Positions 1-64,000 of a stretch of DNA of 64,000 bases are shown here, one piece after another. This DNA comes from Planctomycetota bacterium (lineage in GTDB: Bacteria > Planctomycetota > UBA1135 > UBA2386). Position 1 is the first letter of the stretch, and each line of letters opens with the position of its first letter. Made by a program: the position numbers and the translations under genes. Below the pieces are notes generated by a model, which saw only the letters and a program-made list of their open reading frames with translations, was not told the DNA's origin and made no database searches. The stretch lies in NCBI GenBank assembly GCA_002684655.1, contig NYVR01000003.1, positions 22,974-86,973 of the forward strand. Reading direction: 5' to 3'.

Positions 1-1422
<1,422 letters not shown>

Positions 1423-1441
1423 TTGACGGCGTCGTTGTTAG

Positions 1442-1873
1442 ATGCCCGACCACATACAGCCGTTTCACCACGCGTTCCCAGTAGACGATCTGGAGGCGGC
1501 GCGCCGATTTTACGTAGAGCTCCTCGGTTGTGGGGTCGGTCGCTCTAGCGATCTGTGGATGGATTTTGACCTCTTTGGTCACCAGATCGTCGCTCACCAT
1601 GTCGAGCGATCTCAACTTCCAGCCGTCAACCTAAACCCGGTCGACGGGGACGCTGTGCCCGTACCGCACTTTGGCGTGGTGTTGGAGTGGGGGGAGTGGC
1701 ATGCGTTCGCCGAGAGGTTGCGCGATCGCGGCGTCGCATTCGTCATCGAGCCGCGGATTCGGTTCGCGGGGTCCCCGGGCGAGCAAGCGACGATGTTCTT
1801 TCGCGACCCCGCAGGCAACGCCCTTGAGTTCAAATCGTTCCGCGAACCTGGTCAGCTTTTCGCCACGTCATAG
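1442..1873 (+). CDS. VOC (glyoxalase/bleomycin-resistance/dioxygenase fold) family protein
   Basis: 143 aa. [17 protein letters not shown] ... [11 protein letters not shown] pattern is typical of the vicinal-oxygen-chelate fold. Family-level call only. Confidence 0.7.
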
Positions 1874-1917
1874 CGCGGGCTGGAACCTTCCTTGCCGTGG
1901 AGCCTTCCACGCCCGCG
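1874..1917 (+). terminator. Imperfect inverted repeat directly after the VOC gene stop; possible terminator hairpin
   Basis: CGCGGGC-T-GGAA (1874-1885) pairs with TTCC-AC-GCCCGCG (1905-1917): 7+4 bp stem with a bulge. No clear U-tract follows. Confidence 0.3.
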
Positions 1918-1952
1918 TCGCCGCAGCTCGAAGAAGGGTCTAGTCGCGAGTC

Positions 1953-2582
1953 ATGGCCTCAAGAGATGGCCTGCGATGCGTCGATGACACGGACGTGAAG
2001 GGCATCGAAAAGATCACCTCTGTAAGGCTGGCGGAGATCCTCACTGAGCGGGGCGTGGTCTCCTCGGAGGTCATCACGGACGCCCTCTACGCGCAAGACA
2101 AGGACAGAGAGCCTTTCGCGCAGGTGCTGATCAATGGCGGGCACATTACAGAGTGGGACTTGGCGAAGATCGTCACGGAGAACTTCAACCTGCCGTTCTT
2201 GATGGCCGCGAACCACCAAATCAGTGAAGAAGCGAAGCTCCGCCTCCCTAAGGAATTGCTGTTTGAACACACGATCGTCCCGCTCGACACCTTCGGTGAC
2301 ATTGTGACGATCGTGATGCCTGTGATGCTCTCCTTCGACGACATCGCACAGATCCAAAAAGAGCACAACTGCGATCTCTTCCCGTACGTTGGGTTGGTGT
2401 CCGAGAACCGCAAGCTGTTGAGCCAGCTCTTCGATGACTACTCCAAGTGGTTGGAGTGCGACGCCAAGCGCCGTGAGCAACCTGATGGCCAGGCATCTCT
2501 AAGCGGTGGCAAGGCGGATAGCGATTGGATGAGCATCTTCGACGCGGGCGAAGAGGCGATCCAGCGATCACGCCGCAGCTGA
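1953..2582 (+). CDS. Stand-alone GspE/MshE N-terminal (MshEN/T2SSE_N) domain protein, no ATPase domain
   Basis: 209 aa. RLAEILTERGVVSSEVITDALYAQ, then DKDRE, then PFAQVLINGGHITEWDLAKIVTEN resembles the tandem MshEN motif. No Walker motifs. Confidence 0.6.
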   Translation: MASRDGLRCVDDTDVKGIEKITSVRLAEILTERGVVSSEVITDALYAQDKDREPFAQVLINGGHITEWDLAKIVTENFNLPFLMAANHQISEEAKLRLPKELLFEHTIVPLDTFGDIVTIVMPVMLSFDDIAQIQKEHNCDLFPYVGLVSENRKLLSQLFDDYSKWLECDAKRREQPDGQASLSGGKADSDWMSIFDAGEEAIQRSRRS

Positions 2583-2586
2583 AGTC

Positions 2587-2883
2587 TCACACCTCACGCT
2601 CGGCCTCCGGGTCATTCGCGGCTGCCATAGCTTGTCGCTCTAGGTCCTCGACGCTGATAACGCGCGATCTCAGAATTTCTTCGGCGCGCTTCGCTGCGTC
2701 TGTCGGGACCATGACCCGGACGTTGCTGATGTTCATCATCCGCTGGCTCATAGCGAACTCGTCGGCTGCCGAATCCCCGTCGACGAACGCAGGGATGCCT
2801 TCGGATCTCAGCACAGCTACGTAGATCTTGGCCTGCGCAGGGGTGCTCGCGACAGCGATGATGCGGCTGATAGGTTGGCTCAA
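2587..2883 (-). CDS. DUF2007-like small protein (putative signal-transducing fold)
   Basis: 98 aa. KIYVAVLRSEGIPAFV ... VRVMVPTDAAKRAEEIL. TTG start overlaps the upstream tatA-like stop (TTGA, 2880-2883). Confidence 0.5.
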   Translation of the reverse strand: MSQPISRIIAVASTPAQAKIYVAVLRSEGIPAFVDGDSAADEFAMSQRMMNISNVRVMVPTDAAKRAEEILRSRVISVEDLERQAMAAANDPEAEREV

Positions 2884-3284
2884 GATTCGTCTCCATCTTT
2901 ATCACCACCATCACGCGACGACGGCTCGGGGGACGGGTCTTCAACCTCAACAACAGGCTCATCATCACCGTCAGGGTCGATGGATGTCGACATCACCTCG
3001 TGGGTGAGGTCGCTCAGCGCGCCGGTCGGGTTGCTGACAGCGCGCGGAACCTTCGCGACATTTTTGACCTCACGCGCGGTGTCCGTGATCGCCTTTTTGA
3101 CGCCACCGATCTCTCCGTCTCGGTCGAGTTGATACTTGAAGTCCTGAAAGCTTCGCTTGAGCTGGGCGACGACCCGGCCGAGGCTCCGACCCGCATCAGG
3201 AAGGTTCCTGCCGTAGAGCAACAAACCGACGAAGAAGAGCAGGCCCATTTCCTGCCAGCCAAGCGATGAGAAGAGGGCGATCAC
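2880..3284 (-). CDS. tatA: Twin-arginine translocase TatA/TatE-family subunit
   Basis: 134 aa. N-terminal TM helix plus amphipathic helix (GLLFFVGLLLYGRNLPDAGRSLGRVVAQLKRSF), followed by an acidic/Pro-rich tail. Confidence 0.75.
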   Translation of the reverse strand: MIALFSSLGWQEMGLLFFVGLLLYGRNLPDAGRSLGRVVAQLKRSFQDFKYQLDRDGEIGGVKKAITDTAREVKNVAKVPRAVSNPTGALSDLTHEVMSTSIDPDGDDEPVVEVEDPSPEPSSRDGGDKDGDES

Positions 3285-3499
3285 GAGCGCTCCATCATAG
3301 CGCCAACAGCTCGCCGTAGGCCGGCGTCCCTTGGATCGCGACGTTGCGGTGTCATCGCAGGCGTCCCTACGCGCCGCGTCCTGTCTCGTTACGGCGCGCG
3401 CCGAGAGGTGGTAGCGCCTAGCTCTGCGAGAGAGCCTGGCACGGATGGGTTCTAAGGACTGGACCAGGGTGCCCCGTCTCCATACGTTCTTCCGCCCAC

Positions 3500-5092
3500 A
3501 TGAGCGCCAAACCGATCTTCTCCGTAGAGAAGCTGACCAAGAGCTATCAGGGCAAGAAGCCTGTCCTGAACGACATCAGCCTCGTCTTCTTAGAGGGCGC
3601 CAAGATCGGCGTCATTGGCCAGAACGGCGCGGGTAAGTCGACGCTGCTCCGCATCATGGCTGGCGACGACAAGGAGTATGAAGGCGTGGCTCGATTGGCC
3701 GACGGTAAGACCGTTGGCTATGTGCCGCAGGAGCCCAAGTTGATCGAGGACTTGACGGTTCGCGAGAACGTCGAGAAGGCCGTGGAGCCTATCCGCGACC
3801 TGCTCAAGCAGCACGAAGAGGTCTCGATGAAGCTGGGTGAAGACTTGGCGGCGGACGCCATGGACAAGGTCATGGCCGACTTTGAGCGACTGCAAAATGA
3901 GATCGAAGCCAAAGACGCGTGGGAGATCGACCGCTACGTCGAGACCGCGATGACAAAGCTCCACCTGCCGCCCGGCGATAAAAACGTCGCTGACTGCTCA
4001 GGCGGTGAGCGTCGCCGCGTAGCGCTCTGCAGGACGCTCTTGGAGTCGCCAGACCTGTTGCTGCTCGACGAACCAACCAACCACCTCGACGTTGAGACCG
4101 TCCGATGGCTGGAGGAACAGCTCGCCAACTACAAAGGCACGGTTGTCGTTATCACTCACGACCGATTCTTCTTGGACAACGTAGTTGGTTGGATGCTCGA
4201 GGTTTGGCATGGCCGCGCCATTCCGTACGAAGGCAACTACTCGGAGTACTTGATCCAGCGGGCCAAACGGATGGCGTCACAGGAGCAGGCGCAGCAAAAG
4301 CGCGCGAAGTTCCTTGAACGCGAGCTCGATTGGATCCGCATGAACCCGAAAGCGCGCGCGACAAAGAACAAGTCGCGTCTGAAGAACTACGACAAGATGG
4401 TCGAGGAGGAGATCGAGCAGTCGGACGACTCTGTCGAGCTGCAGATCCCAGCTGGTAAACGCCTCGGCGACACGATCATTCGCTTTGAGAAGGTCTACTT
4501 CTCATACGATGGGGACACGGACGTCTTAGAGAACGTCTCGTTCGACATGCAGCCAGGAGACATCCTGGGGATTGTTGGACCCAACGGCACGGGCAAGACG
4601 ACGTGCCTCAAGCTGATCACTGGCAAGTTAGAGCCACAGCAAGGGAAGGTCACGGTGGGTAAGACGGTCGATCTGTGCCACGTTGACCAGGAGCGGGAGA
4701 CGTTAGATCCCGAGCGGACTGTTTGGGAGGAGATCGCTGACAGTCAAGACATCATCAAGTTGGGCAAGCAGGAGATGAACAGCCGCAGCTACGTGGCGAA
4801 GTTCAACTTCACCGGACCGGATCAACAGCAGACGGTAGGGTCCCTCTCGGGTGGTCAGCGCAACCGGGTCCAGCTTGCAAAGATGCTCCGTCGTGGCGGC
4901 AACATGATCTTGTTGGACGAACCCACTAACGACTTGGACCTCGACACGCTGCGGGTCCTCGAAGAGGGCATTCAAAACTTTCCCGGTTGTATGGTGATCG
5001 TCTCCCACGACCGCTACTTCCTCGACCGCGTGTGCACCAAAATCCTGGATCTCGGCAACTACGAGCCGGGCAAGTTCTTGGATAGCCTGTGA
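3500..5092 (+). CDS. ettA: ABC-F ATPase, EttA-type (energy-dependent translational throttle)
   Basis: 530 aa. Two ABC cassettes: GQNGAGKST...LSGGERRRVAL...LLLDEPTNHLD and GPNGTGKTT...LSGGQRNRVQL...ILLDEPTNDLD. No TM domain. Confidence 0.85.
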   Translation: MSAKPIFSVEKLTKSYQGKKPVLNDISLVFLEGAKIGVIGQNGAGKSTLLRIMAGDDKEYEGVARLADGKTVGYVPQEPKLIEDLTVRENVEKAVEPIRDLLKQHEEVSMKLGEDLAADAMDKVMADFERLQNEIEAKDAWEIDRYVETAMTKLHLPPGDKNVADCSGGERRRVALCRTLLESPDLLLLDEPTNHLDVETVRWLEEQLANYKGTVVVITHDRFFLDNVVGWMLEVWHGRAIPYEGNYSEYLIQRAKRMASQEQAQQKRAKFLERELDWIRMNPKARATKNKSRLKNYDKMVEEEIEQSDDSVELQIPAGKRLGDTIIRFEKVYFSYDGDTDVLENVSFDMQPGDILGIVGPNGTGKTTCLKLITGKLEPQQGKVTVGKTVDLCHVDQERETLDPERTVWEEIADSQDIIKLGKQEMNSRSYVAKFNFTGPDQQQTVGSLSGGQRNRVQLAKMLRRGGNMILLDEPTNDLDLDTLRVLEEGIQNFPGCMVIVSHDRYFLDRVCTKILDLGNYEPGKFLDSL

Positions 5093-5243
5093 GATAGATC
5101 GCGCCGCCGGGTCGTCGCTTTTGGATCCGTAGCGCTGAGATTGGCGCGCGTCGATGGCCAACCGAACCTCGGCGAGGACGGCGGTGGAGCCGGGCGGTTT
5201 GCGCTTGGCGGACGTTCTGCGAAGCTGGAACATCGCCCGCAAC

Positions 5244-6266
5244 ATGAGAAGCACACTCTTTGCGGTCGCTGTCGCGACGTGCGCGATCGGTATTCGGAGT
5301 CAGGATCAGGTCACGCTCAGCAACGGCGACGTCGTCCACGGCAAGGTCGTCACGATGGCCGAGGGCAAGGTGACGATCCGATCAGCCTTGATGGGCGACG
5401 TCACCGTATCGATCACTGAGGTGATTGACTTAAAGACGGGCGACAAGGTGACCTTGAAGACCAACGAAGGTCGGACACTCCGTCGTCGCGTTGTCGGAAT
5501 CGAAGACGACAACCTCCGCCTCGATGGCGATGTGGAGGGTGGGGGATTGCTCGTGGCGAACATCGACATGATCAATCCGCCGGCGGACGACGCGCCGAAG
5601 TGGAGCGGATCCCTTAAGACGACCGCTCTATACACGAGCGGAAACACGCGTCGTGAATCCGTTGGGGTGTTGTTCGACGCGTCCCGATCGACCAAGAAGG
5701 ATCGCATCACCGTCGACGCGATCTGGAACTACGGAACCGATGAGGATGTCGCAACCGACGTGAAGACGCTGACACAGCGTCGCGCCGGTGGCGGCGTGAA
5801 ATACGACTTCTTCCTGAATGAGGGGTGGTATGCGCTCGGCACGGCGCGGGCGTTGGGCGACACACTCGCCGATCTTCAGCTTCGCTTTACGAGCGGTCTT
5901 GGCTTGGGATACACGATCATCGACGACGGCGTGACAACGCTCTTGTCTGAAGCGGGTCTCTCTTACTACATCGAGGACTACCGCACGTCCGGTCTCGCGT
6001 CGCAAGAGACCGTTTCGCTGCGGATCTCGTACAGGCTTGAGCACCAGATCAGCGAGGAAACCAAGTTGGTCCACAGGGTTGAGGCGTTCCCCTCCATCGA
6101 AGACGGTGAAGACTTCTACCTCCAAGCTGTCACCGAGCTGACGACCTCGTTGACCGACAGCATGGTCGCGTCTGTTGCGCACACAATTGACTACGACAAC
6201 ACGCCTGCTACCGGGCGCAAGAACGCCGACAACCGCGTTCTACTCACCGTCGGCTGGACCTTCTAG
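5244..6266 (+). CDS. DUF481 (YdiY-like) outer-membrane beta-barrel protein with N-terminal extra domain
   Basis: Signal peptide MRSTLFAVAVATCAIGIRSQ from ATG 5244 (the track ORF starts at 5154). The C-terminal part, WSGSLKTTALYTSGNT...VLLTVGWTF, is DUF481-like and ends in an aromatic residue. Confidence 0.6.
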   Translation: MRSTLFAVAVATCAIGIRSQDQVTLSNGDVVHGKVVTMAEGKVTIRSALMGDVTVSITEVIDLKTGDKVTLKTNEGRTLRRRVVGIEDDNLRLDGDVEGGGLLVANIDMINPPADDAPKWSGSLKTTALYTSGNTRRESVGVLFDASRSTKKDRITVDAIWNYGTDEDVATDVKTLTQRRAGGGVKYDFFLNEGWYALGTARALGDTLADLQLRFTSGLGLGYTIIDDGVTTLLSEAGLSYYIEDYRTSGLASQETVSLRISYRLEHQISEETKLVHRVEAFPSIEDGEDFYLQAVTELTTSLTDSMVASVAHTIDYDNTPATGRKNADNRVLLTVGWTF

Positions 6267-8767
6267 TAGACGTAGCCGAACCGCTGGTCGGCCGCCGCGC
6301 CGCCGAAACGGCTGCGCCGACCACGCATCCCAGCGAAGGTCGGTTGGAAGTCTAAGCGGAACGTGGCCTCGTCGATGAACGGGTTGTAGGTGGCTGAAAC
6401 ACCAATGATCCAGCTCTGGTCTCTTCTGCTGATGCCGAAGGAGTAGTTGAGCAGCTCGTCGCGTTCGAGATCGCGCTGCGCTCTCCCGAAGAGCGACCAT
6501 CTACCAAAAACTTGAGTTCGCGCGCCAACACCAAGGACACCTTCGAGTTGGTTGTCTTCTCGATACTCAACAGTCCAGTCGAGCCCGGCGACGGGCCCGA
6601 CAGTCAGTTCGGTGTCTGAGGTCTGGACCCCCCTCTTCCAATCGAGGTCACCGTAGTGTGCGAGCACGAACCTCTCGAGCGGCAGCCAATGAAAGCTTGG
6701 TCGAAACAGCACGTCGTAGAACAACAACCCAAGCGTGTCGCCGTTGTTGTCTCGGTCGCGGTTCGGTAGCAAGTCTTGCGCGAGGTCCACGAAAATGACA
6801 TCGCGTGGCTGACGTCCGCTCGCGGTGTCGACCATCTTTTGAACCACGTTTCGCACCTCGAGGCGCACGAGCTCGCGCTCGACGAGCTGGTCGACCGTGT
6901 CGTATCCAAGTCGACGAAGGCGGGTAGCGTCCACGTCGTCATATTGGAAAAGGTCGGTCGGTGAATCATCGACGTGATACCGGTTCCTGTAGGTCAAACG
7001 CGGCGCAATAACGTGTCTCAAGCCGTCACGTTCACCTGCTTGGTTGAGCCAACTCCAGGTTCTGGAGAGCCTTGTTCCGACCTGTACGCCAGCTTCCATC
7101 GCCACGCGCTCCTCCGCGTCACCGGTGGGGGTGTCGTCGAAAAACGTGCCTCGTCCGCTCGCGTAAGGTCGGATGTTAAAAGAGCCGACGCGGAACGGCG
7201 CCGAGAGCTCGATGTGTTGGTCGGCGCGGAGAGAGCGGTCACTCGCGCGCTGCAACGAGCGGTCGTCGTAGGCGCTTCGCCGCTGTCCGACCTGGGTCTC
7301 GAGGTCGAGGACGATGGGTGTCTCCCAAGGAGTCGTTGCCACTGGCTGCGCTAGCCACTGGTATGTCATCACCGGTAGCTCTTCGATGAATCGGTCGGCT
7401 AAGGATCGATCGTCTCGGTAGCTGAAGTCGTTCAGGTTGAAGCGCGTCCCGACGGTAAGCAGGTGGTTTTCATCGGCGTGGTGCAGGTATGCGCTGGTCT
7501 CCGGCAGCTCAGCCCGCCTGTATGGGCCGATATAGAACTCGCTGTAGATAGACGGGTCAGACGATTGGAAGGCTTGCAGGTCGAGGTGGGTTCGCTCGCC
7601 GAGGTGGACGCGGTTCGCTGTCCGCGCGACCGTCCTGAGGGTCTCGTCGACGACGGTGCCGTCGAGGTTGTTGCGGATCTCGCGAACGTTCACACCTCCG
7701 TCATTGAGGTGTAGACCTTCGATCCACCCCTCATAGCGTCCATCGACGCCGTAGGTGAGCCGCGGCTCCATGACGACGCCGCGCTCTTGGATCCAACCGA
7801 CGCCGAGCTCCCACTCACCTCGGAACTCGTCGGCTGGTCGTCCGGTGAGCCACCGGTGCATCGCGCCGCCGGTCTGGTTCCACGGCGCGCCTAGGACGAC
7901 GCCTACTTGTGCGCCGAGTCGGTTTGAGTAACCGCCCGAGACGCTCTTGACCAGGAACGCGCTCTGGTCCCCTGTAAAGATGCGCGCGTCCGGTATAGGC
8001 AGCAAATCGATGCCGCCGAGCTGCAGCGTCTGTCCTCTAGATATGACCTCGAATTCGCCTGGCCGCTCGATGATCTCAGCTTCCCCAACGTGCAACGCTG
8101 CGCTGGGTGTAGAGGAGGTATCCGTCGTGATGGTGAGGTCCTCCCCAACCCAGCGCGGCCCTTGCTTGATCAGACGTGGGCCGCGAACCACCAGCTCCTG
8201 CCGACCAGATCCGTTGGTGATCTGATACCGGATCTCTGCGTTCTCGACGACGATGCGGTCGTCGATTGGAGATATCCACATGCGATCACAACGGAGGACT
8301 TCGACGCCGCGTTGTACGACGACGACGTCACCTTCGCAGTAGAGGTAGCGAAAGAGTCGGAGGGCCTCGTCGCCGACGGCTTCATTGTCGGTTGAGTTGG
8401 CCTGCGGAGCCTCGCCAACGGTCGCCAGCGTCCGCTGCAGGCGTCTCCTTATCGCTTCGGGTGACATGCGCCGCCGCGGCGATGGCTCTGGGAGCCCGCG
8501 AGTCGGCAGGCCTCTCCTCCGGCCGCGGTCGATAGCGCCCTGCATTGTCTCAAGGTCGTGGAGGATGAGCAGGTTGTCTCCGCGGACGGACAACCCGAGC
8601 GCTTCGACGGCGAATCGGAATCCTCCTTGTGCCTGGACCTCGTAATAGTCGTCTCGCTTTCGCGAGCGGAACGCGCCGTTCTGCAGCTGGTAGTCGGCGC
8701 GGTTGTCCTGGGCGTTCGCGACGCAAGCCATCGCGATCGTCGCTATGAACCAGTTGCGGGTCCTCAC
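6263..8767 (-). CDS. lptD: LptD-like LPS-assembly outer-membrane protein (tentative)
   Basis: 834 aa. Signal peptide MRTRNWFIATIAMACVANAQ and a large beta-rich body. GTG start overlaps the stop of the upstream gene (GTGA, 8764-8767) in a string headed by kdsD-kdsC. Called from architecture and context rather than a strong motif. Confidence 0.55.
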   Translation of the reverse strand: MRTRNWFIATIAMACVANAQDNRADYQLQNGAFRSRKRDDYYEVQAQGGFRFAVEALGLSVRGDNLLILHDLETMQGAIDRGRRRGLPTRGLPEPSPRRRMSPEAIRRRLQRTLATVGEAPQANSTDNEAVGDEALRLFRYLYCEGDVVVVQRGVEVLRCDRMWISPIDDRIVVENAEIRYQITNGSGRQELVVRGPRLIKQGPRWVGEDLTITTDTSSTPSAALHVGEAEIIERPGEFEVISRGQTLQLGGIDLLPIPDARIFTGDQSAFLVKSVSGGYSNRLGAQVGVVLGAPWNQTGGAMHRWLTGRPADEFRGEWELGVGWIQERGVVMEPRLTYGVDGRYEGWIEGLHLNDGGVNVREIRNNLDGTVVDETLRTVARTANRVHLGERTHLDLQAFQSSDPSIYSEFYIGPYRRAELPETSAYLHHADENHLLTVGTRFNLNDFSYRDDRSLADRFIEELPVMTYQWLAQPVATTPWETPIVLDLETQVGQRRSAYDDRSLQRASDRSLRADQHIELSAPFRVGSFNIRPYASGRGTFFDDTPTGDAEERVAMEAGVQVGTRLSRTWSWLNQAGERDGLRHVIAPRLTYRNRYHVDDSPTDLFQYDDVDATRLRRLGYDTVDQLVERELVRLEVRNVVQKMVDTASGRQPRDVIFVDLAQDLLPNRDRDNNGDTLGLLFYDVLFRPSFHWLPLERFVLAHYGDLDWKRGVQTSDTELTVGPVAGLDWTVEYREDNQLEGVLGVGARTQVFGRWSLFGRAQRDLERDELLNYSFGISRRDQSWIIGVSATYNPFIDEATFRLDFQPTFAGMRGRRSRFGGAAADQRFGYVY

Positions 8768-11745
8768 TGGCGATAATCTCCGTTATCAGCGGCGTCGACA
8801 TCGGCCGTCGCCTGCCTCGCGCTGCTCGGACCGGTGCTTATCTCCCAGGTGAGGTAGTTGACCGAGATCCTGGGTGAGCGAAGCTCTCGGCCGTCGGGCA
8901 TGGTGATAATCGCGGCGCGCGGGTCGCTGGCGACGCACGTCTCCCGGAGCAGGTCGAGCTCGACCTTGTCAGCGCGCGCCCCGAGCCGCGGCCAGTCCAC
9001 GCGCACGTCTTCTCCGGTGATCCGTGAGACGTCGCCAGTGGTTGTCTGGCGCGTCATCAGGAGCTCTTTAGCGTCGATCTTGATCCCCTGCGGATCGACA
9101 GCCAACGTCGGCAGCAGGCTGGTCGCCTCAACCGGCCCAGTGAAGCGAACGGCGTCTGGATCGACGTATATGTCGCCGCGGCACACCGCCTGCATATGAG
9201 AGAGCATCCCTCGACCGCCTTTCTCATGCAGGGTCATGGTCGGGGACAACATGGTCGATCTTCCTTCGAACGTGCCGAGGGCCGAAAAGCGCACCTCTGC
9301 GTCGTTTTGCAAGCGGACCCTCGCGCCGCGGAGCACGACCTCGCGTTGACCCTGGCGTCGGCGCACCACCGCGGCCACCTGTGAGTCGGGGTCGCCAAGG
9401 AACAACGCAGAGGCGCCGCCTTGGCTTATCAGTAAACGCCGCCCGGTGCCCTCGACGTGGCCTTGCTCCTCGTCATCTAGTTCAAAAGATCGAACCTCAT
9501 CAACCAGCAACCAAGGAGCGGCGAGCGTGTGCGTCGCGAGGCCCGACAACGCGCCGCCGCCGCCGAAGTGAGCGGCGGTAGTCTCGGGGGTAAACACGAA
9601 CGGCAGGATTCGGATCCGCGCGGCTGCACACGTCACAGTAGCCGGTTCTTTTGACGCCGCTTGCGGGAGCACTGCGTAGACGCGAGCTAGGTCGTCATCT
9701 TCTGCACGCGTGTCCACGATCAAGGCGCGGCCACCTGCGTGGTGAACATCGATGTGCGGGCCGCGAAGCTCCACGCTGTAGTCGGCGTCGTGACGCTCGC
9801 TCCTCGAATTGTCGGACCAGCTCCTAGTGAGGCGCGGTAGCCGGTCGCTCTCGCTGAGCTCATTCCACGGTGACTCATCCTTCGTCACTGGCAAGAGCTT
9901 CAGGGAGCGCGGACCGACCTTGAGAATCTTTGGCGCTTGCGCTCGTAGGCGTTCGCCCCCCTGCGCGAACGTTGCTTGGACTGGTAGCCCCAAGACCTCC
10001 AACCTCAAGATGTCCTCACCATGAAGCGTCGCACGTAGCCTGCGGACCTTGCGTAGCTCCGTGTCGCTGTCTTCGAAGTATGCGGTGACTTCTTGGAATG
10101 GCGCCCTGAGGTCTAGCTCTGTTCGCGCGCCTTTTCGGCGGACCTCGCAGCCACCGGCTCCCTCCAGCGAGGAGCTGCCGTAGAGAACTCTATAACGGTG
10201 ATTTCTCCAGGCGGTCTCGTCTTCGTCGCCCGCTGGGCCCATGCGGAGCCGCTCCTCGTCGCCGGCGATCGCGAGGATCATCCCGTCGTTGCCCGAGGCT
10301 TGCTGTGTCGATCTTTGCGCGTCGGCTTGACCTGCAGTATCCGGGTTGCCTTTCATGGCAACGTCACCGAAGCCTTGGACGACCGTGCTGTCCGTGTCTA
10401 ACCGACGGGCTATCAGCATTCCCTCGGAGGCTGTTAGCATTTGTGAACCCCGCTCGACCTCAGCAGCGTCGGTGAGCACTACGACCTGCTGTTGTTGCAG
10501 GCACATCGTTGTCCAACTGGGGAACCCCATCATCACATGGAGCGCGCCAGCGGATTGCCCGGGCCTCACAAGGTGAATGCGTCGCGGTGACCTCCCAACC
10601 AAGAGACCGTCTTGACTGGATGACTCGTCGGTTTCCGTCTGCAAGACCCGCGAAGGTCCGCCGTGGGCTGTGATGACGGCGGGCTCTCCTAGCGGCCCTG
10701 GCCGCAACGTGATGCTTGGCGTCTCGACGCGTAGACCGGGCGTCTCGATCGTCGCAGTCGCTCCTGTGAGGACCAAGCGCTGCCAGATCATGTCGCCGCG
10801 TTGCCTACCTTTAAAAGCTGGTGAGGTGGGGCGTTCTCGCGAGCGGAGAAGCCAACCAGTGAACTGACTGCCGCGCGCGATCGACGCGGTTTGACCACCC
10901 CCTCGTGTGGCATCAGCGGAGCCAAGCTTTGCTTCCTGTAAGCGCAGCTCGACGCGTTCTTCTAGCTTGATTCGCGCGGCCCCCGAGACGAGGTCCTCTA
11001 CGTAGTGCATGCGACCGGCTGCCTGAACCTGCACATCCTCTGAGGTCAATTTTGGATCGGACAGGATGGTGACGGAGGCTTGCTTGAGGCTGCTTGCGCG
11101 GCTGCGGGGCAGCCGTGTCCGCGCACCCCTGCCAGTCAGCTTCGCGGAGCGTCGACCCTCCAGCTCGAGCGTGACCGGTTGGTCCTCAGCTGTCGTTAGC
11201 TGGATTTCCTCGTCGCCGACGTTGACCTTCGCGTCCCCGAGCTCGAGCCGCAAGCCCGCGAGGCGGCTGTCGGGTTCGCTCGTCACCACCGTGTCGCGGA
11301 GGTCGATGGCCTTGCTGTCGCTGATCTTTGGTTGCCCGTCGGCGCCGCGGCCGAGCTCAAGGAAGGCGCGGCTCGCGTTCAATGTGACGGCGTGCTTGTC
11401 GTCGTCGTACAGCTCAAGTTTGACGCCGGTGAGCTGTTGCAGCCCGTCGCCGATCGGTTGGCTGTCTTCTGCGCGGAGTATGAAGACGGTCTCTTTACGG
11501 ACACGGCCGTCGCCTAGGTCGACCTCTCGCTTCTTTGGGTAGACGAGCTTGCCGGACTGTGAAATGGTCGTGTTGACCTTGCCGCCAGCGACGCGGAGTC
11601 CGGGCTTCTGCTCGGGCCTCGGCTTGCTAGGCTCTTCTACTTGCTCGTCTTGTTGCGCGCGGACCGCGACTTCGTCACCGATTGCCACCTTCAGGGCGAT
11701 CAAACCGATCGCTAGCAAGAGCACGAAGGCGGCCAATCGCTTCAC
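8764..11745 (-). CDS. 993-aa membrane-anchored periplasmic protein of unknown function, in the lptC/lptA position
   Basis: Single N-terminal TM (MKRLAAFVLLLAIGLIALKVAIG), then a long beta-rich region with no catalytic motif. GTGA overlaps with kdsC (11742-11745) and lptD (8764-8767). Confidence is for being coding, not for function. Confidence 0.8.
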   Translation of the reverse strand: MKRLAAFVLLLAIGLIALKVAIGDEVAVRAQQDEQVEEPSKPRPEQKPGLRVAGGKVNTTISQSGKLVYPKKREVDLGDGRVRKETVFILRAEDSQPIGDGLQQLTGVKLELYDDDKHAVTLNASRAFLELGRGADGQPKISDSKAIDLRDTVVTSEPDSRLAGLRLELGDAKVNVGDEEIQLTTAEDQPVTLELEGRRSAKLTGRGARTRLPRSRASSLKQASVTILSDPKLTSEDVQVQAAGRMHYVEDLVSGAARIKLEERVELRLQEAKLGSADATRGGGQTASIARGSQFTGWLLRSRERPTSPAFKGRQRGDMIWQRLVLTGATATIETPGLRVETPSITLRPGPLGEPAVITAHGGPSRVLQTETDESSSQDGLLVGRSPRRIHLVRPGQSAGALHVMMGFPSWTTMCLQQQQVVVLTDAAEVERGSQMLTASEGMLIARRLDTDSTVVQGFGDVAMKGNPDTAGQADAQRSTQQASGNDGMILAIAGDEERLRMGPAGDEDETAWRNHRYRVLYGSSSLEGAGGCEVRRKGARTELDLRAPFQEVTAYFEDSDTELRKVRRLRATLHGEDILRLEVLGLPVQATFAQGGERLRAQAPKILKVGPRSLKLLPVTKDESPWNELSESDRLPRLTRSWSDNSRSERHDADYSVELRGPHIDVHHAGGRALIVDTRAEDDDLARVYAVLPQAASKEPATVTCAAARIRILPFVFTPETTAAHFGGGGALSGLATHTLAAPWLLVDEVRSFELDDEEQGHVEGTGRRLLISQGGASALFLGDPDSQVAAVVRRRQGQREVVLRGARVRLQNDAEVRFSALGTFEGRSTMLSPTMTLHEKGGRGMLSHMQAVCRGDIYVDPDAVRFTGPVEATSLLPTLAVDPQGIKIDAKELLMTRQTTTGDVSRITGEDVRVDWPRLGARADKVELDLLRETCVASDPRAAIITMPDGRELRSPRISVNYLTWEISTGPSSARQATADVDAADNGDYRQ

Positions 11746-12299
11746 GGTCGACCGTCCTTGTCGATGATGTTCTGCCAGACCCCGCGGGCCTTGAGGAGCT
11801 CTTCGATGACGTCCCGAACGGCGCCAAATCCCGCGGATCGATTGGTCACGAACTGCGCTTGCGTGAGCACCTCATCACGCGCCTCTGGGACGGTCGCAGC
11901 AAATCCGACCTGCCGGAGAACCGGCAGATCGAGCAGGTCGTCGCCGACGTAGGCGATGCGTTCTGGAGTCAGGTGCTGCCGCTGCAGGAGTTCTTCGAAT
12001 GCGGCTGCCTTATCAACGCGGCCCAGGATGACCTCTTCAACGCCGAGCTCTTGGGCTCGTCTCCTGACGATCTCGCCGCTTCGTCCAGACAAGAACCCTG
12101 AGCGCCCGCCACTGCGGTGCCAGTAGACGATGCCGGCGGCGTCGTGGACGTGGAACGACTTATATTCGCGACCTTCGAAGTCGAAGTTCACGCGGCCGTC
12201 GGTCAAGACGCCGTCGACGTCGAGCAGCAGGAAATCAATCGCGCACAGAGCCTCGTTTGTCGGGCGAGCGCGGCCGGGTGTTGGTGCAGTAGAACTCAT
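11742..12299 (-). CDS. kdsC: 3-deoxy-D-manno-octulosonate 8-phosphate phosphatase (HAD superfamily)
   Basis: 185 aa. FLLLDVDGVLTDG, YVGDDLLDLPV, and KdsC-like length. ATGA overlap with kdsD (12296-12299). Confidence 0.8.
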   Translation of the reverse strand: MSSTAPTPGRARPTNEALCAIDFLLLDVDGVLTDGRVNFDFEGREYKSFHVHDAAGIVYWHRSGGRSGFLSGRSGEIVRRRAQELGVEEVILGRVDKAAAFEELLQRQHLTPERIAYVGDDLLDLPVLRQVGFAATVPEARDEVLTQAQFVTNRSAGFGAVRDVIEELLKARGVWQNIIDKDGRP

Positions 12300-13267
12300 C
12301 CGATCTTCAGGTTGAGCAGGTCTTGGACGTCAAGCAGCCCAAGCAGATGACCGTGTTCGTCTACGACGGGGATCTGGTCGATCGCGTGCTGGTGCAGCAG
12401 CGCTAGCGCCTCCAGCGCGAACGTGTCGGGAGCGATCGATCGAGGCTTCGGAGTCATCGAATCTTGAATGCGCCGCTCACGCGGGTTCGACAAGCCCTCT
12501 TCGATCAGTCGCCGCAGGTCACCGTCAGTGAAAAAGCCCACCAGCTTGCCGTCCTTGTCAACGACGCTGGTGGCGCCCGGTCGCCCGGGGGTGCTGGTCA
12601 TCACCTCAACAGCGGTGAGCACGGTAGCGTCGTCCTGGACGCGCGGGTTTCTCTCGCCAGTTCGCATCAACTCTCCGACCTTCATCAGCTTGCGGCCCAG
12701 GTCTCCGCCGGGGTGAAAGCGTGCGAAGTCTTCCGGGCCGAAGTCGCGTCCTTCTTGGACGACCAGCGCCAAGGCATCGCCGAGGGCTAGCATGGCGGTC
12801 GTCGACGCGCTTGGCGCGAGCCCATGGGGACCCGCTTCATCGATGTGCCCAAGCTCGAGCACGAGGTCGCTGTGCCGACCTAGCGTCGAGCCGTGATCTT
12901 GCGTGATCGCGACGAGGGACGCGCCGCACGACTTGACGTGCGGCAGCATGACCAAAAGCTCCTCGGTTTCTCCGGACTTGGAGAAGGCTAGGAGCATGTC
13001 TCCCGCGTCCACACGACCTAAGTCACCGTGGATCGCCTCAGCGGGGTGGAGAAAAATGGACGGGGTGCCGGTCGACGCGAGGGTCGCGGAGACCTTCTGC
13101 GCGATGAAGCCCGCCTTGCCCATCCCCGTCGTGACGACGCGACCGCTCAGACCGAGGATCATGTCCAGGGCCTTTAGGAAGGGTTCACCAAGCCCGTCCG
13201 CCACCTGGCGAACCGCGGCAGCTTCGCACTCGACGATCTGCCGGGCGCGTTCGATCCTTGCGTCCAT
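12296..13267 (-). CDS. kdsD: Arabinose-5-phosphate isomerase (SIS domain plus tandem CBS)
   Basis: 323 aa. SIS motifs GRVVTTGMGKAGFIAQK and SKSGETEEL, with a C-terminal CBS pair. Confidence 0.9.
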   Translation of the reverse strand: MDARIERARQIVECEAAAVRQVADGLGEPFLKALDMILGLSGRVVTTGMGKAGFIAQKVSATLASTGTPSIFLHPAEAIHGDLGRVDAGDMLLAFSKSGETEELLVMLPHVKSCGASLVAITQDHGSTLGRHSDLVLELGHIDEAGPHGLAPSASTTAMLALGDALALVVQEGRDFGPEDFARFHPGGDLGRKLMKVGELMRTGERNPRVQDDATVLTAVEVMTSTPGRPGATSVVDKDGKLVGFFTDGDLRRLIEEGLSNPRERRIQDSMTPKPRSIAPDTFALEALALLHQHAIDQIPVVDEHGHLLGLLDVQDLLNLKIG

Positions 13268-13338
13268 CAGACACCAGAGATTACCAGGAGACGTAGCGAA
13301 CTCCGCTGACGAACTGGGCTAGCCGAAGCTCTGTGCGG

Positions 13339-14130
13339 TCAATCGACCGACGTCGAGGTGGAGCGCTCCCAGGCCTTCGTCAGGGTCTCGGTCTCGGCAT
13401 CTAGGAACGGCGCCTCGTCGACGTAGCAGAATCTTCCCCAATACTCGGAAGCGCCCATCGGGCTCGGAAAATGCGGCGCCGGCGTCTCGGCGGTCCGGGG
13501 TATCGACCAGGTGGCTTCGGGGGTTGCGATGACGTTCCAGGCAGCCGTCCTGCGCGCGTCGGCGAGGCGGATCAAGGCCTTCGCCCTGGCTGCCGCCGGC
13601 CCTCGAACGCCCATGACGCAGCAGGGCAAGATTTTGACCACCAGCTCGCAGGAGGTGGGCACGTCGATCACGCTTTTGCGGAGCGGTCGCTCATCGATCG
13701 ACGAGAGAAACGGCAGCTGTTCGTTGATTAGGTGCGCGTGGGCGCGCGGGATCGTCGCCGCGGCGCCGACGTTGTTCACCAAGGCGGTGCCGCCGCTGCG
13801 ATCGACCCAGTCAAAAAGGGCGCGCCAAAAGGTCTCGTCTGGCTCGCGCGCGGGACGCGCCATCCACAGGATCCGCTGATCCTGAGCGAACGGAAACTTG
13901 TTCGGCGTCAACGCGAGCGTCTCGCAACGCCAGTAGGACTCTTCGTCGATGATACGCTGTGCAGGAGCGCGGATGAACGGCTGCTGCTCGCCGTGGTCGT
14001 AGCCATGCCGGTTGCGTCGATGCGGTAAGAGCGCCAACTCAACAGGGGCGCCGAACACCGTCAGCAGCCGCTCCATGGTCGGGCGGAAGGGCGTTAGGTT
14101 GTCAGGCAGCGTCGTGGGCAGCTCAGGCAT
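13339..14130 (-). CDS. HIT-superfamily-like nucleotidyl transferase/phosphorylase (Ap4A-phosphorylase/GalT branch), tentative
   Basis: LTPNKFPFAQDQRILW and PRAHAHLI (HxH) resemble branch-3 HIT proteins. I prefer ATG 14130 (MPELPTT...) because the track ORF to 14391 would overlap fmt. Confidence 0.45.
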   Translation of the reverse strand: MPELPTTLPDNLTPFRPTMERLLTVFGAPVELALLPHRRNRHGYDHGEQQPFIRAPAQRIIDEESYWRCETLALTPNKFPFAQDQRILWMARPAREPDETFWRALFDWVDRSGGTALVNNVGAAATIPRAHAHLINEQLPFLSSIDERPLRKSVIDVPTSCELVVKILPCCVMGVRGPAAARAKALIRLADARRTAAWNVIATPEATWSIPRTAETPAPHFPSPMGASEYWGRFCYVDEAPFLDAETETLTKAWERSTSTSVD

Positions 14131-14266
14131 ACCTTGACCGATGTAATCGACACCGCCACGACGCTCAACCTTGCAGCGATATGGCCATTTGCCCTCGCTA
14201 CGCTTCGCGGCTAACGTACGAACGTCTGCTGCACACGCTGCAGCGACGTCTTTCACGGCTAGAACC

Positions 14267-15199
14267 TTGCGAATCGTATTTTTTGGCACCGGTGACTTCG
14301 CGATCCCTTCGCTGAAGGCTTTGCAAGAGAACGGGTTGTCACCTGAACTCGTCGTAACCAAGCCGGACGCTCCCCGCGGCCGCGGCCGCAAGATCTATGA
14401 CGCTGAGGTGAAGCTCGCTGCGCAGGACCTAGATTTGCCGTGCGCACAGCCTGCGGATCCGCGCGGCGATGAGTTCCTTGAGCAACTACGGGCGCTCAAG
14501 CCAGACGTTGGCGTGGTGATCAGCTACGGCGTGATCTTGACCTCAGAGATGTTGGCTGCCCCAAAGCACGGCATGATCAACGCTCACGCGTCTCTGCTAC
14601 CGCTGTACCGGGGCGCGGCGCCGATCCAGCGATGTATCCGCGACGGCCATAAAGAGACCGGGATCACGGTCATGAAGATCACCGAAGAGCTCGACGCTGG
14701 CGACGTGATGTTGGTCGAGAGGACCGAGATCGGCTCTACAGAGAACGCGGGCCAACTGCGCGTCCGGTTGGCTGAGCTCTCCGGCAAGGCGTTGGTGTCC
14801 GCGGTTCGTCAGCTCGATCAAGGTGAGGCAAGCTTCACGCCCCAAGACCACTCCAGGGCTACCTTCGCGCCAAAGGTGGAGAAGGAGCACGGCGTCATCG
14901 ATTGGACGCTCCCGGCGATTGAGGTCGATTTGCTGGTGCGTTCGATGACTCCAAAGCCCGGCGCGCAGACTCGCCTGGGGAACAAGCGCTTCATCGTGAT
15001 GGAAGGCACTGTCGAGCAAGACCTCTACGGGATGGGCATCCCCGGCGCGCTCCAGTCGGCCGGCGAGGAGGGCATCAGGGTCTGCACGGGTAAAGACCTC
15101 TACCGGATCACGCGCATCAAGCCCGACAACGGTCGCAACATGACCGCGGGAGAGTTCGTGCGTGGTCACCAGATCGCGCCGGACGCGCGATTTGGCTGA
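14267..15199 (+). CDS. fmt: Methionyl-tRNA formyltransferase
   Basis: LRIVFFGTGDFAIPSLKAL, NAHASLLPLYRGAAPIQ, and a C-terminal beta-barrel domain. Likely TTG start at 14267 (the track ORF begins at 14171). Confidence 0.9.
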   Translation: MRIVFFGTGDFAIPSLKALQENGLSPELVVTKPDAPRGRGRKIYDAEVKLAAQDLDLPCAQPADPRGDEFLEQLRALKPDVGVVISYGVILTSEMLAAPKHGMINAHASLLPLYRGAAPIQRCIRDGHKETGITVMKITEELDAGDVMLVERTEIGSTENAGQLRVRLAELSGKALVSAVRQLDQGEASFTPQDHSRATFAPKVEKEHGVIDWTLPAIEVDLLVRSMTPKPGAQTRLGNKRFIVMEGTVEQDLYGMGIPGALQSAGEEGIRVCTGKDLYRITRIKPDNGRNMTAGEFVRGHQIAPDARFG

Positions 15200-15205
15200 G
15201 CTGCT

Positions 15206-16507
15206 TTGGTAGGAGCCAGGGGCTTAGCGCAGCGCGCGCTCGTGGCGCTGCATAAAGATAGCAGCCGGCGTCTGCGCGCAGCGTTAGAGGGGCGCGGCGT
15301 TGAAGGCCGCGAGTTCGCGCTCGCGTATGAGTTGGCGCACGGGGTCGCGAGGCGCGAGCGCCTGCTCGATCATGTCTTGGCGGGGGTAGCCCATCGCGGT
15401 CTACCAAAAGACCCCGAGCTCCTCGTCGCGCTGCGCTTAGGCGCGTATCAACTGATCTTCACGTCGGGCGTGCCGGCGCATGCAGCTGTCCATGAGACGG
15501 TCGCGCTGGTTCGACATAACAAAGGCTTTTGCAACGCCGTCTTGAGGCGGATCGCTGGGATGATCCGTGAACGACCCGCTGACCCCTCGCAACCGCGACA
15601 CCAGCTGCCCATGGGAGCAAATCGCTCCTTCGAGCTTCCGTCACCGCTCTCAGGAGACGTCGTCGAACAACTCGCGGTGCTGCACTCGCTGCCCGATTGG
15701 CTGGCGCGGCGAGTCAACGACCAGCACGGCTCGGACGCGCTTGCGCAGCTCGCGTCTGCGGCGAGCGCGACTCCGCCGGTTCACCTCCGCAGCAGGGTCT
15801 CAGTAGACGATCTTGTCGCGAGTTTGCAGGCGGAGGATGTCGAAGTCGAGCGCGTCGGAGATGGGCCGCTGCTGCGTTGGCGCGGAGGCGCCTCACCGTT
15901 CGGCGTCAGCGCCTTTCATGAAGGCGCCTTTGTCGCGCAAGACCCGACGGCTGCGTCGGCTGCGGCGGCGCTGCCGTGCCGCGCTGGCGACACCGTGATC
16001 GATCTCTGCGCTGCGCCGGGCACCAAGACCGCCGTCCTCGCCGGGCTAGTCGGCGAGCGAGGCAAGGTCTTCGCCAGTGACCCTGACGACGTCCGCCGCG
16101 CACGGATCGCTGAGAATGTGTCGCGTCTCCGGCTTGAACGGGTCGTCGAGGTCGTCGACGACGAGGCGATGCTCAAACCAGCGGATGGGGTGCTCGCGGA
16201 TGTTCCTTGTTCGAACACCGGTGTGTTGGGCAGGCGCGTTGAAGTGCGCCGTCGGCTCACCCCTGAAGACTTCGCCGCGCTCGCCGGCTTACAGCGCCAG
16301 ATCCTCGATCGCGCGATCTCGTTGACTCGCGTTGGCGGCTACTTGGTCTACTCGACCTGCTCGGTCGATCGAGACGAAAACGAAGATGTGGTTGCGTCTG
16401 CGCTGGTCGCGCACTCTGACCTCGAACTGATCAAACAGCGTTTGACTATGCCGATGCAGGGTCAATGTGACGGCGGTTTCTATGCGCTGATGCGTCGCGT
16501 CAGCTGA
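15206..16507 (+). CDS. rsmB: 16S rRNA (cytosine-C5)-methyltransferase RsmB/Sun
   Basis: 433 aa. NusB-like N-terminus, SAM motif DLCAAPGTKT, and catalytic DVPCSNTGV and YSTCS. Follows fmt as in many bacteria. Confidence 0.85.
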   Translation: MVGARGLAQRALVALHKDSSRRLRAALEGRGVEGREFALAYELAHGVARRERLLDHVLAGVAHRGLPKDPELLVALRLGAYQLIFTSGVPAHAAVHETVALVRHNKGFCNAVLRRIAGMIRERPADPSQPRHQLPMGANRSFELPSPLSGDVVEQLAVLHSLPDWLARRVNDQHGSDALAQLASAASATPPVHLRSRVSVDDLVASLQAEDVEVERVGDGPLLRWRGGASPFGVSAFHEGAFVAQDPTAASAAAALPCRAGDTVIDLCAAPGTKTAVLAGLVGERGKVFASDPDDVRRARIAENVSRLRLERVVEVVDDEAMLKPADGVLADVPCSNTGVLGRRVEVRRRLTPEDFAALAGLQRQILDRAISLTRVGGYLVYSTCSVDRDENEDVVASALVAHSDLELIKQRLTMPMQGQCDGGFYALMRRVS

Positions 16508-16564
16508 GCAGCCGCGCGGTCGGGGTGTGGTCGGGCGCCGAGATCGGATAGAACGTCATGTCCT

Positions 16565-17134
16565 ATGGCACCGCGAACACCCCGTCGCCGCGCCGGCTCG
16601 TCTCGCCGCCGCGCATCTTCCGCCTCGAGCAACAACCAGATGCCGATGATCGTCGGGGGCGTCGCCGCGCTCGGATTGCTAGTGGCAGTCGTCGCGTTTA
16701 GCCGGCCGTCTGCTACCGGCGGGGAAGCGGAAAAGACCCAGCAATCGCCGCGCTCGCAGACGTCGCCGACGATTTCACGGACGCCGGTTAAGGTGGGCCC
16801 GGGCCGCGCCGGTAAGACCCCTGGCCGTCCTGCCCCGACCCTCACGACGCAGATGCTCCAGCAAGCAAACGCGCTGGTAGAAGAGGCGAAGGCGCTGAAC
16901 AACGACGGCACCAGGCTGAGAAATGCCGGAGACAACCGCGCCGCGCGCGCGAAGCAGTCCGAGGCCAAGCGAAAGATCGATGCAGCGATCTTGGTGATCG
17001 AGGCGCCGGCAGATTGGCAAGAAGAGGCCGATCTTGAAGGGTGGGCGATGCCTCCGGAGTACGTGTCTTTGGAGCACCTCTTCGGGCGCATCGCCAAGCT
17101 CCAGAAACGCATCCGCATGGGCGGCGGCAAGTGA
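16565..17134 (+). CDS. Hypothetical membrane-anchored protein
   Basis: 189 aa. Arg-rich N-terminus, one TM (MIVGGVAALGLLVAVVAF), a Pro/Thr linker and a helical C-terminus. G/C-ending codons predominate in this frame, so the opposite-strand ORF 16480-17130 is treated as a shadow. Confidence 0.6.
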   Translation: MAPRTPRRRAGSSRRRASSASSNNQMPMIVGGVAALGLLVAVVAFSRPSATGGEAEKTQQSPRSQTSPTISRTPVKVGPGRAGKTPGRPAPTLTTQMLQQANALVEEAKALNNDGTRLRNAGDNRAARAKQSEAKRKIDAAILVIEAPADWQEEADLEGWAMPPEYVSLEHLFGRIAKLQKRIRMGGGK

Positions 17135-17150
17135 GCCGAAGCTGAACGTT

Positions 17151-17981
17151 ATGTTGCTTGGCTACCACACCAACAGCTTGCAAAACCACCGGCTCGAAGA
17201 GGGTCTGCAGCTGCTATCGGAGTACGGTTACCGCGCGGTCGCGATCACCCCGGATACGTGCCATCTAGACCCGGCGCAAACCGAAGATGACGTGCTCGAC
17301 CAGCTGCGCAGTCGCCTCGTCGAACTGCGGTTGCATCCTGTCATGGAGACAGGCGCCCGCTATCTGCTGGATCCGGCGGTCAAGCACGAACCGACGCTGA
17401 TGACGGCCGATGCCGCTGGTGTAGAGCGACGAGTCGCGTTCTACAGGCGGGTAGCCGAGATGGGTCAAAGGTTGGGCGCCGAGGTCGTGTCCTTTTGGGC
17501 GGGCGTCGACCGCACCTCGCGCGACGACACGTGGTCGCGCTTGGTCCAGGGCGTCGCGGCGGCTTGCGCGGCGATCCGCGAGCATGGGCTGCGTCCTTCG
17601 TTTGAACCTGAGCCAGGTATGGCCGTCGAGACCCTCGGACAATACGAACGGCTGCGTGACGAACTCGGCGACGAGGCGCCAGCGCTCACGTTGGATGTTG
17701 GCCACCTCTACGCGGCGTGGGAGGGTGATCCAGCTGACGTGATTGCGCGCGCCGCGCCACACCTCGCTCAAGTGCATCTCGAAGATCACCGCCGCGGCGT
17801 CCACGAGCACCTCTTGCCGGGTGAGGGAGAGGTCGACTTCAGCGGCATCCTGGCCGCGCTTCGGCAGGCAGCTTATGCCGGCCCAGTTTGCTGGGAGATG
17901 TCACGCCACAGCCACTGCGCGCCAGACGCGGTCCGCCGTTGCCGCGAAGCGTGGGTCCAGAGCGGCGGCGATGCTAGGTGA
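17151..17981 (+). CDS. Sugar phosphate isomerase/epimerase (xylose-isomerase-like TIM barrel)
   Basis: MLLGYHTNSL..., FEPEPG and HLEDH patterns match the AP-endonuclease-2/xylose-isomerase-like barrel. ATG 17151 is preferred over the track start 17034, which overlaps the previous gene. Confidence 0.7.
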   Translation: MLLGYHTNSLQNHRLEEGLQLLSEYGYRAVAITPDTCHLDPAQTEDDVLDQLRSRLVELRLHPVMETGARYLLDPAVKHEPTLMTADAAGVERRVAFYRRVAEMGQRLGAEVVSFWAGVDRTSRDDTWSRLVQGVAAACAAIREHGLRPSFEPEPGMAVETLGQYERLRDELGDEAPALTLDVGHLYAAWEGDPADVIARAAPHLAQVHLEDHRRGVHEHLLPGEGEVDFSGILAALRQAAYAGPVCWEMSRHSHCAPDAVRRCREAWVQSGGDAR

Positions 17982-18020
17982 GGGCCCCGACAGCGCGGAC
18001 GCCCTCACGAGGTAAGCCAG

Positions 18021-18383
18021 TCAGTCCTCGTAGATCGTCATCAGCTCCCGCAGGGCAGCCTCAGCCTCGAGGTAGTGTTCGGTCAAGTGCGGCGTCAAGC
18101 GGCGAGAACGGTCCAGCTCGTGGTTCCTCGTGGTCGCCTGCAGCCGCTCGCAGATGTCCTGGACGGCCCGTGCGCCCAGGTGTCCGGATGAACCCTTCAG
18201 CGAGTGCGCCGCCCGCTCGGCTTTGTCGAAGTCCCCCTTATCCAGCGCTTCTTCAATGGTGCTTACCTTCGACGGGCTGTCGTCCAGGAACATCCGGATC
18301 AGGTCGAGCAGCAGCTCAGGGTCACCTTCTTCGGTGATCGAGAGCAGCTCTTCCAATACCGCTTGGTCCAAGACGTCTTTCAT
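18021..18383 (-). CDS. Histidine phosphotransfer (HPt) domain protein
   Basis: 120 aa. Canonical AHSLKGSSGHLGA phospho-His motif in a four-helix-bundle-sized protein. Confidence 0.8.
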   Translation of the reverse strand: MKDVLDQAVLEELLSITEEGDPELLLDLIRMFLDDSPSKVSTIEEALDKGDFDKAERAAHSLKGSSGHLGARAVQDICERLQATTRNHELDRSRRLTPHLTEHYLEAEAALRELMTIYED

Positions 18384-18475
18384 CGGGCTTCACCGGCTGG
18401 ATCGGCTCACCGAGAGCGGTACTTGATCTTGTAACGAGACTCCCGCGACGTCGCCTTATTATGGGCGGTTGCTTG

Positions 18476-19702
18476 CTACGGCTTGCCGCTCGCAGCGGCG
18501 CGCACTTCGTCGTCTGTTAACAGCCGTTTGCTGGACTTGCCGGCGTCGAGGACTCGCGCCACGACCTCGTCTGTAGGCTCGATCCCCATCCGCTCGAGGA
18601 CGAAGGCGGCGTTAGATCGCCCAGCCATGGGGCCGACAGCGATCCGCTGCTCCAAGCCGACCATGTGTGCAGGGACGCCAGAGTAGACTGAGTCTGCCAG
18701 CTCGGTGTCGCCCTTGCGGAACGCTTTGATGACCGCAGCAGCGTGAACGCCGGTGCCGGTCTCGAAAGCGTCCTTGCCGAGCACGGGATAGTTATGCGGG
18801 ACCTCTACTTCGAGCGCCTTGGCGGCGGCCTCGACGTATCCGGGCAATGTCGTCAGGTCGTTGTCGATCCACCCCAGCAGACGACAATTCACCAAGAGCT
18901 GATCCATCGGCGCGTTGCCGGCGCGCTCGCCGACGCCGAGCGCGGTGCCGTGTATGCGATCAGCGCCCGCCTCGATCGCCGCGAGGCAGTTCGCGATGCC
19001 GAGGTCTCGATCGCGGTGTCCGTGCCAGTCGACGCCGATTGACTCGTCGTGCTCGTCGGCGAGGTCACGCACAAACTTGACGACGGCTGCGGCGCCTGGA
19101 GGGGTGGCGTGACCCACAGTGTCGCAGACGCACAGCCGCTTCGCCCCGAGTTCGATCGCTGTAGAGTAGAGCGCCCGCACGGTGTCGGGCATGGCGCGCG
19201 TCGTGTCCTCGGTCACATACATCACGGGCAGCTGGTGGTCGCGCGCGAACGCCAACGCGTCGCGAGTGTTCTTCAGCATGCGATCGAGCGTCCAATCCTC
19301 AGCGTATTGGCGGATGTAGCTGCTGCCGATGAACGCGCAGACCTCGATAGGGATGCCTGCCTTCTGCGTCATCTCGACGACGGGCTCGATGTCACTGACA
19401 ACCGTACGACAGGCAACGTTGACGCCGATGTTGAGGCCGTTGTCGGCGATGTGTCGCGCGAGCCTCAGGATATCTTCGCGAGGGCGTCCGCCTGCGCCGG
19501 GGAGTCCGACGTTGGCGGTGTGGATCCCCAGCTTGTCCATTCGCTCGATCAGATCGATTTTGAGGTCGAGCGTGGGGTCGCTTACGGCCGGTGACTGCAG
19601 GCCGTCGCGTAAGGTTTCGTCGTCGAACTGGAGCGGACGAGCGGGCTTGTAGCTGCCGTCCGTCTGGTTCCAGTCGTGGATGAGCTCCGCGATGCGTTCC
19701 AT
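18476..19702 (-). CDS. HMGL-like (DRE-TIM metallolyase) protein of the 2-isopropylmalate/homocitrate synthase family
   Basis: FDDETLRDGLQSP, HGHRDRDLGIANCLAAIEAGA. About 408 aa, with no LeuA regulatory domain. Confidence 0.7.
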   Translation of the reverse strand: MERIAELIHDWNQTDGSYKPARPLQFDDETLRDGLQSPAVSDPTLDLKIDLIERMDKLGIHTANVGLPGAGGRPREDILRLARHIADNGLNIGVNVACRTVVSDIEPVVEMTQKAGIPIEVCAFIGSSYIRQYAEDWTLDRMLKNTRDALAFARDHQLPVMYVTEDTTRAMPDTVRALYSTAIELGAKRLCVCDTVGHATPPGAAAVVKFVRDLADEHDESIGVDWHGHRDRDLGIANCLAAIEAGADRIHGTALGVGERAGNAPMDQLLVNCRLLGWIDNDLTTLPGYVEAAAKALEVEVPHNYPVLGKDAFETGTGVHAAAVIKAFRKGDTELADSVYSGVPAHMVGLEQRIAVGPMAGRSNAAFVLERMGIEPTDEVVARVLDAGKSSKRLLTDDEVRAAASGKP

Positions 19703-19848
19703 GGGCCGCGCATTATGCCGCATGAGGGCGTTATCAAAGCCCTGAACCTGGACAGGATTAGGATGTGGTCCGCTGGGCCGTGCGCCGCCCGAGCGTCGCG
19801 CCGCTGGTAGACCGCGTCGATCCGTTGCATGATCCCCTCGTGATCGTC

Positions 19849-21153
19849 ATGAAGTTCGGCGGCACCTCCGTGGGAGGGGCACCTGCCATCCAGCAGGCTG
19901 TCGAGATCGTGCGGTCGCATGCGCTGCAATCGCCGGTCGTCGTGGTCTCTGCGCTCGCGGGGGTGACGGACACGTTGCTGGGGTTGGCTGCGGACCCGGT
20001 CGGCCGCATCGCTGACGTCGACGCGCTCGCGGCCCGCCACCGTGAGGTCCTCGGCAGCTTGCAGCTGGACGGGCGCTTGCTGGACCCCGTGCTCGGGGAG
20101 CTGGGTGAGCGCTTGCGTGGCGTTCGGCTCACCGGGGAAGCGACGCTCCAGGAGATCGACGCGGTTGCCAGTTACGGCGAGCGCTTGAGCGCGCGAGTCG
20201 TCGCGGCTGCGCTGTCGGCGGCAGGCGTCGAAGCTACGGCGATCGACGCGTCCGACGCAGGGTTGCGAACCGACAGCAAGTTCGGCAGGGCTAGGCCTGT
20301 GCCAGACGACGGGCGCATTCGGCGACACTTGACCAGCGCGGCCGGCGTCCCGGTCGTCACGGGCTTCTTTGGCGCGGATGAGGACGGCAACATCACCACG
20401 CTAGGCCGTCACGGGAGCGACTTCTCAGCTGCCTTGATCGGCGCTGCTGTGTCCGCTGAAGAGGTGCAGATCTGGACCGACGTAGCCGGCGTGCACACGG
20501 CGGATCCGCGAATCGTGCGCAACGCTCGGCCCATTCCGAGGATGAGCTTCGCGGACGTCGCTGACCTGGGCGCCTTCGGTAGCAGGGTGTTGCACCCCGC
20601 CGCGATGGCGCCGCTCCGCATGAAACAGATCCCGCTCCGCGTCCGCAGCACCCGCTCGCCGAGCGCAGAGGGCACGCTCGTGCAGGAGCGGGTTGAAGGT
20701 CGCGGTAAGGCCGTTCGGGCGATCGCTCACCGCGACAACGTCGCGTTGATCACCGTGCGGTCTCAGCGGCTCGTGCCGCAGCACACCTTCTTAAGTGACG
20801 TTTTTCGAGCGCTGGACGCCGTGGGGTGCGAGGCAGGTCCCGTCGCCGTCGGAGAGGCGGCCGTCACGGTGGCGGTCGAGGACGCTCACGTCGACGCGGT
20901 TGTCGAGATGCTCGGAAAGTATGGTGAGGTCGACGCGACCGTAGGCCGCGCTGTCGTCGGTCTCATCGGCGACGTCGCGCTCGAAGGCCTAGGCGGTATC
21001 AGCGGAGTCTTGGACGCGCTCAGGCGTTCGGGGATACCGGCGGATTTCTCAGGTCTCGTGACTATGGGGAGCGGCGTGACGCTATCGGTTCCGGCGGATC
21101 AGCTCGTCGCGACAGTCGAGTTCTTGCACGCCGCGTGTTCTCTCGAAGATTGA
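19849..21153 (+). CDS. lysC: Aspartate kinase
   Basis: MKFGGTSVGG, SALAGVTD, GRHGSDFSAA, and C-terminal ACT domains. An alternative GTG start lies at 19840. Confidence 0.9.
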   Translation: MKFGGTSVGGAPAIQQAVEIVRSHALQSPVVVVSALAGVTDTLLGLAADPVGRIADVDALAARHREVLGSLQLDGRLLDPVLGELGERLRGVRLTGEATLQEIDAVASYGERLSARVVAAALSAAGVEATAIDASDAGLRTDSKFGRARPVPDDGRIRRHLTSAAGVPVVTGFFGADEDGNITTLGRHGSDFSAALIGAAVSAEEVQIWTDVAGVHTADPRIVRNARPIPRMSFADVADLGAFGSRVLHPAAMAPLRMKQIPLRVRSTRSPSAEGTLVQERVEGRGKAVRAIAHRDNVALITVRSQRLVPQHTFLSDVFRALDAVGCEAGPVAVGEAAVTVAVEDAHVDAVVEMLGKYGEVDATVGRAVVGLIGDVALEGLGGISGVLDALRRSGIPADFSGLVTMGSGVTLSVPADQLVATVEFLHAACSLED

Positions 21154-22388
21154 TGAAGGCTGACACGATGAGCATGAAGACGCTCCGCGACGCGGTCCTG
21201 GTAGCTGTCGTCGCGGTGTTGACGGTGCAGGGGTTGCGGCGCTTTTGCGGCGAACGCTACATCGTACCCTCCGACAGCATGCAGCCGCTCCTTTATGGGG
21301 ACCCGCAGCGCGGCGACGTTGTCTTCGTCGATCGGATGTCTTCTGCCGGCTCGCGGCGTCGCGGTGACCTCGTGGTCGTCGATTCGCCAAAGCTCGAAGG
21401 TCACCAGCTTGTTAAGCGGATCGCTGCGCGCGGCGACGACGCGCTGTGTTGGGTCGACATCGTCCAAGGCGATATCTGGTTGGGAGAGAATGCGCAGCAG
21501 ATGCGCCGCGAGGTCAAGGATCCCCGTGCTGCCATGTCGCGCAGCGTCACCTGGGCACGCGCAGGTGACGCGGGTCCTTCGGAGACGTTGCTGGACTTGA
21601 GCGCGGCCGCGTCGGCGCGTAGGGGGCGCTGGAAATTGACGCCGATGGCCGCGAACGTCGCCGCCGCTCGCGCGGTGTTCGCGCCAGAGCGACGCGCAGC
21701 TCGGCACAGCGCCGACCTGGGTCAAGTTCTACCTGGCGGGACCGTCGGGACGGCGCGCTTCGTCGACGCATCCTTTTTGGATTTGGCCGGTGTTCGGCGT
21801 CGCGGTGGGGAAGACGTTACCGTCGCAGACTGCGGGATGGAGATGCGGTTTGATAACGCTCCCGCGGTCATCCTCTTGACCATCGACAGCACGGATTTCG
21901 CGACGACGTTCGTCTGGAGCGCGACGCAAAATGAGCTGCAGGTGTGGGTCGATGGGCGACGTGTTGTCCGGCGCGCCGACGTGCTCGAGGCAAGCTGGGC
22001 AGGCTATGTTGCTTTCGGTCGGCTGGACGGCCGCGACTTCCTTTTGCTAGACGACGATCACCAATACGCCCGCGAAACTCCGAAGCAGCTTCGCTCTCCG
22101 CGTCCGCGGACGTGGCTGCACGTTGGCGTTGTCGGCGCGGAAGCTGCCTACATTGAGTCCATGCGGGTCTTTCGTGACCTCTACGCGTATCGAGATCCGG
22201 TGACGAGCGTCGGCGAAGCGAAGCCTTGGCCAAAGTTCGTCCGGCCCGGCCATTGGTTCCTGCTCGGGGACAACGCGTTTGATTCGCGCGACAGTCGTCA
22301 CTTCGGCGATGTAGCCGCTGAGACTTTTCTAGGCGTGCCGGCGGCCGTAATCGCGCCGTGGTCGCGTGCTCGAGCGATCAAGCGATGA
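21153..22388 (+). CDS. lepB: Signal peptidase I (S26) with a large insertion between boxes D and E
   Basis: TM anchor present. Box B SDSMQPLL, box D VKRIAARGDD, box E GDNAFDSRDSRHFG. ATG 21153 overlaps the lysC stop (TGATG). Confidence 0.8.
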   Translation: MKADTMSMKTLRDAVLVAVVAVLTVQGLRRFCGERYIVPSDSMQPLLYGDPQRGDVVFVDRMSSAGSRRRGDLVVVDSPKLEGHQLVKRIAARGDDALCWVDIVQGDIWLGENAQQMRREVKDPRAAMSRSVTWARAGDAGPSETLLDLSAAASARRGRWKLTPMAANVAAARAVFAPERRAARHSADLGQVLPGGTVGTARFVDASFLDLAGVRRRGGEDVTVADCGMEMRFDNAPAVILLTIDSTDFATTFVWSATQNELQVWVDGRRVVRRADVLEASWAGYVAFGRLDGRDFLLLDDDHQYARETPKQLRSPRPRTWLHVGVVGAEAAYIESMRVFRDLYAYRDPVTSVGEAKPWPKFVRPGHWFLLGDNAFDSRDSRHFGDVAAETFLGVPAAVIAPWSRARAIKR

Positions 22389-22954
22389 GCGGTGATGACC
22401 CCCGAGATTTCGAAGAAGCGCCCGATCCACTCTTGGTCCTTGGTTTGGCTGTCGTGGTCTACGGCGCGCTCGTCATGGCGGCCCTCTTCTGGCTGTGGTG
22501 TCGCGAGCGGACTGGCGTCGTCGCGGAGCAGTCGATCGGTCGGTTCGGCCCGTGGGCTGCGTCGGGCGCAGGCCTCGCGATCGGCGTGGCGTGCGCTGCC
22601 GCCTACACAAAGGCGCGCCGCGCGCAGCGGGGGCTCAACGAGCTCCACGTGATCGTTGAGCACATGTTCGCCCGCTGGGACGAGCGCGCCGGGATTGCGT
22701 TTGCGATCCTCGCGGCGTTCGCGGAAGAGTTGTTCTTCAGGCTCGCGGTCCAAGACGCCATGGGCTTGACCGGTTCGGTCATCGTCTACGTCCTGCTGAA
22801 CATTCGTGCGGTCGGGCTTCGCTGGGCCGCGTTCACCTGCGCCCATGCTGTCGCGCTCGGGGGGCTCGTAGAGCTTGGCTTCGGCCTCTTGGGATCGACC
22901 TCCGCTCACGCTGTATTCAACTACCTGATTTTGCGAAGCCCCCACCGTTCATGA
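22385..22954 (+). CDS. CPBP-family intramembrane glutamic endopeptidase (CAAX protease/Abi-like)
   Basis: Multi-TM protein with FAEELFFRLAVQ (EExxxR) and a later H-containing helix (AHAVFNY). ATGA overlap with the lepB stop (22385-22388). Confidence 0.75.
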   Translation: MSGDDPRDFEEAPDPLLVLGLAVVVYGALVMAALFWLWCRERTGVVAEQSIGRFGPWAASGAGLAIGVACAAAYTKARRAQRGLNELHVIVEHMFARWDERAGIAFAILAAFAEELFFRLAVQDAMGLTGSVIVYVLLNIRAVGLRWAAFTCAHAVALGGLVELGFGLLGSTSAHAVFNYLILRSPHRS

Positions 22955-24774
22955 CGACTCGACTTCGATCTCGGATCCTGCCGATCGCTGCTTCGATCTG
23001 CTGCTGCGCGCTGCTGGCATCCCAGCAGCGGCCGCCGAAGCCTAGCGCCATGCTATTGCCGCAAGGTCTCGCGTTGCCGCGCGGTGAACGCGACATCACG
23101 ATTGACGGCTCGCTGATCGATTGGCCGAAGCTCCCAGCGATGCAGCTGAACGACCGACGTCAGCTGTCCGGAACAGGGCACGGCGCGTGGCGCGGATTCG
23201 ACGACGCGAGCGGGGCTGTCTTCATGCTCTGGGATCAAAACGCGCTCTACGTCGCTTGTACTGCTCGTGACGAGTGGCACCGCGCTCTGGACGCTAACAC
23301 CCTGCAGCTGACGGAGGTCCCGGCGGCTGACTCGCTGATGTTGACGTTCGATCCGGGGCGCAACACGCGATCGAACGGACCGGACCCGGGCCGCGAGGAC
23401 GACCGTGAGTTCTGGATCGCTGACGAAAACGGCCGGGAGGTCGTCCAGTGGGATCGACTACGCGGGACGGCCCGGGTGTTACCAGCGCCTGCCCGTATGG
23501 TCGTCGTTCACGATCAAGAGCAGGGCATCACGAGCTATGAGGCGCTGCTCCCGTGGAGCGAGATCCTGCCGCCGGGCAAACAGGCTGGCCCTGGCATGGT
23601 GATAGATCTGCAGCTCGTCCTAAACGACTTCGACGAGAAGACGGACAGCATGCCGCAGACCCGAATCGGCTGGACGTTTGGCATGGGGCCGATCGTTGAC
23701 CCGGGGGTCTTGGGCAGCCTGATGTTGTGTAGGGATGACATGGCGTTGCGGGGCGAGGTGCCGGAGTTCCCGCCAAAGCCTGGCGTCACCCGTTCATCGG
23801 TCGATGCGCCGCAGTATTGGCGCGACGTGACCGCTGAACTTCTCCGCCGTCCGCCGGTCCTATATGACGGCCGGTTGACGCCGCAGGAGACTGGCGGCCT
23901 TGAGCGGCTGAAGGTTTTAGAGCAGATCGACGGCCAAGCAGAGCGGATGCCGCGCGTTGACTGGTTGGAGCTCCACCAGCGCGTCAACCGCCGGATGTCC
24001 AGAGAGGTCGCTGGTTTGACCGGTCGCGGGTTCGCGATGTGGCTCAGGGAGCGGACGCACGCGGTCAGCAAACAGGGCGAAGACAGCGTCCCGGATGGCG
24101 GGGTCCGGTTGTTTCGTTTACCTGCGGGCGGCTGGCTCGTTCGGTCGAACACGCAGAACTTGTTGATCGATGCCGCTGGTCCTGATGTGCAGCGGTGGCT
24201 TTGGGGCGGCGCGGAGATCTGCATCCTCACGCAGCCGCTCACGATGACACGGCGAAACGACGAGCTGTTGATCCGCATGTTCACTGCCGACCCCGTCCGC
24301 CCCGTGTTGGCGCACATCGTCTTTCACATGCCCGTCGTGGCGATGGACAAGATCCCGTTGATGAAGCTCGGCGAGACGATAAGCGGGAAGCCTGGGGTCC
24401 GTGTCCGCGCGCTGGGCGCGCCGACAGCCGATGGTCGGGTCCCCTATGACTGCAGCTACCAGGTCGAAATAAGCGGCTGCCCGACGATCGTCTTCATCGG
24501 CCCGACGCTGACGCCGGCCTCTGTTGAAGCGTCGCTGGGAGCAGGTGTAATGATAGTGTCTTCGCGTAACCCGTCCGTGCCGTCGATCGTGGCGAAGCTC
24601 AAGCCGGATGTTGTGCTCTTCGACGACGCCTTCAAACCCCAGGAGTATGCAAATACTCCCCGTATCCGGCTGAAGAACATCCATCAGATGCAGCGCGCGC
24701 TGCTTCCTGCTAAGTCGGTGCTCCTCGGCCCGGGTGAATCGTGGACTGTGCGTAAGGAGCCTGCTCCGAAGTAG
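22951..24774 (+). CDS. Exported 607-aa protein: CBM9/DOMON-like N-terminal domain plus degenerate MBL-fold-like C-terminal domain (tentative)
   Basis: Signal peptide MTTRLRSRILPIAASICCCALLAS. ITIDGSLIDWPKLP...MLWDQNALYVA resembles sugar-binding CBM9-like domains. The C-terminal LLIDAAGPD...ILTQPL lacks HxHxDH. ATGA overlap with the CPBP gene. Confidence 0.6.
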   Translation: MTTRLRSRILPIAASICCCALLASQQRPPKPSAMLLPQGLALPRGERDITIDGSLIDWPKLPAMQLNDRRQLSGTGHGAWRGFDDASGAVFMLWDQNALYVACTARDEWHRALDANTLQLTEVPAADSLMLTFDPGRNTRSNGPDPGREDDREFWIADENGREVVQWDRLRGTARVLPAPARMVVVHDQEQGITSYEALLPWSEILPPGKQAGPGMVIDLQLVLNDFDEKTDSMPQTRIGWTFGMGPIVDPGVLGSLMLCRDDMALRGEVPEFPPKPGVTRSSVDAPQYWRDVTAELLRRPPVLYDGRLTPQETGGLERLKVLEQIDGQAERMPRVDWLELHQRVNRRMSREVAGLTGRGFAMWLRERTHAVSKQGEDSVPDGGVRLFRLPAGGWLVRSNTQNLLIDAAGPDVQRWLWGGAEICILTQPLTMTRRNDELLIRMFTADPVRPVLAHIVFHMPVVAMDKIPLMKLGETISGKPGVRVRALGAPTADGRVPYDCSYQVEISGCPTIVFIGPTLTPASVEASLGAGVMIVSSRNPSVPSIVAKLKPDVVLFDDAFKPQEYANTPRIRLKNIHQMQRALLPAKSVLLGPGESWTVRKEPAPK

Positions 24775-24904
24775 CGCTGTTCGCAGTAAGGACATATGGC
24801 TCGCATAATTCTCCAGCTTGCCATAGGTTTCCGGCGCCCGGTCGCGTCTTTGCTGTATGTAAGCTGCGCGTCCTCGCCTCATATAACCCCGCTTTGATCC
24901 CAAT

Positions 24905-25306
24905 ATGGCCGCAAAGAAGGCAAACCCCGGCTTCGAATTCATCGTCGCCGCGCTCAAGAAGAACCCCAAAGCCACCTACAAGGACATCACTACAGCTGCT
25001 GCGAAGAAGAAGCTGAAGCTGTTCCCGGTCATGTTCGGCAGGGCGCAGGCGATGCTCGGCATCGTTAAGCAGGCGGCGCGTGGCAAAGGCAAGGCGGCCA
25101 AGGCCAAAGCCAAGGCGAGGGCGAAGGCCCTGCCGACGCCAGCGAAGCGCGGTCCCGGAAGGCCGCGTAAGAACGCCGCGCCGAGCATCGACGGGTCGCT
25201 CGAAAGTATCGTGTCCGCAGTGAAGAGCAGTGAACAGGCTAAGGCCCGTTACCGCGCCGCCCTCGAGAAGATCCACTCGATCATCTCGGACGCGCTGGCG
25301 GACTGA
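24905..25306 (+). CDS. Small basic histone-H1-like / AT-hook DNA-binding protein
   Basis: 133 aa. Lys/Ala repeat KGKAAKAKAKARAKA, followed by KRGPGRPRK (AT-hook core GRP flanked by basic residues). Confidence 0.65.
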   Translation: MAAKKANPGFEFIVAALKKNPKATYKDITTAAAKKKLKLFPVMFGRAQAMLGIVKQAARGKGKAAKAKAKARAKALPTPAKRGPGRPRKNAAPSIDGSLESIVSAVKSSEQAKARYRAALEKIHSIISDALAD

Positions 25307-25309
25307 TCC

Positions 25310-25367
25310 GAGCCCAGCGGCGCAGCGCAGCTAGGTCGGCTGTCGAGCGCCGTAGCCCCGCTGGCTC
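25310..25367. terminator. Inverted repeat between convergent genes; possible bidirectional terminator
   Basis: GAGCCCAGCGG (25310-25320) pairs with CCGCTGGCTC (25358-25367): 10 bp with one bulge and a large loop. Confidence 0.2.
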
Positions 25368-25408
25368 TCTGTAGACCAGCGGCGGCTCTCCCGCTTGCGA
25401 CGCGGTCG

Positions 25409-26305
25409 CTACCGCGATCCATCTAGCAGCTCGCGCCAGCGCGGCATGTCGCGCTCTGTGCGCTGGCGGCGCAGATGCTCTGTAAACAAGTGCGACAAGC
25501 TGGCTGTTCGTGATGAGGAGTTCATCGGGCGCCCGTCCAAGTGGCTGACCGGCGAGATGTCACGCAGCGTGCTGCACAGGAACAGCTCATCCGCTGCCAT
25601 GAGGTCTTCGCGGGTCAGCGGGTGCTCGCAGACGCGTTGACCATCTTCGGCAAGCAGGTCCAGGATCGCCCGCCTGGTGATGCCAGCGAGGATGCCAGCC
25701 CCAAGCGGGGGCGTGCACCAAGCACCTTGTCGCAGCGCGAACAGGTTCGCGGTGGACGCCTCCGTCACGGCGCCGTCAGTGTTGAGCATCACGCAGTCTG
25801 TCGCGCCCTGGGACCTTGCCTCTGCGAGGGCGAGCACGTTGTTTAGGTAGTTGCCGCTCTTTACGGCGGGGTCGAGCGCGCGTCGGTCGTTGCGGACGCG
25901 TTCGACGATCCTCAGGTGTACTGGTTTCCCGGCGGCCAGCTCTAGCGGTCGCACGAGGATGACCCACGTCTGCGGACTGTTTGCGTAAGCCAGATCGATG
26001 TTTGGCGCGTCGCCGACGCCGCGCGTGACGACGACTCTCACGTAGCTGTCGCCGTGATCGGCGGCGGTAACCGTCTCGTGGATCCTGCGCGCGATGACGT
26101 GCTCGTCCACGTCTAACGCCATCATCAAACCAGCCGCAGATCTACTTAGTCGGCTCCAGTGTTCATCCCAAAACAATGGCGTACCGTCGTGTACGCGGAT
26201 GACCTCGTAGACAGAGTCTCCGAACAGGAAGCCGCGGTCTGACACCGGAACTCGACCTGCTGGCTCTTGGGTGATGACGCCGTCAATGTTGCACAGGTTC
26301 ACCAT
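25409..26305 (-). CDS. Class IV aminotransferase (branched-chain/D-amino-acid aminotransferase or ADC lyase family)
   Basis: 298 aa. DRGFLFGDSVYEVIRV, VKSGNYLNNVLA, TEASTANLF, GILAGITR. Confidence 0.85.
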   Translation of the reverse strand: MVNLCNIDGVITQEPAGRVPVSDRGFLFGDSVYEVIRVHDGTPLFWDEHWSRLSRSAAGLMMALDVDEHVIARRIHETVTAADHGDSYVRVVVTRGVGDAPNIDLAYANSPQTWVILVRPLELAAGKPVHLRIVERVRNDRRALDPAVKSGNYLNNVLALAEARSQGATDCVMLNTDGAVTEASTANLFALRQGAWCTPPLGAGILAGITRRAILDLLAEDGQRVCEHPLTREDLMAADELFLCSTLRDISPVSHLDGRPMNSSSRTASLSHLFTEHLRRQRTERDMPRWRELLDGSR

Positions 26306-26542
26306 GGATCGCCGCGATGGTAAGCTCGCGCCGGAGCATGTGCCGCATCATCTCGGTCTTCAACATCGTGGATGTAGGCAGCAGCTCCAGGTTTCGAGGC
26401 GACCTATGACGTTCCACACGACAACCTGCGTGTTTGGCCTAGCGCGCCGGTCGCGCGCGCCTGGACGCGAGGACAAGTCCGGCGCCTGTGAGGTCGCCAC
26501 GGGCTGTGGTCAGGGCGCTGACAGAGCGCCAGGTGACGTGAC

Positions 26543-27541
26543 GTGAGCGTTGGCGGCGACGACCTAAGCGGGCAGGGCACCGACCTCGTCGTCGCGGCCC
26601 CGTTCTTTGTCGTCGGCGCAGAGCGCTCGGGGACCACCCTGCTGCGATTGATGCTCGACCACCACCCGGAGATCGCGTGTCACTACGAGTTCGAATTCAG
26701 CGTCGATCTCGTCTCCAACGATGGCCAGATGCCGGCCATCGACGACGTGCGCCGCAGCTTTGAGCGTCCGTGGCTCCGCGACGCGCTCTCCGCGCCGGGG
26801 TGTGACGGTGTTTTTCCCAGCTGCCGGACCCACGAGGAGTTCGTTAACTGGAAGCTCTGCCGTTGGCGTGATGCGTCCGGAAAGCACGACGTCGGCGCGA
26901 CGGTCCACCGGCACTTTGACAGGTTGACCCATATTTGGCCGGAGGCCCGCTTCGTCCACATTGTTCGTGACGGCCGCGACGTCGCGCGATCGCGCGTCCA
27001 GATGATGTGGCATGGAAACGTCTGGACCGCCATCGACGTATGGCTCGAGGCTGAGGCGTCATGGGAGGTCCTGTGCGGGCGCGTGCAGGCTTCTAGGCGG
27101 ATGGAGATCTGCTACGAGGATTTCGTCCGGTCACCACGGCAGACGCTGTCTGAGGTGTGCGCGTTCCTCGGTCGCTCGTTCTCTGATCGTATGTTCGATT
27201 ACTCGCAGCAGACCACCTACGACCGCCCGGACGCCGCGAACGTCCAGCGCTGGCGGGACCGGTCGACTCCGCGCGACATCCAGTTGATGGAGTGCAAGGC
27301 GGGGGAGATCCTCGCGGCGCGGGGTTACGAGCTGAGCGGTCTGGATCGTATCGACGTGTCAGCTGCCGAGGACGCGGCGCTCCGCAGCGCGTGCCTCGCC
27401 GAGAGGCGACGCATGCGCGTGGAGAGATACGGCCTGCCGATGCTCTTGGCGCGAAAAGCGGCGGCGGCGATGCGGATTGGGCCGCTCAGGAGATGGATCG
27501 ACGAGCGGATGCATGCGGTCGACTTGAGCTATATCAAGTGA
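26543..27541 (+). CDS. Sulfotransferase family protein
   Basis: PAPS-binding 5'-PSB-like loop FVVGAERSGTTLLRLML and 3'-PB-like HIVRDGRDVARS. Confidence 0.75.
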   Translation: MSVGGDDLSGQGTDLVVAAPFFVVGAERSGTTLLRLMLDHHPEIACHYEFEFSVDLVSNDGQMPAIDDVRRSFERPWLRDALSAPGCDGVFPSCRTHEEFVNWKLCRWRDASGKHDVGATVHRHFDRLTHIWPEARFVHIVRDGRDVARSRVQMMWHGNVWTAIDVWLEAEASWEVLCGRVQASRRMEICYEDFVRSPRQTLSEVCAFLGRSFSDRMFDYSQQTTYDRPDAANVQRWRDRSTPRDIQLMECKAGEILAARGYELSGLDRIDVSAAEDAALRSACLAERRRMRVERYGLPMLLARKAAAAMRIGPLRRWIDERMHAVDLSYIK

Positions 27542-27636
27542 CGCTGGGCGATACCTGCGGAACCACCGACCCTCGCCGGATGAAGCTTGCGTGAGGCCCT
27601 CGGCGGCCCTACGCAGATACCCTCGCGAAAGATCCG

Positions 27637-27882
27637 ATGCTCGAAATCTACCTAGACCCAAGCTGTCCATTCTGTGTTGCCGTCACCGACCACCTCGAGA
27701 AGAACGAGATCCCTTACACGCCAAAGGTGCTCTCGATCTTCTCGGACTCCGAGGTCCGGCGGCAGCTGGTCGCGCTCGGCGGCAAGTCACAAGTGCCGTT
27801 CTTGCATCACCCGGAGCGTGATGTGCTCATGTATGAGTCTGCGGACATTATCGCGTATGCGGATGAACATGGCCGGAGCTAG
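27637..27882 (+). CDS. Glutaredoxin-like small thioredoxin-fold protein
   Basis: 81 aa. CPFC active site near the N-terminus and a cis-Pro region (SQVPFL). Confidence 0.7.
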   Translation: MLEIYLDPSCPFCVAVTDHLEKNEIPYTPKVLSIFSDSEVRRQLVALGGKSQVPFLHHPERDVLMYESADIIAYADEHGRS

Positions 27883-27888
27883 GAGGGC

Positions 27889-28842
27889 TTGGTGACTCAG
27901 GCGAATGTCGCGCCAGCCCTCCGAATCCGCGGACTGAGCAAGACCTATAAGAACGGAGTCGAGGCGCTGAAGGGCATCGACCTCGATGTTCCTGAGGGTG
28001 AGTTTTTTGGCTTGTTGGGCCCGAACGGCGCCGGGAAGTCCACGACGATCGGTGTCGTCACGTCGCTGATCAATCGCAGCGGGGGGGCCATCGAGGTGTT
28101 CGGTGTAGACACCGAACAGGACCTAGAGGGCGCCAAGCGACTGATCGGCGTTGTCCCGCAAGAGCTCAACATCAACCAGTTCGAGCAGCCGCTACAGATC
28201 GTCGCGCAGCAGGCGGGTTACTACGGCGTGCCTTGGCGAGAGGCCCGCGAGCGGGCGGGCGAGTGTCTGCGGTGGATGGGTCTCTGGGATAAGCGCGGCG
28301 TAATGGCCCGGTCGCTTTCGGGGGGCATGAAGCGTCGTCTGATGATCGCGAGGGCGCTGGTTCACGGTCCGCGGTTGTTGATCCTCGACGAGCCTACGGC
28401 GGGCGTCGACATCGAGATTCGTCGCGCGACTTGGGATCTCCTACAAGAGATCAACGCGGCGGGCACGACGATCATCTTGACGACGCACTACCTCGAAGAA
28501 GCCGAGGCGCTTTGCCGGCGGATCGCGATCATCGACGGCGGTTGCATCGTGCAAGACACCGACACCCGCTCCTTGCTTGCACAGCTCGCGATCGAAACGT
28601 TCGTGCTAGATCCTCACGAACCGCTAGCGGCGGCGCCGCCAATCGACGGCTACGAGGCGCGGCTCCGTGACGACGGCTCATTTGAGGTAGAGGTGGCGCG
28701 CTCTTCCAGCATCAACGAGCTCTTCTCCGCGCTTGACGGTGCCGGCATTCAGGTTCGCTCGATGCGAAACAAGGCCAACCGTCTTGAAGAGCTATTTTTG
28801 CGGCTAGTGGACAACGCCGGCGGCGACGGGGTGGTTTCGTGA
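27889..28842 (+). CDS. ABC transporter ATP-binding protein (ABC-2/DrrA-like exporter type)
   Basis: GPNGAGKST, LSGGMKRRLMIA, LILDEPTAGVD. Confidence 0.9.
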   Translation: MVTQANVAPALRIRGLSKTYKNGVEALKGIDLDVPEGEFFGLLGPNGAGKSTTIGVVTSLINRSGGAIEVFGVDTEQDLEGAKRLIGVVPQELNINQFEQPLQIVAQQAGYYGVPWREARERAGECLRWMGLWDKRGVMARSLSGGMKRRLMIARALVHGPRLLILDEPTAGVDIEIRRATWDLLQEINAAGTTIILTTHYLEEAEALCRRIAIIDGGCIVQDTDTRSLLAQLAIETFVLDPHEPLAAAPPIDGYEARLRDDGSFEVEVARSSSINELFSALDGAGIQVRSMRNKANRLEELFLRLVDNAGGDGVVS

Positions 28843-29684
28843 CGAGTTCTGGCGATGTGCCTCACCGCGCGCCGAAGGCGAGGCTCGCTCCGGTTACGGA
28901 GACGAGTCGCTCACGCCTTCACGAAGGTTGGGTTGGCTTCGTTACGGTCGTTCGCCGCGAGGTGCAGCGTGTTCTGCGGATCTGGCCGCAGACGTTGCTG
29001 CCGCCGGTCATAACGACCAGTCTCTACTTCGTGATCTTCGGGCCCGTGTTGGGTGAGCGCATCGGGGAGATGGAGGGCTTTAACTACCTGCAGTTCGTTA
29101 CGCCCGGTCTCATCATGATGGCGGTGCTGACGAACTCGTATCAAAACGTCGTATCGTCGCTCTTCGGGGCGAAGTTTCAGAGCCACATCGAAGAGATGTT
29201 GGTCTCGCCGATGTCCGCGCACGCGATCTTGTTGGGGTTCGCGATCGGCGGCGTATTCCGGGGATTGGTCATCGGGGCCATCGTCGCGGCGGTGTCTGTC
29301 GCCTTTGTCGACTTGCCTATCGCGCATCCGCTTTGGACGATCTTGGTCGGCGTCGCGACGTCGATCGCCTTCGCGTTTGGCGGCTTCATAAACGCAATGG
29401 TTGCGCGAAACTTCGACGACGTGTCGATCGTCCCGACGTTCGTTTTGACGCCGCTGACGATGCTCGGTGGGGTCTTTTACTCCGTCGAGTTGTTAGGCGA
29501 GCCGTGGCGGACGGTCTCCTACTGCAACCCCATCCTCTACATGGTGAACGCATTTCGACATAGCATCCTGGGGAGTTCCGACTTGCCGATCTCTGTCGCT
29601 GGCGGCGTCCTCGGGCTGTTCATTGTCGGCTTCTATACTGTCGCGATCATCATGCTGAGACGCGGCGTCGGGATTAGGAGTTGA
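28839..29684 (+). CDS. ABC-2 type transporter permease
   Basis: 281 aa with about 6 TM segments. GTGA overlap with the ATPase gene (28839-28842). Confidence 0.85.
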   Translation: MTSSGDVPHRAPKARLAPVTETSRSRLHEGWVGFVTVVRREVQRVLRIWPQTLLPPVITTSLYFVIFGPVLGERIGEMEGFNYLQFVTPGLIMMAVLTNSYQNVVSSLFGAKFQSHIEEMLVSPMSAHAILLGFAIGGVFRGLVIGAIVAAVSVAFVDLPIAHPLWTILVGVATSIAFAFGGFINAMVARNFDDVSIVPTFVLTPLTMLGGVFYSVELLGEPWRTVSYCNPILYMVNAFRHSILGSSDLPISVAGGVLGLFIVGFYTVAIIMLRRGVGIRS

Positions 29685-29690
29685 GCCCTG

Positions 29691-30851
29691 GTGCGCCACT
29701 TGCAGGATGACCAGCTGCTGCTGCGTAAAGGCCTAGAAGAGGAGGTCTACGTCGGGACCAGCGACGCGGACATCGTGCCGCTCTCTCACCGGATAGCCGC
29801 TGACTTGTCGGGGTTCGTCACTGAGCCGGACTCCCGGAACGTCGAATACACGACGCCCCCGGTTCGCTCGTACGAACAAATGCTCGACAAGTTGATGTCG
29901 CAGCGCTGTCGCCTGCGCCGCTACGTCAAAGACTTGGGTGGATATACGCTGGTGCCGGGGTCGACGATGTCGATGGTCACGGACGATGAGTTCTTCATCT
30001 CCAACCCAAAAAATCCGTACTACCGATTTATTCGCGACAACTACGGCACCGACGTGGTGACTGCGAGCACGCACATCAACCTCGGCATCGCGGACCCCGA
30101 GCAGCTCATCAAGGCATACCGGCTGCTCCGAGCTGAAGCGTCGATGTATCTCGCCCTCACCGCGAACTCGCCGTTTCGTTATGGCCGGCCGACGGGCGCG
30201 CACTCGACACGCTGGCAGGTGTTTCCTCCGACGCCGGCGGTCACGCCCTTCTTCGTCGATCACGCGCATTTTCGGTCATGGGTCGCCGAGCAGCTCGCGG
30301 CGGGCACAATGTTCAACCCACGCCACCTGTGGTTGTCGATTCGTCCGAACGGCCAGGGCACGCCAGACGTGCTGGAGCGCCTTGAGCTGAGGATCTGCGA
30401 CCGCATCGCTCGACCTCAGGACGTCGCTGCGATCGTCGCGCTTATGGAGGCGCGCGTATGGCAGTCTCTTGAAGACCCGAGCATCGATCCGCTCGCGGTT
30501 CGCAGCGAAGATGAGCTGCAGCAAATCTGTGCCGATAACGAACGTCGCGCCGCGGAGGCGAGCCTCGAAGCTGTGGTGACAGACTGGCAGACAGGAGAGG
30601 ACGTGTCCATGCGACGATGGATCGAGGAGTGCTGGCGCGCCTGCGTTCCTACCGCCGAGTCACACGGCTTCGCCAATCACCTCGCTCCGCTGGGGTCGAT
30701 TTTGTCGGAGGGGAACTTCTCCCAACAGTGGTTGTCACGGGTTGCCGCAGGGGCAGAGCCTCGGGACGTCTTGCGCGACGCGATCATCGAGCTCACGGAA
30801 GTGGACCGCCGTTACGATCCAGATTGCCCGTCGGCGTCATCTCGGAGCTAG
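29691..30851 (+). CDS. gshA: Glutamate--cysteine ligase (GCS family, cyanobacterial-like type)
   Basis: 386 aa. LRKGLEEEVYVGT and TASTHINLG patterns. Sits immediately upstream of gshB. Confidence 0.7.
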   Translation: MRHLQDDQLLLRKGLEEEVYVGTSDADIVPLSHRIAADLSGFVTEPDSRNVEYTTPPVRSYEQMLDKLMSQRCRLRRYVKDLGGYTLVPGSTMSMVTDDEFFISNPKNPYYRFIRDNYGTDVVTASTHINLGIADPEQLIKAYRLLRAEASMYLALTANSPFRYGRPTGAHSTRWQVFPPTPAVTPFFVDHAHFRSWVAEQLAAGTMFNPRHLWLSIRPNGQGTPDVLERLELRICDRIARPQDVAAIVALMEARVWQSLEDPSIDPLAVRSEDELQQICADNERRAAEASLEAVVTDWQTGEDVSMRRWIEECWRACVPTAESHGFANHLAPLGSILSEGNFSQQWLSRVAAGAEPRDVLRDAIIELTEVDRRYDPDCPSASSRS

Positions 30852-30865
30852 GCGGCCACGCCATC

Positions 30866-31804
30866 ATGCGACACCTGTTCATCCTTGATCCACTGGACGC
30901 ACTAGACGTTACAGCGGACACCTCCGTAGCGTTTATCCAAGAGGCGTGGCGTCGCGGCCACCGCGTGGAGGCATGTGGTGTGACGGACCTGGGACAGCGC
31001 GACGGGGACCCGTTCGTGGAGTCCGTCGAGATTGTCGCTGGCCCGGAGGGCGGCGCGTGGTACGCGTCGAGCCGCAGGCGGCGAGACCAGCTGACGGAGT
31101 ATGACGCGATTTGGATGCGGAAGGATCCACCGCTCGACGACGCGTATCTGTTCGCGACCATGCTGATGTCGCGCGCGGCGGGTCCGGTGATGGTCAACGA
31201 CCCAGGTGCGCTCCGCGACCGGAACGAAAAGCTGTTCGCGCTCGAGTTCCCCGATTTGTGTCCGACCACACTGGTTAGCCGGAGCGTTGAGGAGTTGCTG
31301 TCATTCCGCGACGAGCTGGGCGGCCAGATGATCGTGAAGCCGCTTGACGGCAACGGCGGACGCGGCGTCTTCCATATAACCGTCGGCGATCGTAACGCGC
31401 GATCGCTTGTCGAGGCCGGCACCGCGGGCGGGCGCCAGCTGCTGCTGGCGCAACGCTATATCCCGGCGGTGCGCGATGGGGATAAGCGCATCATCTTGAT
31501 CGACGGGCAGCCAGCGGGCGCCGTACTCCGCGTCCCGGCAGACGACGAGTCCCGCGCGAATCTTCACGTCGGCGCGCGCGCAGAGCGGGTCGGGCTGACG
31601 GCCCGGGATCAAGAGATCTGCGCGCGGATCGGTCCGCGGCTGCGTCAGCTCGGCGTGATCTTCGCGGGCATCGATGTGCTCGGCGATTACTTGACCGAGA
31701 TCAACATCACTAGCCCGACAGGGCTTCGAGAGATCGAGCATTTGGACGGCGTCGGGCTCGAGTCCGACGTGATGGACGTCGTTGAGGCGCGGCGAAGGTC
31801 ATGA
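30866..31804 (+). CDS. gshB: Glutathione synthetase (ATP-grasp)
   Basis: MRHLFILDPLDALDVTADTSVAFIQEA, IVKPLDGNGGRGVF, EINITSPTG. ATG 30866 is preferred over the track start 30617, which overlaps gshA. Confidence 0.9.
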   Translation: MRHLFILDPLDALDVTADTSVAFIQEAWRRGHRVEACGVTDLGQRDGDPFVESVEIVAGPEGGAWYASSRRRRDQLTEYDAIWMRKDPPLDDAYLFATMLMSRAAGPVMVNDPGALRDRNEKLFALEFPDLCPTTLVSRSVEELLSFRDELGGQMIVKPLDGNGGRGVFHITVGDRNARSLVEAGTAGGRQLLLAQRYIPAVRDGDKRIILIDGQPAGAVLRVPADDESRANLHVGARAERVGLTARDQEICARIGPRLRQLGVIFAGIDVLGDYLTEINITSPTGLREIEHLDGVGLESDVMDVVEARRRS

Positions 31805-32586
31805 TCGTCGAGCGCGTGTGGGTCGGGAACAGCCTCAGGAATTACAATTACTTGGTCGCTTGTGAGGAGACCGGCGAAGCGCTCGCGATCGATCCGCTCG
31901 CTCATGAAGAGTGCCTCCGAATCGCGCGGCGGCGAGGCTTTGAGATCACGCAAGTGCTTAACACCCACGAGCACACCGACCACGTCGCAGGTAATGACCA
32001 CGTCGTCGCCGCGACCGGCGCGGAGGTGATCGCGCATACACGGGCGAAGATCCCCGGCGTTGACCGACGAGTCGGCGCGGGCGCACACGTCCAGGTCGGC
32101 AAGACGGTCACGCTCGAGTGCATGGATACGCCTGGTCATACGATGAGCCATATTTGCCTCCTCGCCCGTGACGGCGAGGCAGCGTTGTTCTCGGGCGACG
32201 CGCTGTTCAACGCAGGGGCGGGCAATTGTCGCAACGGCGGCGACCCCGAGGCGCTCTACGAGACGTTTGCGCAGCAGCTCGAGCCGCTCGAGTCGACCGT
32301 GCGGCTGTATCCAGGTCACGATTACCTCGTCGCAAACCTCAAGTTCACGCTCGACCGCGAACCTGGGAACGCGGCCGCGACGGAGATGCTTGGTTACGTC
32401 GAGGGGCTCGACGGTGACGATTCGCCGATACTGACGATCGGCCAGGAGAAAGAGATCAACACCTTCTTCCGCCTTGGGAGCCGTGAGGTCGTCTCCGGCG
32501 TCTGTCGGGCGTTAGACGGGTTGCCGGTGGCGCCCACCGCCAAGCAGGTGTTCGTGTCGTTGCGGACGCTGCGCGATCGCTGGTGA
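31801..32586 (+). CDS. gloB: Hydroxyacylglutathione hydrolase (glyoxalase II, MBL fold)
   Basis: NTHEHTDHVAGN (HxHxDH), TPGHT, YPGHDY. ATGA overlap with gshB. Confidence 0.85.
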   Translation: MIVERVWVGNSLRNYNYLVACEETGEALAIDPLAHEECLRIARRRGFEITQVLNTHEHTDHVAGNDHVVAATGAEVIAHTRAKIPGVDRRVGAGAHVQVGKTVTLECMDTPGHTMSHICLLARDGEAALFSGDALFNAGAGNCRNGGDPEALYETFAQQLEPLESTVRLYPGHDYLVANLKFTLDREPGNAAATEMLGYVEGLDGDDSPILTIGQEKEINTFFRLGSREVVSGVCRALDGLPVAPTAKQVFVSLRTLRDRW

Positions 32587-32667
32587 CCAGCTTGTCGATC
32601 GCTCCGGGGCAAGCGCTGCTTGCGGCGAGGCGGGGCGCGGCCTAGTTTGCGACTCGCGACAACGGCC

Positions 32668-32904
32668 ATGACGATGTACGCCAACGAAATTGAAGCGCTC
32701 CTGCGGGCGCAGTTCCCTAACGCCGAGATCACGGTCGACGGAGAAGACGGCATGCACATGGGCGCCACCGTCGTCGACGAGAGTTTTCGCGGGATGAGCC
32801 GTATCCAACAGCAGCGCGCCGTCTACGCCGCGCTGAAGGGAAAGATGGACGGGCCCGACGGTGAGCTGCACGCTCTGCAGCTGCGAACGCGGGCCCCCGA
32901 GTGA
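32668..32904 (+). CDS. bolA: BolA family protein
   Basis: 78 aa from ATG 32668. BolA-like FRGMSRIQQQRAVYAAL ... LHALQL. Confidence 0.8.
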   Translation: MTMYANEIEALLRAQFPNAEITVDGEDGMHMGATVVDESFRGMSRIQQQRAVYAALKGKMDGPDGELHALQLRTRAPE

Positions 32905-32951
32905 CGACCGCCGCAGCGCGATCGACACAGCCAGATAAAACGAGGACAGCT

Positions 32952-33314
32952 ATGAGTGACATCCAAGCCCAGATCAAAGAGACGGTGGAGAGCCACGACG
33001 TCGTGCTCTTCATGAAGGGATCTAAGCTGATGCCGCAGTGCGGCTTCTCCAGCCGTGTCGCGGGCATTCTCGGCGGCCTGTCCGTTGAATACACGGACGT
33101 GAACTGCCTCGCCAACGACGCCATCCGACAAGGCATCAAGGACTTCTCTGACTGGCCGACGATCCCTCAGCTCTACGTGAAGGGTGAGTTTGTCGGCGGC
33201 TGCGACATCATCACCGAGATGACGCTCTCCGGGGAGTTGGACCAGCTCTTCGACAAGCACGGCATCGGCTACGACAAGTCTGCCGCCGAGCAGATCCGCG
33301 CCCAAAACGGCTGA
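32952..33314 (+). CDS. grxD: Monothiol glutaredoxin (Grx4 family)
   Basis: CGFS active site (MPQCGFSSRV), WPTIPQLYVKGEFVGGCDI. Confidence 0.9.
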   Translation: MSDIQAQIKETVESHDVVLFMKGSKLMPQCGFSSRVAGILGGLSVEYTDVNCLANDAIRQGIKDFSDWPTIPQLYVKGEFVGGCDIITEMTLSGELDQLFDKHGIGYDKSAAEQIRAQNG

Positions 33315-33323
33315 GGCCGGTCG

Positions 33324-33755
33324 TCAGATCTGCTTGTAGACCTTCGCGAGGCTCTCGCCATACACGTCGAGGGTCCACTCACACAGGTGACCGAAGGGCG
33401 TACAACGCACGTCGTAGCCTGTCCTTTGAAGCCGCTCCGCGAGCTCGTCCAAGAAGTCGCGCGCGAACGCAGGGTCCGCGCTCTCGGCGCCGAGGTGAGT
33501 GAAGGAATGGAGCACGACGTTGGTGAGCGCGCGTTTGTTGCAGAGCCACTTGATGTGCTTGAGCGTCTGTTGAAAAGCCCTCTTGCGCGCCGCCGCGGCT
33601 TCGTCACATGCCTCGGCGTGCGCGAAGACAACCACGCATTCGGCGAGCGTCGCGGCGACGTCCTGAGACGCGAGGGGCGCGCCGCCGACCTCGTCTAGGG
33701 ATCGCTTGAAGCTGCGCCATCCGAAGTTACGGGCCTGAAAGCAGAGCAGTCGCAT
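33324..33755 (-). CDS. Free-standing homolog of the archaeal ThrRS N-terminal editing domain (tRNA-Thr_ED, DTD-like fold), tentative
   Basis: 143 aa. MRLLCFQARNF..., VVVFAHAE, NVVLHSFTHLG and RCTPFGHLCEWTLDVYGES align by eye with the archaeal pattern MR.LLIHsDy..., VaFisVE, vfvYPFAHLs, kaPFGyyKaFkisCKGHP. Confidence 0.55.
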   Translation of the reverse strand: MRLLCFQARNFGWRSFKRSLDEVGGAPLASQDVAATLAECVVVFAHAEACDEAAAARKRAFQQTLKHIKWLCNKRALTNVVLHSFTHLGAESADPAFARDFLDELAERLQRTGYDVRCTPFGHLCEWTLDVYGESLAKVYKQI

Positions 33756-33782
33756 GTCTGAAAGCCTGTGGAGCCGGCCGAC

Positions 33783-33962
33783 CTAGACGCAGCCTCCTCG
33801 ATCGTAGAGCCGCGTCCAGTGCGTGACGAACGAGACTTCGCTCCAAACAAAGTAGATCCCTTCGCCGACGGGCACGACGAGCCCTTCGACCCATGGCGCA
33901 TCGAGGGCGGCGCCGAGTGGCGCCAGCCTCCGTTCGTCAACCGGGGTGCTCGTCTTGGGCAT
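33783..33962 (-). CDS. Candidate small protein (59 aa), not listed as such in the track
   Basis: MPKTSTPVDERRLAPLGAALDAPWVEGLVVPVGEGIYFVWSEVSFVTHWTRLYDRGGCV. By hand count 46 of 59 codons end in G/C, against roughly 64% for the overlapping plus-strand ORF. Its stop lies 27 nt upstream of, and co-oriented with, the 33324-33755 gene. Confidence 0.35.
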   Translation of the reverse strand: MPKTSTPVDERRLAPLGAALDAPWVEGLVVPVGEGIYFVWSEVSFVTHWTRLYDRGGCV

Positions 33963-34066
33963 CCTGGGGGCGATATTCGAAGCCGCCAAACAGCGCCGAC
34001 GCCTTCTGCGGTCGACCAATAAGCGATGCGCGGCCGTGGCGCTTGGCGCGTCTGCGCGGCCCGGTT

Positions 34067-34645
34067 ATGCCTTTATCTGTGACGACTGAATTCGACGCTG
34101 ACGCGGCCAAGTCCCGTCTTCTGCAACTCATCCGTGAGCGCGCCTATAAGGACGGAATCGACATCGTGCTCGCTTCTGGCAAGCGATCCACCTTCTACAT
34201 CAACGGCAAGAAGGTCTCGTTGCATCCTGAGGGTCTCTACCTGATCGGGATGCTGCTCTTGGACAAGCTGAAGAAGTATCCGGAGATCACCGCGGTCGGC
34301 GGCCTGACGATGGGCGCCGACCCGCTGGCGAGCGCGGTAGCTTGTCTGTCTCACCTCACGGGGAGGCCGTTGAAGGCGTTCCTCGTCCGCAAGGAAGCCA
34401 AGGAACACGGCACAGGTTCGCGCATCGAAGGTGACCTAGAGCCGGGAGAGAAGGTGTGCGTGCTAGAAGATACGGTGACTACCGGCGGCTCTGCGTTGCA
34501 GGCGGTCGAGGCCGTCACCGACGCCGGCGCGGAGCCGGTCGTGATCATGGCGATCGCTGACCGTGAAGATCCTGACGCGGCGAAGTTTCGCTCGGAACAG
34601 AACGTCGAGTGTCTCGTATCACTGAGCGAGATTCGGGGACAGTGA
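34067..34645 (+). CDS. pyrE: Orotate phosphoribosyltransferase
   Basis: LASGKRSTFYINGK and the PRPP loop VCVLEDTVTTGGSAL. ATG 34067 is preferred over track start 33893. Confidence 0.9.
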   Translation: MPLSVTTEFDADAAKSRLLQLIRERAYKDGIDIVLASGKRSTFYINGKKVSLHPEGLYLIGMLLLDKLKKYPEITAVGGLTMGADPLASAVACLSHLTGRPLKAFLVRKEAKEHGTGSRIEGDLEPGEKVCVLEDTVTTGGSALQAVEAVTDAGAEPVVIMAIADREDPDAAKFRSEQNVECLVSLSEIRGQ

Positions 34646-36006
34646 ACGAAGACGGCAACGCCCAAACAGTTGCGATTATCCCAGCGTTGTGCAGTGATGA
34701 CGAGGTAGACACTGCGCTGGTAGACCTCGGCGGCGTCACCGCGATCGAGCGCGTCGTGAACACCTGTGTCGCTGCGGGGGCGTCGAAAGTGATGGTGCTA
34801 CGACGTGCGATCGCCGCGCCGCTGCCCGCGGGCATCGAGGTCGAAGCCATCACTACGGGCGACAAGAGCGACGTCTCTGACAGTCTCCGTATAGCGCTCT
34901 TGAAGCTGCCGAGAGAGGCCGACGTCGTGCTGATCTTTCCGGTCGGGCACGCGCTGGTCGAGGAGGACACGGTCCTGGCGTTGCGCGCGCGCCTGCAGCG
35001 CGACGGATGCGCGATCGCTGTGCCAACGTTTCGCGGGGACCACGGCTACCCCGTAGCGATGACCCGCTCGGTGTTCAGCGAGCTTGATCTCGGGGTGCCG
35101 ACGCTGCAAGACCTGGTCTGTAGAGACGCCGTCCGCGTCGCCGGTGTCGCGACCGTGAACCACTGGGTGATCAGCGACCTGCGTCGACCCGAAGATCGCT
35201 CGGCAGCTCGTTGCCAGCTTTCGGGTCAGCCGTGGAGCACCTTGGCGCAGATGTATCGACATCGAAGCCATCGATCATTCCGTTCGGACTCCATCACGGA
35301 TGCTCAGATCGAACGACTCGTCGACGCAGCTCGCCACGCCTCGACCTCCAGCTTTATCCAAGCTTACGCGGTGATCGCGGTGCGCGACGCCGAGCTCAAG
35401 CAGCGCTGCGCGGTGCTGTGCGGAGGACAGCGCCACGTCGCGGAAGCGCCGGTCTTCTTCGCTGTCTGCGCGGACCTGAACAAGCTCGCGCGCGCATGCG
35501 CTGACCAAGGCACGATCGTTCGGAGCGACAGCTTCGAGTTGTTCCTGCAGACGACGGTCGACGCGGCGTTGCTTGGTCAGAACCTCCAGTTGGCTTGCGA
35601 GGCTGAGGGCCTAGGCGCCTGCATGATCGGCGGCGCACGCAATCAGCCGATCGAGATGGCGCGGGCGCTTGAGCTGCCCGATCACAGCTTCGTCGTCTTC
35701 GGGATGGCGGTTGGTGTTGCCGCTGATGACCCTCCTGCTCGCGGCCGCATGCCTTTGGCGGGCGTGCTCCACTGGGACCGCTACGATTCCTCGGACATCC
35801 TCGACGTGCTCCGGGGCGCAGACGACGGCATGCGCGACTGGGCGAAGCGGTGCAACGCCGAGCAGGGCGGCTACAACGGTCGGCCGGTCGACGAGGTCAA
35901 AGGTTGGTCCGAGCGGATGGCGAGGATGTGGGGGGGCGAGAGCGCCTACGCCAAGGCGCGCGAGGCGCTCCAAGAAGAGCTCCGGACGTTGGGCTTCGAG
36001 GTTTGA
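34642..36006 (+). CDS. Fusion protein: degenerate MobA/MocA-like NTP-transferase domain plus NfsA-like oxygen-insensitive NADPH nitroreductase
   Basis: The N-terminal ~190 aa (AIIPAL...LVDLGG..., VLIFPVGHALV) resemble MobA-like nucleotidyltransferases but lack the GxSxRMG loop. The C-terminal part, HRSHRSFRSDSITDAQIERLVDAARHASTSSFIQAYAVIAV...GGQRHVAEAPVFFAVCADLNK, is NfsA-like. GTG 34642 overlaps the pyrE stop (GTGA). Confidence 0.75.
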   Translation: MNEDGNAQTVAIIPALCSDDEVDTALVDLGGVTAIERVVNTCVAAGASKVMVLRRAIAAPLPAGIEVEAITTGDKSDVSDSLRIALLKLPREADVVLIFPVGHALVEEDTVLALRARLQRDGCAIAVPTFRGDHGYPVAMTRSVFSELDLGVPTLQDLVCRDAVRVAGVATVNHWVISDLRRPEDRSAARCQLSGQPWSTLAQMYRHRSHRSFRSDSITDAQIERLVDAARHASTSSFIQAYAVIAVRDAELKQRCAVLCGGQRHVAEAPVFFAVCADLNKLARACADQGTIVRSDSFELFLQTTVDAALLGQNLQLACEAEGLGACMIGGARNQPIEMARALELPDHSFVVFGMAVGVAADDPPARGRMPLAGVLHWDRYDSSDILDVLRGADDGMRDWAKRCNAEQGGYNGRPVDEVKGWSERMARMWGGESAYAKAREALQEELRTLGFEV

Positions 36007-36022
36007 CGAGCGCGCGTCGCGA

Positions 36023-37654
36023 TCAGAGGTGGACGCCCGGCGCCTCGACGCCGGTCTTCTCGACCCACTCTACGTAGGAGCCGGGGTACCTCTCAGGCGG
36101 ACCGCCGTCGGCGCAAGCGCTCACGTCGAGCACGCGGTTCGCGAGGCCGCGAAGGAACGTGCGGTCGTGGGAAACGAACAACATGGTCCCCTCAAATTTC
36201 TCAAGCGTCTGGACAAGCATCTGCTTGGTGTCGAGGTCGAGGTGGTTTGTCGGCTCGTCGAGGACGAGGAAGTTCGGCGGGTCGAACAGCATCAGCGCGA
36301 GCACGAGCCGGGACTTCTCGCCGCCGCTGAGGTTGGCGACGCGCTTTTCGTGGTCGTCGCCGCTGAACCCGAACGCGCCGAGGAGGTTGCGCTTCACGCC
36401 GACGGACTCCAGGTGGAACCGTTGGTCCACTTGCTCGTAGACGGTCAGCTCTGTGTCGAGGAGGTCGAGGGATTGCTGCGCGAAGTAACCCATTTTGACG
36501 CTGCCCAGCTTTACGTCGCCGTCGTCTGGCTTCAGCTGACCGGCGACCATTTTCAGCAGGGTCGTCTTGCCAGAGCCGTTCTGACCCATGACGCACCATC
36601 GTTCGCCGCGCTGCACCTCGAAGTCGAGCCCGCGATAGATCCGCTTCGCGCCGTAAGCCTTGTCAACGCCCTTGAGCTTGACGATGTCGTCGCCAGAACG
36701 AGGCGGTTCACGGAATTGGAAGGCGACGAGCTCGCGCTTCTTTGGGGCTTCGAGGCGGTCGATCTTATCGATCTTCTTTTGTTTGCTCTGAGCCTGGGCG
36801 GCCTTTGCGACGTGCGTGCCGAAGCGGTCTATGAACCGCTTCATCTTGGCGATCATGGCTTGCTGTCGCTCGAAGGCCGCCTCCTTCTGCGTCGCGCGTA
36901 CGGCCTGCTCGCGCATCATGAAGTCGTAGTCGCCCTGATAGGTTACGAACTGTCCGTCGTCGACGTCGATGATCCGGTCGACGACGCGGTTCATGAAGTC
37001 CCGGTCGTGACAGGTCATGAGGACGGCCGACTTTGTCTGCCTGAGGAAACCTTCTAGCCAGATGATCGACTCGATGTCGAGGTGGTTGGTCGGCTCGTCT
37101 AGCAGCAGCACGTCGAAGTTGCCTAGCAGGACCTGCGCCATGCCGACTCGCATTTTCCAGCCGCCCGACAGCGCTTCGACGTCGCCGCGGATCATCTCGT
37201 CGTCGAAGCCGAGGCCGTGCAGGACTTCCTTAGCCCGTGCCTCAAGTTCGTAGCCTCCTAGGTCCTGGTAGTCTCCCTGGATCTCACCGTATCGGGCGAG
37301 GATGTCGTCCATTCGGTCCGCCTTCTCCGGATCCGACATGTCGGCCTCGAGCTGCTGGACTTCGCGGTGTAGCGCGCCCGCTCGCCCGCTGCCTGCGATG
37401 GTCATGTTGATCACGCTGTCGCCGCGCATCTCCCCGACGTCTTGTTTGAAGTAGCCGACGCTGACTCGTTTGGGCATGGCCACGTCGCCTTCGTCCGGGG
37501 GGTCCTCGCCTACGATCATTCGGAAGACGGTCGACTTGCCGGCGCCGTTGGGGCCGGTTAGGCCGACCTTCTCGCCGGCGTTTAGCTGCAACGACCCGTC
37601 GACGAACAAGATCTGATGGCCGTGCCGTTTGTTGATGCCGCTGAGAGTGATCAT
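36023..37654 (-). CDS. ABC-F family ATPase (second copy in the window)
   Basis: Two cassettes: GPNGAGKST...LSGGWKMRV...LLLDEPTNHLD and GQNGSGKTT...LSGGEKSRL...LVLDEPTNHLD. ATG 37654 (MITLSGINKRHG) is preferred over track start 37819. Confidence 0.85.
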   Translation of the reverse strand: MITLSGINKRHGHQILFVDGSLQLNAGEKVGLTGPNGAGKSTVFRMIVGEDPPDEGDVAMPKRVSVGYFKQDVGEMRGDSVINMTIAGSGRAGALHREVQQLEADMSDPEKADRMDDILARYGEIQGDYQDLGGYELEARAKEVLHGLGFDDEMIRGDVEALSGGWKMRVGMAQVLLGNFDVLLLDEPTNHLDIESIIWLEGFLRQTKSAVLMTCHDRDFMNRVVDRIIDVDDGQFVTYQGDYDFMMREQAVRATQKEAAFERQQAMIAKMKRFIDRFGTHVAKAAQAQSKQKKIDKIDRLEAPKKRELVAFQFREPPRSGDDIVKLKGVDKAYGAKRIYRGLDFEVQRGERWCVMGQNGSGKTTLLKMVAGQLKPDDGDVKLGSVKMGYFAQQSLDLLDTELTVYEQVDQRFHLESVGVKRNLLGAFGFSGDDHEKRVANLSGGEKSRLVLALMLFDPPNFLVLDEPTNHLDLDTKQMLVQTLEKFEGTMLFVSHDRTFLRGLANRVLDVSACADGGPPERYPGSYVEWVEKTGVEAPGVHL

Positions 37655-37800
37655 CTGGGCGAGCAACGTATCGAGAGCGCGCCATCGCGCCACGTTCTCG
37701 ATGAGATCGAGGCCGATAGCGAGTAGAAGTTGATAACCCCAGCGGCTCGGCTGCCTCAAAGCCGCCCGTACGATCGGTCGCAATCGCGCCAAGAACCAGG

Positions 37801-38571
37801 ATGTCTCTTCATTACTCAAGTCGGTCTGTCTTCGCCTTCACGCTCTGCTCGTCGCTCTATGTCGCGGGCTGTTCGTCACCGAGTGCTTCCGTCCAGTTGG
37901 GATACGTCGCCACCGAGTTGGGCGGGGACATCTCTCTCGACAGCGGCGGCGGCTCTAATGAGCAGGGCCTCAGCAGTGCCTTCGGGCTCGGAGACACGCA
38001 AGGCTCGCCGTATCTGCGCGGTCAGGTGCGTGCGGGCGGGCCGGTGTTCACGGGTTCCGTGCTCTACGTCCAGGACAGCGGCGACGGTCAAATCGACGGC
38101 GGCTTCGGCAGTCTGGACCCCAACGCCAACGTGCGATCGGACTTCAACATGGGGCTGGCCAAGGTCAGCGCGGCTTACGAGATCGCGCTCGGCCCCGTCA
38201 GCGTCTCGCCTGGCCTAATGGTTGATGTCTGGGCGTTTGACTTTGCGGCGGAGAGCACCGTCGCAGGGATCAGCGAAGAAATCGACGAACTGCTCGTGAT
38301 CCCGATGCCGTTCGTGCGCGCCGAGGCTGGTCTCGGAGATTTCGCGGCCGTGGGCGAGCTCGGCTATGTCGAGATCGACGGAATAGGAGACACGGACGGC
38401 GCCTTTTTGGACGCGGAGGTGATGCTTGAGTATTACCCCGTACCGTTCACCAGCGTTTTCGTCGGTTACCGACACGTCGAGATCGATGGCGACGGCTCCT
38501 CAGGCGATGACGCGTTCTCAGCGGACCTTGACCTGCGAGGATGGATGATCGGGGGCGGCATCCGCTTCTGA
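37801..38571 (+). CDS. Lipoprotein with beta-barrel-like C-terminus (paralog 1)
   Basis: Lipobox LYVAGC. Alternating beta-strand pattern with terminal ...GWMIGGGIRF (C-terminal Phe). Shares blocks with the next gene. Confidence 0.6.
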   Translation: MSLHYSSRSVFAFTLCSSLYVAGCSSPSASVQLGYVATELGGDISLDSGGGSNEQGLSSAFGLGDTQGSPYLRGQVRAGGPVFTGSVLYVQDSGDGQIDGGFGSLDPNANVRSDFNMGLAKVSAAYEIALGPVSVSPGLMVDVWAFDFAAESTVAGISEEIDELLVIPMPFVRAEAGLGDFAAVGELGYVEIDGIGDTDGAFLDAEVMLEYYPVPFTSVFVGYRHVEIDGDGSSGDDAFSADLDLRGWMIGGGIRF

Positions 38572-38650
38572 GCATTCGAACGTCTAGGCAAAGGATCGCC
38601 TTCGTAGGGGGGTGGCCATCCCCGCGCTGCTGGGACAAGATGTTCTGGCT

Positions 38651-39406
38651 ATGAAGCCGCAGCATCTATTGCTCTGTGCGATCCCCATGGCCTTCGCTGC
38701 GTGCGAAGGGCCTTCGTACAGTTTCAGGGCCGGGCCTATTTTTGCGGACGTCCGAGGCGACCTCGCGCTCGCCAACTCTGCTGGTCAGCTCCCCACCGCC
38801 AACAGCATGGACGGGGGCCTCGGGTTCGATGACAGCAAGTCCGCGTACTTTGAGGGGCAGGTCGACATAGACCGTCACCGGGCGCGTATCAGCACCATGC
38901 AGATCGACTCCGAGGGGGCCGCGGTGCTCGATCAGGACTACGGGGACATCGTGGCGGGCACGGCGGTCAACACGGAGCATGACTTCACCTCCGTCGTCGC
39001 CAACTACAGCTATGAGTTTATCCGCGAGGAGGGCTACCGCATCGGCCTCGGCGCGCAGCTCGGCTACTACGCGATGGACGTTAACGTCAGAGGGGCGGGC
39101 GTGCCTGGCCGCGAGCTCCTGGAGACCGATGGCTTTATGCCGATGCCCTACTTCGAGGCCGAGGCGTTCGTCGACGACGTCACGTTCGGCGCGTCCGGCG
39201 GAATCATGTATGGCGACTGGGGCGACGCGAGGGGCCACTACTGGGACCTCGACCTCTACTCGGTCTGGAACCTGTCTGACCGATTCGACGTGCGCGGTGG
39301 GTACCGCTACATCGTGCTGAACGGCGACGGGCGTGCCTCTTCGCGCGACTTTGATTCGGACTGGGACGTCCAGGGCTTCTACCTGACGTTCGGTGCGTTG
39401 TTCTGA
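38651..39406 (+). CDS. Lipoprotein with beta-barrel-like C-terminus (paralog 2)
   Basis: Lipobox MAFAAC from ATG 38651. Blocks shared with paralog 1: LGFDDSKSAYFEGQV vs FGLGDTQGSPYLRGQV, PMPYFEAEA vs PMPFVRAEA, GYRYIVLNGDG vs GYRHVEIDGDG. Ends ...TFGALF. Confidence 0.6.
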   Translation: MKPQHLLLCAIPMAFAACEGPSYSFRAGPIFADVRGDLALANSAGQLPTANSMDGGLGFDDSKSAYFEGQVDIDRHRARISTMQIDSEGAAVLDQDYGDIVAGTAVNTEHDFTSVVANYSYEFIREEGYRIGLGAQLGYYAMDVNVRGAGVPGRELLETDGFMPMPYFEAEAFVDDVTFGASGGIMYGDWGDARGHYWDLDLYSVWNLSDRFDVRGGYRYIVLNGDGRASSRDFDSDWDVQGFYLTFGALF

Positions 39407-39430
39407 GCAGCGCGCGACGATGGGCCGGAA

Positions 39431-39537
39431 GTCCGGACGATAAATCCGACTTGCCCGTATAGCGGGTCTCGGCCAATCCACGCTGCATCGGCCTTTTCAT
39501 TCGTTCTAGGAGCGACGCTGGTCCGGACAAATCCGGG
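39431..39537. repeat. Two copies of palindromic GTCCGGAC followed by AAATCCG (small hairpin-forming repeat)
   Basis: GTCCGGACGATAAATCCGAC at 39431-39450 and GTCCGGACAAATCCGGG at 39521-39537. The second folds as CCGGA-caaa-TCCGG. Confidence 0.4.
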
Positions 39538-39692
39538 CGAGCGGCGCCGACGAGCCGCGGGTGAATCACCGCGAACATCCGCAAAAACATTAAATGGAGA
39601 TACTTACGCCGACGCGAAAGCTCGTGGGCGGGACGTTCTTCAGGCCGCGCAGCAACGGTAGGCGAGAGAAACAGCGGGCCTCGGCCAAAGTA

Positions 39693-39703
39693 TCCAAATT
39701 GGA
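39693..39703. promoter_or_regulatory. Inverted repeat TCCAA-A-TTGGA about 40 nt upstream of the pdxR start; candidate operator
   Basis: Perfect 5+5 inverted repeat seen in the sequence. The function is inferred only. Confidence 0.2.
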
Positions 39704-39743
39704 ATGATTGACTGAGGCCATTTGTATCCTAGGGGCTAGGATC

Positions 39744-41240
39744 GTGCCCATCATCCTTCCAGAACTCGATCCCCGTAGCACGTCTACGACGTCAGAACAG
39801 ATCTCGCGCTTCTACGAGAGCGCGATCGACGATGGGCGCGTCCCGATCGGCGACCGGCTGCCTCCGATCCGCGTCGTCGCCTCGCGATGTCAGGTGACGC
39901 GAGCCACCGTCCAGGACGCCTACCGCAGGTTGGCGGACCGCGGCTTGGTCGAGGGCACCGTCGGGCGTGGCACCGTCGTGCTGACGACGACGGCTGGTGG
40001 AGACCCCGCCTCCAACGGATCTGCGCGGCTGGTCAGCCCCTACGCCGAAGCTGCGCTGCGTCGCACCAAGGCGATGGCTGGCGCGCCGACCTTGGCATCG
40101 GAGCAAGCGTGCGTCGCAAACTTCGCCGAGCTTCAGCCGGACGACGCTCGCTTTCCGATTCCGGAGTGGCGCGCGGCGATGGACGCCGTGCTCGAACACC
40201 ACGGTCGCGAGCTGCTCGGCTACGGCCACTCGGCGATGGGCCTCGACGAGCTCCGTGAGCTGCTCGCGCGACGTTCGGAGGCCAGCGACCCCGCATTGCG
40301 TGGCGACCAGTTGCTGGTCACCGCGGGCGCGCAGCAGGCGCTGGACCTGATTCTCCGGACGGTCTGCAGCATCGGCGACACGGTCGTCGTGACTGAGCCG
40401 TCCTACCACCACATGCACGGGCTCCTCAGGGCGCACGGCCTCCAGGTCGTCCAAGTGCCCTTCGGGCCTGACGGCCTCGACCACGCACAGCTCACGAGCG
40501 TGCTGGCGCGGCCTTCGGTGCGGCTGTGCTACCTGATGCCGACCTTCCATAACCCCACGGGACGGACGCTCGATATCGCGCAGCGCCGCGACCTGATCGA
40601 CGCGGTCTCGTCGACCGACGTGGTCCTCGTTGAAGACGAGTATCAGCACTCGCTGCGCTGTCGCGGCGAGGCGCTGCCGACGCTTCGTTCGATGGATCCT
40701 CGCGGCCGTACGTTGACGGTGTCGACGGTGTCCAAAGAGCTCTTCCCTGCGCTGCGGATCGGCTGGATCGCGGGCGACCACAAGCTGCTCGAGCCGATGG
40801 CCGCGGTGAAGCGCTTTATGGATCTGGAGACGAGCCCGTTGCTTCAGGCTGCGCTGGTCGAGTTCATGAAGCGCGGCAGCTTCGATCGTCACCTTCAACA
40901 CCTCCGCGTCGAGCTCGGTCGCCGACACGAAGCGCTGCAGCTCGCGTGCGCGGAGCATCTCCCCTCTGAGTGCCGGGTCACCGACCCCGAGGGCGGCTTC
41001 GTCGCTTGGCTTGAGATGCCGAACGAAGGCCAGGGCGACCAGCTCGCGGAGCTCGCGGTTGAGCGCGGCGTCCGCGTTGTTCCGGGGCGGGCCTTCGACC
41101 TCGACGGGTCTCCCTCGCGCGGGGTCAGGCTTTCACTGACGCGCGCGACCGTGGAAGAGATCCACGCCGGCGTGCGTGTCCTCGGACAGTGCGCGAGCGA
41201 GCTGCTTCAGCTACAGACGGCTGCTCAGCCCTTCATCTAG
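39744..41240 (+). CDS. pdxR: MocR/GabR-type GntR regulator with PLP-aminotransferase-like domain, probable PdxR
   Basis: The wHTH (LPPIRVVASRCQVTRATVQDAYRRLADRGLVEG) is followed by a fold-type-I aminotransferase-like domain (SVSKELFPALRIGW carries the PLP-Lys context). Sits directly upstream of pdxS-pdxT. GTG 39744 is preferred. Confidence 0.8.
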   Translation: MPIILPELDPRSTSTTSEQISRFYESAIDDGRVPIGDRLPPIRVVASRCQVTRATVQDAYRRLADRGLVEGTVGRGTVVLTTTAGGDPASNGSARLVSPYAEAALRRTKAMAGAPTLASEQACVANFAELQPDDARFPIPEWRAAMDAVLEHHGRELLGYGHSAMGLDELRELLARRSEASDPALRGDQLLVTAGAQQALDLILRTVCSIGDTVVVTEPSYHHMHGLLRAHGLQVVQVPFGPDGLDHAQLTSVLARPSVRLCYLMPTFHNPTGRTLDIAQRRDLIDAVSSTDVVLVEDEYQHSLRCRGEALPTLRSMDPRGRTLTVSTVSKELFPALRIGWIAGDHKLLEPMAAVKRFMDLETSPLLQAALVEFMKRGSFDRHLQHLRVELGRRHEALQLACAEHLPSECRVTDPEGGFVAWLEMPNEGQGDQLAELAVERGVRVVPGRAFDLDGSPSRGVRLSLTRATVEEIHAGVRVLGQCASELLQLQTAAQPFI

Positions 41241-41264
41241 CACGAGCAATCACACCACAACCTC

Positions 41265-42182
41265 ATGACCACGAACCCCACCAACCTCCCCGTTCCTGGC
41301 TTCACGCCGGAAGAGCACAAGAGCAAGATCGGATTCTGCGAGATGCTAAAGGGCGGCGTCATCATGGACGTCGTCGACCCCGAGCAGGCTATGATTGCGC
41401 AGGACGCAGGCGCATGCGCCGTGATGGCGCTTGAGCGTGTCCCGGCCGACATCCGCAAAGACGGCGGCGTCGCGCGAGCGAGCGATCCGGACATGATCGC
41501 TGGCATTCAAGCTGCCGTCAGCATCCCGGTCATGGCGAAGGTGCGGATCGGACACTTCGTCGAAGCGCAGATGCTTGAGTCGATGAAGGTCGACTGCATC
41601 GACGAGAGCGAAGTGCTCACCCCCGCGGACGAAGAGTTCCATGTCGATAAGCGCGCGTTCAAGACGCCGTTCGTCTGCGGCTGTCGAGACCTCGGAGAGG
41701 CGCTCCGTCGTATTCACGAGGGCGCTGCGATGATCCGCACGAAGGGTGAAGCAGGCACTGGAAACGTCGTCGAAGCGGTGCGCCACATGCGCACCCTCAT
41801 GAGCGGCATCCGCGCGCTTCAGGGCCTCGACGCCATGCAAATGGACAAGAAGGCTGCCGAGCTCCGTGTTCCCGTCGAGCTCGTTACGTGGGTCCGCGAC
41901 CACCAAAAACTGCCGGTGCCAAACTTCTCGGCAGGCGGCGTCGCGACGCCTGCCGACGCCTCGCTGATGATGCAGCTCGGCGCTGAGGCGGTGTTCGTAG
42001 GGTCTGGGATCTTTAAGTCGGGTGACCCCGTGCTGCGCGCCCGCGCGATCGTTCGCGCGGTGACGAACTTCAGGGATCCGAGCGTGCTGGTCGAGGTGTC
42101 CAAGGGCCTCGGCGAGCCAATGGTCGGCATCAACATCGACACGCTGCCTGACGATCAACTCTTGGCCAAGCGTGGCGTCTGA
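41265..42182 (+). CDS. pdxS: Pyridoxal 5'-phosphate synthase lyase subunit
   Basis: [46 protein letters not shown]. Confidence 0.95.
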
Positions 42183-42789
42183 CGCAAACGGCCGGGCCGC
42201 GCCGCTGGTCGGCGTCCTAGCACTGCAAGGCGACTTCGAGGACCACCAAGTCTCGCTCGAGGCTTTGGGCCTGCGCACCACCCAGGTGCGCAGCGCTGCG
42301 CAGCTCGGCGCGATCGACGCCCTGGTCCTCCCGGGGGGCGAGAGCACGACGATGCTCAAGCTGCTTGAGTTAGAAGACCTTTGGGAGCCACTCGGCGCGG
42401 CCCTCCGCAGCGGCGTCCCGACCTTGGCGACCTGTGCGGGGATGATCTTGCTCGCGCAAAGCGTCGAGGATCCAGCGCAGCGCTGCTACGGCTTGCTGCC
42501 GATCACCGTGGTCCGCAACGGCTACGGCCGCCAGTATGAATCGGGCACCTTTGCGCTCACCCCGGCGACGGACGAGCTTCCCACGGATCTAGAGGGCACC
42601 TTCATTCGCGCGCCACGGGTCACCGCGGTCACGGGGGCGTGCGAGGTGCTCGCGCGACGTGGCGCAGACCCGGTCCTGCTGCGCAAGGGCAACCTACTGG
42701 CGGCAGCGTTTCACCCCGAGCTTTGTGTGGGGCATCCAGTTACGAGCATCTTCGCGGCCATGGTTCGAGCCGTCGCCGACTCGGCATAG
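42172..42789 (+). CDS. pdxT: Pyridoxal 5'-phosphate synthase glutaminase subunit
   Basis: [22 protein letters not shown] (catalytic Cys), FHPE. Confidence 0.9.
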
Positions 42790-42893
42790 GCCACGGGCCA
42801 CCGAACACCCCAAGGGCCTGAGCTTGCGCGGTTGGGGCAGCGCCCTCGAGTTCCTTGGTCCCGAGTCGTATCTGATCTAGGCCTCTGCCTATA

Positions 42894-44126
42894 ATGCGCC
42901 GCGTCGTGAGTTCCCTCCTCCGCAAACCCTCTATAGCCGTCGCCACGTGCTCGGCGTTGATCGTCGGGCTGTTCGTATGGAGCGGCGAGCTCGGGCTCGA
43001 AGACGTCGCAGCCAGCCATAAGCAGCATGTCCCGGACCCGGCCTCTGCGAAGGGGCCGCTCGTCGTCAAGCGCGAGGCCGAGACGCTGCTGCCGCGCAGC
43101 GCACGCTACGGCAGAGTTTACGACAGCATGGGGTATTTGGTCGTCGACGCTGAGGTCACGCCCGTTGGGGGTGTCGTGCAGCGAACGGACCCTGACGGCC
43201 GCTTCGCGATCGAGCTGGTAGAGCAACACACGAGCGACCTGCTCGTCGAGGCGAGCGGGCGTCGCTCCGAGTGGCTGCGCACCTCTGCTGTCGCGCCCGA
43301 GCCGATGGCGGTTTGTCTCGAGCCGGCAGCGCCGTGGGACATCGCTCCGATCCAACCGCAGCCAGCGCCGCTGCTGCGCGGCGAAGGTGAGGTCCGCAGC
43401 CCCGACGGATCGCCGCTGCAGAACGCCTTTGTAAACGTTTTGGGGACCGGGTGCTGGGGGCGGACGGACGAGGCCGGACGCGTTGAGCTCCCGCTGCCGC
43501 ACACCAGGGCGACGTTCGTCGTCCACGCGGCGGCAAACCAAGACTACGCCGGCGGGTTTGCAGCGCGCTCCGAGCCGTTCGTGGCGCCGCGGAGCCGTGG
43601 TATCGTGCCTCTCCCTCGGATGGTCGCGCAGCTTGCGGGGTCCATTCGAGGAACCGTGCGTGACGCGAGCGGCGCTCCGATCTCGGGCCTGCCTGTAGAA
43701 GTGCGCGGCGCTGGTTGCCGACGTCAGGTCACAACAGGCGCCGGCGGCGCGTTCGTGGTCGAAGGGCTGCTCCCCGACGACTACGTCGTCGAGCCGTTCG
43801 CGTATTTAGGTCAGGTCTCTGAGCCCGTAGGACTACGCGTCGACCGAGCGGTCGTGCTTTGTGACCTGCTGTTGGCGAAGACCAAAGCGACGAGCCTGGT
43901 GGTCGTCGACGAGCGTGGTCACGCTGCCTCTGGTGTTTGGGTCGCGACGAGCTATCACGGCGTGCGCCGCGACGTCGTCCAAGCAGACCAAGGTGGCCGC
44001 GTGCTGCTGCCGTTGGCTGGCGCTGCGCAGTTCGAAGTTCGGACTGCGGTCGACTTTGCCGCGTGCTCCGTGCGTCGCCTTGAGATCAACGTTGAGCAGC
44101 CAAAGCTGGTGATCACGCAGCCCTGA
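42894..44126 (+). CDS. Signal-anchored protein with about 4 carboxypeptidase-regulatory-like (CarboxypepD_reg) beta-sandwich repeats
   Basis: Recurrent G.V.D..G.P...A.V.....T...G.F pattern, for example GSIRGTVRDASGAPISGLPVEV...TGAGGAFVVEGL. Confidence 0.55.
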   Translation: MRRVVSSLLRKPSIAVATCSALIVGLFVWSGELGLEDVAASHKQHVPDPASAKGPLVVKREAETLLPRSARYGRVYDSMGYLVVDAEVTPVGGVVQRTDPDGRFAIELVEQHTSDLLVEASGRRSEWLRTSAVAPEPMAVCLEPAAPWDIAPIQPQPAPLLRGEGEVRSPDGSPLQNAFVNVLGTGCWGRTDEAGRVELPLPHTRATFVVHAAANQDYAGGFAARSEPFVAPRSRGIVPLPRMVAQLAGSIRGTVRDASGAPISGLPVEVRGAGCRRQVTTGAGGAFVVEGLLPDDYVVEPFAYLGQVSEPVGLRVDRAVVLCDLLLAKTKATSLVVVDERGHAASGVWVATSYHGVRRDVVQADQGGRVLLPLAGAAQFEVRTAVDFAACSVRRLEINVEQPKLVITQP

Positions 44127-44242
44127 GCGCGGCGCGTCACCGAACCTCCGACGTCGCTCGGTCAGCGTGGCGAGATCCAGAGTGGTTGGGTTTCGCGTGA
44201 CGGTGTCCAGCGTGACCGCGTCCGGCGCTGCTGTGCGCGACG

Positions 44243-45316
44243 TTACTGCGTCAGCAGGACGCCGGCGTTGCTCAGCGAGAAGCCGAGCAAGTTCGTGTCG
44301 ATCGCGACAGCCTGCAGCGTGATGAGGTATCCCGGGAAACCGGAGGGGATGTTGAACAGGCTAAAGCCCGAGCCACCAACGAGCGTGAACACGTCGCCCG
44401 TGATCACCGGACCTGAGAGAGACAGGTATACCGAGTCGCCGAACGGAAGCGTCGGGCCGACGGGGTCGAGGCCGAAAGAGATGAAGTTGGCGCCGACCGT
44501 TAGCGGGCTCGGTGCGTTGTTGTAGACGATCGGCATCGGCGCGTTGCCGTCGGCCGTGCCCGAGATGTCGAGCTGGAACGGCGAGCCGTTCACCAACCAA
44601 CCGGTCCCGTAATTGCCGACTTGGCCCGGGATGAGGTAGGTGACCGTGATGCGCGGGAGGCTGCCGAGCGACGACTCGCGCGAGTGCATGCGCCGCGCGG
44701 TCGGCCACATCACCTCGTCTGTCTTCAGGATCCAGCCGAAGTTGCCGGTGGGGTTGTCGAGCCACGATTGGACGTCGTTGACCATCCCCGGTTGGACCGT
44801 CGCCGTGCTCGGGCCGACGGAGGCGAGGTCAAAGATGAAGCTGGGCTGCGGATCGAAGTCTCCGCCGGGCGTGTTCCACGTGGCGCCCGGGGTGCCGCGG
44901 CTCGTGTGGATCCAAGTGGCGGAGCCGTTGCCTGCGAAGGTGCCTGCGCCGCCAGGGCCGCTGGCGAAGGCAGAGCCTTCGTTCCAGTCCTGGGTCACGC
45001 GGTGCACGTAGGTCGCGATCGGCAGGAAGGCCGTCGACTGGGCGCTGAAGCTGTCGAGCTCGACCGACAGGACGCGGGAGCCTGCGGGGATTTGTCCGGC
45101 CACGTCGAAGTGCAACAGCGCGCGCCGCTTACCGGGCTGCGCGGTGACGCCGACGAAGATGCTCGGGCCCGCGCCGTTGGCGAGGGTGCCGTTGTTCGAC
45201 TCGTAGAGCGTCGCGTCCCGGTCGGCAGTGATGGTGATGGTCGTCTGCGCTTGCAAGGAGGTGCAGAGCGCGACGGAGGCCGCGGTGAGGAACAGTTTGG
45301 CGATGGCCTTGGTCAT
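44243..45316 (-). CDS. Secreted DNRLRE-like domain protein (tentative)
   Basis: Signal peptide, then ADRDATLYES...RRALLHFDV...VTQDWNEGSA...ATWNTPGGDF...NFGWILK...HSRES...PRITVTY, which matches my recollection of the DNRLRE domain pattern. Confidence 0.5.
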   Translation of the reverse strand: MTKAIAKLFLTAASVALCTSLQAQTTITITADRDATLYESNNGTLANGAGPSIFVGVTAQPGKRRALLHFDVAGQIPAGSRVLSVELDSFSAQSTAFLPIATYVHRVTQDWNEGSAFASGPGGAGTFAGNGSATWIHTSRGTPGATWNTPGGDFDPQPSFIFDLASVGPSTATVQPGMVNDVQSWLDNPTGNFGWILKTDEVMWPTARRMHSRESSLGSLPRITVTYLIPGQVGNYGTGWLVNGSPFQLDISGTADGNAPMPIVYNNAPSPLTVGANFISFGLDPVGPTLPFGDSVYLSLSGPVITGDVFTLVGGSGFSLFNIPSGFPGYLITLQAVAIDTNLLGFSLSNAGVLLTQ

Positions 45317-45550
45317 GTTCGGAGGGTCGCTGACGGGTGTGGATGTTCGGGGCTCGCTAGGGAGAGGATACCTGATCGCTGCCCCACATGAGGCACGGAG
45401 ATCGGAGGTAGCGCCTAGTTTCGATACGGTCGGCAGTTACTCCCGGCTTGCGAGCGATTGCGAGACATGATTCGCGTCATCGAACGTTCGGTTGCAGCGC
45501 GCCTAGGGTTCGCCCAGCGCGTGTCCGCGCGGCGCGGTCCGGCTCGGTCG

Positions 45551-47212
45551 CTACTTCTTTCTACCGACGATGAAGACTTGCCCGTTGCCGATCGCGGCGA
45601 GGCTCTCGAGCAAGGTCTCGTTTGCTTCGCCGAGGCCCACGCAGTGCAAGCGCACGCGTCGGAACGCGTTCATTCGTCGGATGTCCCGGATCAACCAGCA
45701 GTCGATTTGTCCGGGGCTGGGGCGACCCGTGACGTTCGGGAATCCTGCGTAGGGACCGTGGTAGTTGAGTTGGGGCGTGCGCTGGGCCGCCACGCCAGCC
45801 TCCAGGTCCTTCATGACGTTGCCCTCGCCGTAGTCTTTGTCGAGCACGTCGAAGCCGTCCCAGTTCGGGATGCCGTCCGACAGCAGGAAGACCGTGTCAC
45901 AGCCCTCGGTCAACGGCTTGGCGTCGACGTAGAACGGCTCGCCCTGCGGCCCCTTCTTGCCCAGCGAGTAGGCGACGCTCATGCCGAAGTGCAGGCTGGT
46001 CTCGCCGCGAAGGCGATCTCGGCCCTCCCGGAACTGCGCCTCGATGTCGTCGAGCTCGGCCATGGCCTTCTTGATGTTGCCCTTGGACGCCTTGACCAGC
46101 CCCTTAGTGGCGTCCAGCGTGCCTGCGTCCGTGCCGAACCAAACGATCGAGAAGTACTTGTCGCTGTCGAGCCGCGACAGCGAGATGCGCAGTTGTTCGC
46201 GCGCGAGGTCCCAGCGCGTCCGGATCGTGTGCCAGGGCAGGTCGCTCTCGTCGAGCACCATGCTCTTCTTGCTCTTCTTCTTCTTCGGGCCCGTGATCGG
46301 TCCTTTGGGACGCGCGCTCGGCGAGATCTCCCTGAGCATGGAGTCTGACATGTCGAGCACATAGCAGAACCGCTCGCCCTCCGTCTCGATGCCGAAGAAG
46401 CGCGGCTTCGCTGAGGTGCCGTAGTCCTTGGGCTTCTTCACCTCCCCCCGTTCGAGCAGCTCAAGCCACGGCTCGGGGTCGGTGAACTTCGCGGGCCCGT
46501 TGAGGATCTCCTGGAGGTGCCGCGCCATTTGGACCTTCGCAAGCTGCGGCAGCTTGACCTTCTTGTCGAGGAGGCTGATGTAAGCCTTTAGGCCCTCTCG
46601 GTAGTCGTCGTCGTTGACGCGTCCCTTGTTGCGCCAGAGCGCGCCGGTCATCGCGCCGACCAGCAGCATGCGGTCTGCGTCCTTCCGCGGGAACTCGATG
46701 CAGTTGGGCACGATGGCGCGCTTGAGGCCGCCGCGGCTCGACATGCCGAGCGCCGTGATCGCCGCCGCGCGCATGTGGGCCTTCTTGCCGTTCTGCGCGA
46801 TCTCTACGGCGAACTCCTCTCTGCCTTTGTCTACCTCGTTGCGAAGCGTCATCACCCAAAGCCACGAATCCACGGGCTTGTTGAACTTGCTGCGCAGCTT
46901 CGCGAAGCGCGGGAACCACTCTTCGTCTTTGAAGTGCTGCCCGATCATGTGCGCGATCGTGTAGCGCGTGTGCTCTGGGTAGTCGTCGCTCTTAGCGTAG
47001 TCTTTCGCCAACTGCTCCAGCGCCGCGGCTTCGCGCGTCTCGGCGAGCTTTTCGCGACCTTCAACGTGGAAGCGGAACGGCAGACGGCTCATGCACTCCG
47101 TGTAGCGCGCGCGCGCCTCCGAGTATCCGGGCGCGCCCTGCGCTAGGACGCACGCAGTCGTCGTCATCAGCAAGGCGGGCAAGTAGGCGACTATCCTGCG
47201 AAATCCGTGCAT
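45551..47212 (-). CDS. Secreted von Willebrand factor A (vWA) domain protein with helical N-terminal region
   Basis: Signal peptide and MIDAS DxSxS (VLDMSDSM). Later vWA strands are FSIVWFGTDAG and VFLLSDGIPN. A Lys-rich insert, GPKKKKSKKS, follows the MIDAS strand. Confidence 0.7.
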   Translation of the reverse strand: MHGFRRIVAYLPALLMTTTACVLAQGAPGYSEARARYTECMSRLPFRFHVEGREKLAETREAAALEQLAKDYAKSDDYPEHTRYTIAHMIGQHFKDEEWFPRFAKLRSKFNKPVDSWLWVMTLRNEVDKGREEFAVEIAQNGKKAHMRAAAITALGMSSRGGLKRAIVPNCIEFPRKDADRMLLVGAMTGALWRNKGRVNDDDYREGLKAYISLLDKKVKLPQLAKVQMARHLQEILNGPAKFTDPEPWLELLERGEVKKPKDYGTSAKPRFFGIETEGERFCYVLDMSDSMLREISPSARPKGPITGPKKKKSKKSMVLDESDLPWHTIRTRWDLAREQLRISLSRLDSDKYFSIVWFGTDAGTLDATKGLVKASKGNIKKAMAELDDIEAQFREGRDRLRGETSLHFGMSVAYSLGKKGPQGEPFYVDAKPLTEGCDTVFLLSDGIPNWDGFDVLDKDYGEGNVMKDLEAGVAAQRTPQLNYHGPYAGFPNVTGRPSPGQIDCWLIRDIRRMNAFRRVRLHCVGLGEANETLLESLAAIGNGQVFIVGRKK

Positions 47213-47644
47213 CGTTACCTTGGGGTCGAGCTGACAGGCGTGGCGGACGCGTTTGATAGATTACGAGGGCGCTCGGCTATCGCCTAGTCCAGAGATCACG
47301 AGGTTGCGGGTGTGCTGGCTCACCGCTTGATACAGCCTACCTGCTTGAGCGTATGCACGACGTCTAAGCGGTAGATCTGGGCCGCCTTGACGGCGCCGAT
47401 GTCTTTTTAGGACATGGGAAGACCTCATCCATCACGGCGCCGCCCTTACGACACTCGACGCCTTCGGTCGCGATTCATGGGGTAAGCTTTCTCGAAGCGC
47501 CGTTCAGATCAGGCACCCGCGCGTAAGCGCGGATGCTTGCTGTCATGATCCGCACGGCTCCTTCCGACGGTGGCAAGGAGCCTGCGCACGAGCGGGAGTC
47601 CCGGTCGCCGCTGCAACCGTTGCTCGTAAGCAGACACGGAATTC

Positions 47645-49549
47645 GTGATGACCACCGCCTCTCGCCCCTGCAGGTTCCTACGATCTCTGCTCCTGTTATT
47701 GGTAGCAGCGCTCGCGGCCAGCCACGCCGCGGCACAGCGGTCCTCCCTGGGTTCGGTGCTTTCCAACCCGACCTTTGAGGCCGGTCGCGTGGGCAAGGCT
47801 CCGCCTGAGTGGTGGTTGAGCGCGCAGGGCTCCTGCACCTGCAAGGTCATCGAGGGCGACGCGTTCCAAGGCGACCGCGCGGCGTTCCTCAACTCGTCTG
47901 ATTCAGAGTTCCATGAGCAGTCTCAGCTCATGCAGACGATCGACGCGCAACCTTGGCGAGGCAAGCGCCTCAAGTATCGCGCGGCGGTGAAGTCGGTGGA
48001 GGTCGGCGGCGGCGTTGGCTCGCCTATCTGGTGGCTATGTTGCAAGGTGGAGCGATCGCGTGATGCCGACGGAAAGATGCAGCCAGGGGCGTCCGATATG
48101 GGGCGTCCGCGGCCGATCAAGAACTCTAGCTGGGACCTCTACGAGATCGTCCTCGACGTCGCAGCGGACGCGACGCAGGTGACCCTCGGGCTCGGCATGA
48201 TCGGCAAAGGCAAGGTCTGGTTCGACGCTGTGACGCTGGAGGCCGTCGACGCGTCGGTCGAGATCACCACGCCTAGAGGGGTGACGCCGATCGAAGGTGC
48301 GCTCAGCGCGCAGTTCGCCAAGGACCCGGCATCGCGTCAGGCTGAAGCAATGTACGCACAGAAGCAGCCGTTCTGGACAGCGTGGTTGATGGTCGCTGTG
48401 GTCGCTGTCGGCCTCTTCGTGCTTGCTATGTGGCCGTTGCGTCGGCTGGCCGACGGCTCAACTGACAACAGCGACGTCGTCGCTGCATACCTTGACGACA
48501 CCGGCATGGGCCGGATGCGTTACTTCGCGCTCCGCTTTACGATCGTCTACTGGTTGCTCTTCTTCTTGCCGGAGCCGGTCACCACGATGGTCTTTATGGT
48601 CGCGCGGCTGCTAGACGCGGGCGCGGACGTCCAGTGGCTGGCTTTCATGCGAGATTGGTCTGACCCGCTCAACTGGTTCAACAGCGAGCTGGTCGGCGCG
48701 CACCGTGATTACACCGGATGGTTAAGCGGCGTCATCGCAGAGGGAGTCTTTGACGAGCGCTCCGTCCTGGTGCCGCCATCACGCGACAGCAGCGACACAA
48801 CCATGGGCTACTTACTGCTCTTGGGTTACGTCGTGACAGCGGCCGTCGTCGCCGTGGCATGGACCGCGCTGCAGCGTCTGCGGCCGTCGCGAAACGCCTC
48901 CGTGGATCTGCTGCGCAGCTTCCTGCGCTACGCGCTCGCTTTCGCCTTGTTCGCGTCCGGTTTAGCGAAGCTTGATCCGTCAACCACGCCGTTCCCGGAG
49001 CTCACGGTGGATCGTCTCGATGTGACCTGGGGGGCGACCTCGCCGATGGAGCTTGTGTGGGGCTTCATGAGCGCGTCGCGGCCCTACACAGTCTTCGTCG
49101 GCGTCGCAGAGTCGATCGCGGCTGTGCTGCTGCTTTGGCGCCACACGGCGCTGCTCGGCGCGTTGATCTCGGTTGTCGCTATGGCGAACGTGATGATGCT
49201 GAACTTCTGCTACGACTTGCCGCAGAAGATTCTGTCGACGCACCTGATGTTAGGCGCCGTCATGATCGTGGTGCCCGATGTGCGGCGACTCGCGTCGTTG
49301 TTCTTCGCTCACCGCAACTCCAAAGACCTGGGGACCGCGAGCTACTGGTCCGTCAGCCGGACTCCATACATTCGGTGGTTGCCCAAGGGCCTCATCATCG
49401 CGTGTTGCTTCCTGCCGCCGGTCGCTGAGCGAGTTTGGACCTTGTTCACGGTGGAAACAGCGGTGCAGGCGCCGCTCAGCGACCGAGGTGACCGCCTGCT
49501 GGTCGAACGAGGCTTCCGGTGGGTGAACGAGTATCCGCTCAACCGCTGA
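47645..49549 (+). CDS. Membrane protein: exported jelly-roll/CBM-like N-terminal domain plus DoxX-like multi-TM C-terminal domain
   Basis: Signal peptide and NPTFEAGRVGKAPPEWW...VWFDAVTLEAV (CBM4_9-like feel), then about 8 TM segments including SGLAKLD...VGVAESIAAVLLLWRHTALLGALISV. Confidence 0.6.
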   Translation: MMTTASRPCRFLRSLLLLLVAALAASHAAAQRSSLGSVLSNPTFEAGRVGKAPPEWWLSAQGSCTCKVIEGDAFQGDRAAFLNSSDSEFHEQSQLMQTIDAQPWRGKRLKYRAAVKSVEVGGGVGSPIWWLCCKVERSRDADGKMQPGASDMGRPRPIKNSSWDLYEIVLDVAADATQVTLGLGMIGKGKVWFDAVTLEAVDASVEITTPRGVTPIEGALSAQFAKDPASRQAEAMYAQKQPFWTAWLMVAVVAVGLFVLAMWPLRRLADGSTDNSDVVAAYLDDTGMGRMRYFALRFTIVYWLLFFLPEPVTTMVFMVARLLDAGADVQWLAFMRDWSDPLNWFNSELVGAHRDYTGWLSGVIAEGVFDERSVLVPPSRDSSDTTMGYLLLLGYVVTAAVVAVAWTALQRLRPSRNASVDLLRSFLRYALAFALFASGLAKLDPSTTPFPELTVDRLDVTWGATSPMELVWGFMSASRPYTVFVGVAESIAAVLLLWRHTALLGALISVVAMANVMMLNFCYDLPQKILSTHLMLGAVMIVVPDVRRLASLFFAHRNSKDLGTASYWSVSRTPYIRWLPKGLIIACCFLPPVAERVWTLFTVETAVQAPLSDRGDRLLVERGFRWVNEYPLNR

Positions 49550-49556
49550 AGGCGCC

Positions 49557-50753
49557 CTATTCGTAGCCGAATCGCCAGGGCCGGTTGTCCATCGGGAGCT
49601 CGTCGACGTGTAGCCCCCGGAGCTTCTCGAATCGCGGCGTCATCTCTTGGATCGAGTCGCCGCCAAGCTTCTCCGACAGCGCGTCTGCAAGCACGATCGC
49701 GACCATCGCTTCACAGATCGGGACGGCGCGCGGGACCTGGCAGTAGTCGCTCCGCTCGTAGTTGGTGGTGGCAGGCGCGCCCGTCGCGAGGTCGACGGAG
49801 CCAAGGGGGCGGAGGGTGGTCGCGATGGGCTTGATGGCCGTGCGGGCGACGAGCGGCGCGCCGTTTGTGATGCCTCCCTCAACGCCACCTGCCCGGTTGG
49901 TGTCCCGGATGAGTTTGCCGTCATCGCTTCGGAGCTCGTCGTGCGTGGCCGTCCCGTGGCGACGGGTCGAATCAAAGCCGCCGCCGATCTCGACCCCCTT
50001 GGCGGCGTTGACGCTCATCAGAGCGCCGGCGATTCGGGCGTCGATGCGGCGATCGTGCTGTACGTAGCTGCCGAGCCCGACCGGTACGCCGGTGGCGAAG
50101 GTCTCTACCACGCCGCCGAGCGTGTCCTTGTTCTTGATGGCCTGCGTGATGGCGGCTCGCATGGCTTCTTGCACGGCGGGGTGGGGGCAGCGTACGTCGT
50201 TCTGCTCGGCTGTTTGAGCGCGGTCAAGCAGCGCGGCGCCCTCGGCAGCAGGCTCTTCGAAGGGGCAATCAACCTCGCCGATCGCGGTTACGTAGCCGCC
50301 GACTTCGACGCCGAACGTGCTCAGCAACGCCCTGCAGATAGCCCCGACGGCGACGCGCGCAGCCGTCTCGCGCGCGGACGCCCGCTCGAGCGATAGCCTG
50401 AGCTCTCGGTAGCCATACTTTGCTGCGCCTGTCAGGTCTGCGTGACCTGGTCTAGGAACAGTCATCGGGGCGATCTCGCGGTCGCGCCAATTTTCATAGT
50501 CGCGGTTCTCGATGACGAACGCGATCGGTGCCCCGGTCGTGTATCCGGCCATCACTCCGGCAGTGATCTGTGCGCGGTCGCTCTCGATCTTCATCCGTCC
50601 GCCGGCGCCAAAGCCCTGTTGGCGCCTGCACAGCTGCTCTGCGATCGTCGCTTCGCTCAGCGCAACTCCTGCCGGCATGCCCTCGAGCACGCCGGTCAGC
50701 GACGGTCCGTGGGACTCGCCGGCGGTCAGGAATCGCAGTCTGCTCGTGAACAT
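49557..50753 (-). CDS. aroC: Chorismate synthase
   Basis: LRFLTAGESHGP, GRHDP-equivalent regions, and full length of 398 aa. Confidence 0.95.
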   Translation of the reverse strand: MFTSRLRFLTAGESHGPSLTGVLEGMPAGVALSEATIAEQLCRRQQGFGAGGRMKIESDRAQITAGVMAGYTTGAPIAFVIENRDYENWRDREIAPMTVPRPGHADLTGAAKYGYRELRLSLERASARETAARVAVGAICRALLSTFGVEVGGYVTAIGEVDCPFEEPAAEGAALLDRAQTAEQNDVRCPHPAVQEAMRAAITQAIKNKDTLGGVVETFATGVPVGLGSYVQHDRRIDARIAGALMSVNAAKGVEIGGGFDSTRRHGTATHDELRSDDGKLIRDTNRAGGVEGGITNGAPLVARTAIKPIATTLRPLGSVDLATGAPATTNYERSDYCQVPRAVPICEAMVAIVLADALSEKLGGDSIQEMTPRFEKLRGLHVDELPMDNRPWRFGYE

Positions 50754-50801
50754 AGACGCGTTGAGCGTAACGGAGCCGAGGCGCTGGCCATCCCTCCTCG
50801 A

Positions 50802-52523
50802 CTACGAACGGTGTTCCAGCGACAGCGCCGCCGCCGCAGCGGTCACCTGATCCTGCAGCTGCAGCGAAGCGTCGATGGTGCGGTCTGCTGCCGCTTGAAA
50901 TAGCGGCGCGCGTCGGCTGACTAGGTCGTCGACTTCCGCGACGATGGGCGCGCCCGTAACAGTGGGGCGGTCGCTTCCATCTATCCGCTCGCGGAGCAGC
51001 GCCGCCGCCGCCTCGAGGTAGATTACGATCGCCCGCTGTCGCAGTCGTTCGCGAACGGCGGCTGTCTCAAGAGCGCCGCCGCCGAGGGCGAGCACGCGCC
51101 CGGGCAGGAGCTCTTCTTTGATCACCTGCGCCTCTTTCTCCCTGAAGGCGGGCCACCCCCGCGCGGCGACGAATGGAGAAATCGGGCCGTGTTGTGCGGC
51201 GAACTCTTCGTCGGAGTCGACGAAATCCGCGCCCAGGTGCGCGGCGAGGGCGCGCCCAAGCGTTGACTTGCCTGCGCCGCGCATGCCTACCAGCGCGACC
51301 GGTAGGTGAAGCTCGCGTACCTTCTCAAGGTCGCGCCAAAAGCCCGGGTAGCTCTTGTTGACGCAGTCAGGCTCTGAGATATCGATGTCGGGGACTCGCG
51401 CGCCCAGCAGCGCGAACGCCATGGCGACCCGGTGATCTCCTTCGGGGTCTACGGTCACGCCGTGTAGCGGCGCGCCGCCGCGCACCGTCAGCCCGTCTTC
51501 GTGTTCGGTGACATCGGCGCCGCACTTGCGCAGCTCCCGAGTCACTACGGCGACCCGGTCACATTCTTTGACCCGGACGTTGGCGGCCCCAATGAGTCGC
51601 GTCGTGCCGTCCAGCATCGCCGCGAGGCACGCGAGGTTCAGAAACTGATCAGGGATCAAGGAGACGTCGATGGTCCGTGACGCCGGCGTCTGCATGCGTC
51701 GCAGCGCTTCGTCGAGCCACTCGTCGGGTTGGCCTGATCGCCGCTTCAGGTTGCGGCCACGAACGCGGCCGCCCGTGAGGTGGTTTAGGCAGGTCCAGAC
51801 GCCCATGGCGCTCCAATCTGCGCTCGCCCGCACGCTTGCCGGGACGTCACCGTAGCCGCCCTCGACGAACGCTCGCCTGCCTCGCAGTGTCGCGCCGACG
51901 CCGAAACGCTGGATCACCTTTATGGTCCACTCTAGGAAGCCTCGAGAGGCGACCGGACCAACGAGCTCGACGTCTACGCCGGATGGCAGCGCTGCGCCGA
52001 TGAGCAGCAGCGAAGAGACGAACTGGCTGGACACAGAGCCGTCGATCAAGACCTTGCCGCCGGCGGGTCGGGCGCCGACGACGCGCAGGTCTTTGCCGTC
52101 ACGCGTGACGACGACGCCGAGCTGGCGCCACGCGTCGATCAACGGCTGCATCGGGCGTGTCTGCATCCGTTCGTCACCGGTCACCGTCCAATTCCCTGGC
52201 GTGATGGCGGCGAGCGACACGAGGAAGCGCACAGCCGTGCCCGCGTTGCCGCAGAACATCTCGCCGCTCGTTGGGGCGTCCGGCTGACGCGGGCCGACCC
52301 TGATAGTGCGGCCTTCGGCGTCTAACTGAGCCAAGTAGCCGAGCGCGGCGATCCCGCTCACCATGTAGCGCACGTCGTCGGATGCGGAGACGCCCTCGAC
52401 CGTTACTTCGCGGCCGGACAGCGCGGCGAGCACCAAGAGGCGGTTGACCTCGCTCTTGCTGCCGGGCAATTCGAGCTCGGCGGCGCTGGGGTAGAGGTGT
52501 GGAGTGATCGAGTATGTCGTCAC
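50802..52523 (-). CDS. aroA: Bifunctional 3-phosphoshikimate 1-carboxyvinyltransferase / shikimate kinase fusion
   Basis: N-terminal EPSP synthase (LPGSKSEVNRLLVLAAL, DHRVAMAF). The C-terminal ~160 aa carry a P-loop (VGMRGAGKSTLGRALA), DSDEEF and GGGA, as in AroK. Confidence 0.9.
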   Translation of the reverse strand: MTTYSITPHLYPSAAELELPGSKSEVNRLLVLAALSGREVTVEGVSASDDVRYMVSGIAALGYLAQLDAEGRTIRVGPRQPDAPTSGEMFCGNAGTAVRFLVSLAAITPGNWTVTGDERMQTRPMQPLIDAWRQLGVVVTRDGKDLRVVGARPAGGKVLIDGSVSSQFVSSLLLIGAALPSGVDVELVGPVASRGFLEWTIKVIQRFGVGATLRGRRAFVEGGYGDVPASVRASADWSAMGVWTCLNHLTGGRVRGRNLKRRSGQPDEWLDEALRRMQTPASRTIDVSLIPDQFLNLACLAAMLDGTTRLIGAANVRVKECDRVAVVTRELRKCGADVTEHEDGLTVRGGAPLHGVTVDPEGDHRVAMAFALLGARVPDIDISEPDCVNKSYPGFWRDLEKVRELHLPVALVGMRGAGKSTLGRALAAHLGADFVDSDEEFAAQHGPISPFVAARGWPAFREKEAQVIKEELLPGRVLALGGGALETAAVRERLRQRAIVIYLEAAAALLRERIDGSDRPTVTGAPIVAEVDDLVSRRAPLFQAAADRTIDASLQLQDQVTAAAAALSLEHRS

Positions 52524-53563
52524 GAGAGGGCCTTACGCATGCCTGCTTCCGTCAGCGTGACGAGCTCACCATCGCCGAGCGTGCGCGGCACGAACATCGG
52601 CACCTCGCCGCGCGCCGCCTTCTTGTCGTGGCGAGCGCGGTCCCACAACTCTTTTGGTTGGCGGAGCCGCGCTGGGATCTCGGTCGGTGCGCCGATGGCG
52701 CGGAGCATGTCTCCGATCCGAGCAGTCGTCTCGACGCTGACGTCGGCGGCTCGACATTCGGCGATGAGACCCATCGCGATCGCGGCGCCGTGCCGGACCG
52801 TTCCTTTTGCCAAGCTCTCGACGGCGTGTCCGATGGTGTGACCCGCGTTGAGGGCGCGTCTACGATCGCTCTCTCGCTCGTCGTTCAGGACGACGGCCAT
52901 CTTCATCTCGACGGCCATGGAGACGACGCGCGCGGTCGCGTCGTGATCGCGAGCGACCAGCGCTGACGCTATCTCCTCGAGCGCGACGAAGTGATCGGCG
53001 TCGAGGACGGCGGCTTTCTTGACGACTTCGACGAGTCCCTCGCGGTAGAGGTCGTCAGGGAGCGTCTCTAACCAACTCGTGTCCATCACCACGGCGTCAG
53101 GTTGGTTGATCGTGCCAATGCGATTCTTAAGGCCGCAGTGGTCGACGCCGTTCTTGCCGCCCAGGGCTGCGTCGCACATAGCGAGCGTCGTAGTCGGGCA
53201 AGAGACGAAGGCGACCCCTCGAAGGTAGACGGATGCGACGAAGCCGACGAGATCGGTGACTGTGCCGCCGCCGAGCGCGACGATCACGGTCGCGCGAGTG
53301 GCGGCCGCCCGGTGCAGCCGCTCAGCTAACTCACCGGCGGCCTGCAGGCTCTTAGTCGAGTCTTCGCCCGAAACGGCCAGCGTTGTGTCGGCGCTTAAGG
53401 CTGCCGCTACCCGATTTGCCACAGCCGCCAGCTGCTGATCGTGCACGACGACGACGTTATGTGGTCGCAGCGCGGAGACGATCTCAGGCAACCGCTGTTC
53501 GGCCCCGCGTTGGATCAAGACGCGCGACTCGCTGGTGTGCGTGAACGAGAACGTTTGGTCCAT
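52520..53563 (-). CDS. aroB: 3-dehydroquinate synthase
   Basis: ALGGGTVTDLVGFVAS, CPTTTLAMCDAALGGKNGVD, GHTIGHAVE. The downstream aroA::aroK GTG start overlaps the aroB stop (GTGA, 52520-52523). Confidence 0.9.
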   Translation of the reverse strand: MDQTFSFTHTSESRVLIQRGAEQRLPEIVSALRPHNVVVVHDQQLAAVANRVAAALSADTTLAVSGEDSTKSLQAAGELAERLHRAAATRATVIVALGGGTVTDLVGFVASVYLRGVAFVSCPTTTLAMCDAALGGKNGVDHCGLKNRIGTINQPDAVVMDTSWLETLPDDLYREGLVEVVKKAAVLDADHFVALEEIASALVARDHDATARVVSMAVEMKMAVVLNDERESDRRRALNAGHTIGHAVESLAKGTVRHGAAIAMGLIAECRAADVSVETTARIGDMLRAIGAPTEIPARLRQPKELWDRARHDKKAARGEVPMFVPRTLGDGELVTLTEAGMRKALS

Positions 53564-53644
53564 GGTGTATGCAGCGACGGTACTCGACCGGTCGCTGAAG
53601 TTCTCACCTGCAGCCGTCCCAGGTCGACTTCCGGTGTCCGCAGG

Positions 53645-54037
53645 CTAGGTCAACACGCGCGGCGCTGCGCCGGTTTGCTGGCTGCGGCTTGCATCCTCTC
53701 TCTTTTGGACGGGAGCGCCCTGGGTTGGCGTGGTCCCGCCAGACCGCTCAACGGTGCACGTCGTTCCGTGGCTCGCGGTGCCCGCCTGCAGCCACCGAGC
53801 GAAGGCGCGGACCAGAGTCGGCATGACGATGTAGCTCATTAGCGGGACCGCGAGGGCCGTCACGATCAGCGTCATTAGCGGTAGCGGGAGACGCTCTGCT
53901 AGCGACGACGGCAGGCACCACAGCAACAACGTGATGGTGGGGTAAATACCTACCCAGTTGAGCAACACCATCCGATGACGCGACGGCGTGGTTGGTCCTA
54001 GCGAGCGTCTGGTTTGCATCCACAACCAGATCGGCAT
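53645..54037 (-). CDS. Small membrane protein (two TM helices)
   Basis: VLLNWVGIYPTITLLLW...LMTLIVTALAVPLMSYIVMPTLVRAFARWL resembles the membrane tail found on some ABM-domain proteins. The start is uncertain (ATG 54037, 54019 or 53971). Confidence 0.4.
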   Translation of the reverse strand: MPIWLWMQTRRSLGPTTPSRHRMVLLNWVGIYPTITLLLWCLPSSLAERLPLPLMTLIVTALAVPLMSYIVMPTLVRAFARWLQAGTASHGTTCTVERSGGTTPTQGAPVQKREDASRSQQTGAAPRVLT

Positions 54038-54045
54038 CTCGCCGA

Positions 54046-56070
54046 CTAGCGATGCACGAATTCCGCTTTGGCCTTGGGTCCGTTCTGGAGGAAGTTCGCG
54101 ACGCCGATGCGCATGTCTTCGGTGCCACAGACCTCTCCGAAGCACTGCGCCTCGAAGGGCACTGCTTCAGCGAGCGGTAATTTGGCGGCTCCGAGGATGG
54201 CTTTCTGAAGGATCTCGTCGACGCGGCGTGAGAGGTGGCCGATTTCGATTGCGGGTAACACTTCGGGGACGTCGCTCATTGGGCCCTCGGCCATGCGCGA
54301 TCGCGGCGCTTTGCCGTCGGCCATGTCGCTGCACAGCGCGACGGCCCGGTCGACCAGGTCGCCTTCGACCTCTTCACGGATCAGTCCGAAGGCCAGCGCC
54401 TTCTCTGAGCTGATCGGTCGGCAGGTGCGCAGCATCATGTTGGCGTTTTCAAAGCCCACCAAGCGCGCCAGCCGCACGGTGCCGCCGGCCCCCGGAATGA
54501 TGCCGAGGTTTGCCTCAGGTTGACCTGCGAGCACCTTGATCCCCTTCTTGGCGATGCGGGTCTCACACGCCATCGCGGTCTCGATGCCGCCGCCGAACGC
54601 GAGGCCGTTAAGCGCGGCGACGGTCGGCTTTTGCACGGCTTGCACGGCGTCGACGCAGACCTGCGATGTCCGTGACGTTTGTTCTCCCATCTCGACGCTG
54701 TCGATCTCTGCGAGGAAGTTGACGTCGGCGCCGCTAACGAACGCCTTCTTGCCAAAGCCGGTAAGCACGATGCCCTTAACGGCGTCGTCAGCGTCGCACT
54801 CTTCGAACCGCCTCCTGAGCTCTTTAAAGACCTCCTGATCCAGCGCGTTGAGGACTTTGGGCCTGCGGATCGTCAGCACGGCCACGCCGTCGCGGTCCTC
54901 ACGCAAGATCACCGGAATGTCGAAGGGTTTGTCCGTGGCGCCGTGCGCCTCGATGCACTTGGGCACCGGGAAGCCTTCGTATTCGGCGGCGTATGCCCTC
55001 ACCAACTCAAGCGCTCGGGCTGTGCCGACCTCGTTCATGAACGAGAACGCCGGCGACATGTCCAACGCGACGTCGAGGCCCATGTTGAAGTCGGAGATCG
55101 AGATCAGCCCTGCGTCTACGATTTCACCGCAGAGGCCGAAGTAGGCGCCCATCAGCGCGTCGCGGACTTTGGTCGCGACGTCTTCGCTAACCTCGACCTT
55201 CTCGCCTCGAGCGGGCACGTCCCACGGCTCGTTGTCTGCGACCTTTTGCTTCAGGGATTCCGGCGTGCGCCAGTAAGGGCCGATCTTGGTCGTGTAGTTG
55301 TCTAGGCCGACCGCGGTGATGGGGTTGCCGCCGGTGAGGTTCATCGCGGTGAAAGATCCCACCCCCATCTTGAACGTCTTCTTGCAGACGACATCGATCT
55401 CTTTGGTCGTCGCGACGCCGCGCTCTGCGAGCAGCGCGCACGCGTAGAACAACCCCTCGAAGACCGGGTCCAGCGCGTAGCCGTAGCGAGACTGCACTTC
55501 GATCGGGACCTTGCCGATGTTCTCATAGAACGACATCAGCCATCGGGTCGTCTCGGGCGTCGTGTCTCTGCCGGTGACGACCTCGACGAGCAGGTTGCGC
55601 TCGGCAGGGAAGAAGTAGTGCACGACGCCGGTGCGCCCTTTGTGCTTGCTGTCGGCGAAGATGACCTCTGGCTCTAAGTGCGAGCTGTTGCTGCACAAGA
55701 TCGCGTCTTCCGACACCAGCTCTTCGACCGTGCCGAAGATCTTGCCCTTTAGCTCCTTGTTCTCCGTGGCTGCCTCGACGACGAGGTCGGCGCCGCGGAT
55801 GTCTTCGTAATCGGACGTCCACAAGACGCTCCCGGTCATGGCCTGCTGTTGGGCCTCGCTGAAGGCGCCGGTCTCGACGCCCTTGGCGACCTTGCGTTCC
55901 AGCTTCTTCTTACCGCCGGCCAACGCCTCGTCGCTGACGTCTACGACGACGGTCTGAACGCCGAACGGGCTGAGGACCTTGGTGAAGTAGAGGGCGATGT
56001 CCGGTCCGATCTGGCCGGAACCGATGACAGCGACCTTGCGGATCTCGCGACCTTGGTGGGTGAAGCTCAT
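54046..56070 (-). CDS. Fused 3-hydroxyacyl-CoA dehydrogenase (N-terminal) / enoyl-CoA hydratase (C-terminal)
   Basis: NAD Rossmann VAVIGSGQIGPDIA at the N-terminus. The crotonase fold lies in the C-terminal third (ALNGLAFGGGIETAMAC, PEANLGIIPGAGGT). Confidence 0.85.
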   Translation of the reverse strand: MSFTHQGREIRKVAVIGSGQIGPDIALYFTKVLSPFGVQTVVVDVSDEALAGGKKKLERKVAKGVETGAFSEAQQQAMTGSVLWTSDYEDIRGADLVVEAATENKELKGKIFGTVEELVSEDAILCSNSSHLEPEVIFADSKHKGRTGVVHYFFPAERNLLVEVVTGRDTTPETTRWLMSFYENIGKVPIEVQSRYGYALDPVFEGLFYACALLAERGVATTKEIDVVCKKTFKMGVGSFTAMNLTGGNPITAVGLDNYTTKIGPYWRTPESLKQKVADNEPWDVPARGEKVEVSEDVATKVRDALMGAYFGLCGEIVDAGLISISDFNMGLDVALDMSPAFSFMNEVGTARALELVRAYAAEYEGFPVPKCIEAHGATDKPFDIPVILREDRDGVAVLTIRRPKVLNALDQEVFKELRRRFEECDADDAVKGIVLTGFGKKAFVSGADVNFLAEIDSVEMGEQTSRTSQVCVDAVQAVQKPTVAALNGLAFGGGIETAMACETRIAKKGIKVLAGQPEANLGIIPGAGGTVRLARLVGFENANMMLRTCRPISSEKALAFGLIREEVEGDLVDRAVALCSDMADGKAPRSRMAEGPMSDVPEVLPAIEIGHLSRRVDEILQKAILGAAKLPLAEAVPFEAQCFGEVCGTEDMRIGVANFLQNGPKAKAEFVHR

Positions 56071-56274
56071 GGATTTGTCGTTTCGGGGGGAAACAGGTTA
56101 GCGATGCACCTCGGCCGGAGGAAGTCTGCAGGTCACCTGTCCGACCCGTGGCGGGGCTGCGAGCGACGTCCTGCTGGGCGTCGATGAGGCCTGCCGATCT
56201 CACGGGGCAGGTCGCCGAGGCTGTCGAGCCCGGGAGGCCGCGCGAGCGAAGCGACGATGCCGGCCTACGTGGGC

Positions 56275-56284
56275 GGGGGGGGGG
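56275..56284. repeat. G10 homopolymer in a gene-free region
   Basis: gggc GGGGGGGGGG aggc, counted across the 56280/56281 line break. Confidence 0.9.
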
Positions 56285-56560
56285 AGGCGATGCGGAGCTC
56301 GCTGGAATGGGCCGTGGCCCGCGTCGCGGCTGCATGCGCGCCGACGAGGTGAAAACAAAGCAGGCCTTCGATGGTCAACGTCCGCTGTCGAGCGCGCCGA
56401 AGAGGTCCGCTGTGCGCCCGCCGTCCTGCTGCGCCTGCGCGTGAGGCCCCGGCGGACCTCCGCCGCTTAACAGCTCGCGTCTGCGCGGACGTCGAGCGAG
56501 CCGTCCGTCGTGAGCGCGTCAGCGTTCCCCCGCAGGCGCCGCGCCCCCGAAAGGGTCAGA

Positions 56561-56605
56561 CCTGATCGAATGGCCGCTGGTTCGGCGGGCGTTCCATCGA
56601 TCAGG
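56561..56605. promoter_or_regulatory. Nested inverted repeat (12 bp outer stem with one bulge, 4 bp inner stem)
   Basis: CCTGATCGA(A)TGG at 56561-56573 pairs with CCATCGATCAGG at 56594-56605. Inner stem CCGC-tggttcg-GCGG at 56574-56588. A nearby inverted repeat TCGAT-ttattt-ATCGA lies at 56626-56641. Confidence 0.4.
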
Positions 56606-56894
56606 CGAGATTGCGGCTTCATATGTCGATTTATTTATCGAGCCCTGGATTTGCGGGTCGTCGATATCCATACGCAACGCGGCGGATTTGCGCCGTATCT
56701 GCGTAACGCCGAAATTGTGTTCATAAGCAACAACGATCCAACGCTTTGCTGTCACTGCGGCAAGCGGCGCAGTCTTGCGGTTCGAGACCTATGCTGTTTC
56801 CCGTAACAGCGGGCTGCGTCATATAGCCATTTACGCTTCATTTGCCGCCTAGCATGCGTTCTCGGCCAACTGTAGCGTGCGTCGCGAGGCCTCC

Positions 56895-57383
56895 ATGCAA
56901 ACGCCACGACTTACATCACATCGCGCCTGCTATGTAACTGGCGTCCTGTTCTTTGTGGCGTTCCTGACAGGGTGCGGCGGCGGCTCTGGGTCCGCGCCGC
57001 CTGCGTTCACGTATCAAACATCCTTGGGAGCAGGGACTTCGATCCACGTTCAACTCAGCGACGGGACCCCCGTCGCCGGCGCCATCGTGCAGATCCAGGA
57101 TCATCTTCCGGAGCCGACCGGACAGGAGACGCGCGAGGAGCTGGAGACCGGCAAGCTCTACTTTCACGGCCAGACGAACGCGTTCGGCGTCGTGCGCGGT
57201 CTCTGTAAGTTCCCGGTGGATGTGACCACGTGCGACGTCCTGGTCACGAGCCCTGCCCATACGGGCCCTTATACCTTCGAGTCGCACCACGATTTTTGGG
57301 GCGCGACAGCGCCCTCGGCGCGCGTGCAGTTCCCGGTGACGTCCCAACTGAACGCGACGGTTGTCGTGGAGGCAAGGCAATGA
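56895..57383 (+). CDS. Small lipoprotein with Ig/CarboxypepD_reg-like beta-sandwich
   Basis: Lipobox FLTGC from ATG 56895. IHVQLSDGTPVAGAIVQIQD...GQTNAFGVVRG. Its stop overlaps the next start (ATGA, 57380-57383). Confidence 0.55.
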   Translation: MQTPRLTSHRACYVTGVLFFVAFLTGCGGGSGSAPPAFTYQTSLGAGTSIHVQLSDGTPVAGAIVQIQDHLPEPTGQETREELETGKLYFHGQTNAFGVVRGLCKFPVDVTTCDVLVTSPAHTGPYTFESHHDFWGATAPSARVQFPVTSQLNATVVVEARQ

Positions 57384-59176
57384 GAGCGTCCCATCGCTTC
57401 GCAGCAGCGCTGGTCGCGTTGAGCTCTGTCGGCATCGCGCAAGACTTCTGGGCCGGGGGCACCCCTGGCAACCGTCCATGGCAGCTCTGGGGTCTCGAGC
57501 AGCAGCTGTTCACCAGCTCGAATAACCAGGCCGCTCAACACGTGGCCAACGCCGACTTCTCGCCCAACCTGCTGGTGCAGCAGCCGACCTACATCGACTT
57601 GGTATGGATGCACGAGGGCGTTTCCAGCGCGAATCACTCGTTCGGCTACTTCACCTACACGGAGACGAACGGCAGCGTCGAGATCATCGATCGGCAGCTG
57701 ATGTTCCGCAGCGTCGACTGGGGTCCATCCAGCTGGACGTCGAGCGGCAACGGCCAGATGTTGTCGAACGCGGCCTACTACCTGCGTGACAGCAGCGGCG
57801 TCCGCCGCCTGTTCCAGCCCGGAGAGCGCGTCGGCTTCTTCTTGGTTTACGACGGTGGCGTGACGTGGGCGCCGCTTGGCCCATATGCCCCGATCTTCGA
57901 GTGGGGTGATCCGGCCCAGCCAGCGATCCCTTCGACAGACCCGGCGGTCAACGACCTGTTCGGACCTAGCGGCGGCGGGTGCTTAACGTCGCTCGTGCGG
58001 TTCAACCCTGGCGCGCAGCGACAGTTCGATAGCGAGGGCAACCTGCTCAACGCGATCGACTTTAAATACCTCGCGATGACGCACATCACGGACCCTCAGT
58101 ACCGCTTCCCGGACTGGCTGGGCGGCCGCGATTACTTCTACTGCGGGTTCGAGGACACCAAGTCGCCGAACAGCAGCATGGATTGGAACGAGTTCGTGTT
58201 TCAGGTGTCACCGACGGTCGCGGGGGCCTTGGACACAGCGTCCAACCATGGCTACGCGAACGATCCGGACACGGACGGCGACGGTGTCTTGGACATCAAC
58301 GACCACTACCCGAACGACCCCGACAGGGCGTTCCGCCGTCGAGAGCCGAACAGCGGCTACACGGTCATCGGCCTCGAAGACAATTATCCAGAGATCGGGG
58401 ACGCGGACTATAACGACGCGGTCGTCGCGTACGCGTTCGAGGTCGTGACCGACGCCGACAACCAGATCCGCGACACCTTGGGCATGTTCCACCTGATCGC
58501 GCGTGGCGCTGGCTACGACGCCTCGATGGGGATGAGGATCGCCGACCTACCGATCGCCACGACGGGGACGGTCACGCTGGAGCGCTTTGAATCGGGCTCC
58601 AACCTCGGCCTACCCCCGACTTCGGTGAGCATCGCAAGTCTTCCTTATGAAGTCGGTCGCCGCCTCGATGATATTTTCCCGTCGACGATGGCCGCGCTGC
58701 CGCCCGAGCCCGGTTCGTTCGCGACGAACACGCTCTCAAGTCAGATCGCGGTGGCGCCGGCGTCGTGCGCTGTGCGCTGGTCATTTGACCAACCGCTGGA
58801 CCCTGTCTCCATCGGCTTGGCCCCGTATGACCTCTACTTCATCGTGAAGCGCGGTACGTTCGAAGCCGACATCCACCGCCCCGGCTTCGCAGGCTTCGCC
58901 GAACGGCCGACGTGGTTGCCGGCAGAGGTCGGTCCCGCCAGCTTCCTCGACGAGAACGGCGCGCCCTGGGTGTTCGAGGTCAGCACCGGTTGGAAGTTCC
59001 CGCTGGAACAGGTCGACATCTCGAGCGTCTATTCGCGGTTCCAGCCCTGGGTGGCGTCGGCGGGGGCGTTGGACCCGGACTGGTTCTTGAACGTGACACA
59101 GGGTCAGCAGGCTAACGTCAGCGGGGACATCGCGACGATCGTAACGCCTCGACCCTGGAGCATCCTGGTTCGCTGA
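57380..59176 (+). CDS. Secreted DUF4114 plus LruC-domain protein with thrombospondin-type-3-like Ca-binding repeat
   Basis: Signal peptide MRASHRFAAALVALSSVGIAQ. SFGYFTY...GFFLVYDGG is DUF4114-like. DPDTDGDGVLDINDHYPNDPDRAF and GDADYNDAVVAYAFE are LruC-like. Confidence 0.65.
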   Translation: MRASHRFAAALVALSSVGIAQDFWAGGTPGNRPWQLWGLEQQLFTSSNNQAAQHVANADFSPNLLVQQPTYIDLVWMHEGVSSANHSFGYFTYTETNGSVEIIDRQLMFRSVDWGPSSWTSSGNGQMLSNAAYYLRDSSGVRRLFQPGERVGFFLVYDGGVTWAPLGPYAPIFEWGDPAQPAIPSTDPAVNDLFGPSGGGCLTSLVRFNPGAQRQFDSEGNLLNAIDFKYLAMTHITDPQYRFPDWLGGRDYFYCGFEDTKSPNSSMDWNEFVFQVSPTVAGALDTASNHGYANDPDTDGDGVLDINDHYPNDPDRAFRRREPNSGYTVIGLEDNYPEIGDADYNDAVVAYAFEVVTDADNQIRDTLGMFHLIARGAGYDASMGMRIADLPIATTGTVTLERFESGSNLGLPPTSVSIASLPYEVGRRLDDIFPSTMAALPPEPGSFATNTLSSQIAVAPASCAVRWSFDQPLDPVSIGLAPYDLYFIVKRGTFEADIHRPGFAGFAERPTWLPAEVGPASFLDENGAPWVFEVSTGWKFPLEQVDISSVYSRFQPWVASAGALDPDWFLNVTQGQQANVSGDIATIVTPRPWSILVR

Positions 59177-59228
59177 CGGACCCGCCTCCTCAGGTGCTGC
59201 CCGAGGAGAGAGTGATCCGCTCGCAGGA

Positions 59229-59993
59229 TTAGGCGCCGTCTTGGAGCAACCGCGCGACGAGGCGGCCGGTCTTTTCGGACGCTTCCCACATGGGGTAGTG
59301 TCCTGGCCCCTCGATTACGTGAAGTTGCGCGCCCTGGATCTGGTCGACGACCGCGTCCTGAACGAACGCTGGCGGGAGGAATGGATCCGAGGTCGCGATG
59401 ACGTGTGTCGGCGCCCGCACCTCCGTAAGCCGTTCTTCGAAGCCGCCGCGCGTCCACGCGTCGAGCGATTCCTTGGTCGCGGTGTCGTCCACAGCGGCGG
59501 CCAAGTCTAGGAGCTGTTCGCAGGCGTCGGCGTCGAGCTTCAGGGTCGCCATACTCAGGATCGTGCGCTGCAGCGCTCGGTCACCGGCCGAGCTGGCGAA
59601 CAACGCCTGCGCTTCCTCTGGGAGCTGCATACCACGAGCCGGGACAGAGTTGAGCAGGATCATCTTTGTCACTAGGTCTGGTCGCTCGGCCGCGACGAGC
59701 TGCGCGATGGCGCCGCCCATGCTGAACCCGACGAGTGAAGCGCCGCCTATATGCTCAAGGATCGCGATCACGTCCTGCGCGTAGTCCTCTAGGCGATAGC
59801 TACCAGGGGCGTCAGAGCGGCCAGCGCCGCGCAGATCGGGGACGAAGACTGTGGCTACGTCGGAGAGTTGGTCGAGGATCGGCGCGAACACACCGCCTGT
59901 GGTCATCCATCCGTGGATCAGCAGCGCTCTCTCTGCTGCATCACCGTGTTCGTCGACGTGTAGTTCAAGGACGTCGGAGACTCTGATCTTCAT
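59229..59993 (-). CDS. Alpha/beta hydrolase
   Basis: HGW oxyanion region and nucleophile elbow GFSMGG. 254 aa. Confidence 0.8.
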   Translation of the reverse strand: MKIRVSDVLELHVDEHGDAAERALLIHGWMTTGGVFAPILDQLSDVATVFVPDLRGAGRSDAPGSYRLEDYAQDVIAILEHIGGASLVGFSMGGAIAQLVAAERPDLVTKMILLNSVPARGMQLPEEAQALFASSAGDRALQRTILSMATLKLDADACEQLLDLAAAVDDTATKESLDAWTRGGFEERLTEVRAPTHVIATSDPFLPPAFVQDAVVDQIQGAQLHVIEGPGHYPMWEASEKTGRLVARLLQDGA

Positions 59994-60072
59994 TTCTAAG
60001 GTCCTGCTTCGTCATCCAGATAGAGATTCTTGAAGGGGTTGTTCTCGCGTTTGGACCGCGCGTCGCTGTTGT

Positions 60073-61830
60073 TCAATCCGATTCGAGCAGCTTGCTCACC
60101 GCTTCGGTAACGCTGCTCAGCGTGAAGGGCTTCTGCAGCAGCGGCGCACCTTCCGCGGCGCCGCGACGGACGACCTCGTCGTTGGCATATCCTGAGACAA
60201 ACAGCACTTTCACCGATGGCTTCACCTCTTGAACGTGCTTCGCCAGCTCTCCGCCGGTCATGCCCGGCATCACGACGTCGGTGACGAGCAGGTCGAGATC
60301 TAGACCTCCCTCTCTGACGTGATCGAGCGCCGCTTGCCCGTCTTCGGTGGCCACGACTGTATGTCCGGACGAGCGAAGCATCCGCACGAGGATGCGCCGG
60401 ACATCTGGGTTGTCTTCGGCGACAAGGATCGTCGCCTTGCGGTCGCGGGAGACAACTTGCTGCTCGGCCTCATCGGGTCGGTCGGTCTCCGCGCTGATAG
60501 GGAGGCGAACGCGGAACGTCGCGCCTTCTCCGATGGCGCTCTCCAGCGTGACGTCGCCGCCGCTCTGTCTCGCGATTCCATATACCGACGCCAAGCCCAG
60601 GCCGGTGCCCTTACCGACCTCTTTGGTCGTGAAGAAAGGGTCAAAGATATGGGCGGCCGTCTCCGCGTCGATGCCGACCCCGGTATCGGAGACCGCGAGC
60701 TGTGCCCACGGCTCCCCGTCGACGTCGACGTGTCCGGTGGTCAACGTCAGTCGACCGCCGAGCGGCATCGCGTCGCGGGCGTTTGTCGCCAGGTTCATCA
60801 GGACTTGCTCGAGTTGACCTGGGTCGGCTTTAACGAAGATCGGTTCGTGAGCGAAGGCGGTTTGCACATCGATGTCGGACCCGATCAGCCGCACAATCAT
60901 GTCCAGCGTGTCCTGAACGACGACGTTCAAATCGACGACCTGAACCTGCAGCACTTGTCTTCGAGAGAAGGCGAGCAGCTGTTGTGTGAGCTTGCTAGCA
61001 CGTTGCGCTGCGTGCTGGATCGCGTTGGCGGCTTCACGCGTGTCTTCCGGTGATCCGCCGCCGTCGAGCGTGTCGCTGTAGCCCATGATGACCGTCAACA
61101 GGTTGTTGAAGTCGTGCGCGATGCCGCCTGCGAGCCGACCTACCGCCTCAAGCTTCATCGCCTGTCGATACTGCGCCTCAAGCTGCTTGCGCTCTGTGAT
61201 GTCTTCGAGGATCGCCATCGCGCCGATCACTTCGCCTGAGGCGGAGTGGATAGGGGCTGTCGAGATGGCGATGTGGACTCTACGTCCGTCGCTGCGGTGA
61301 CGCTCTGCCTCGACGCCGTTGAAACCCTGGCCGTCAATGACGGTCTGGAAGAAGCCCTCGAAGCGCTCCCATTCGTCCTCTGGGACGAGCGGGTAGTGTC
61401 GACCAATGATATCGGTTGCTGGCCAACCGAAGATGCGCTCGCAGGCGGGGTTCCACATCGTGACCCGCATTTGCAGGTCGAGCGTTAGGATCGCCACCGG
61501 GGACGCGTTGACCAGCGGCTGAAGGATGCGGTCCTGATCTACGGTCAACGTGGGTCCCGATCCGACCGGCCTGACGACGTGTAGCGTTGCGCCTTCAGGC
61601 TGGTCGCTTCGTGAGATCTGCCACAACCGACCGTCTCGCTGAAAGGGTTCGGTCCGACCTAGGATCGTCGCGTCTTCGTCGAGCCATTCGAGCAAGGGCG
61701 CGCTCGCGAAGGTGCGCTGCCCCGACGAGTCGGTGTAGCACACGTAAACGTCGCCCTGTCCGAGCGCGCTGATCCAAGCCTCTGGGTTGGGACCCATCTC
61801 GCGAAAGCATAGCGTCCCCGTTACGCACAT
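60073..61830 (-). CDS. Hybrid sensor histidine kinase / response regulator with PAS domains
   Basis: PAS (MWNPACERIFGW), HisKA H-box (GGIAHDFNNLL), HATPase N/G boxes (NARDAM, GTGLGL), and a C-terminal REC (ILVAEDNP...DVVMPGMTG). The start is uncertain. Confidence 0.85.
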   Translation of the reverse strand: MCVTGTLCFREMGPNPEAWISALGQGDVYVCYTDSSGQRTFASAPLLEWLDEDATILGRTEPFQRDGRLWQISRSDQPEGATLHVVRPVGSGPTLTVDQDRILQPLVNASPVAILTLDLQMRVTMWNPACERIFGWPATDIIGRHYPLVPEDEWERFEGFFQTVIDGQGFNGVEAERHRSDGRRVHIAISTAPIHSASGEVIGAMAILEDITERKQLEAQYRQAMKLEAVGRLAGGIAHDFNNLLTVIMGYSDTLDGGGSPEDTREAANAIQHAAQRASKLTQQLLAFSRRQVLQVQVVDLNVVVQDTLDMIVRLIGSDIDVQTAFAHEPIFVKADPGQLEQVLMNLATNARDAMPLGGRLTLTTGHVDVDGEPWAQLAVSDTGVGIDAETAAHIFDPFFTTKEVGKGTGLGLASVYGIARQSGGDVTLESAIGEGATFRVRLPISAETDRPDEAEQQVVSRDRKATILVAEDNPDVRRILVRMLRSSGHTVVATEDGQAALDHVREGGLDLDLLVTDVVMPGMTGGELAKHVQEVKPSVKVLFVSGYANDEVVRRGAAEGAPLLQKPFTLSSVTEAVSKLLESD

Positions 61831-62252
61831 TTACGTATATCGGAGGCGCGCAGCGCGCCCGTTTTAGCTCGGCCAGTTCCTAACGGGTCCTGGTCGATGT
61901 TCGGGGCCGTGATCGGTTGACGTTCACGGCGGCTCTGCCAGTGGTCAATCTTCACGCTGAGTGACGAGCATCGCCTCGATCAAGGGCGGCATGCGGAGCC
62001 GCGCTGATGGCTCATGCTCTGTTGCTGGTCTGCTGTGTCGAAAGCGACGGCCGCCCTGTTCATTTTGGCAAGAAAGCATGAGTCAGCGCGCCCGTCGGGG
62101 GTCGTTGTTTGGACGCGTCTGGCATCTGGTGTGTGGGCCGCGAGGTGCGCGCGCGCCACCGTCAGAAAGCAGGCTGGGACACCGGCGTGCGGTGGCCGTC
62201 GCTTAGGCGCACGTTCGGTCCTGCGGCAGATATCGGAACGTCTTTAAATCTG

Positions 62253-62270
62253 ATACTTGCGTCAAAGTAT
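62253..62270. promoter_or_regulatory. Inverted repeat ATACTT-N6-AAGTAT in the AT-richer spacer upstream of the DUF1111 fragment
   Basis: Perfect 6+6 inverted repeat seen in the sequence. Function unknown. Confidence 0.2.
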
Positions 62271-62359
62271 GCCGTCGCGGTGCATGCGCTAAGTCCAGAG
62301 GCAAAGGTGCGCGCGGCGCCGGTTCGAAGCCTCTGTGGGCAAAGTCTGCTCCAACCATT

Positions 62360-63145
62360 TTGCTCTTTGGCCGGGTGCTGAGGAAGATTCCCACATGCAG
62401 GTCTCGCTCTTCTCCGTTCGGGGCACCGCTCTGTCTGCGCTTTGCAGATCCATGCGATTCTGACAACGACGGCGTCTCCGGGCGCGCGGCGATCACAGCT
62501 GCGCTCGGCACGAACCAGCCGCAGATCTGCCGCTTCAACTGGAAAGGGATCGCCAGCTCTATCGGCGACCAGATCGCCTATGCGCTTAATCGAGACGTGG
62601 GCGTGACGACGTCGAGGTTCCCGATCCTCGACGTAGCCTCTGCACCGAGCCCGGTTGAGGTGTCGGATTCAGAGCTTGATCATTTGGTTCACTACAACGG
62701 GTCGCTCGGCGTCAACGCGCGCAGGCGCCTACCCGATGCGGACGCCGCAGCCGGTGCGCAGCTGTTCAGTCAGATGGGGTGTGCGGCTTGCCACGTTTCC
62801 CATATGACCACGGGCTTAAGTCAACCTTGGGCCGAAGTGCGCAGCCCGACGATACGGCCATTCACGGACTTGCTGCTGCACGACATGGGCGCCGGCCTGG
62901 CCGATAACATGGCGGTCGCCGGATCCGGTGCGAGCGCGAGCGAGTGGCGCACGACGCCGCTCTGGGGCGTCGGCATCAGCGCTGGCATTGACGGCCGAGA
63001 GGGCTATCTGCACGACGGCCGCGCCGCGACGACGGAAGAGGCCATCTTATGGTATGGCGGCGAGGCTGAGACCGCGAAGCAGGCGTTCCGGACGAGCCCC
63101 GCGGCTGACCGCGTCAAGCTGATCGCTTTCCTCAGGTCGCTCTAA
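62360..63145 (+). CDS. DUF1111-type di-haem cytochrome c peroxidase-like protein, C-terminal half only (possibly truncated or pseudogene)
   Basis: DSDNDGVSGR, CRFNWKG (family has GRFGWKA), a single CAACH haem site, and EWRTTPLWGVG...GYLHDGRA...EAILWYGGEA. The usual N-terminal half with the first CxxCH is absent. Confidence 0.6.
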   Translation: MLFGRVLRKIPTCRSRSSPFGAPLCLRFADPCDSDNDGVSGRAAITAALGTNQPQICRFNWKGIASSIGDQIAYALNRDVGVTTSRFPILDVASAPSPVEVSDSELDHLVHYNGSLGVNARRRLPDADAAAGAQLFSQMGCAACHVSHMTTGLSQPWAEVRSPTIRPFTDLLLHDMGAGLADNMAVAGSGASASEWRTTPLWGVGISAGIDGREGYLHDGRAATTEEAILWYGGEAETAKQAFRTSPAADRVKLIAFLRSL

Positions 63146-63206
63146 CGGTGGCGGTCGCGGGCGTTGTTCCCACGGTGAGCGGTGCAGCCGGTATGCTGCA
63201 TTGCTC

Positions 63207-64000
63207 ATGAGGCACGTTGTTGCGACGATCCTGTTGTGCTGTGGACCTGTCGCAGCGCAGGCGCCCGCGAATTACTACAGCAGCGTAGTAACCACGTCTG
63301 GTCCGCTCCTGCGCGCGTCGCTGCACGACGTGATCGATGATCACACGCGGTATCCCTACACCTCTGGCGGCACCGACACGTGGGACATCCTAAAGATCGC
63401 GGACGAGGATCCGTCCAACAGCGGCAGGATCCTGGACATCTATCGCAACGCTTCTTACCCGAAGGCGACCGGCGGCAACCCCAACTACAACCGCGAGCAC
63501 CTCTGGCCCAACAGCTACGGCTTCCCATCAGACAGCGGCAGCAACTATCCGTACACGGACTGCCACAACTTGTTCCTTTGTGACATTGGCTACAACGGCC
63601 AGCGCGACCGAAAGCCGTTTGAAGCCGGCAACGCGTCCTGGGTGGAGCTCACGACGGTCAATAACCAGGGACAGGGCGGCGGCAGCGGTGTCTACCCAGG
63701 AAACTCGAACTGGCGGACCAGCAGCAACTCTCCGGGCGCGTTCGAGGTCTGGCCAGAAAGGCGCGGAGACGTCGCGCGGGCGTTGTTCTACATGGACGTC
63801 CGCTACGCAGGAGGAACGCACCAGAGCGGCGCCGCCGAGCCCGACCTGATCCTCACGGACAACGTCTCGCTGATCACGTCTAGCGCGACCGGGGGCAACC
63901 TGTCGGTGGCATACATGGGCAGACTGAGCACGCTGTTGCAGTGGCACGCCGCCGACCCGGTAGACGCGAGAGAGGTCGCGCGCAACGACGCGGTCTCCTC
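63207..64000 (+). CDS. Extracellular endonuclease I family nuclease (3' end outside the window)
   Basis: Absent from the ORF track because no stop is reached. My own translation from ATG 63207: MRHVVATILLCCGPVAAQAPANYYSS...YNREHLWPNSYGF...DCHNLFLCDIGYNGQRDRKPF...EVWPERRGDVARALFYMDVRY, matching Endonuclease_1 hallmarks (EH.WP, D.HhL.P.....N..R, RG.iAR..fYM). Confidence 0.8.
   Translation, partial: MRHVVATILLCCGPVAAQAPANYYSSVVTTSGPLLRASLHDVIDDHTRYPYTSGGTDTWDILKIADEDPSNSGRILDIYRNASYPKATGGNPNYNREHLWPNSYGFPSDSGSNYPYTDCHNLFLCDIGYNGQRDRKPFEAGNASWVELTTVNNQGQGGGSGVYPGNSNWRTSSNSPGAFEVWPERRGDVARALFYMDVRYAGGTHQSGAAEPDLILTDNVSLITSSATGGNLSVAYMGRLSTLLQWHAADPVDAREVARNDAVS

Follow-up and report, generated by a model that had tools for sequence, protein, structure and literature searches.

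A stand-alone bacterial relative of the archaeal threonyl-tRNA synthetase editing domain with an altered substrate pocket, preceded by a methyltransferase relic

The gene, its product and the relic upstream

The window (i.e., the whole stretch of 64,000 nucleotides that was analysed) contains a gene for a protein of 143 residues that resembles the editing domain of archaeal threonyl-tRNA synthetase (ThrRS), here called the NTD, and a 59-codon ORF that lies between this gene and the spacer leading to a divergent pyrE-like gene (Table 1). As the original prediction had claimed from an alignment by eye, the resemblance extends along the whole length of the product: PF08915 (tRNA-Thr_ED), whose accession had been given correctly, covers the ORF end to end (profile positions 1-137 of 137, E 7.1e-30, 104.3 bits vs a gathering cut-off of 30.2 bits), the N-termini of the NCBIfam models for archaeal ThrRS and for Ser-tRNA(Thr) hydrolase match it too, and a phmmer search with the protein retrieves the solved editing domains of Pyrococcus abyssi (Pab), M. 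jannaschii (Mj) and Aeropyrum pernix (Ap). The motif blocks that had been pointed out are correct. A profile built from 42 bacterial relatives matches these three structures over their full length with E values of 1e-29 to 4e-22.

The AF2 model of the protein (pLDDT 91.7, pTM 0.86) superposes on the P. abyssi editing domain (3pd5_A) with a TM of 0.90 and an rmsd of 1.9 Å over 143 columns, and all of the 23 top Foldseek matches are archaeal NTDs (TM 0.84-0.90, rmsd 1.8-2.3 Å, ~143 columns), followed by DTDs at a TM of ~0.65. Both assignments, to PF08915 and to the DTD-like fold, are established. The domain stands alone in the ORF (the open frame comprises 152 aa), with neither an anticodon-binding domain nor a ThrRS core, and carries the signature motifs L82-H-S-F-T-H-L88, T119-P-F-G122 and G133-E-S-L-A-K138-V. 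The ORF is intact, every residue conserved in at least 90% of the family is retained, the GC content at codon positions 1/2/3 is 65/45/81, and dN/dS against the congeners amounts to 0.13-0.19.

Table 1. Coordinates of the features at the locus, in positions of the window, with the evidence for each
Feature	Position	Strand	Evidence
Gene for a stand-alone tRNA-Thr_ED / DTD-like-fold protein, 143 aa, bacterial NTD-like family	33324..33755	-	PF08915, AF2, Foldseek, dN/dS
59-codon ORF, deletion relic (pseudogene remnant) of a PF01596 gene for a class-I SAM-dependent O-methyltransferase	33783..33962	-	congener matches, blastn
Block homologous to the first 32 nt, counted from the start codon, of the intact O-methyltransferase gene of congener G001	33931..33962	-	blastn 29/32 (91%), L109 reverse-complement 946-977
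Block homologous to nt ~562-629 of the O-methyltransferase gene (648 nt)	33850..33917	-	blastn 52/68 (76%), L109 reverse-complement 1507-1574
Divergent spacer from the pyrE-like gene (start ~34067, +) to the relic	33963..34066	.	both ends homologous to the pyrE/methyltransferase spacer of congeners G001 and G004

The 59-codon ORF had been proposed as a possible partner subunit. The underlying observations are right (46 of the 59 codons end in G or C, i.e., GC3 78%; the ORF is on the same strand, and 27 nt separate its stop from the ATG at 33755), and its codon-position GC of 67/50/78 is indeed coding-like, but the proposed role had to be abandoned, as had the ORF as a conserved partner of any kind. 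It has no match in Pfam or NCBIfam, and a survey of the co-occurrence of the two ORFs by tblastn, with the small one extended to 78 aa, gave nothing beside the NTD-like gene at 12 related loci. What it does match, weakly, in a search of 40 related genomes, are intact ORFs of 215 and 235 aa in the congeners G001 and G004, which are divergent from pyrE, start with MPKTSTPVDE, end in EGLVVPVGDGIYF.. (the C-terminal end being also given as ..EGLVVPVGDGIYFGVKNG) and belong to the PF01596 O-methyltransferases (E 3.5e-43). The two blocks of nucleotide similarity share the frame, so that the internal deletion, as derived from the block coordinates, is in frame and comprises 516 nt, or 172 codons, with the whole SAM-binding domain. 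About 11 residues from the start of the 215-aa protein and about 22 from its C-terminus are left, the similarity stopping after ..GIYF; given that the SAM-binding Rossmann domain (profile positions ~5-200 of PF01596) is absent, the ORF is a relic and not a member of that family.

Another assembly, in which 12 of 1401 nt are different, has the same intact NTD-like gene and the same scar, and the relic is thus not an assembly artefact. The 59-codon ORF is a deletion relic of an O-methyltransferase gene and no subunit, and its good codon statistics, real as they are, were inherited from the deleted gene. For annotation, the lesson is that gene-like codon usage in a small ORF may be no more than the trace of a deletion. 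No intact O-methyltransferase gene was found elsewhere in the genome, which at 85.7% completeness does not prove its absence. Rfam elements were not found between 33000 and 34400, nor was a sigma-70 consensus promoter or a terminator detected; the old methyltransferase promoter is probably still in the spacer, now reading into the relic and the NTD-like gene.

A lost partner gene and a widespread bacterial family

In all the other full-length loci of the clade, a gene for a protein of ~266 aa lies directly upstream of the NTD-like gene and ends at, or overlaps, its start codon. The partner protein has no Pfam match, yet it shows a cupin-like G-x5-H-x-H motif (with an invariant HHDH) and one more invariant His, together with a Tat-like ERR[RS]xxWLSA segment and an Arg-rich tail. 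PF07847 (PCO_ADO) is found in 13-43% of the members of its nearest ESM-Atlas clusters, and its model, of modest quality (pLDDT 63), is most similar to the cysteine oxidases of plants and to the cysteamine dioxygenase of humans (E ~1e-7), with bacterial thiol dioxygenases ranking next. The conserved upstream partner in the clade is thus a gene for a PCO/ADO-like thiol dioxygenase, and it has been lost in the host genome: the minus-strand order is methyltransferase, GT2, partner and NTD-like gene in G001, partner and NTD-like gene in the congeners G006 and G012, and methyltransferase relic and NTD-like gene here. Since the protein of the window is nested within the partner-bearing clade (support 100/96), this loss is secondary. 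The deletion that left the relic, or a further one, removed the partner gene, which is translationally coupled to the NTD-like gene in all the closest relatives. The partner gene was not found elsewhere in the genome either, with the same reservation about an assembly 85.7% complete. The small ORF and the spacer were also considered as a remnant of the partner gene; this was rejected, as tblastn gave nothing and Smith-Waterman comparisons of all three frames with three partner proteins reached z values of at most 2.1 (14-186 of 300 shuffles were equally good).

Beyond this clade, 802 homologues of similar length match the 143-aa protein, the few with a name being called 'threonyl-tRNA synthetase editing domain-containing protein [Planctomycetota]'. 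An exhaustive search yields 248 clusters at 50% identity, nearly all of 130-145 aa, and when every GTDB species is represented by a single genome, at least 596 species prove to have a relative. The best 80 named loci all come from metagenome-assembled genomes, of Planctomycetota, Chloroflexota/Anaerolineae, Binatota, Myxococcota and a few others. The gene is present in 11 of the 14 genomes of its own genus, where it adjoins a glutathione/glutaredoxin block, and in 1 of 26 genomes elsewhere in the family and order. Longer, fused proteins were not retrieved with the single sequence; the profile search gave two fusions of 444 aa with an N-terminal MBL-fold domain (P0270 and P0271), as well as one archaeal-type ThrRS at 26% identity. 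In a maximum-likelihood tree, in which the archaeal type is represented by one sequence (P0272), this domain is set apart by a very long branch, and the bacterial proteins form a compact set that excludes it. The stand-alone bacterial proteins form a distinct and widespread subfamily. A literature search found no paper on PF08915 in bacteria or on this stand-alone family, which is unstudied and has a rebuilt substrate pocket.

The upstream neighbours on the same strand were tallied at 58 loci. The most frequent is a TrpG-like GATase following a TrpE-like gene (14 loci, in Binatota and the 'delta' clade), with an SH3_3 protein coming next; M19 dipeptidases, often behind a PIG-L deacetylase (Anaerolineae), and PCO-like cupins account for eight loci each, and AsnRS, the sole aminoacyl-tRNA synthetase among these neighbours, and MBL hydrolases for two each. 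At one further locus an AstE/AspA gene lies upstream with an overlap of 4 nt, and at one locus an adenosine deaminase gene does. Each upstream context has one or two origins on the tree, and the downstream neighbours are unrelated across the family. A universal gene partner was looked for and rejected, the contexts being clade-specific; they are leads and no evidence of function. They point mostly to small-molecule or peptide metabolism over translation, which counts against the deacylase reading discussed below.

The host genome (3.69 Mb in 176 contigs) has a single PF08915 gene. Its ThrRS, of which there is also one, is of the canonical bacterial type: it comprises TGS, tRNA_SAD, catalytic and anticodon domains, and its N2 editing motifs are intact (HSAAH and CKGPH, i.e., HxxxH and CxxxH). 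There is one canonical DTD as well; DTD2 was not detected in the assembly, which is 85.7% complete. With an N2-editing ThrRS and a DTD both present, the NTD-like protein fills no editor gap, and the idea that it replaces a missing editor was rejected.

Conserved loops and changed side chains

In the P. abyssi domain, the side chains within 6 Å of the scissile bond are those of P80, F81, A82, H83, Y120 and K121, joined from the second subunit by E134 (PMC4491819). By HMMER mapping they correspond to S84, F85, T86, H87, L124, C125 and K138 of the 143-aa protein. Over 265 distinct bacterial members, F85, H87 and L88 are each conserved at 99% and P120 and G122 at 97% each, so the loops that would hold the aminoacyl-adenosine are the best-conserved parts of the family. 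The histidine of the archaeal AHL motif, which had been described as retained in the form of THL, is accordingly H87, aligned with Pab H83. The replacement of YK by LC and of KGHP by YGES had been noticed as well and holds, and both the phmmer and the family-profile alignments agree in placing L124 and C125 at Pab Y120 and K121. Across the 265 members, the first of these positions is mostly F (70%) or L (12%), the second C (76%), N (10%) or L (7%), and that of E134' is K (90%) or R (9%), together 99%. Conversely, H83 and S84 (98% each), W70, K66 and K74 are near-invariant in the bacterial family and missing from the archaeal domain.

The mutation K121M severely compromises the editing of Ser-tRNA(Thr) by the Pab, Ap and Mj NTDs, while the mutants Y120A and E134A retain activity and specificity, and catalysis in the NTD is assisted by the 2'-OH of the tRNA (PMC4491819). 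The bacterial family thus keeps the scaffold, but not the single side chain on which the archaeal reaction is known to depend, and the charge of the cross-subunit pocket residue is inverted (E134' to K/R). With K121 absent, activity would need other means of placing the catalytic water, and we suggest K138' as a possible substitute.

The cross-subunit position presupposes a dimer. The homodimer prediction scores 0.81 (vs 0.00 for the best of three controls), with a contact agreement of at least 100% and a partner pLDDT of at least 87 in the runs; the mark is reached by 20 of 30 proteins solved as same-chain pairs and by 1 of 23 solved as single chains, counts that hold roughly, as our own alignment was supplied. 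In the predicted dimer, K138 of one copy contacts F85 and H87 of the other. This speaks for, but is no proof of, a homodimer that has its active sites at the interface, with a residue from the other subunit in each pocket, although archaeal NTD dimers have been solved and the prediction may echo them.

Two other roles for pocket residues were tried and set aside. C125 as a catalytic nucleophile does not fit a position that is C, N, L, S or H across the family. As for the archaeal counterpart of H83, the titles of solved biphenylalanine-variant entries list Pab I11, F42, Y79 and F123 as jointly mutated. H83 aligns with Y79, and H83-x3-H87 as a new metal site was dropped for that reason. The four positions we take, from design studies, to be buried in the core, in which case H83 is probably core-facing.

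Possible function

Unlike the archaeal editing domain, which is fused to a synthetase, the bacterial protein stands alone, and their identity is only ~22-26%. Both share one Pfam family end to end, the DTD-like fold (TM 0.87-0.90), the FxHL and PFG loops, the histidine of Pab H83 and, as predicted here, the homodimer with its cross-subunit pocket residue, whereas the archaeal Y120/K121/E134 are F/L, C/N/L and K/R in the bacterial family. Judged by pocket residues and domain architecture, the 143-aa protein would not qualify for the functional class 'Ser-tRNA(Thr) editing domain'.

A precedent for action in trans is offered by the crenarchaeal ThrRS-2 or ThrRS-ed (Aeropyrum pernix, 4RR6 and related), which acts apart from the catalytic ThrRS, as the NTD-like protein putatively does; fold and Pfam family are common to both (E ~1e-22 to the bacterial family profile). 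The original prediction had cited Crenarchaeota that encode the domain as a separate protein; separate it is, but not a bare domain, since ThrRS-2 retains the anticodon-binding domain along with the archaeal Y/K/E pocket (PMC4491819). Here, in contrast, a bare domain with a changed pocket sits in a cell whose ThrRS already edits.

DTD (PF02580) is likewise a stand-alone homodimer of ~145 aa with the same fold, a trans-acting and tRNA-unspecific deacylase, and has a hydrophobic Met where the archaeal NTD has K121. The 143-aa protein differs from it in having no PF02580 match (up to E 1), in the lower structural similarity given above and in its loops, HSFTHL and TPFGHL, which contain no Gly-Pro dipeptide and lack the DTD motifs SQFTL and NxGPVT (Gly-cisPro; PMC5802732); moreover, the host has its separate DTD. 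The animal-specific ATD, which edits Ala-tRNA(Thr), sets a precedent for a stand-alone paralogue of the DTD fold with shifted specificity that works beside DTD and an editing ThrRS, even though it is DTD-derived (with a Gly-transPro motif) and found in animals only, while the bacterial family is either a descendant or a sister group of the NTD branch. The three functional classes of the DTD-like fold studied so far (DTD, archaeal NTD and animal ATD) all proofread mischarged tRNA by an RNA-assisted mechanism. If a fourth branch exists, bacterial and stand-alone, in hundreds of species from at least four phyla, then either translation has a further level of quality control or the fold has been put to another use. 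Proteins that databases call 'threonyl-tRNA synthetase editing domain-containing protein' should not be taken for a 'Ser-tRNA(Thr) editor' on the strength of that name.

The replaced pocket side chains, the missing anticodon-binding domain and a host with an N2-editing ThrRS and a DTD argue that the protein is not a plain Ser-tRNA(Thr) editor, and most likely acts in trans on a different aminoacyl-tRNA. We therefore favour, with moderate confidence, a trans-acting, DTD-style, homodimeric aminoacyl-tRNA deacylase with a new specificity. The proteins would form a homodimer with two pockets at the subunit interface, each combining the F85-x-H87-L88 and P120-F-G122 loops of one subunit with K138 from its partner. 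The pocket would bind the 3'-terminal aminoacyl-adenosine of an aminoacyl-tRNA, and hydrolysis of the ester would be aided by the tRNA's own 2'-OH, by homology with NTD and DTD. The target would be a different mis-acylated, or a non-standard, aminoacyl-tRNA, reached in trans as by DTD; as the protein has no anticodon-binding domain, only the acceptor end is left to guide any choice of tRNA, just as with DTD. The original prediction had spoken of a trans-acting aminoacyl-tRNA or ester deacylase with altered specificity; a trans-acting deacylase with altered specificity is still the best reading of the domain, the fold and the pocket changes.

According to a rival reading, the protein is no tRNA enzyme, and its pocket has been re-used for a small aminoacyl/acyl ester or amide, or for an adenosine metabolite, in the metabolism of amino acids or low-molecular-weight thiols. 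The archaeal pocket side chains, which are not retained, speak for it, as do the neighbourhood data (TrpG-like at 14, M19 dipeptidase at 8 and PCO/ADO-like cupin at 8 of the 58 loci, the AstE/AspA overlap, the fusions P0270 and P0271, the adenosine deaminase neighbour). It is nonetheless rather doubtful: all the characterised members of the fold (DTD, NTD and ATD) are aminoacyl-tRNA deacylases (PMC5802732), the two main-chain loops for aminoacyl-adenosine are what the family conserves best, and clade-specific contexts with unrelated downstream genes fit a self-contained housekeeping function better than a single pathway. A more unlikely extension of the deacylase reading itself, and a highly speculative one, would make the family a fourth functional class of the fold that proofreads anionic or thiol-derived aminoacyl-tRNAs (e.g., cysteine-sulfinyl and other oxidised or acidic analogues), an idea drawn from the PCO/ADO-type coupling in Planctomycetota, the glutathione block of the genus and the PIG-L and M19 genes in Anaerolineae.

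The same redox context can be turned in favour of a protein that still edits Ser-tRNA(Thr), as a back-up in trans for the N2 site of ThrRS, for example when the catalytic cysteine of the latter is oxidised. Oxidation inactivates the editing cysteine of E. coli ThrRS, and an editor of the DTD fold, which needs no catalytic side chain, would resist it; the adjacent glutathione/glutaredoxin block and the thiol dioxygenase-like gene upstream in the relatives fit redox stress, and the archaeal Ser-tRNA(Thr) editing domain is the closest relative in both sequence and structure. Furthermore, as Y120A and E134A mutants stay active and specific (PMC4491819), changed side chains need not mean a changed substrate. 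This does not hold for K121, whose mutation to Met cripples the Pab, Ap and Mj enzymes (PMC4491819) and which is Cys here and C/N/L in the family. Together with the charge inversion at E134' in 99% of the members, the lack of an anticodon-binding domain to select tRNA(Thr) and the intact editing motifs of the host ThrRS, it makes a back-up editor unlikely.

Lastly, with its operon partner gone and the original upstream region no longer in place, the NTD-like gene could be heading for decay, and in its strongest form this would make it a leftover in the host genome, neither expressed nor needed after the deletion of partner and promoter. The partner is present in all the other members of the clade that were examined and missing here, a deletion scar lies upstream and a consensus promoter was not found. 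Such a leftover is nevertheless very improbable, since the ORF is intact and keeps all the residues conserved at 90% or more, its dN/dS is low (0.13-0.19), the second assembly (12 of 1401 nt different) carries the same intact gene beside the same scar, and many family members in other phyla have no PCO-like partner.

Possibly thiol-related neighbourhoods

In the Planctomycetota clade, a conserved gene encoding a partner protein of ~266 aa lies upstream of the NTD-like gene (that of the stand-alone tRNA-Thr_ED/DTD-like-fold protein), in an arrangement of translational coupling. The partner has no Pfam match, and its alignment (A3), comprising the three representatives in the table and ten more, shows an invariant HHDH and one more His, together with an N-terminus carrying a Tat-like segment and a poly-Arg C-terminus. 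The protein looks like a thiol dioxygenase of the PCO/ADO type and, to our knowledge, PCO/ADO-like proteins of this kind seem to be undescribed in bacteria. In Anaerolineae, the NTD-like gene follows, in an operon-like order and after a gap of 8 nt, the genes for a PIG-L family deacetylase and an M19 dipeptidase. Some members of each of these two families act in low-molecular-weight-thiol pathways, an echo of the thiol-dioxygenase link in the Planctomycetota.

In the window, the glutathione/glutaredoxin block and the NTD-like gene end with their stop codons 9 nt apart, a convergent layout that is preserved in four congeners (G001, G006, G008 and G012). Also in the window, a pyrE-like phosphoribosyltransferase gene, whose product scores 18 bits against PF00156 (under the Pfam threshold), overlaps at its stop the start of an ORF encoding a MobA-like and nitroreductase fusion.

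Features around NTD-like genes (L, loci in other genomes)
Feature	Locus and position	Strand
~266-aa partner (A3)	L016:1932-2735	-
~266-aa partner (A3)	L015:1937-2734	-
~266-aa partner (A3)	L021:4186-5001	+
PIG-L, M19, NTD-like order	L051, L054, L057, L070, L088, L090	
pyrE-like gene and overlapping 465-aa ORF	window 34067-36006	+
gshA, gshB, gloB, bolA, monothiol glutaredoxin (convergent to NTD-like gene)	window 29691-33314	+
Asparaginyl-tRNA synthetase (immediately upstream, same strand as NTD-like gene)	L084:4652-5986	+
Asparaginyl-tRNA synthetase (immediately upstream, same strand as NTD-like gene)	L076:507-1883	+
MBL/NTD-like fusion (P0270/P0271 entry)	L106:5001-6335	
TrpE/TrpG/NTD-like string	L042, L046-L049, L059, L060, L062, L066, L073, L075, L081, L086, L095, L101; ~position 6001 in full-length loci	

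Other neighbours and fusions

The sole direct link to translation found in these neighbourhoods is an asparaginyl-tRNA synthetase gene, which adjoins the NTD-like gene in two Chloroflexota genomes.

In P0270 and P0271, two 444-aa homologues from different sources, the NTD-like domain forms the C-terminal part of a fusion whose N-terminal part is an MBL-fold hydrolase domain with weak likeness to ComEC. An MBL gene stands immediately upstream of the NTD-like gene in two further loci.

Within a clade of Binatota and 'deltaproteobacteria', the NTD-like gene takes third place in a conserved string, preceded by TrpE-like and TrpG-like genes and followed by one for an SH3_3 protein. The string has a divergent IclR regulator at its head, and genes for an Amidohydro_2 protein and for an MFS transporter lie convergent to it.
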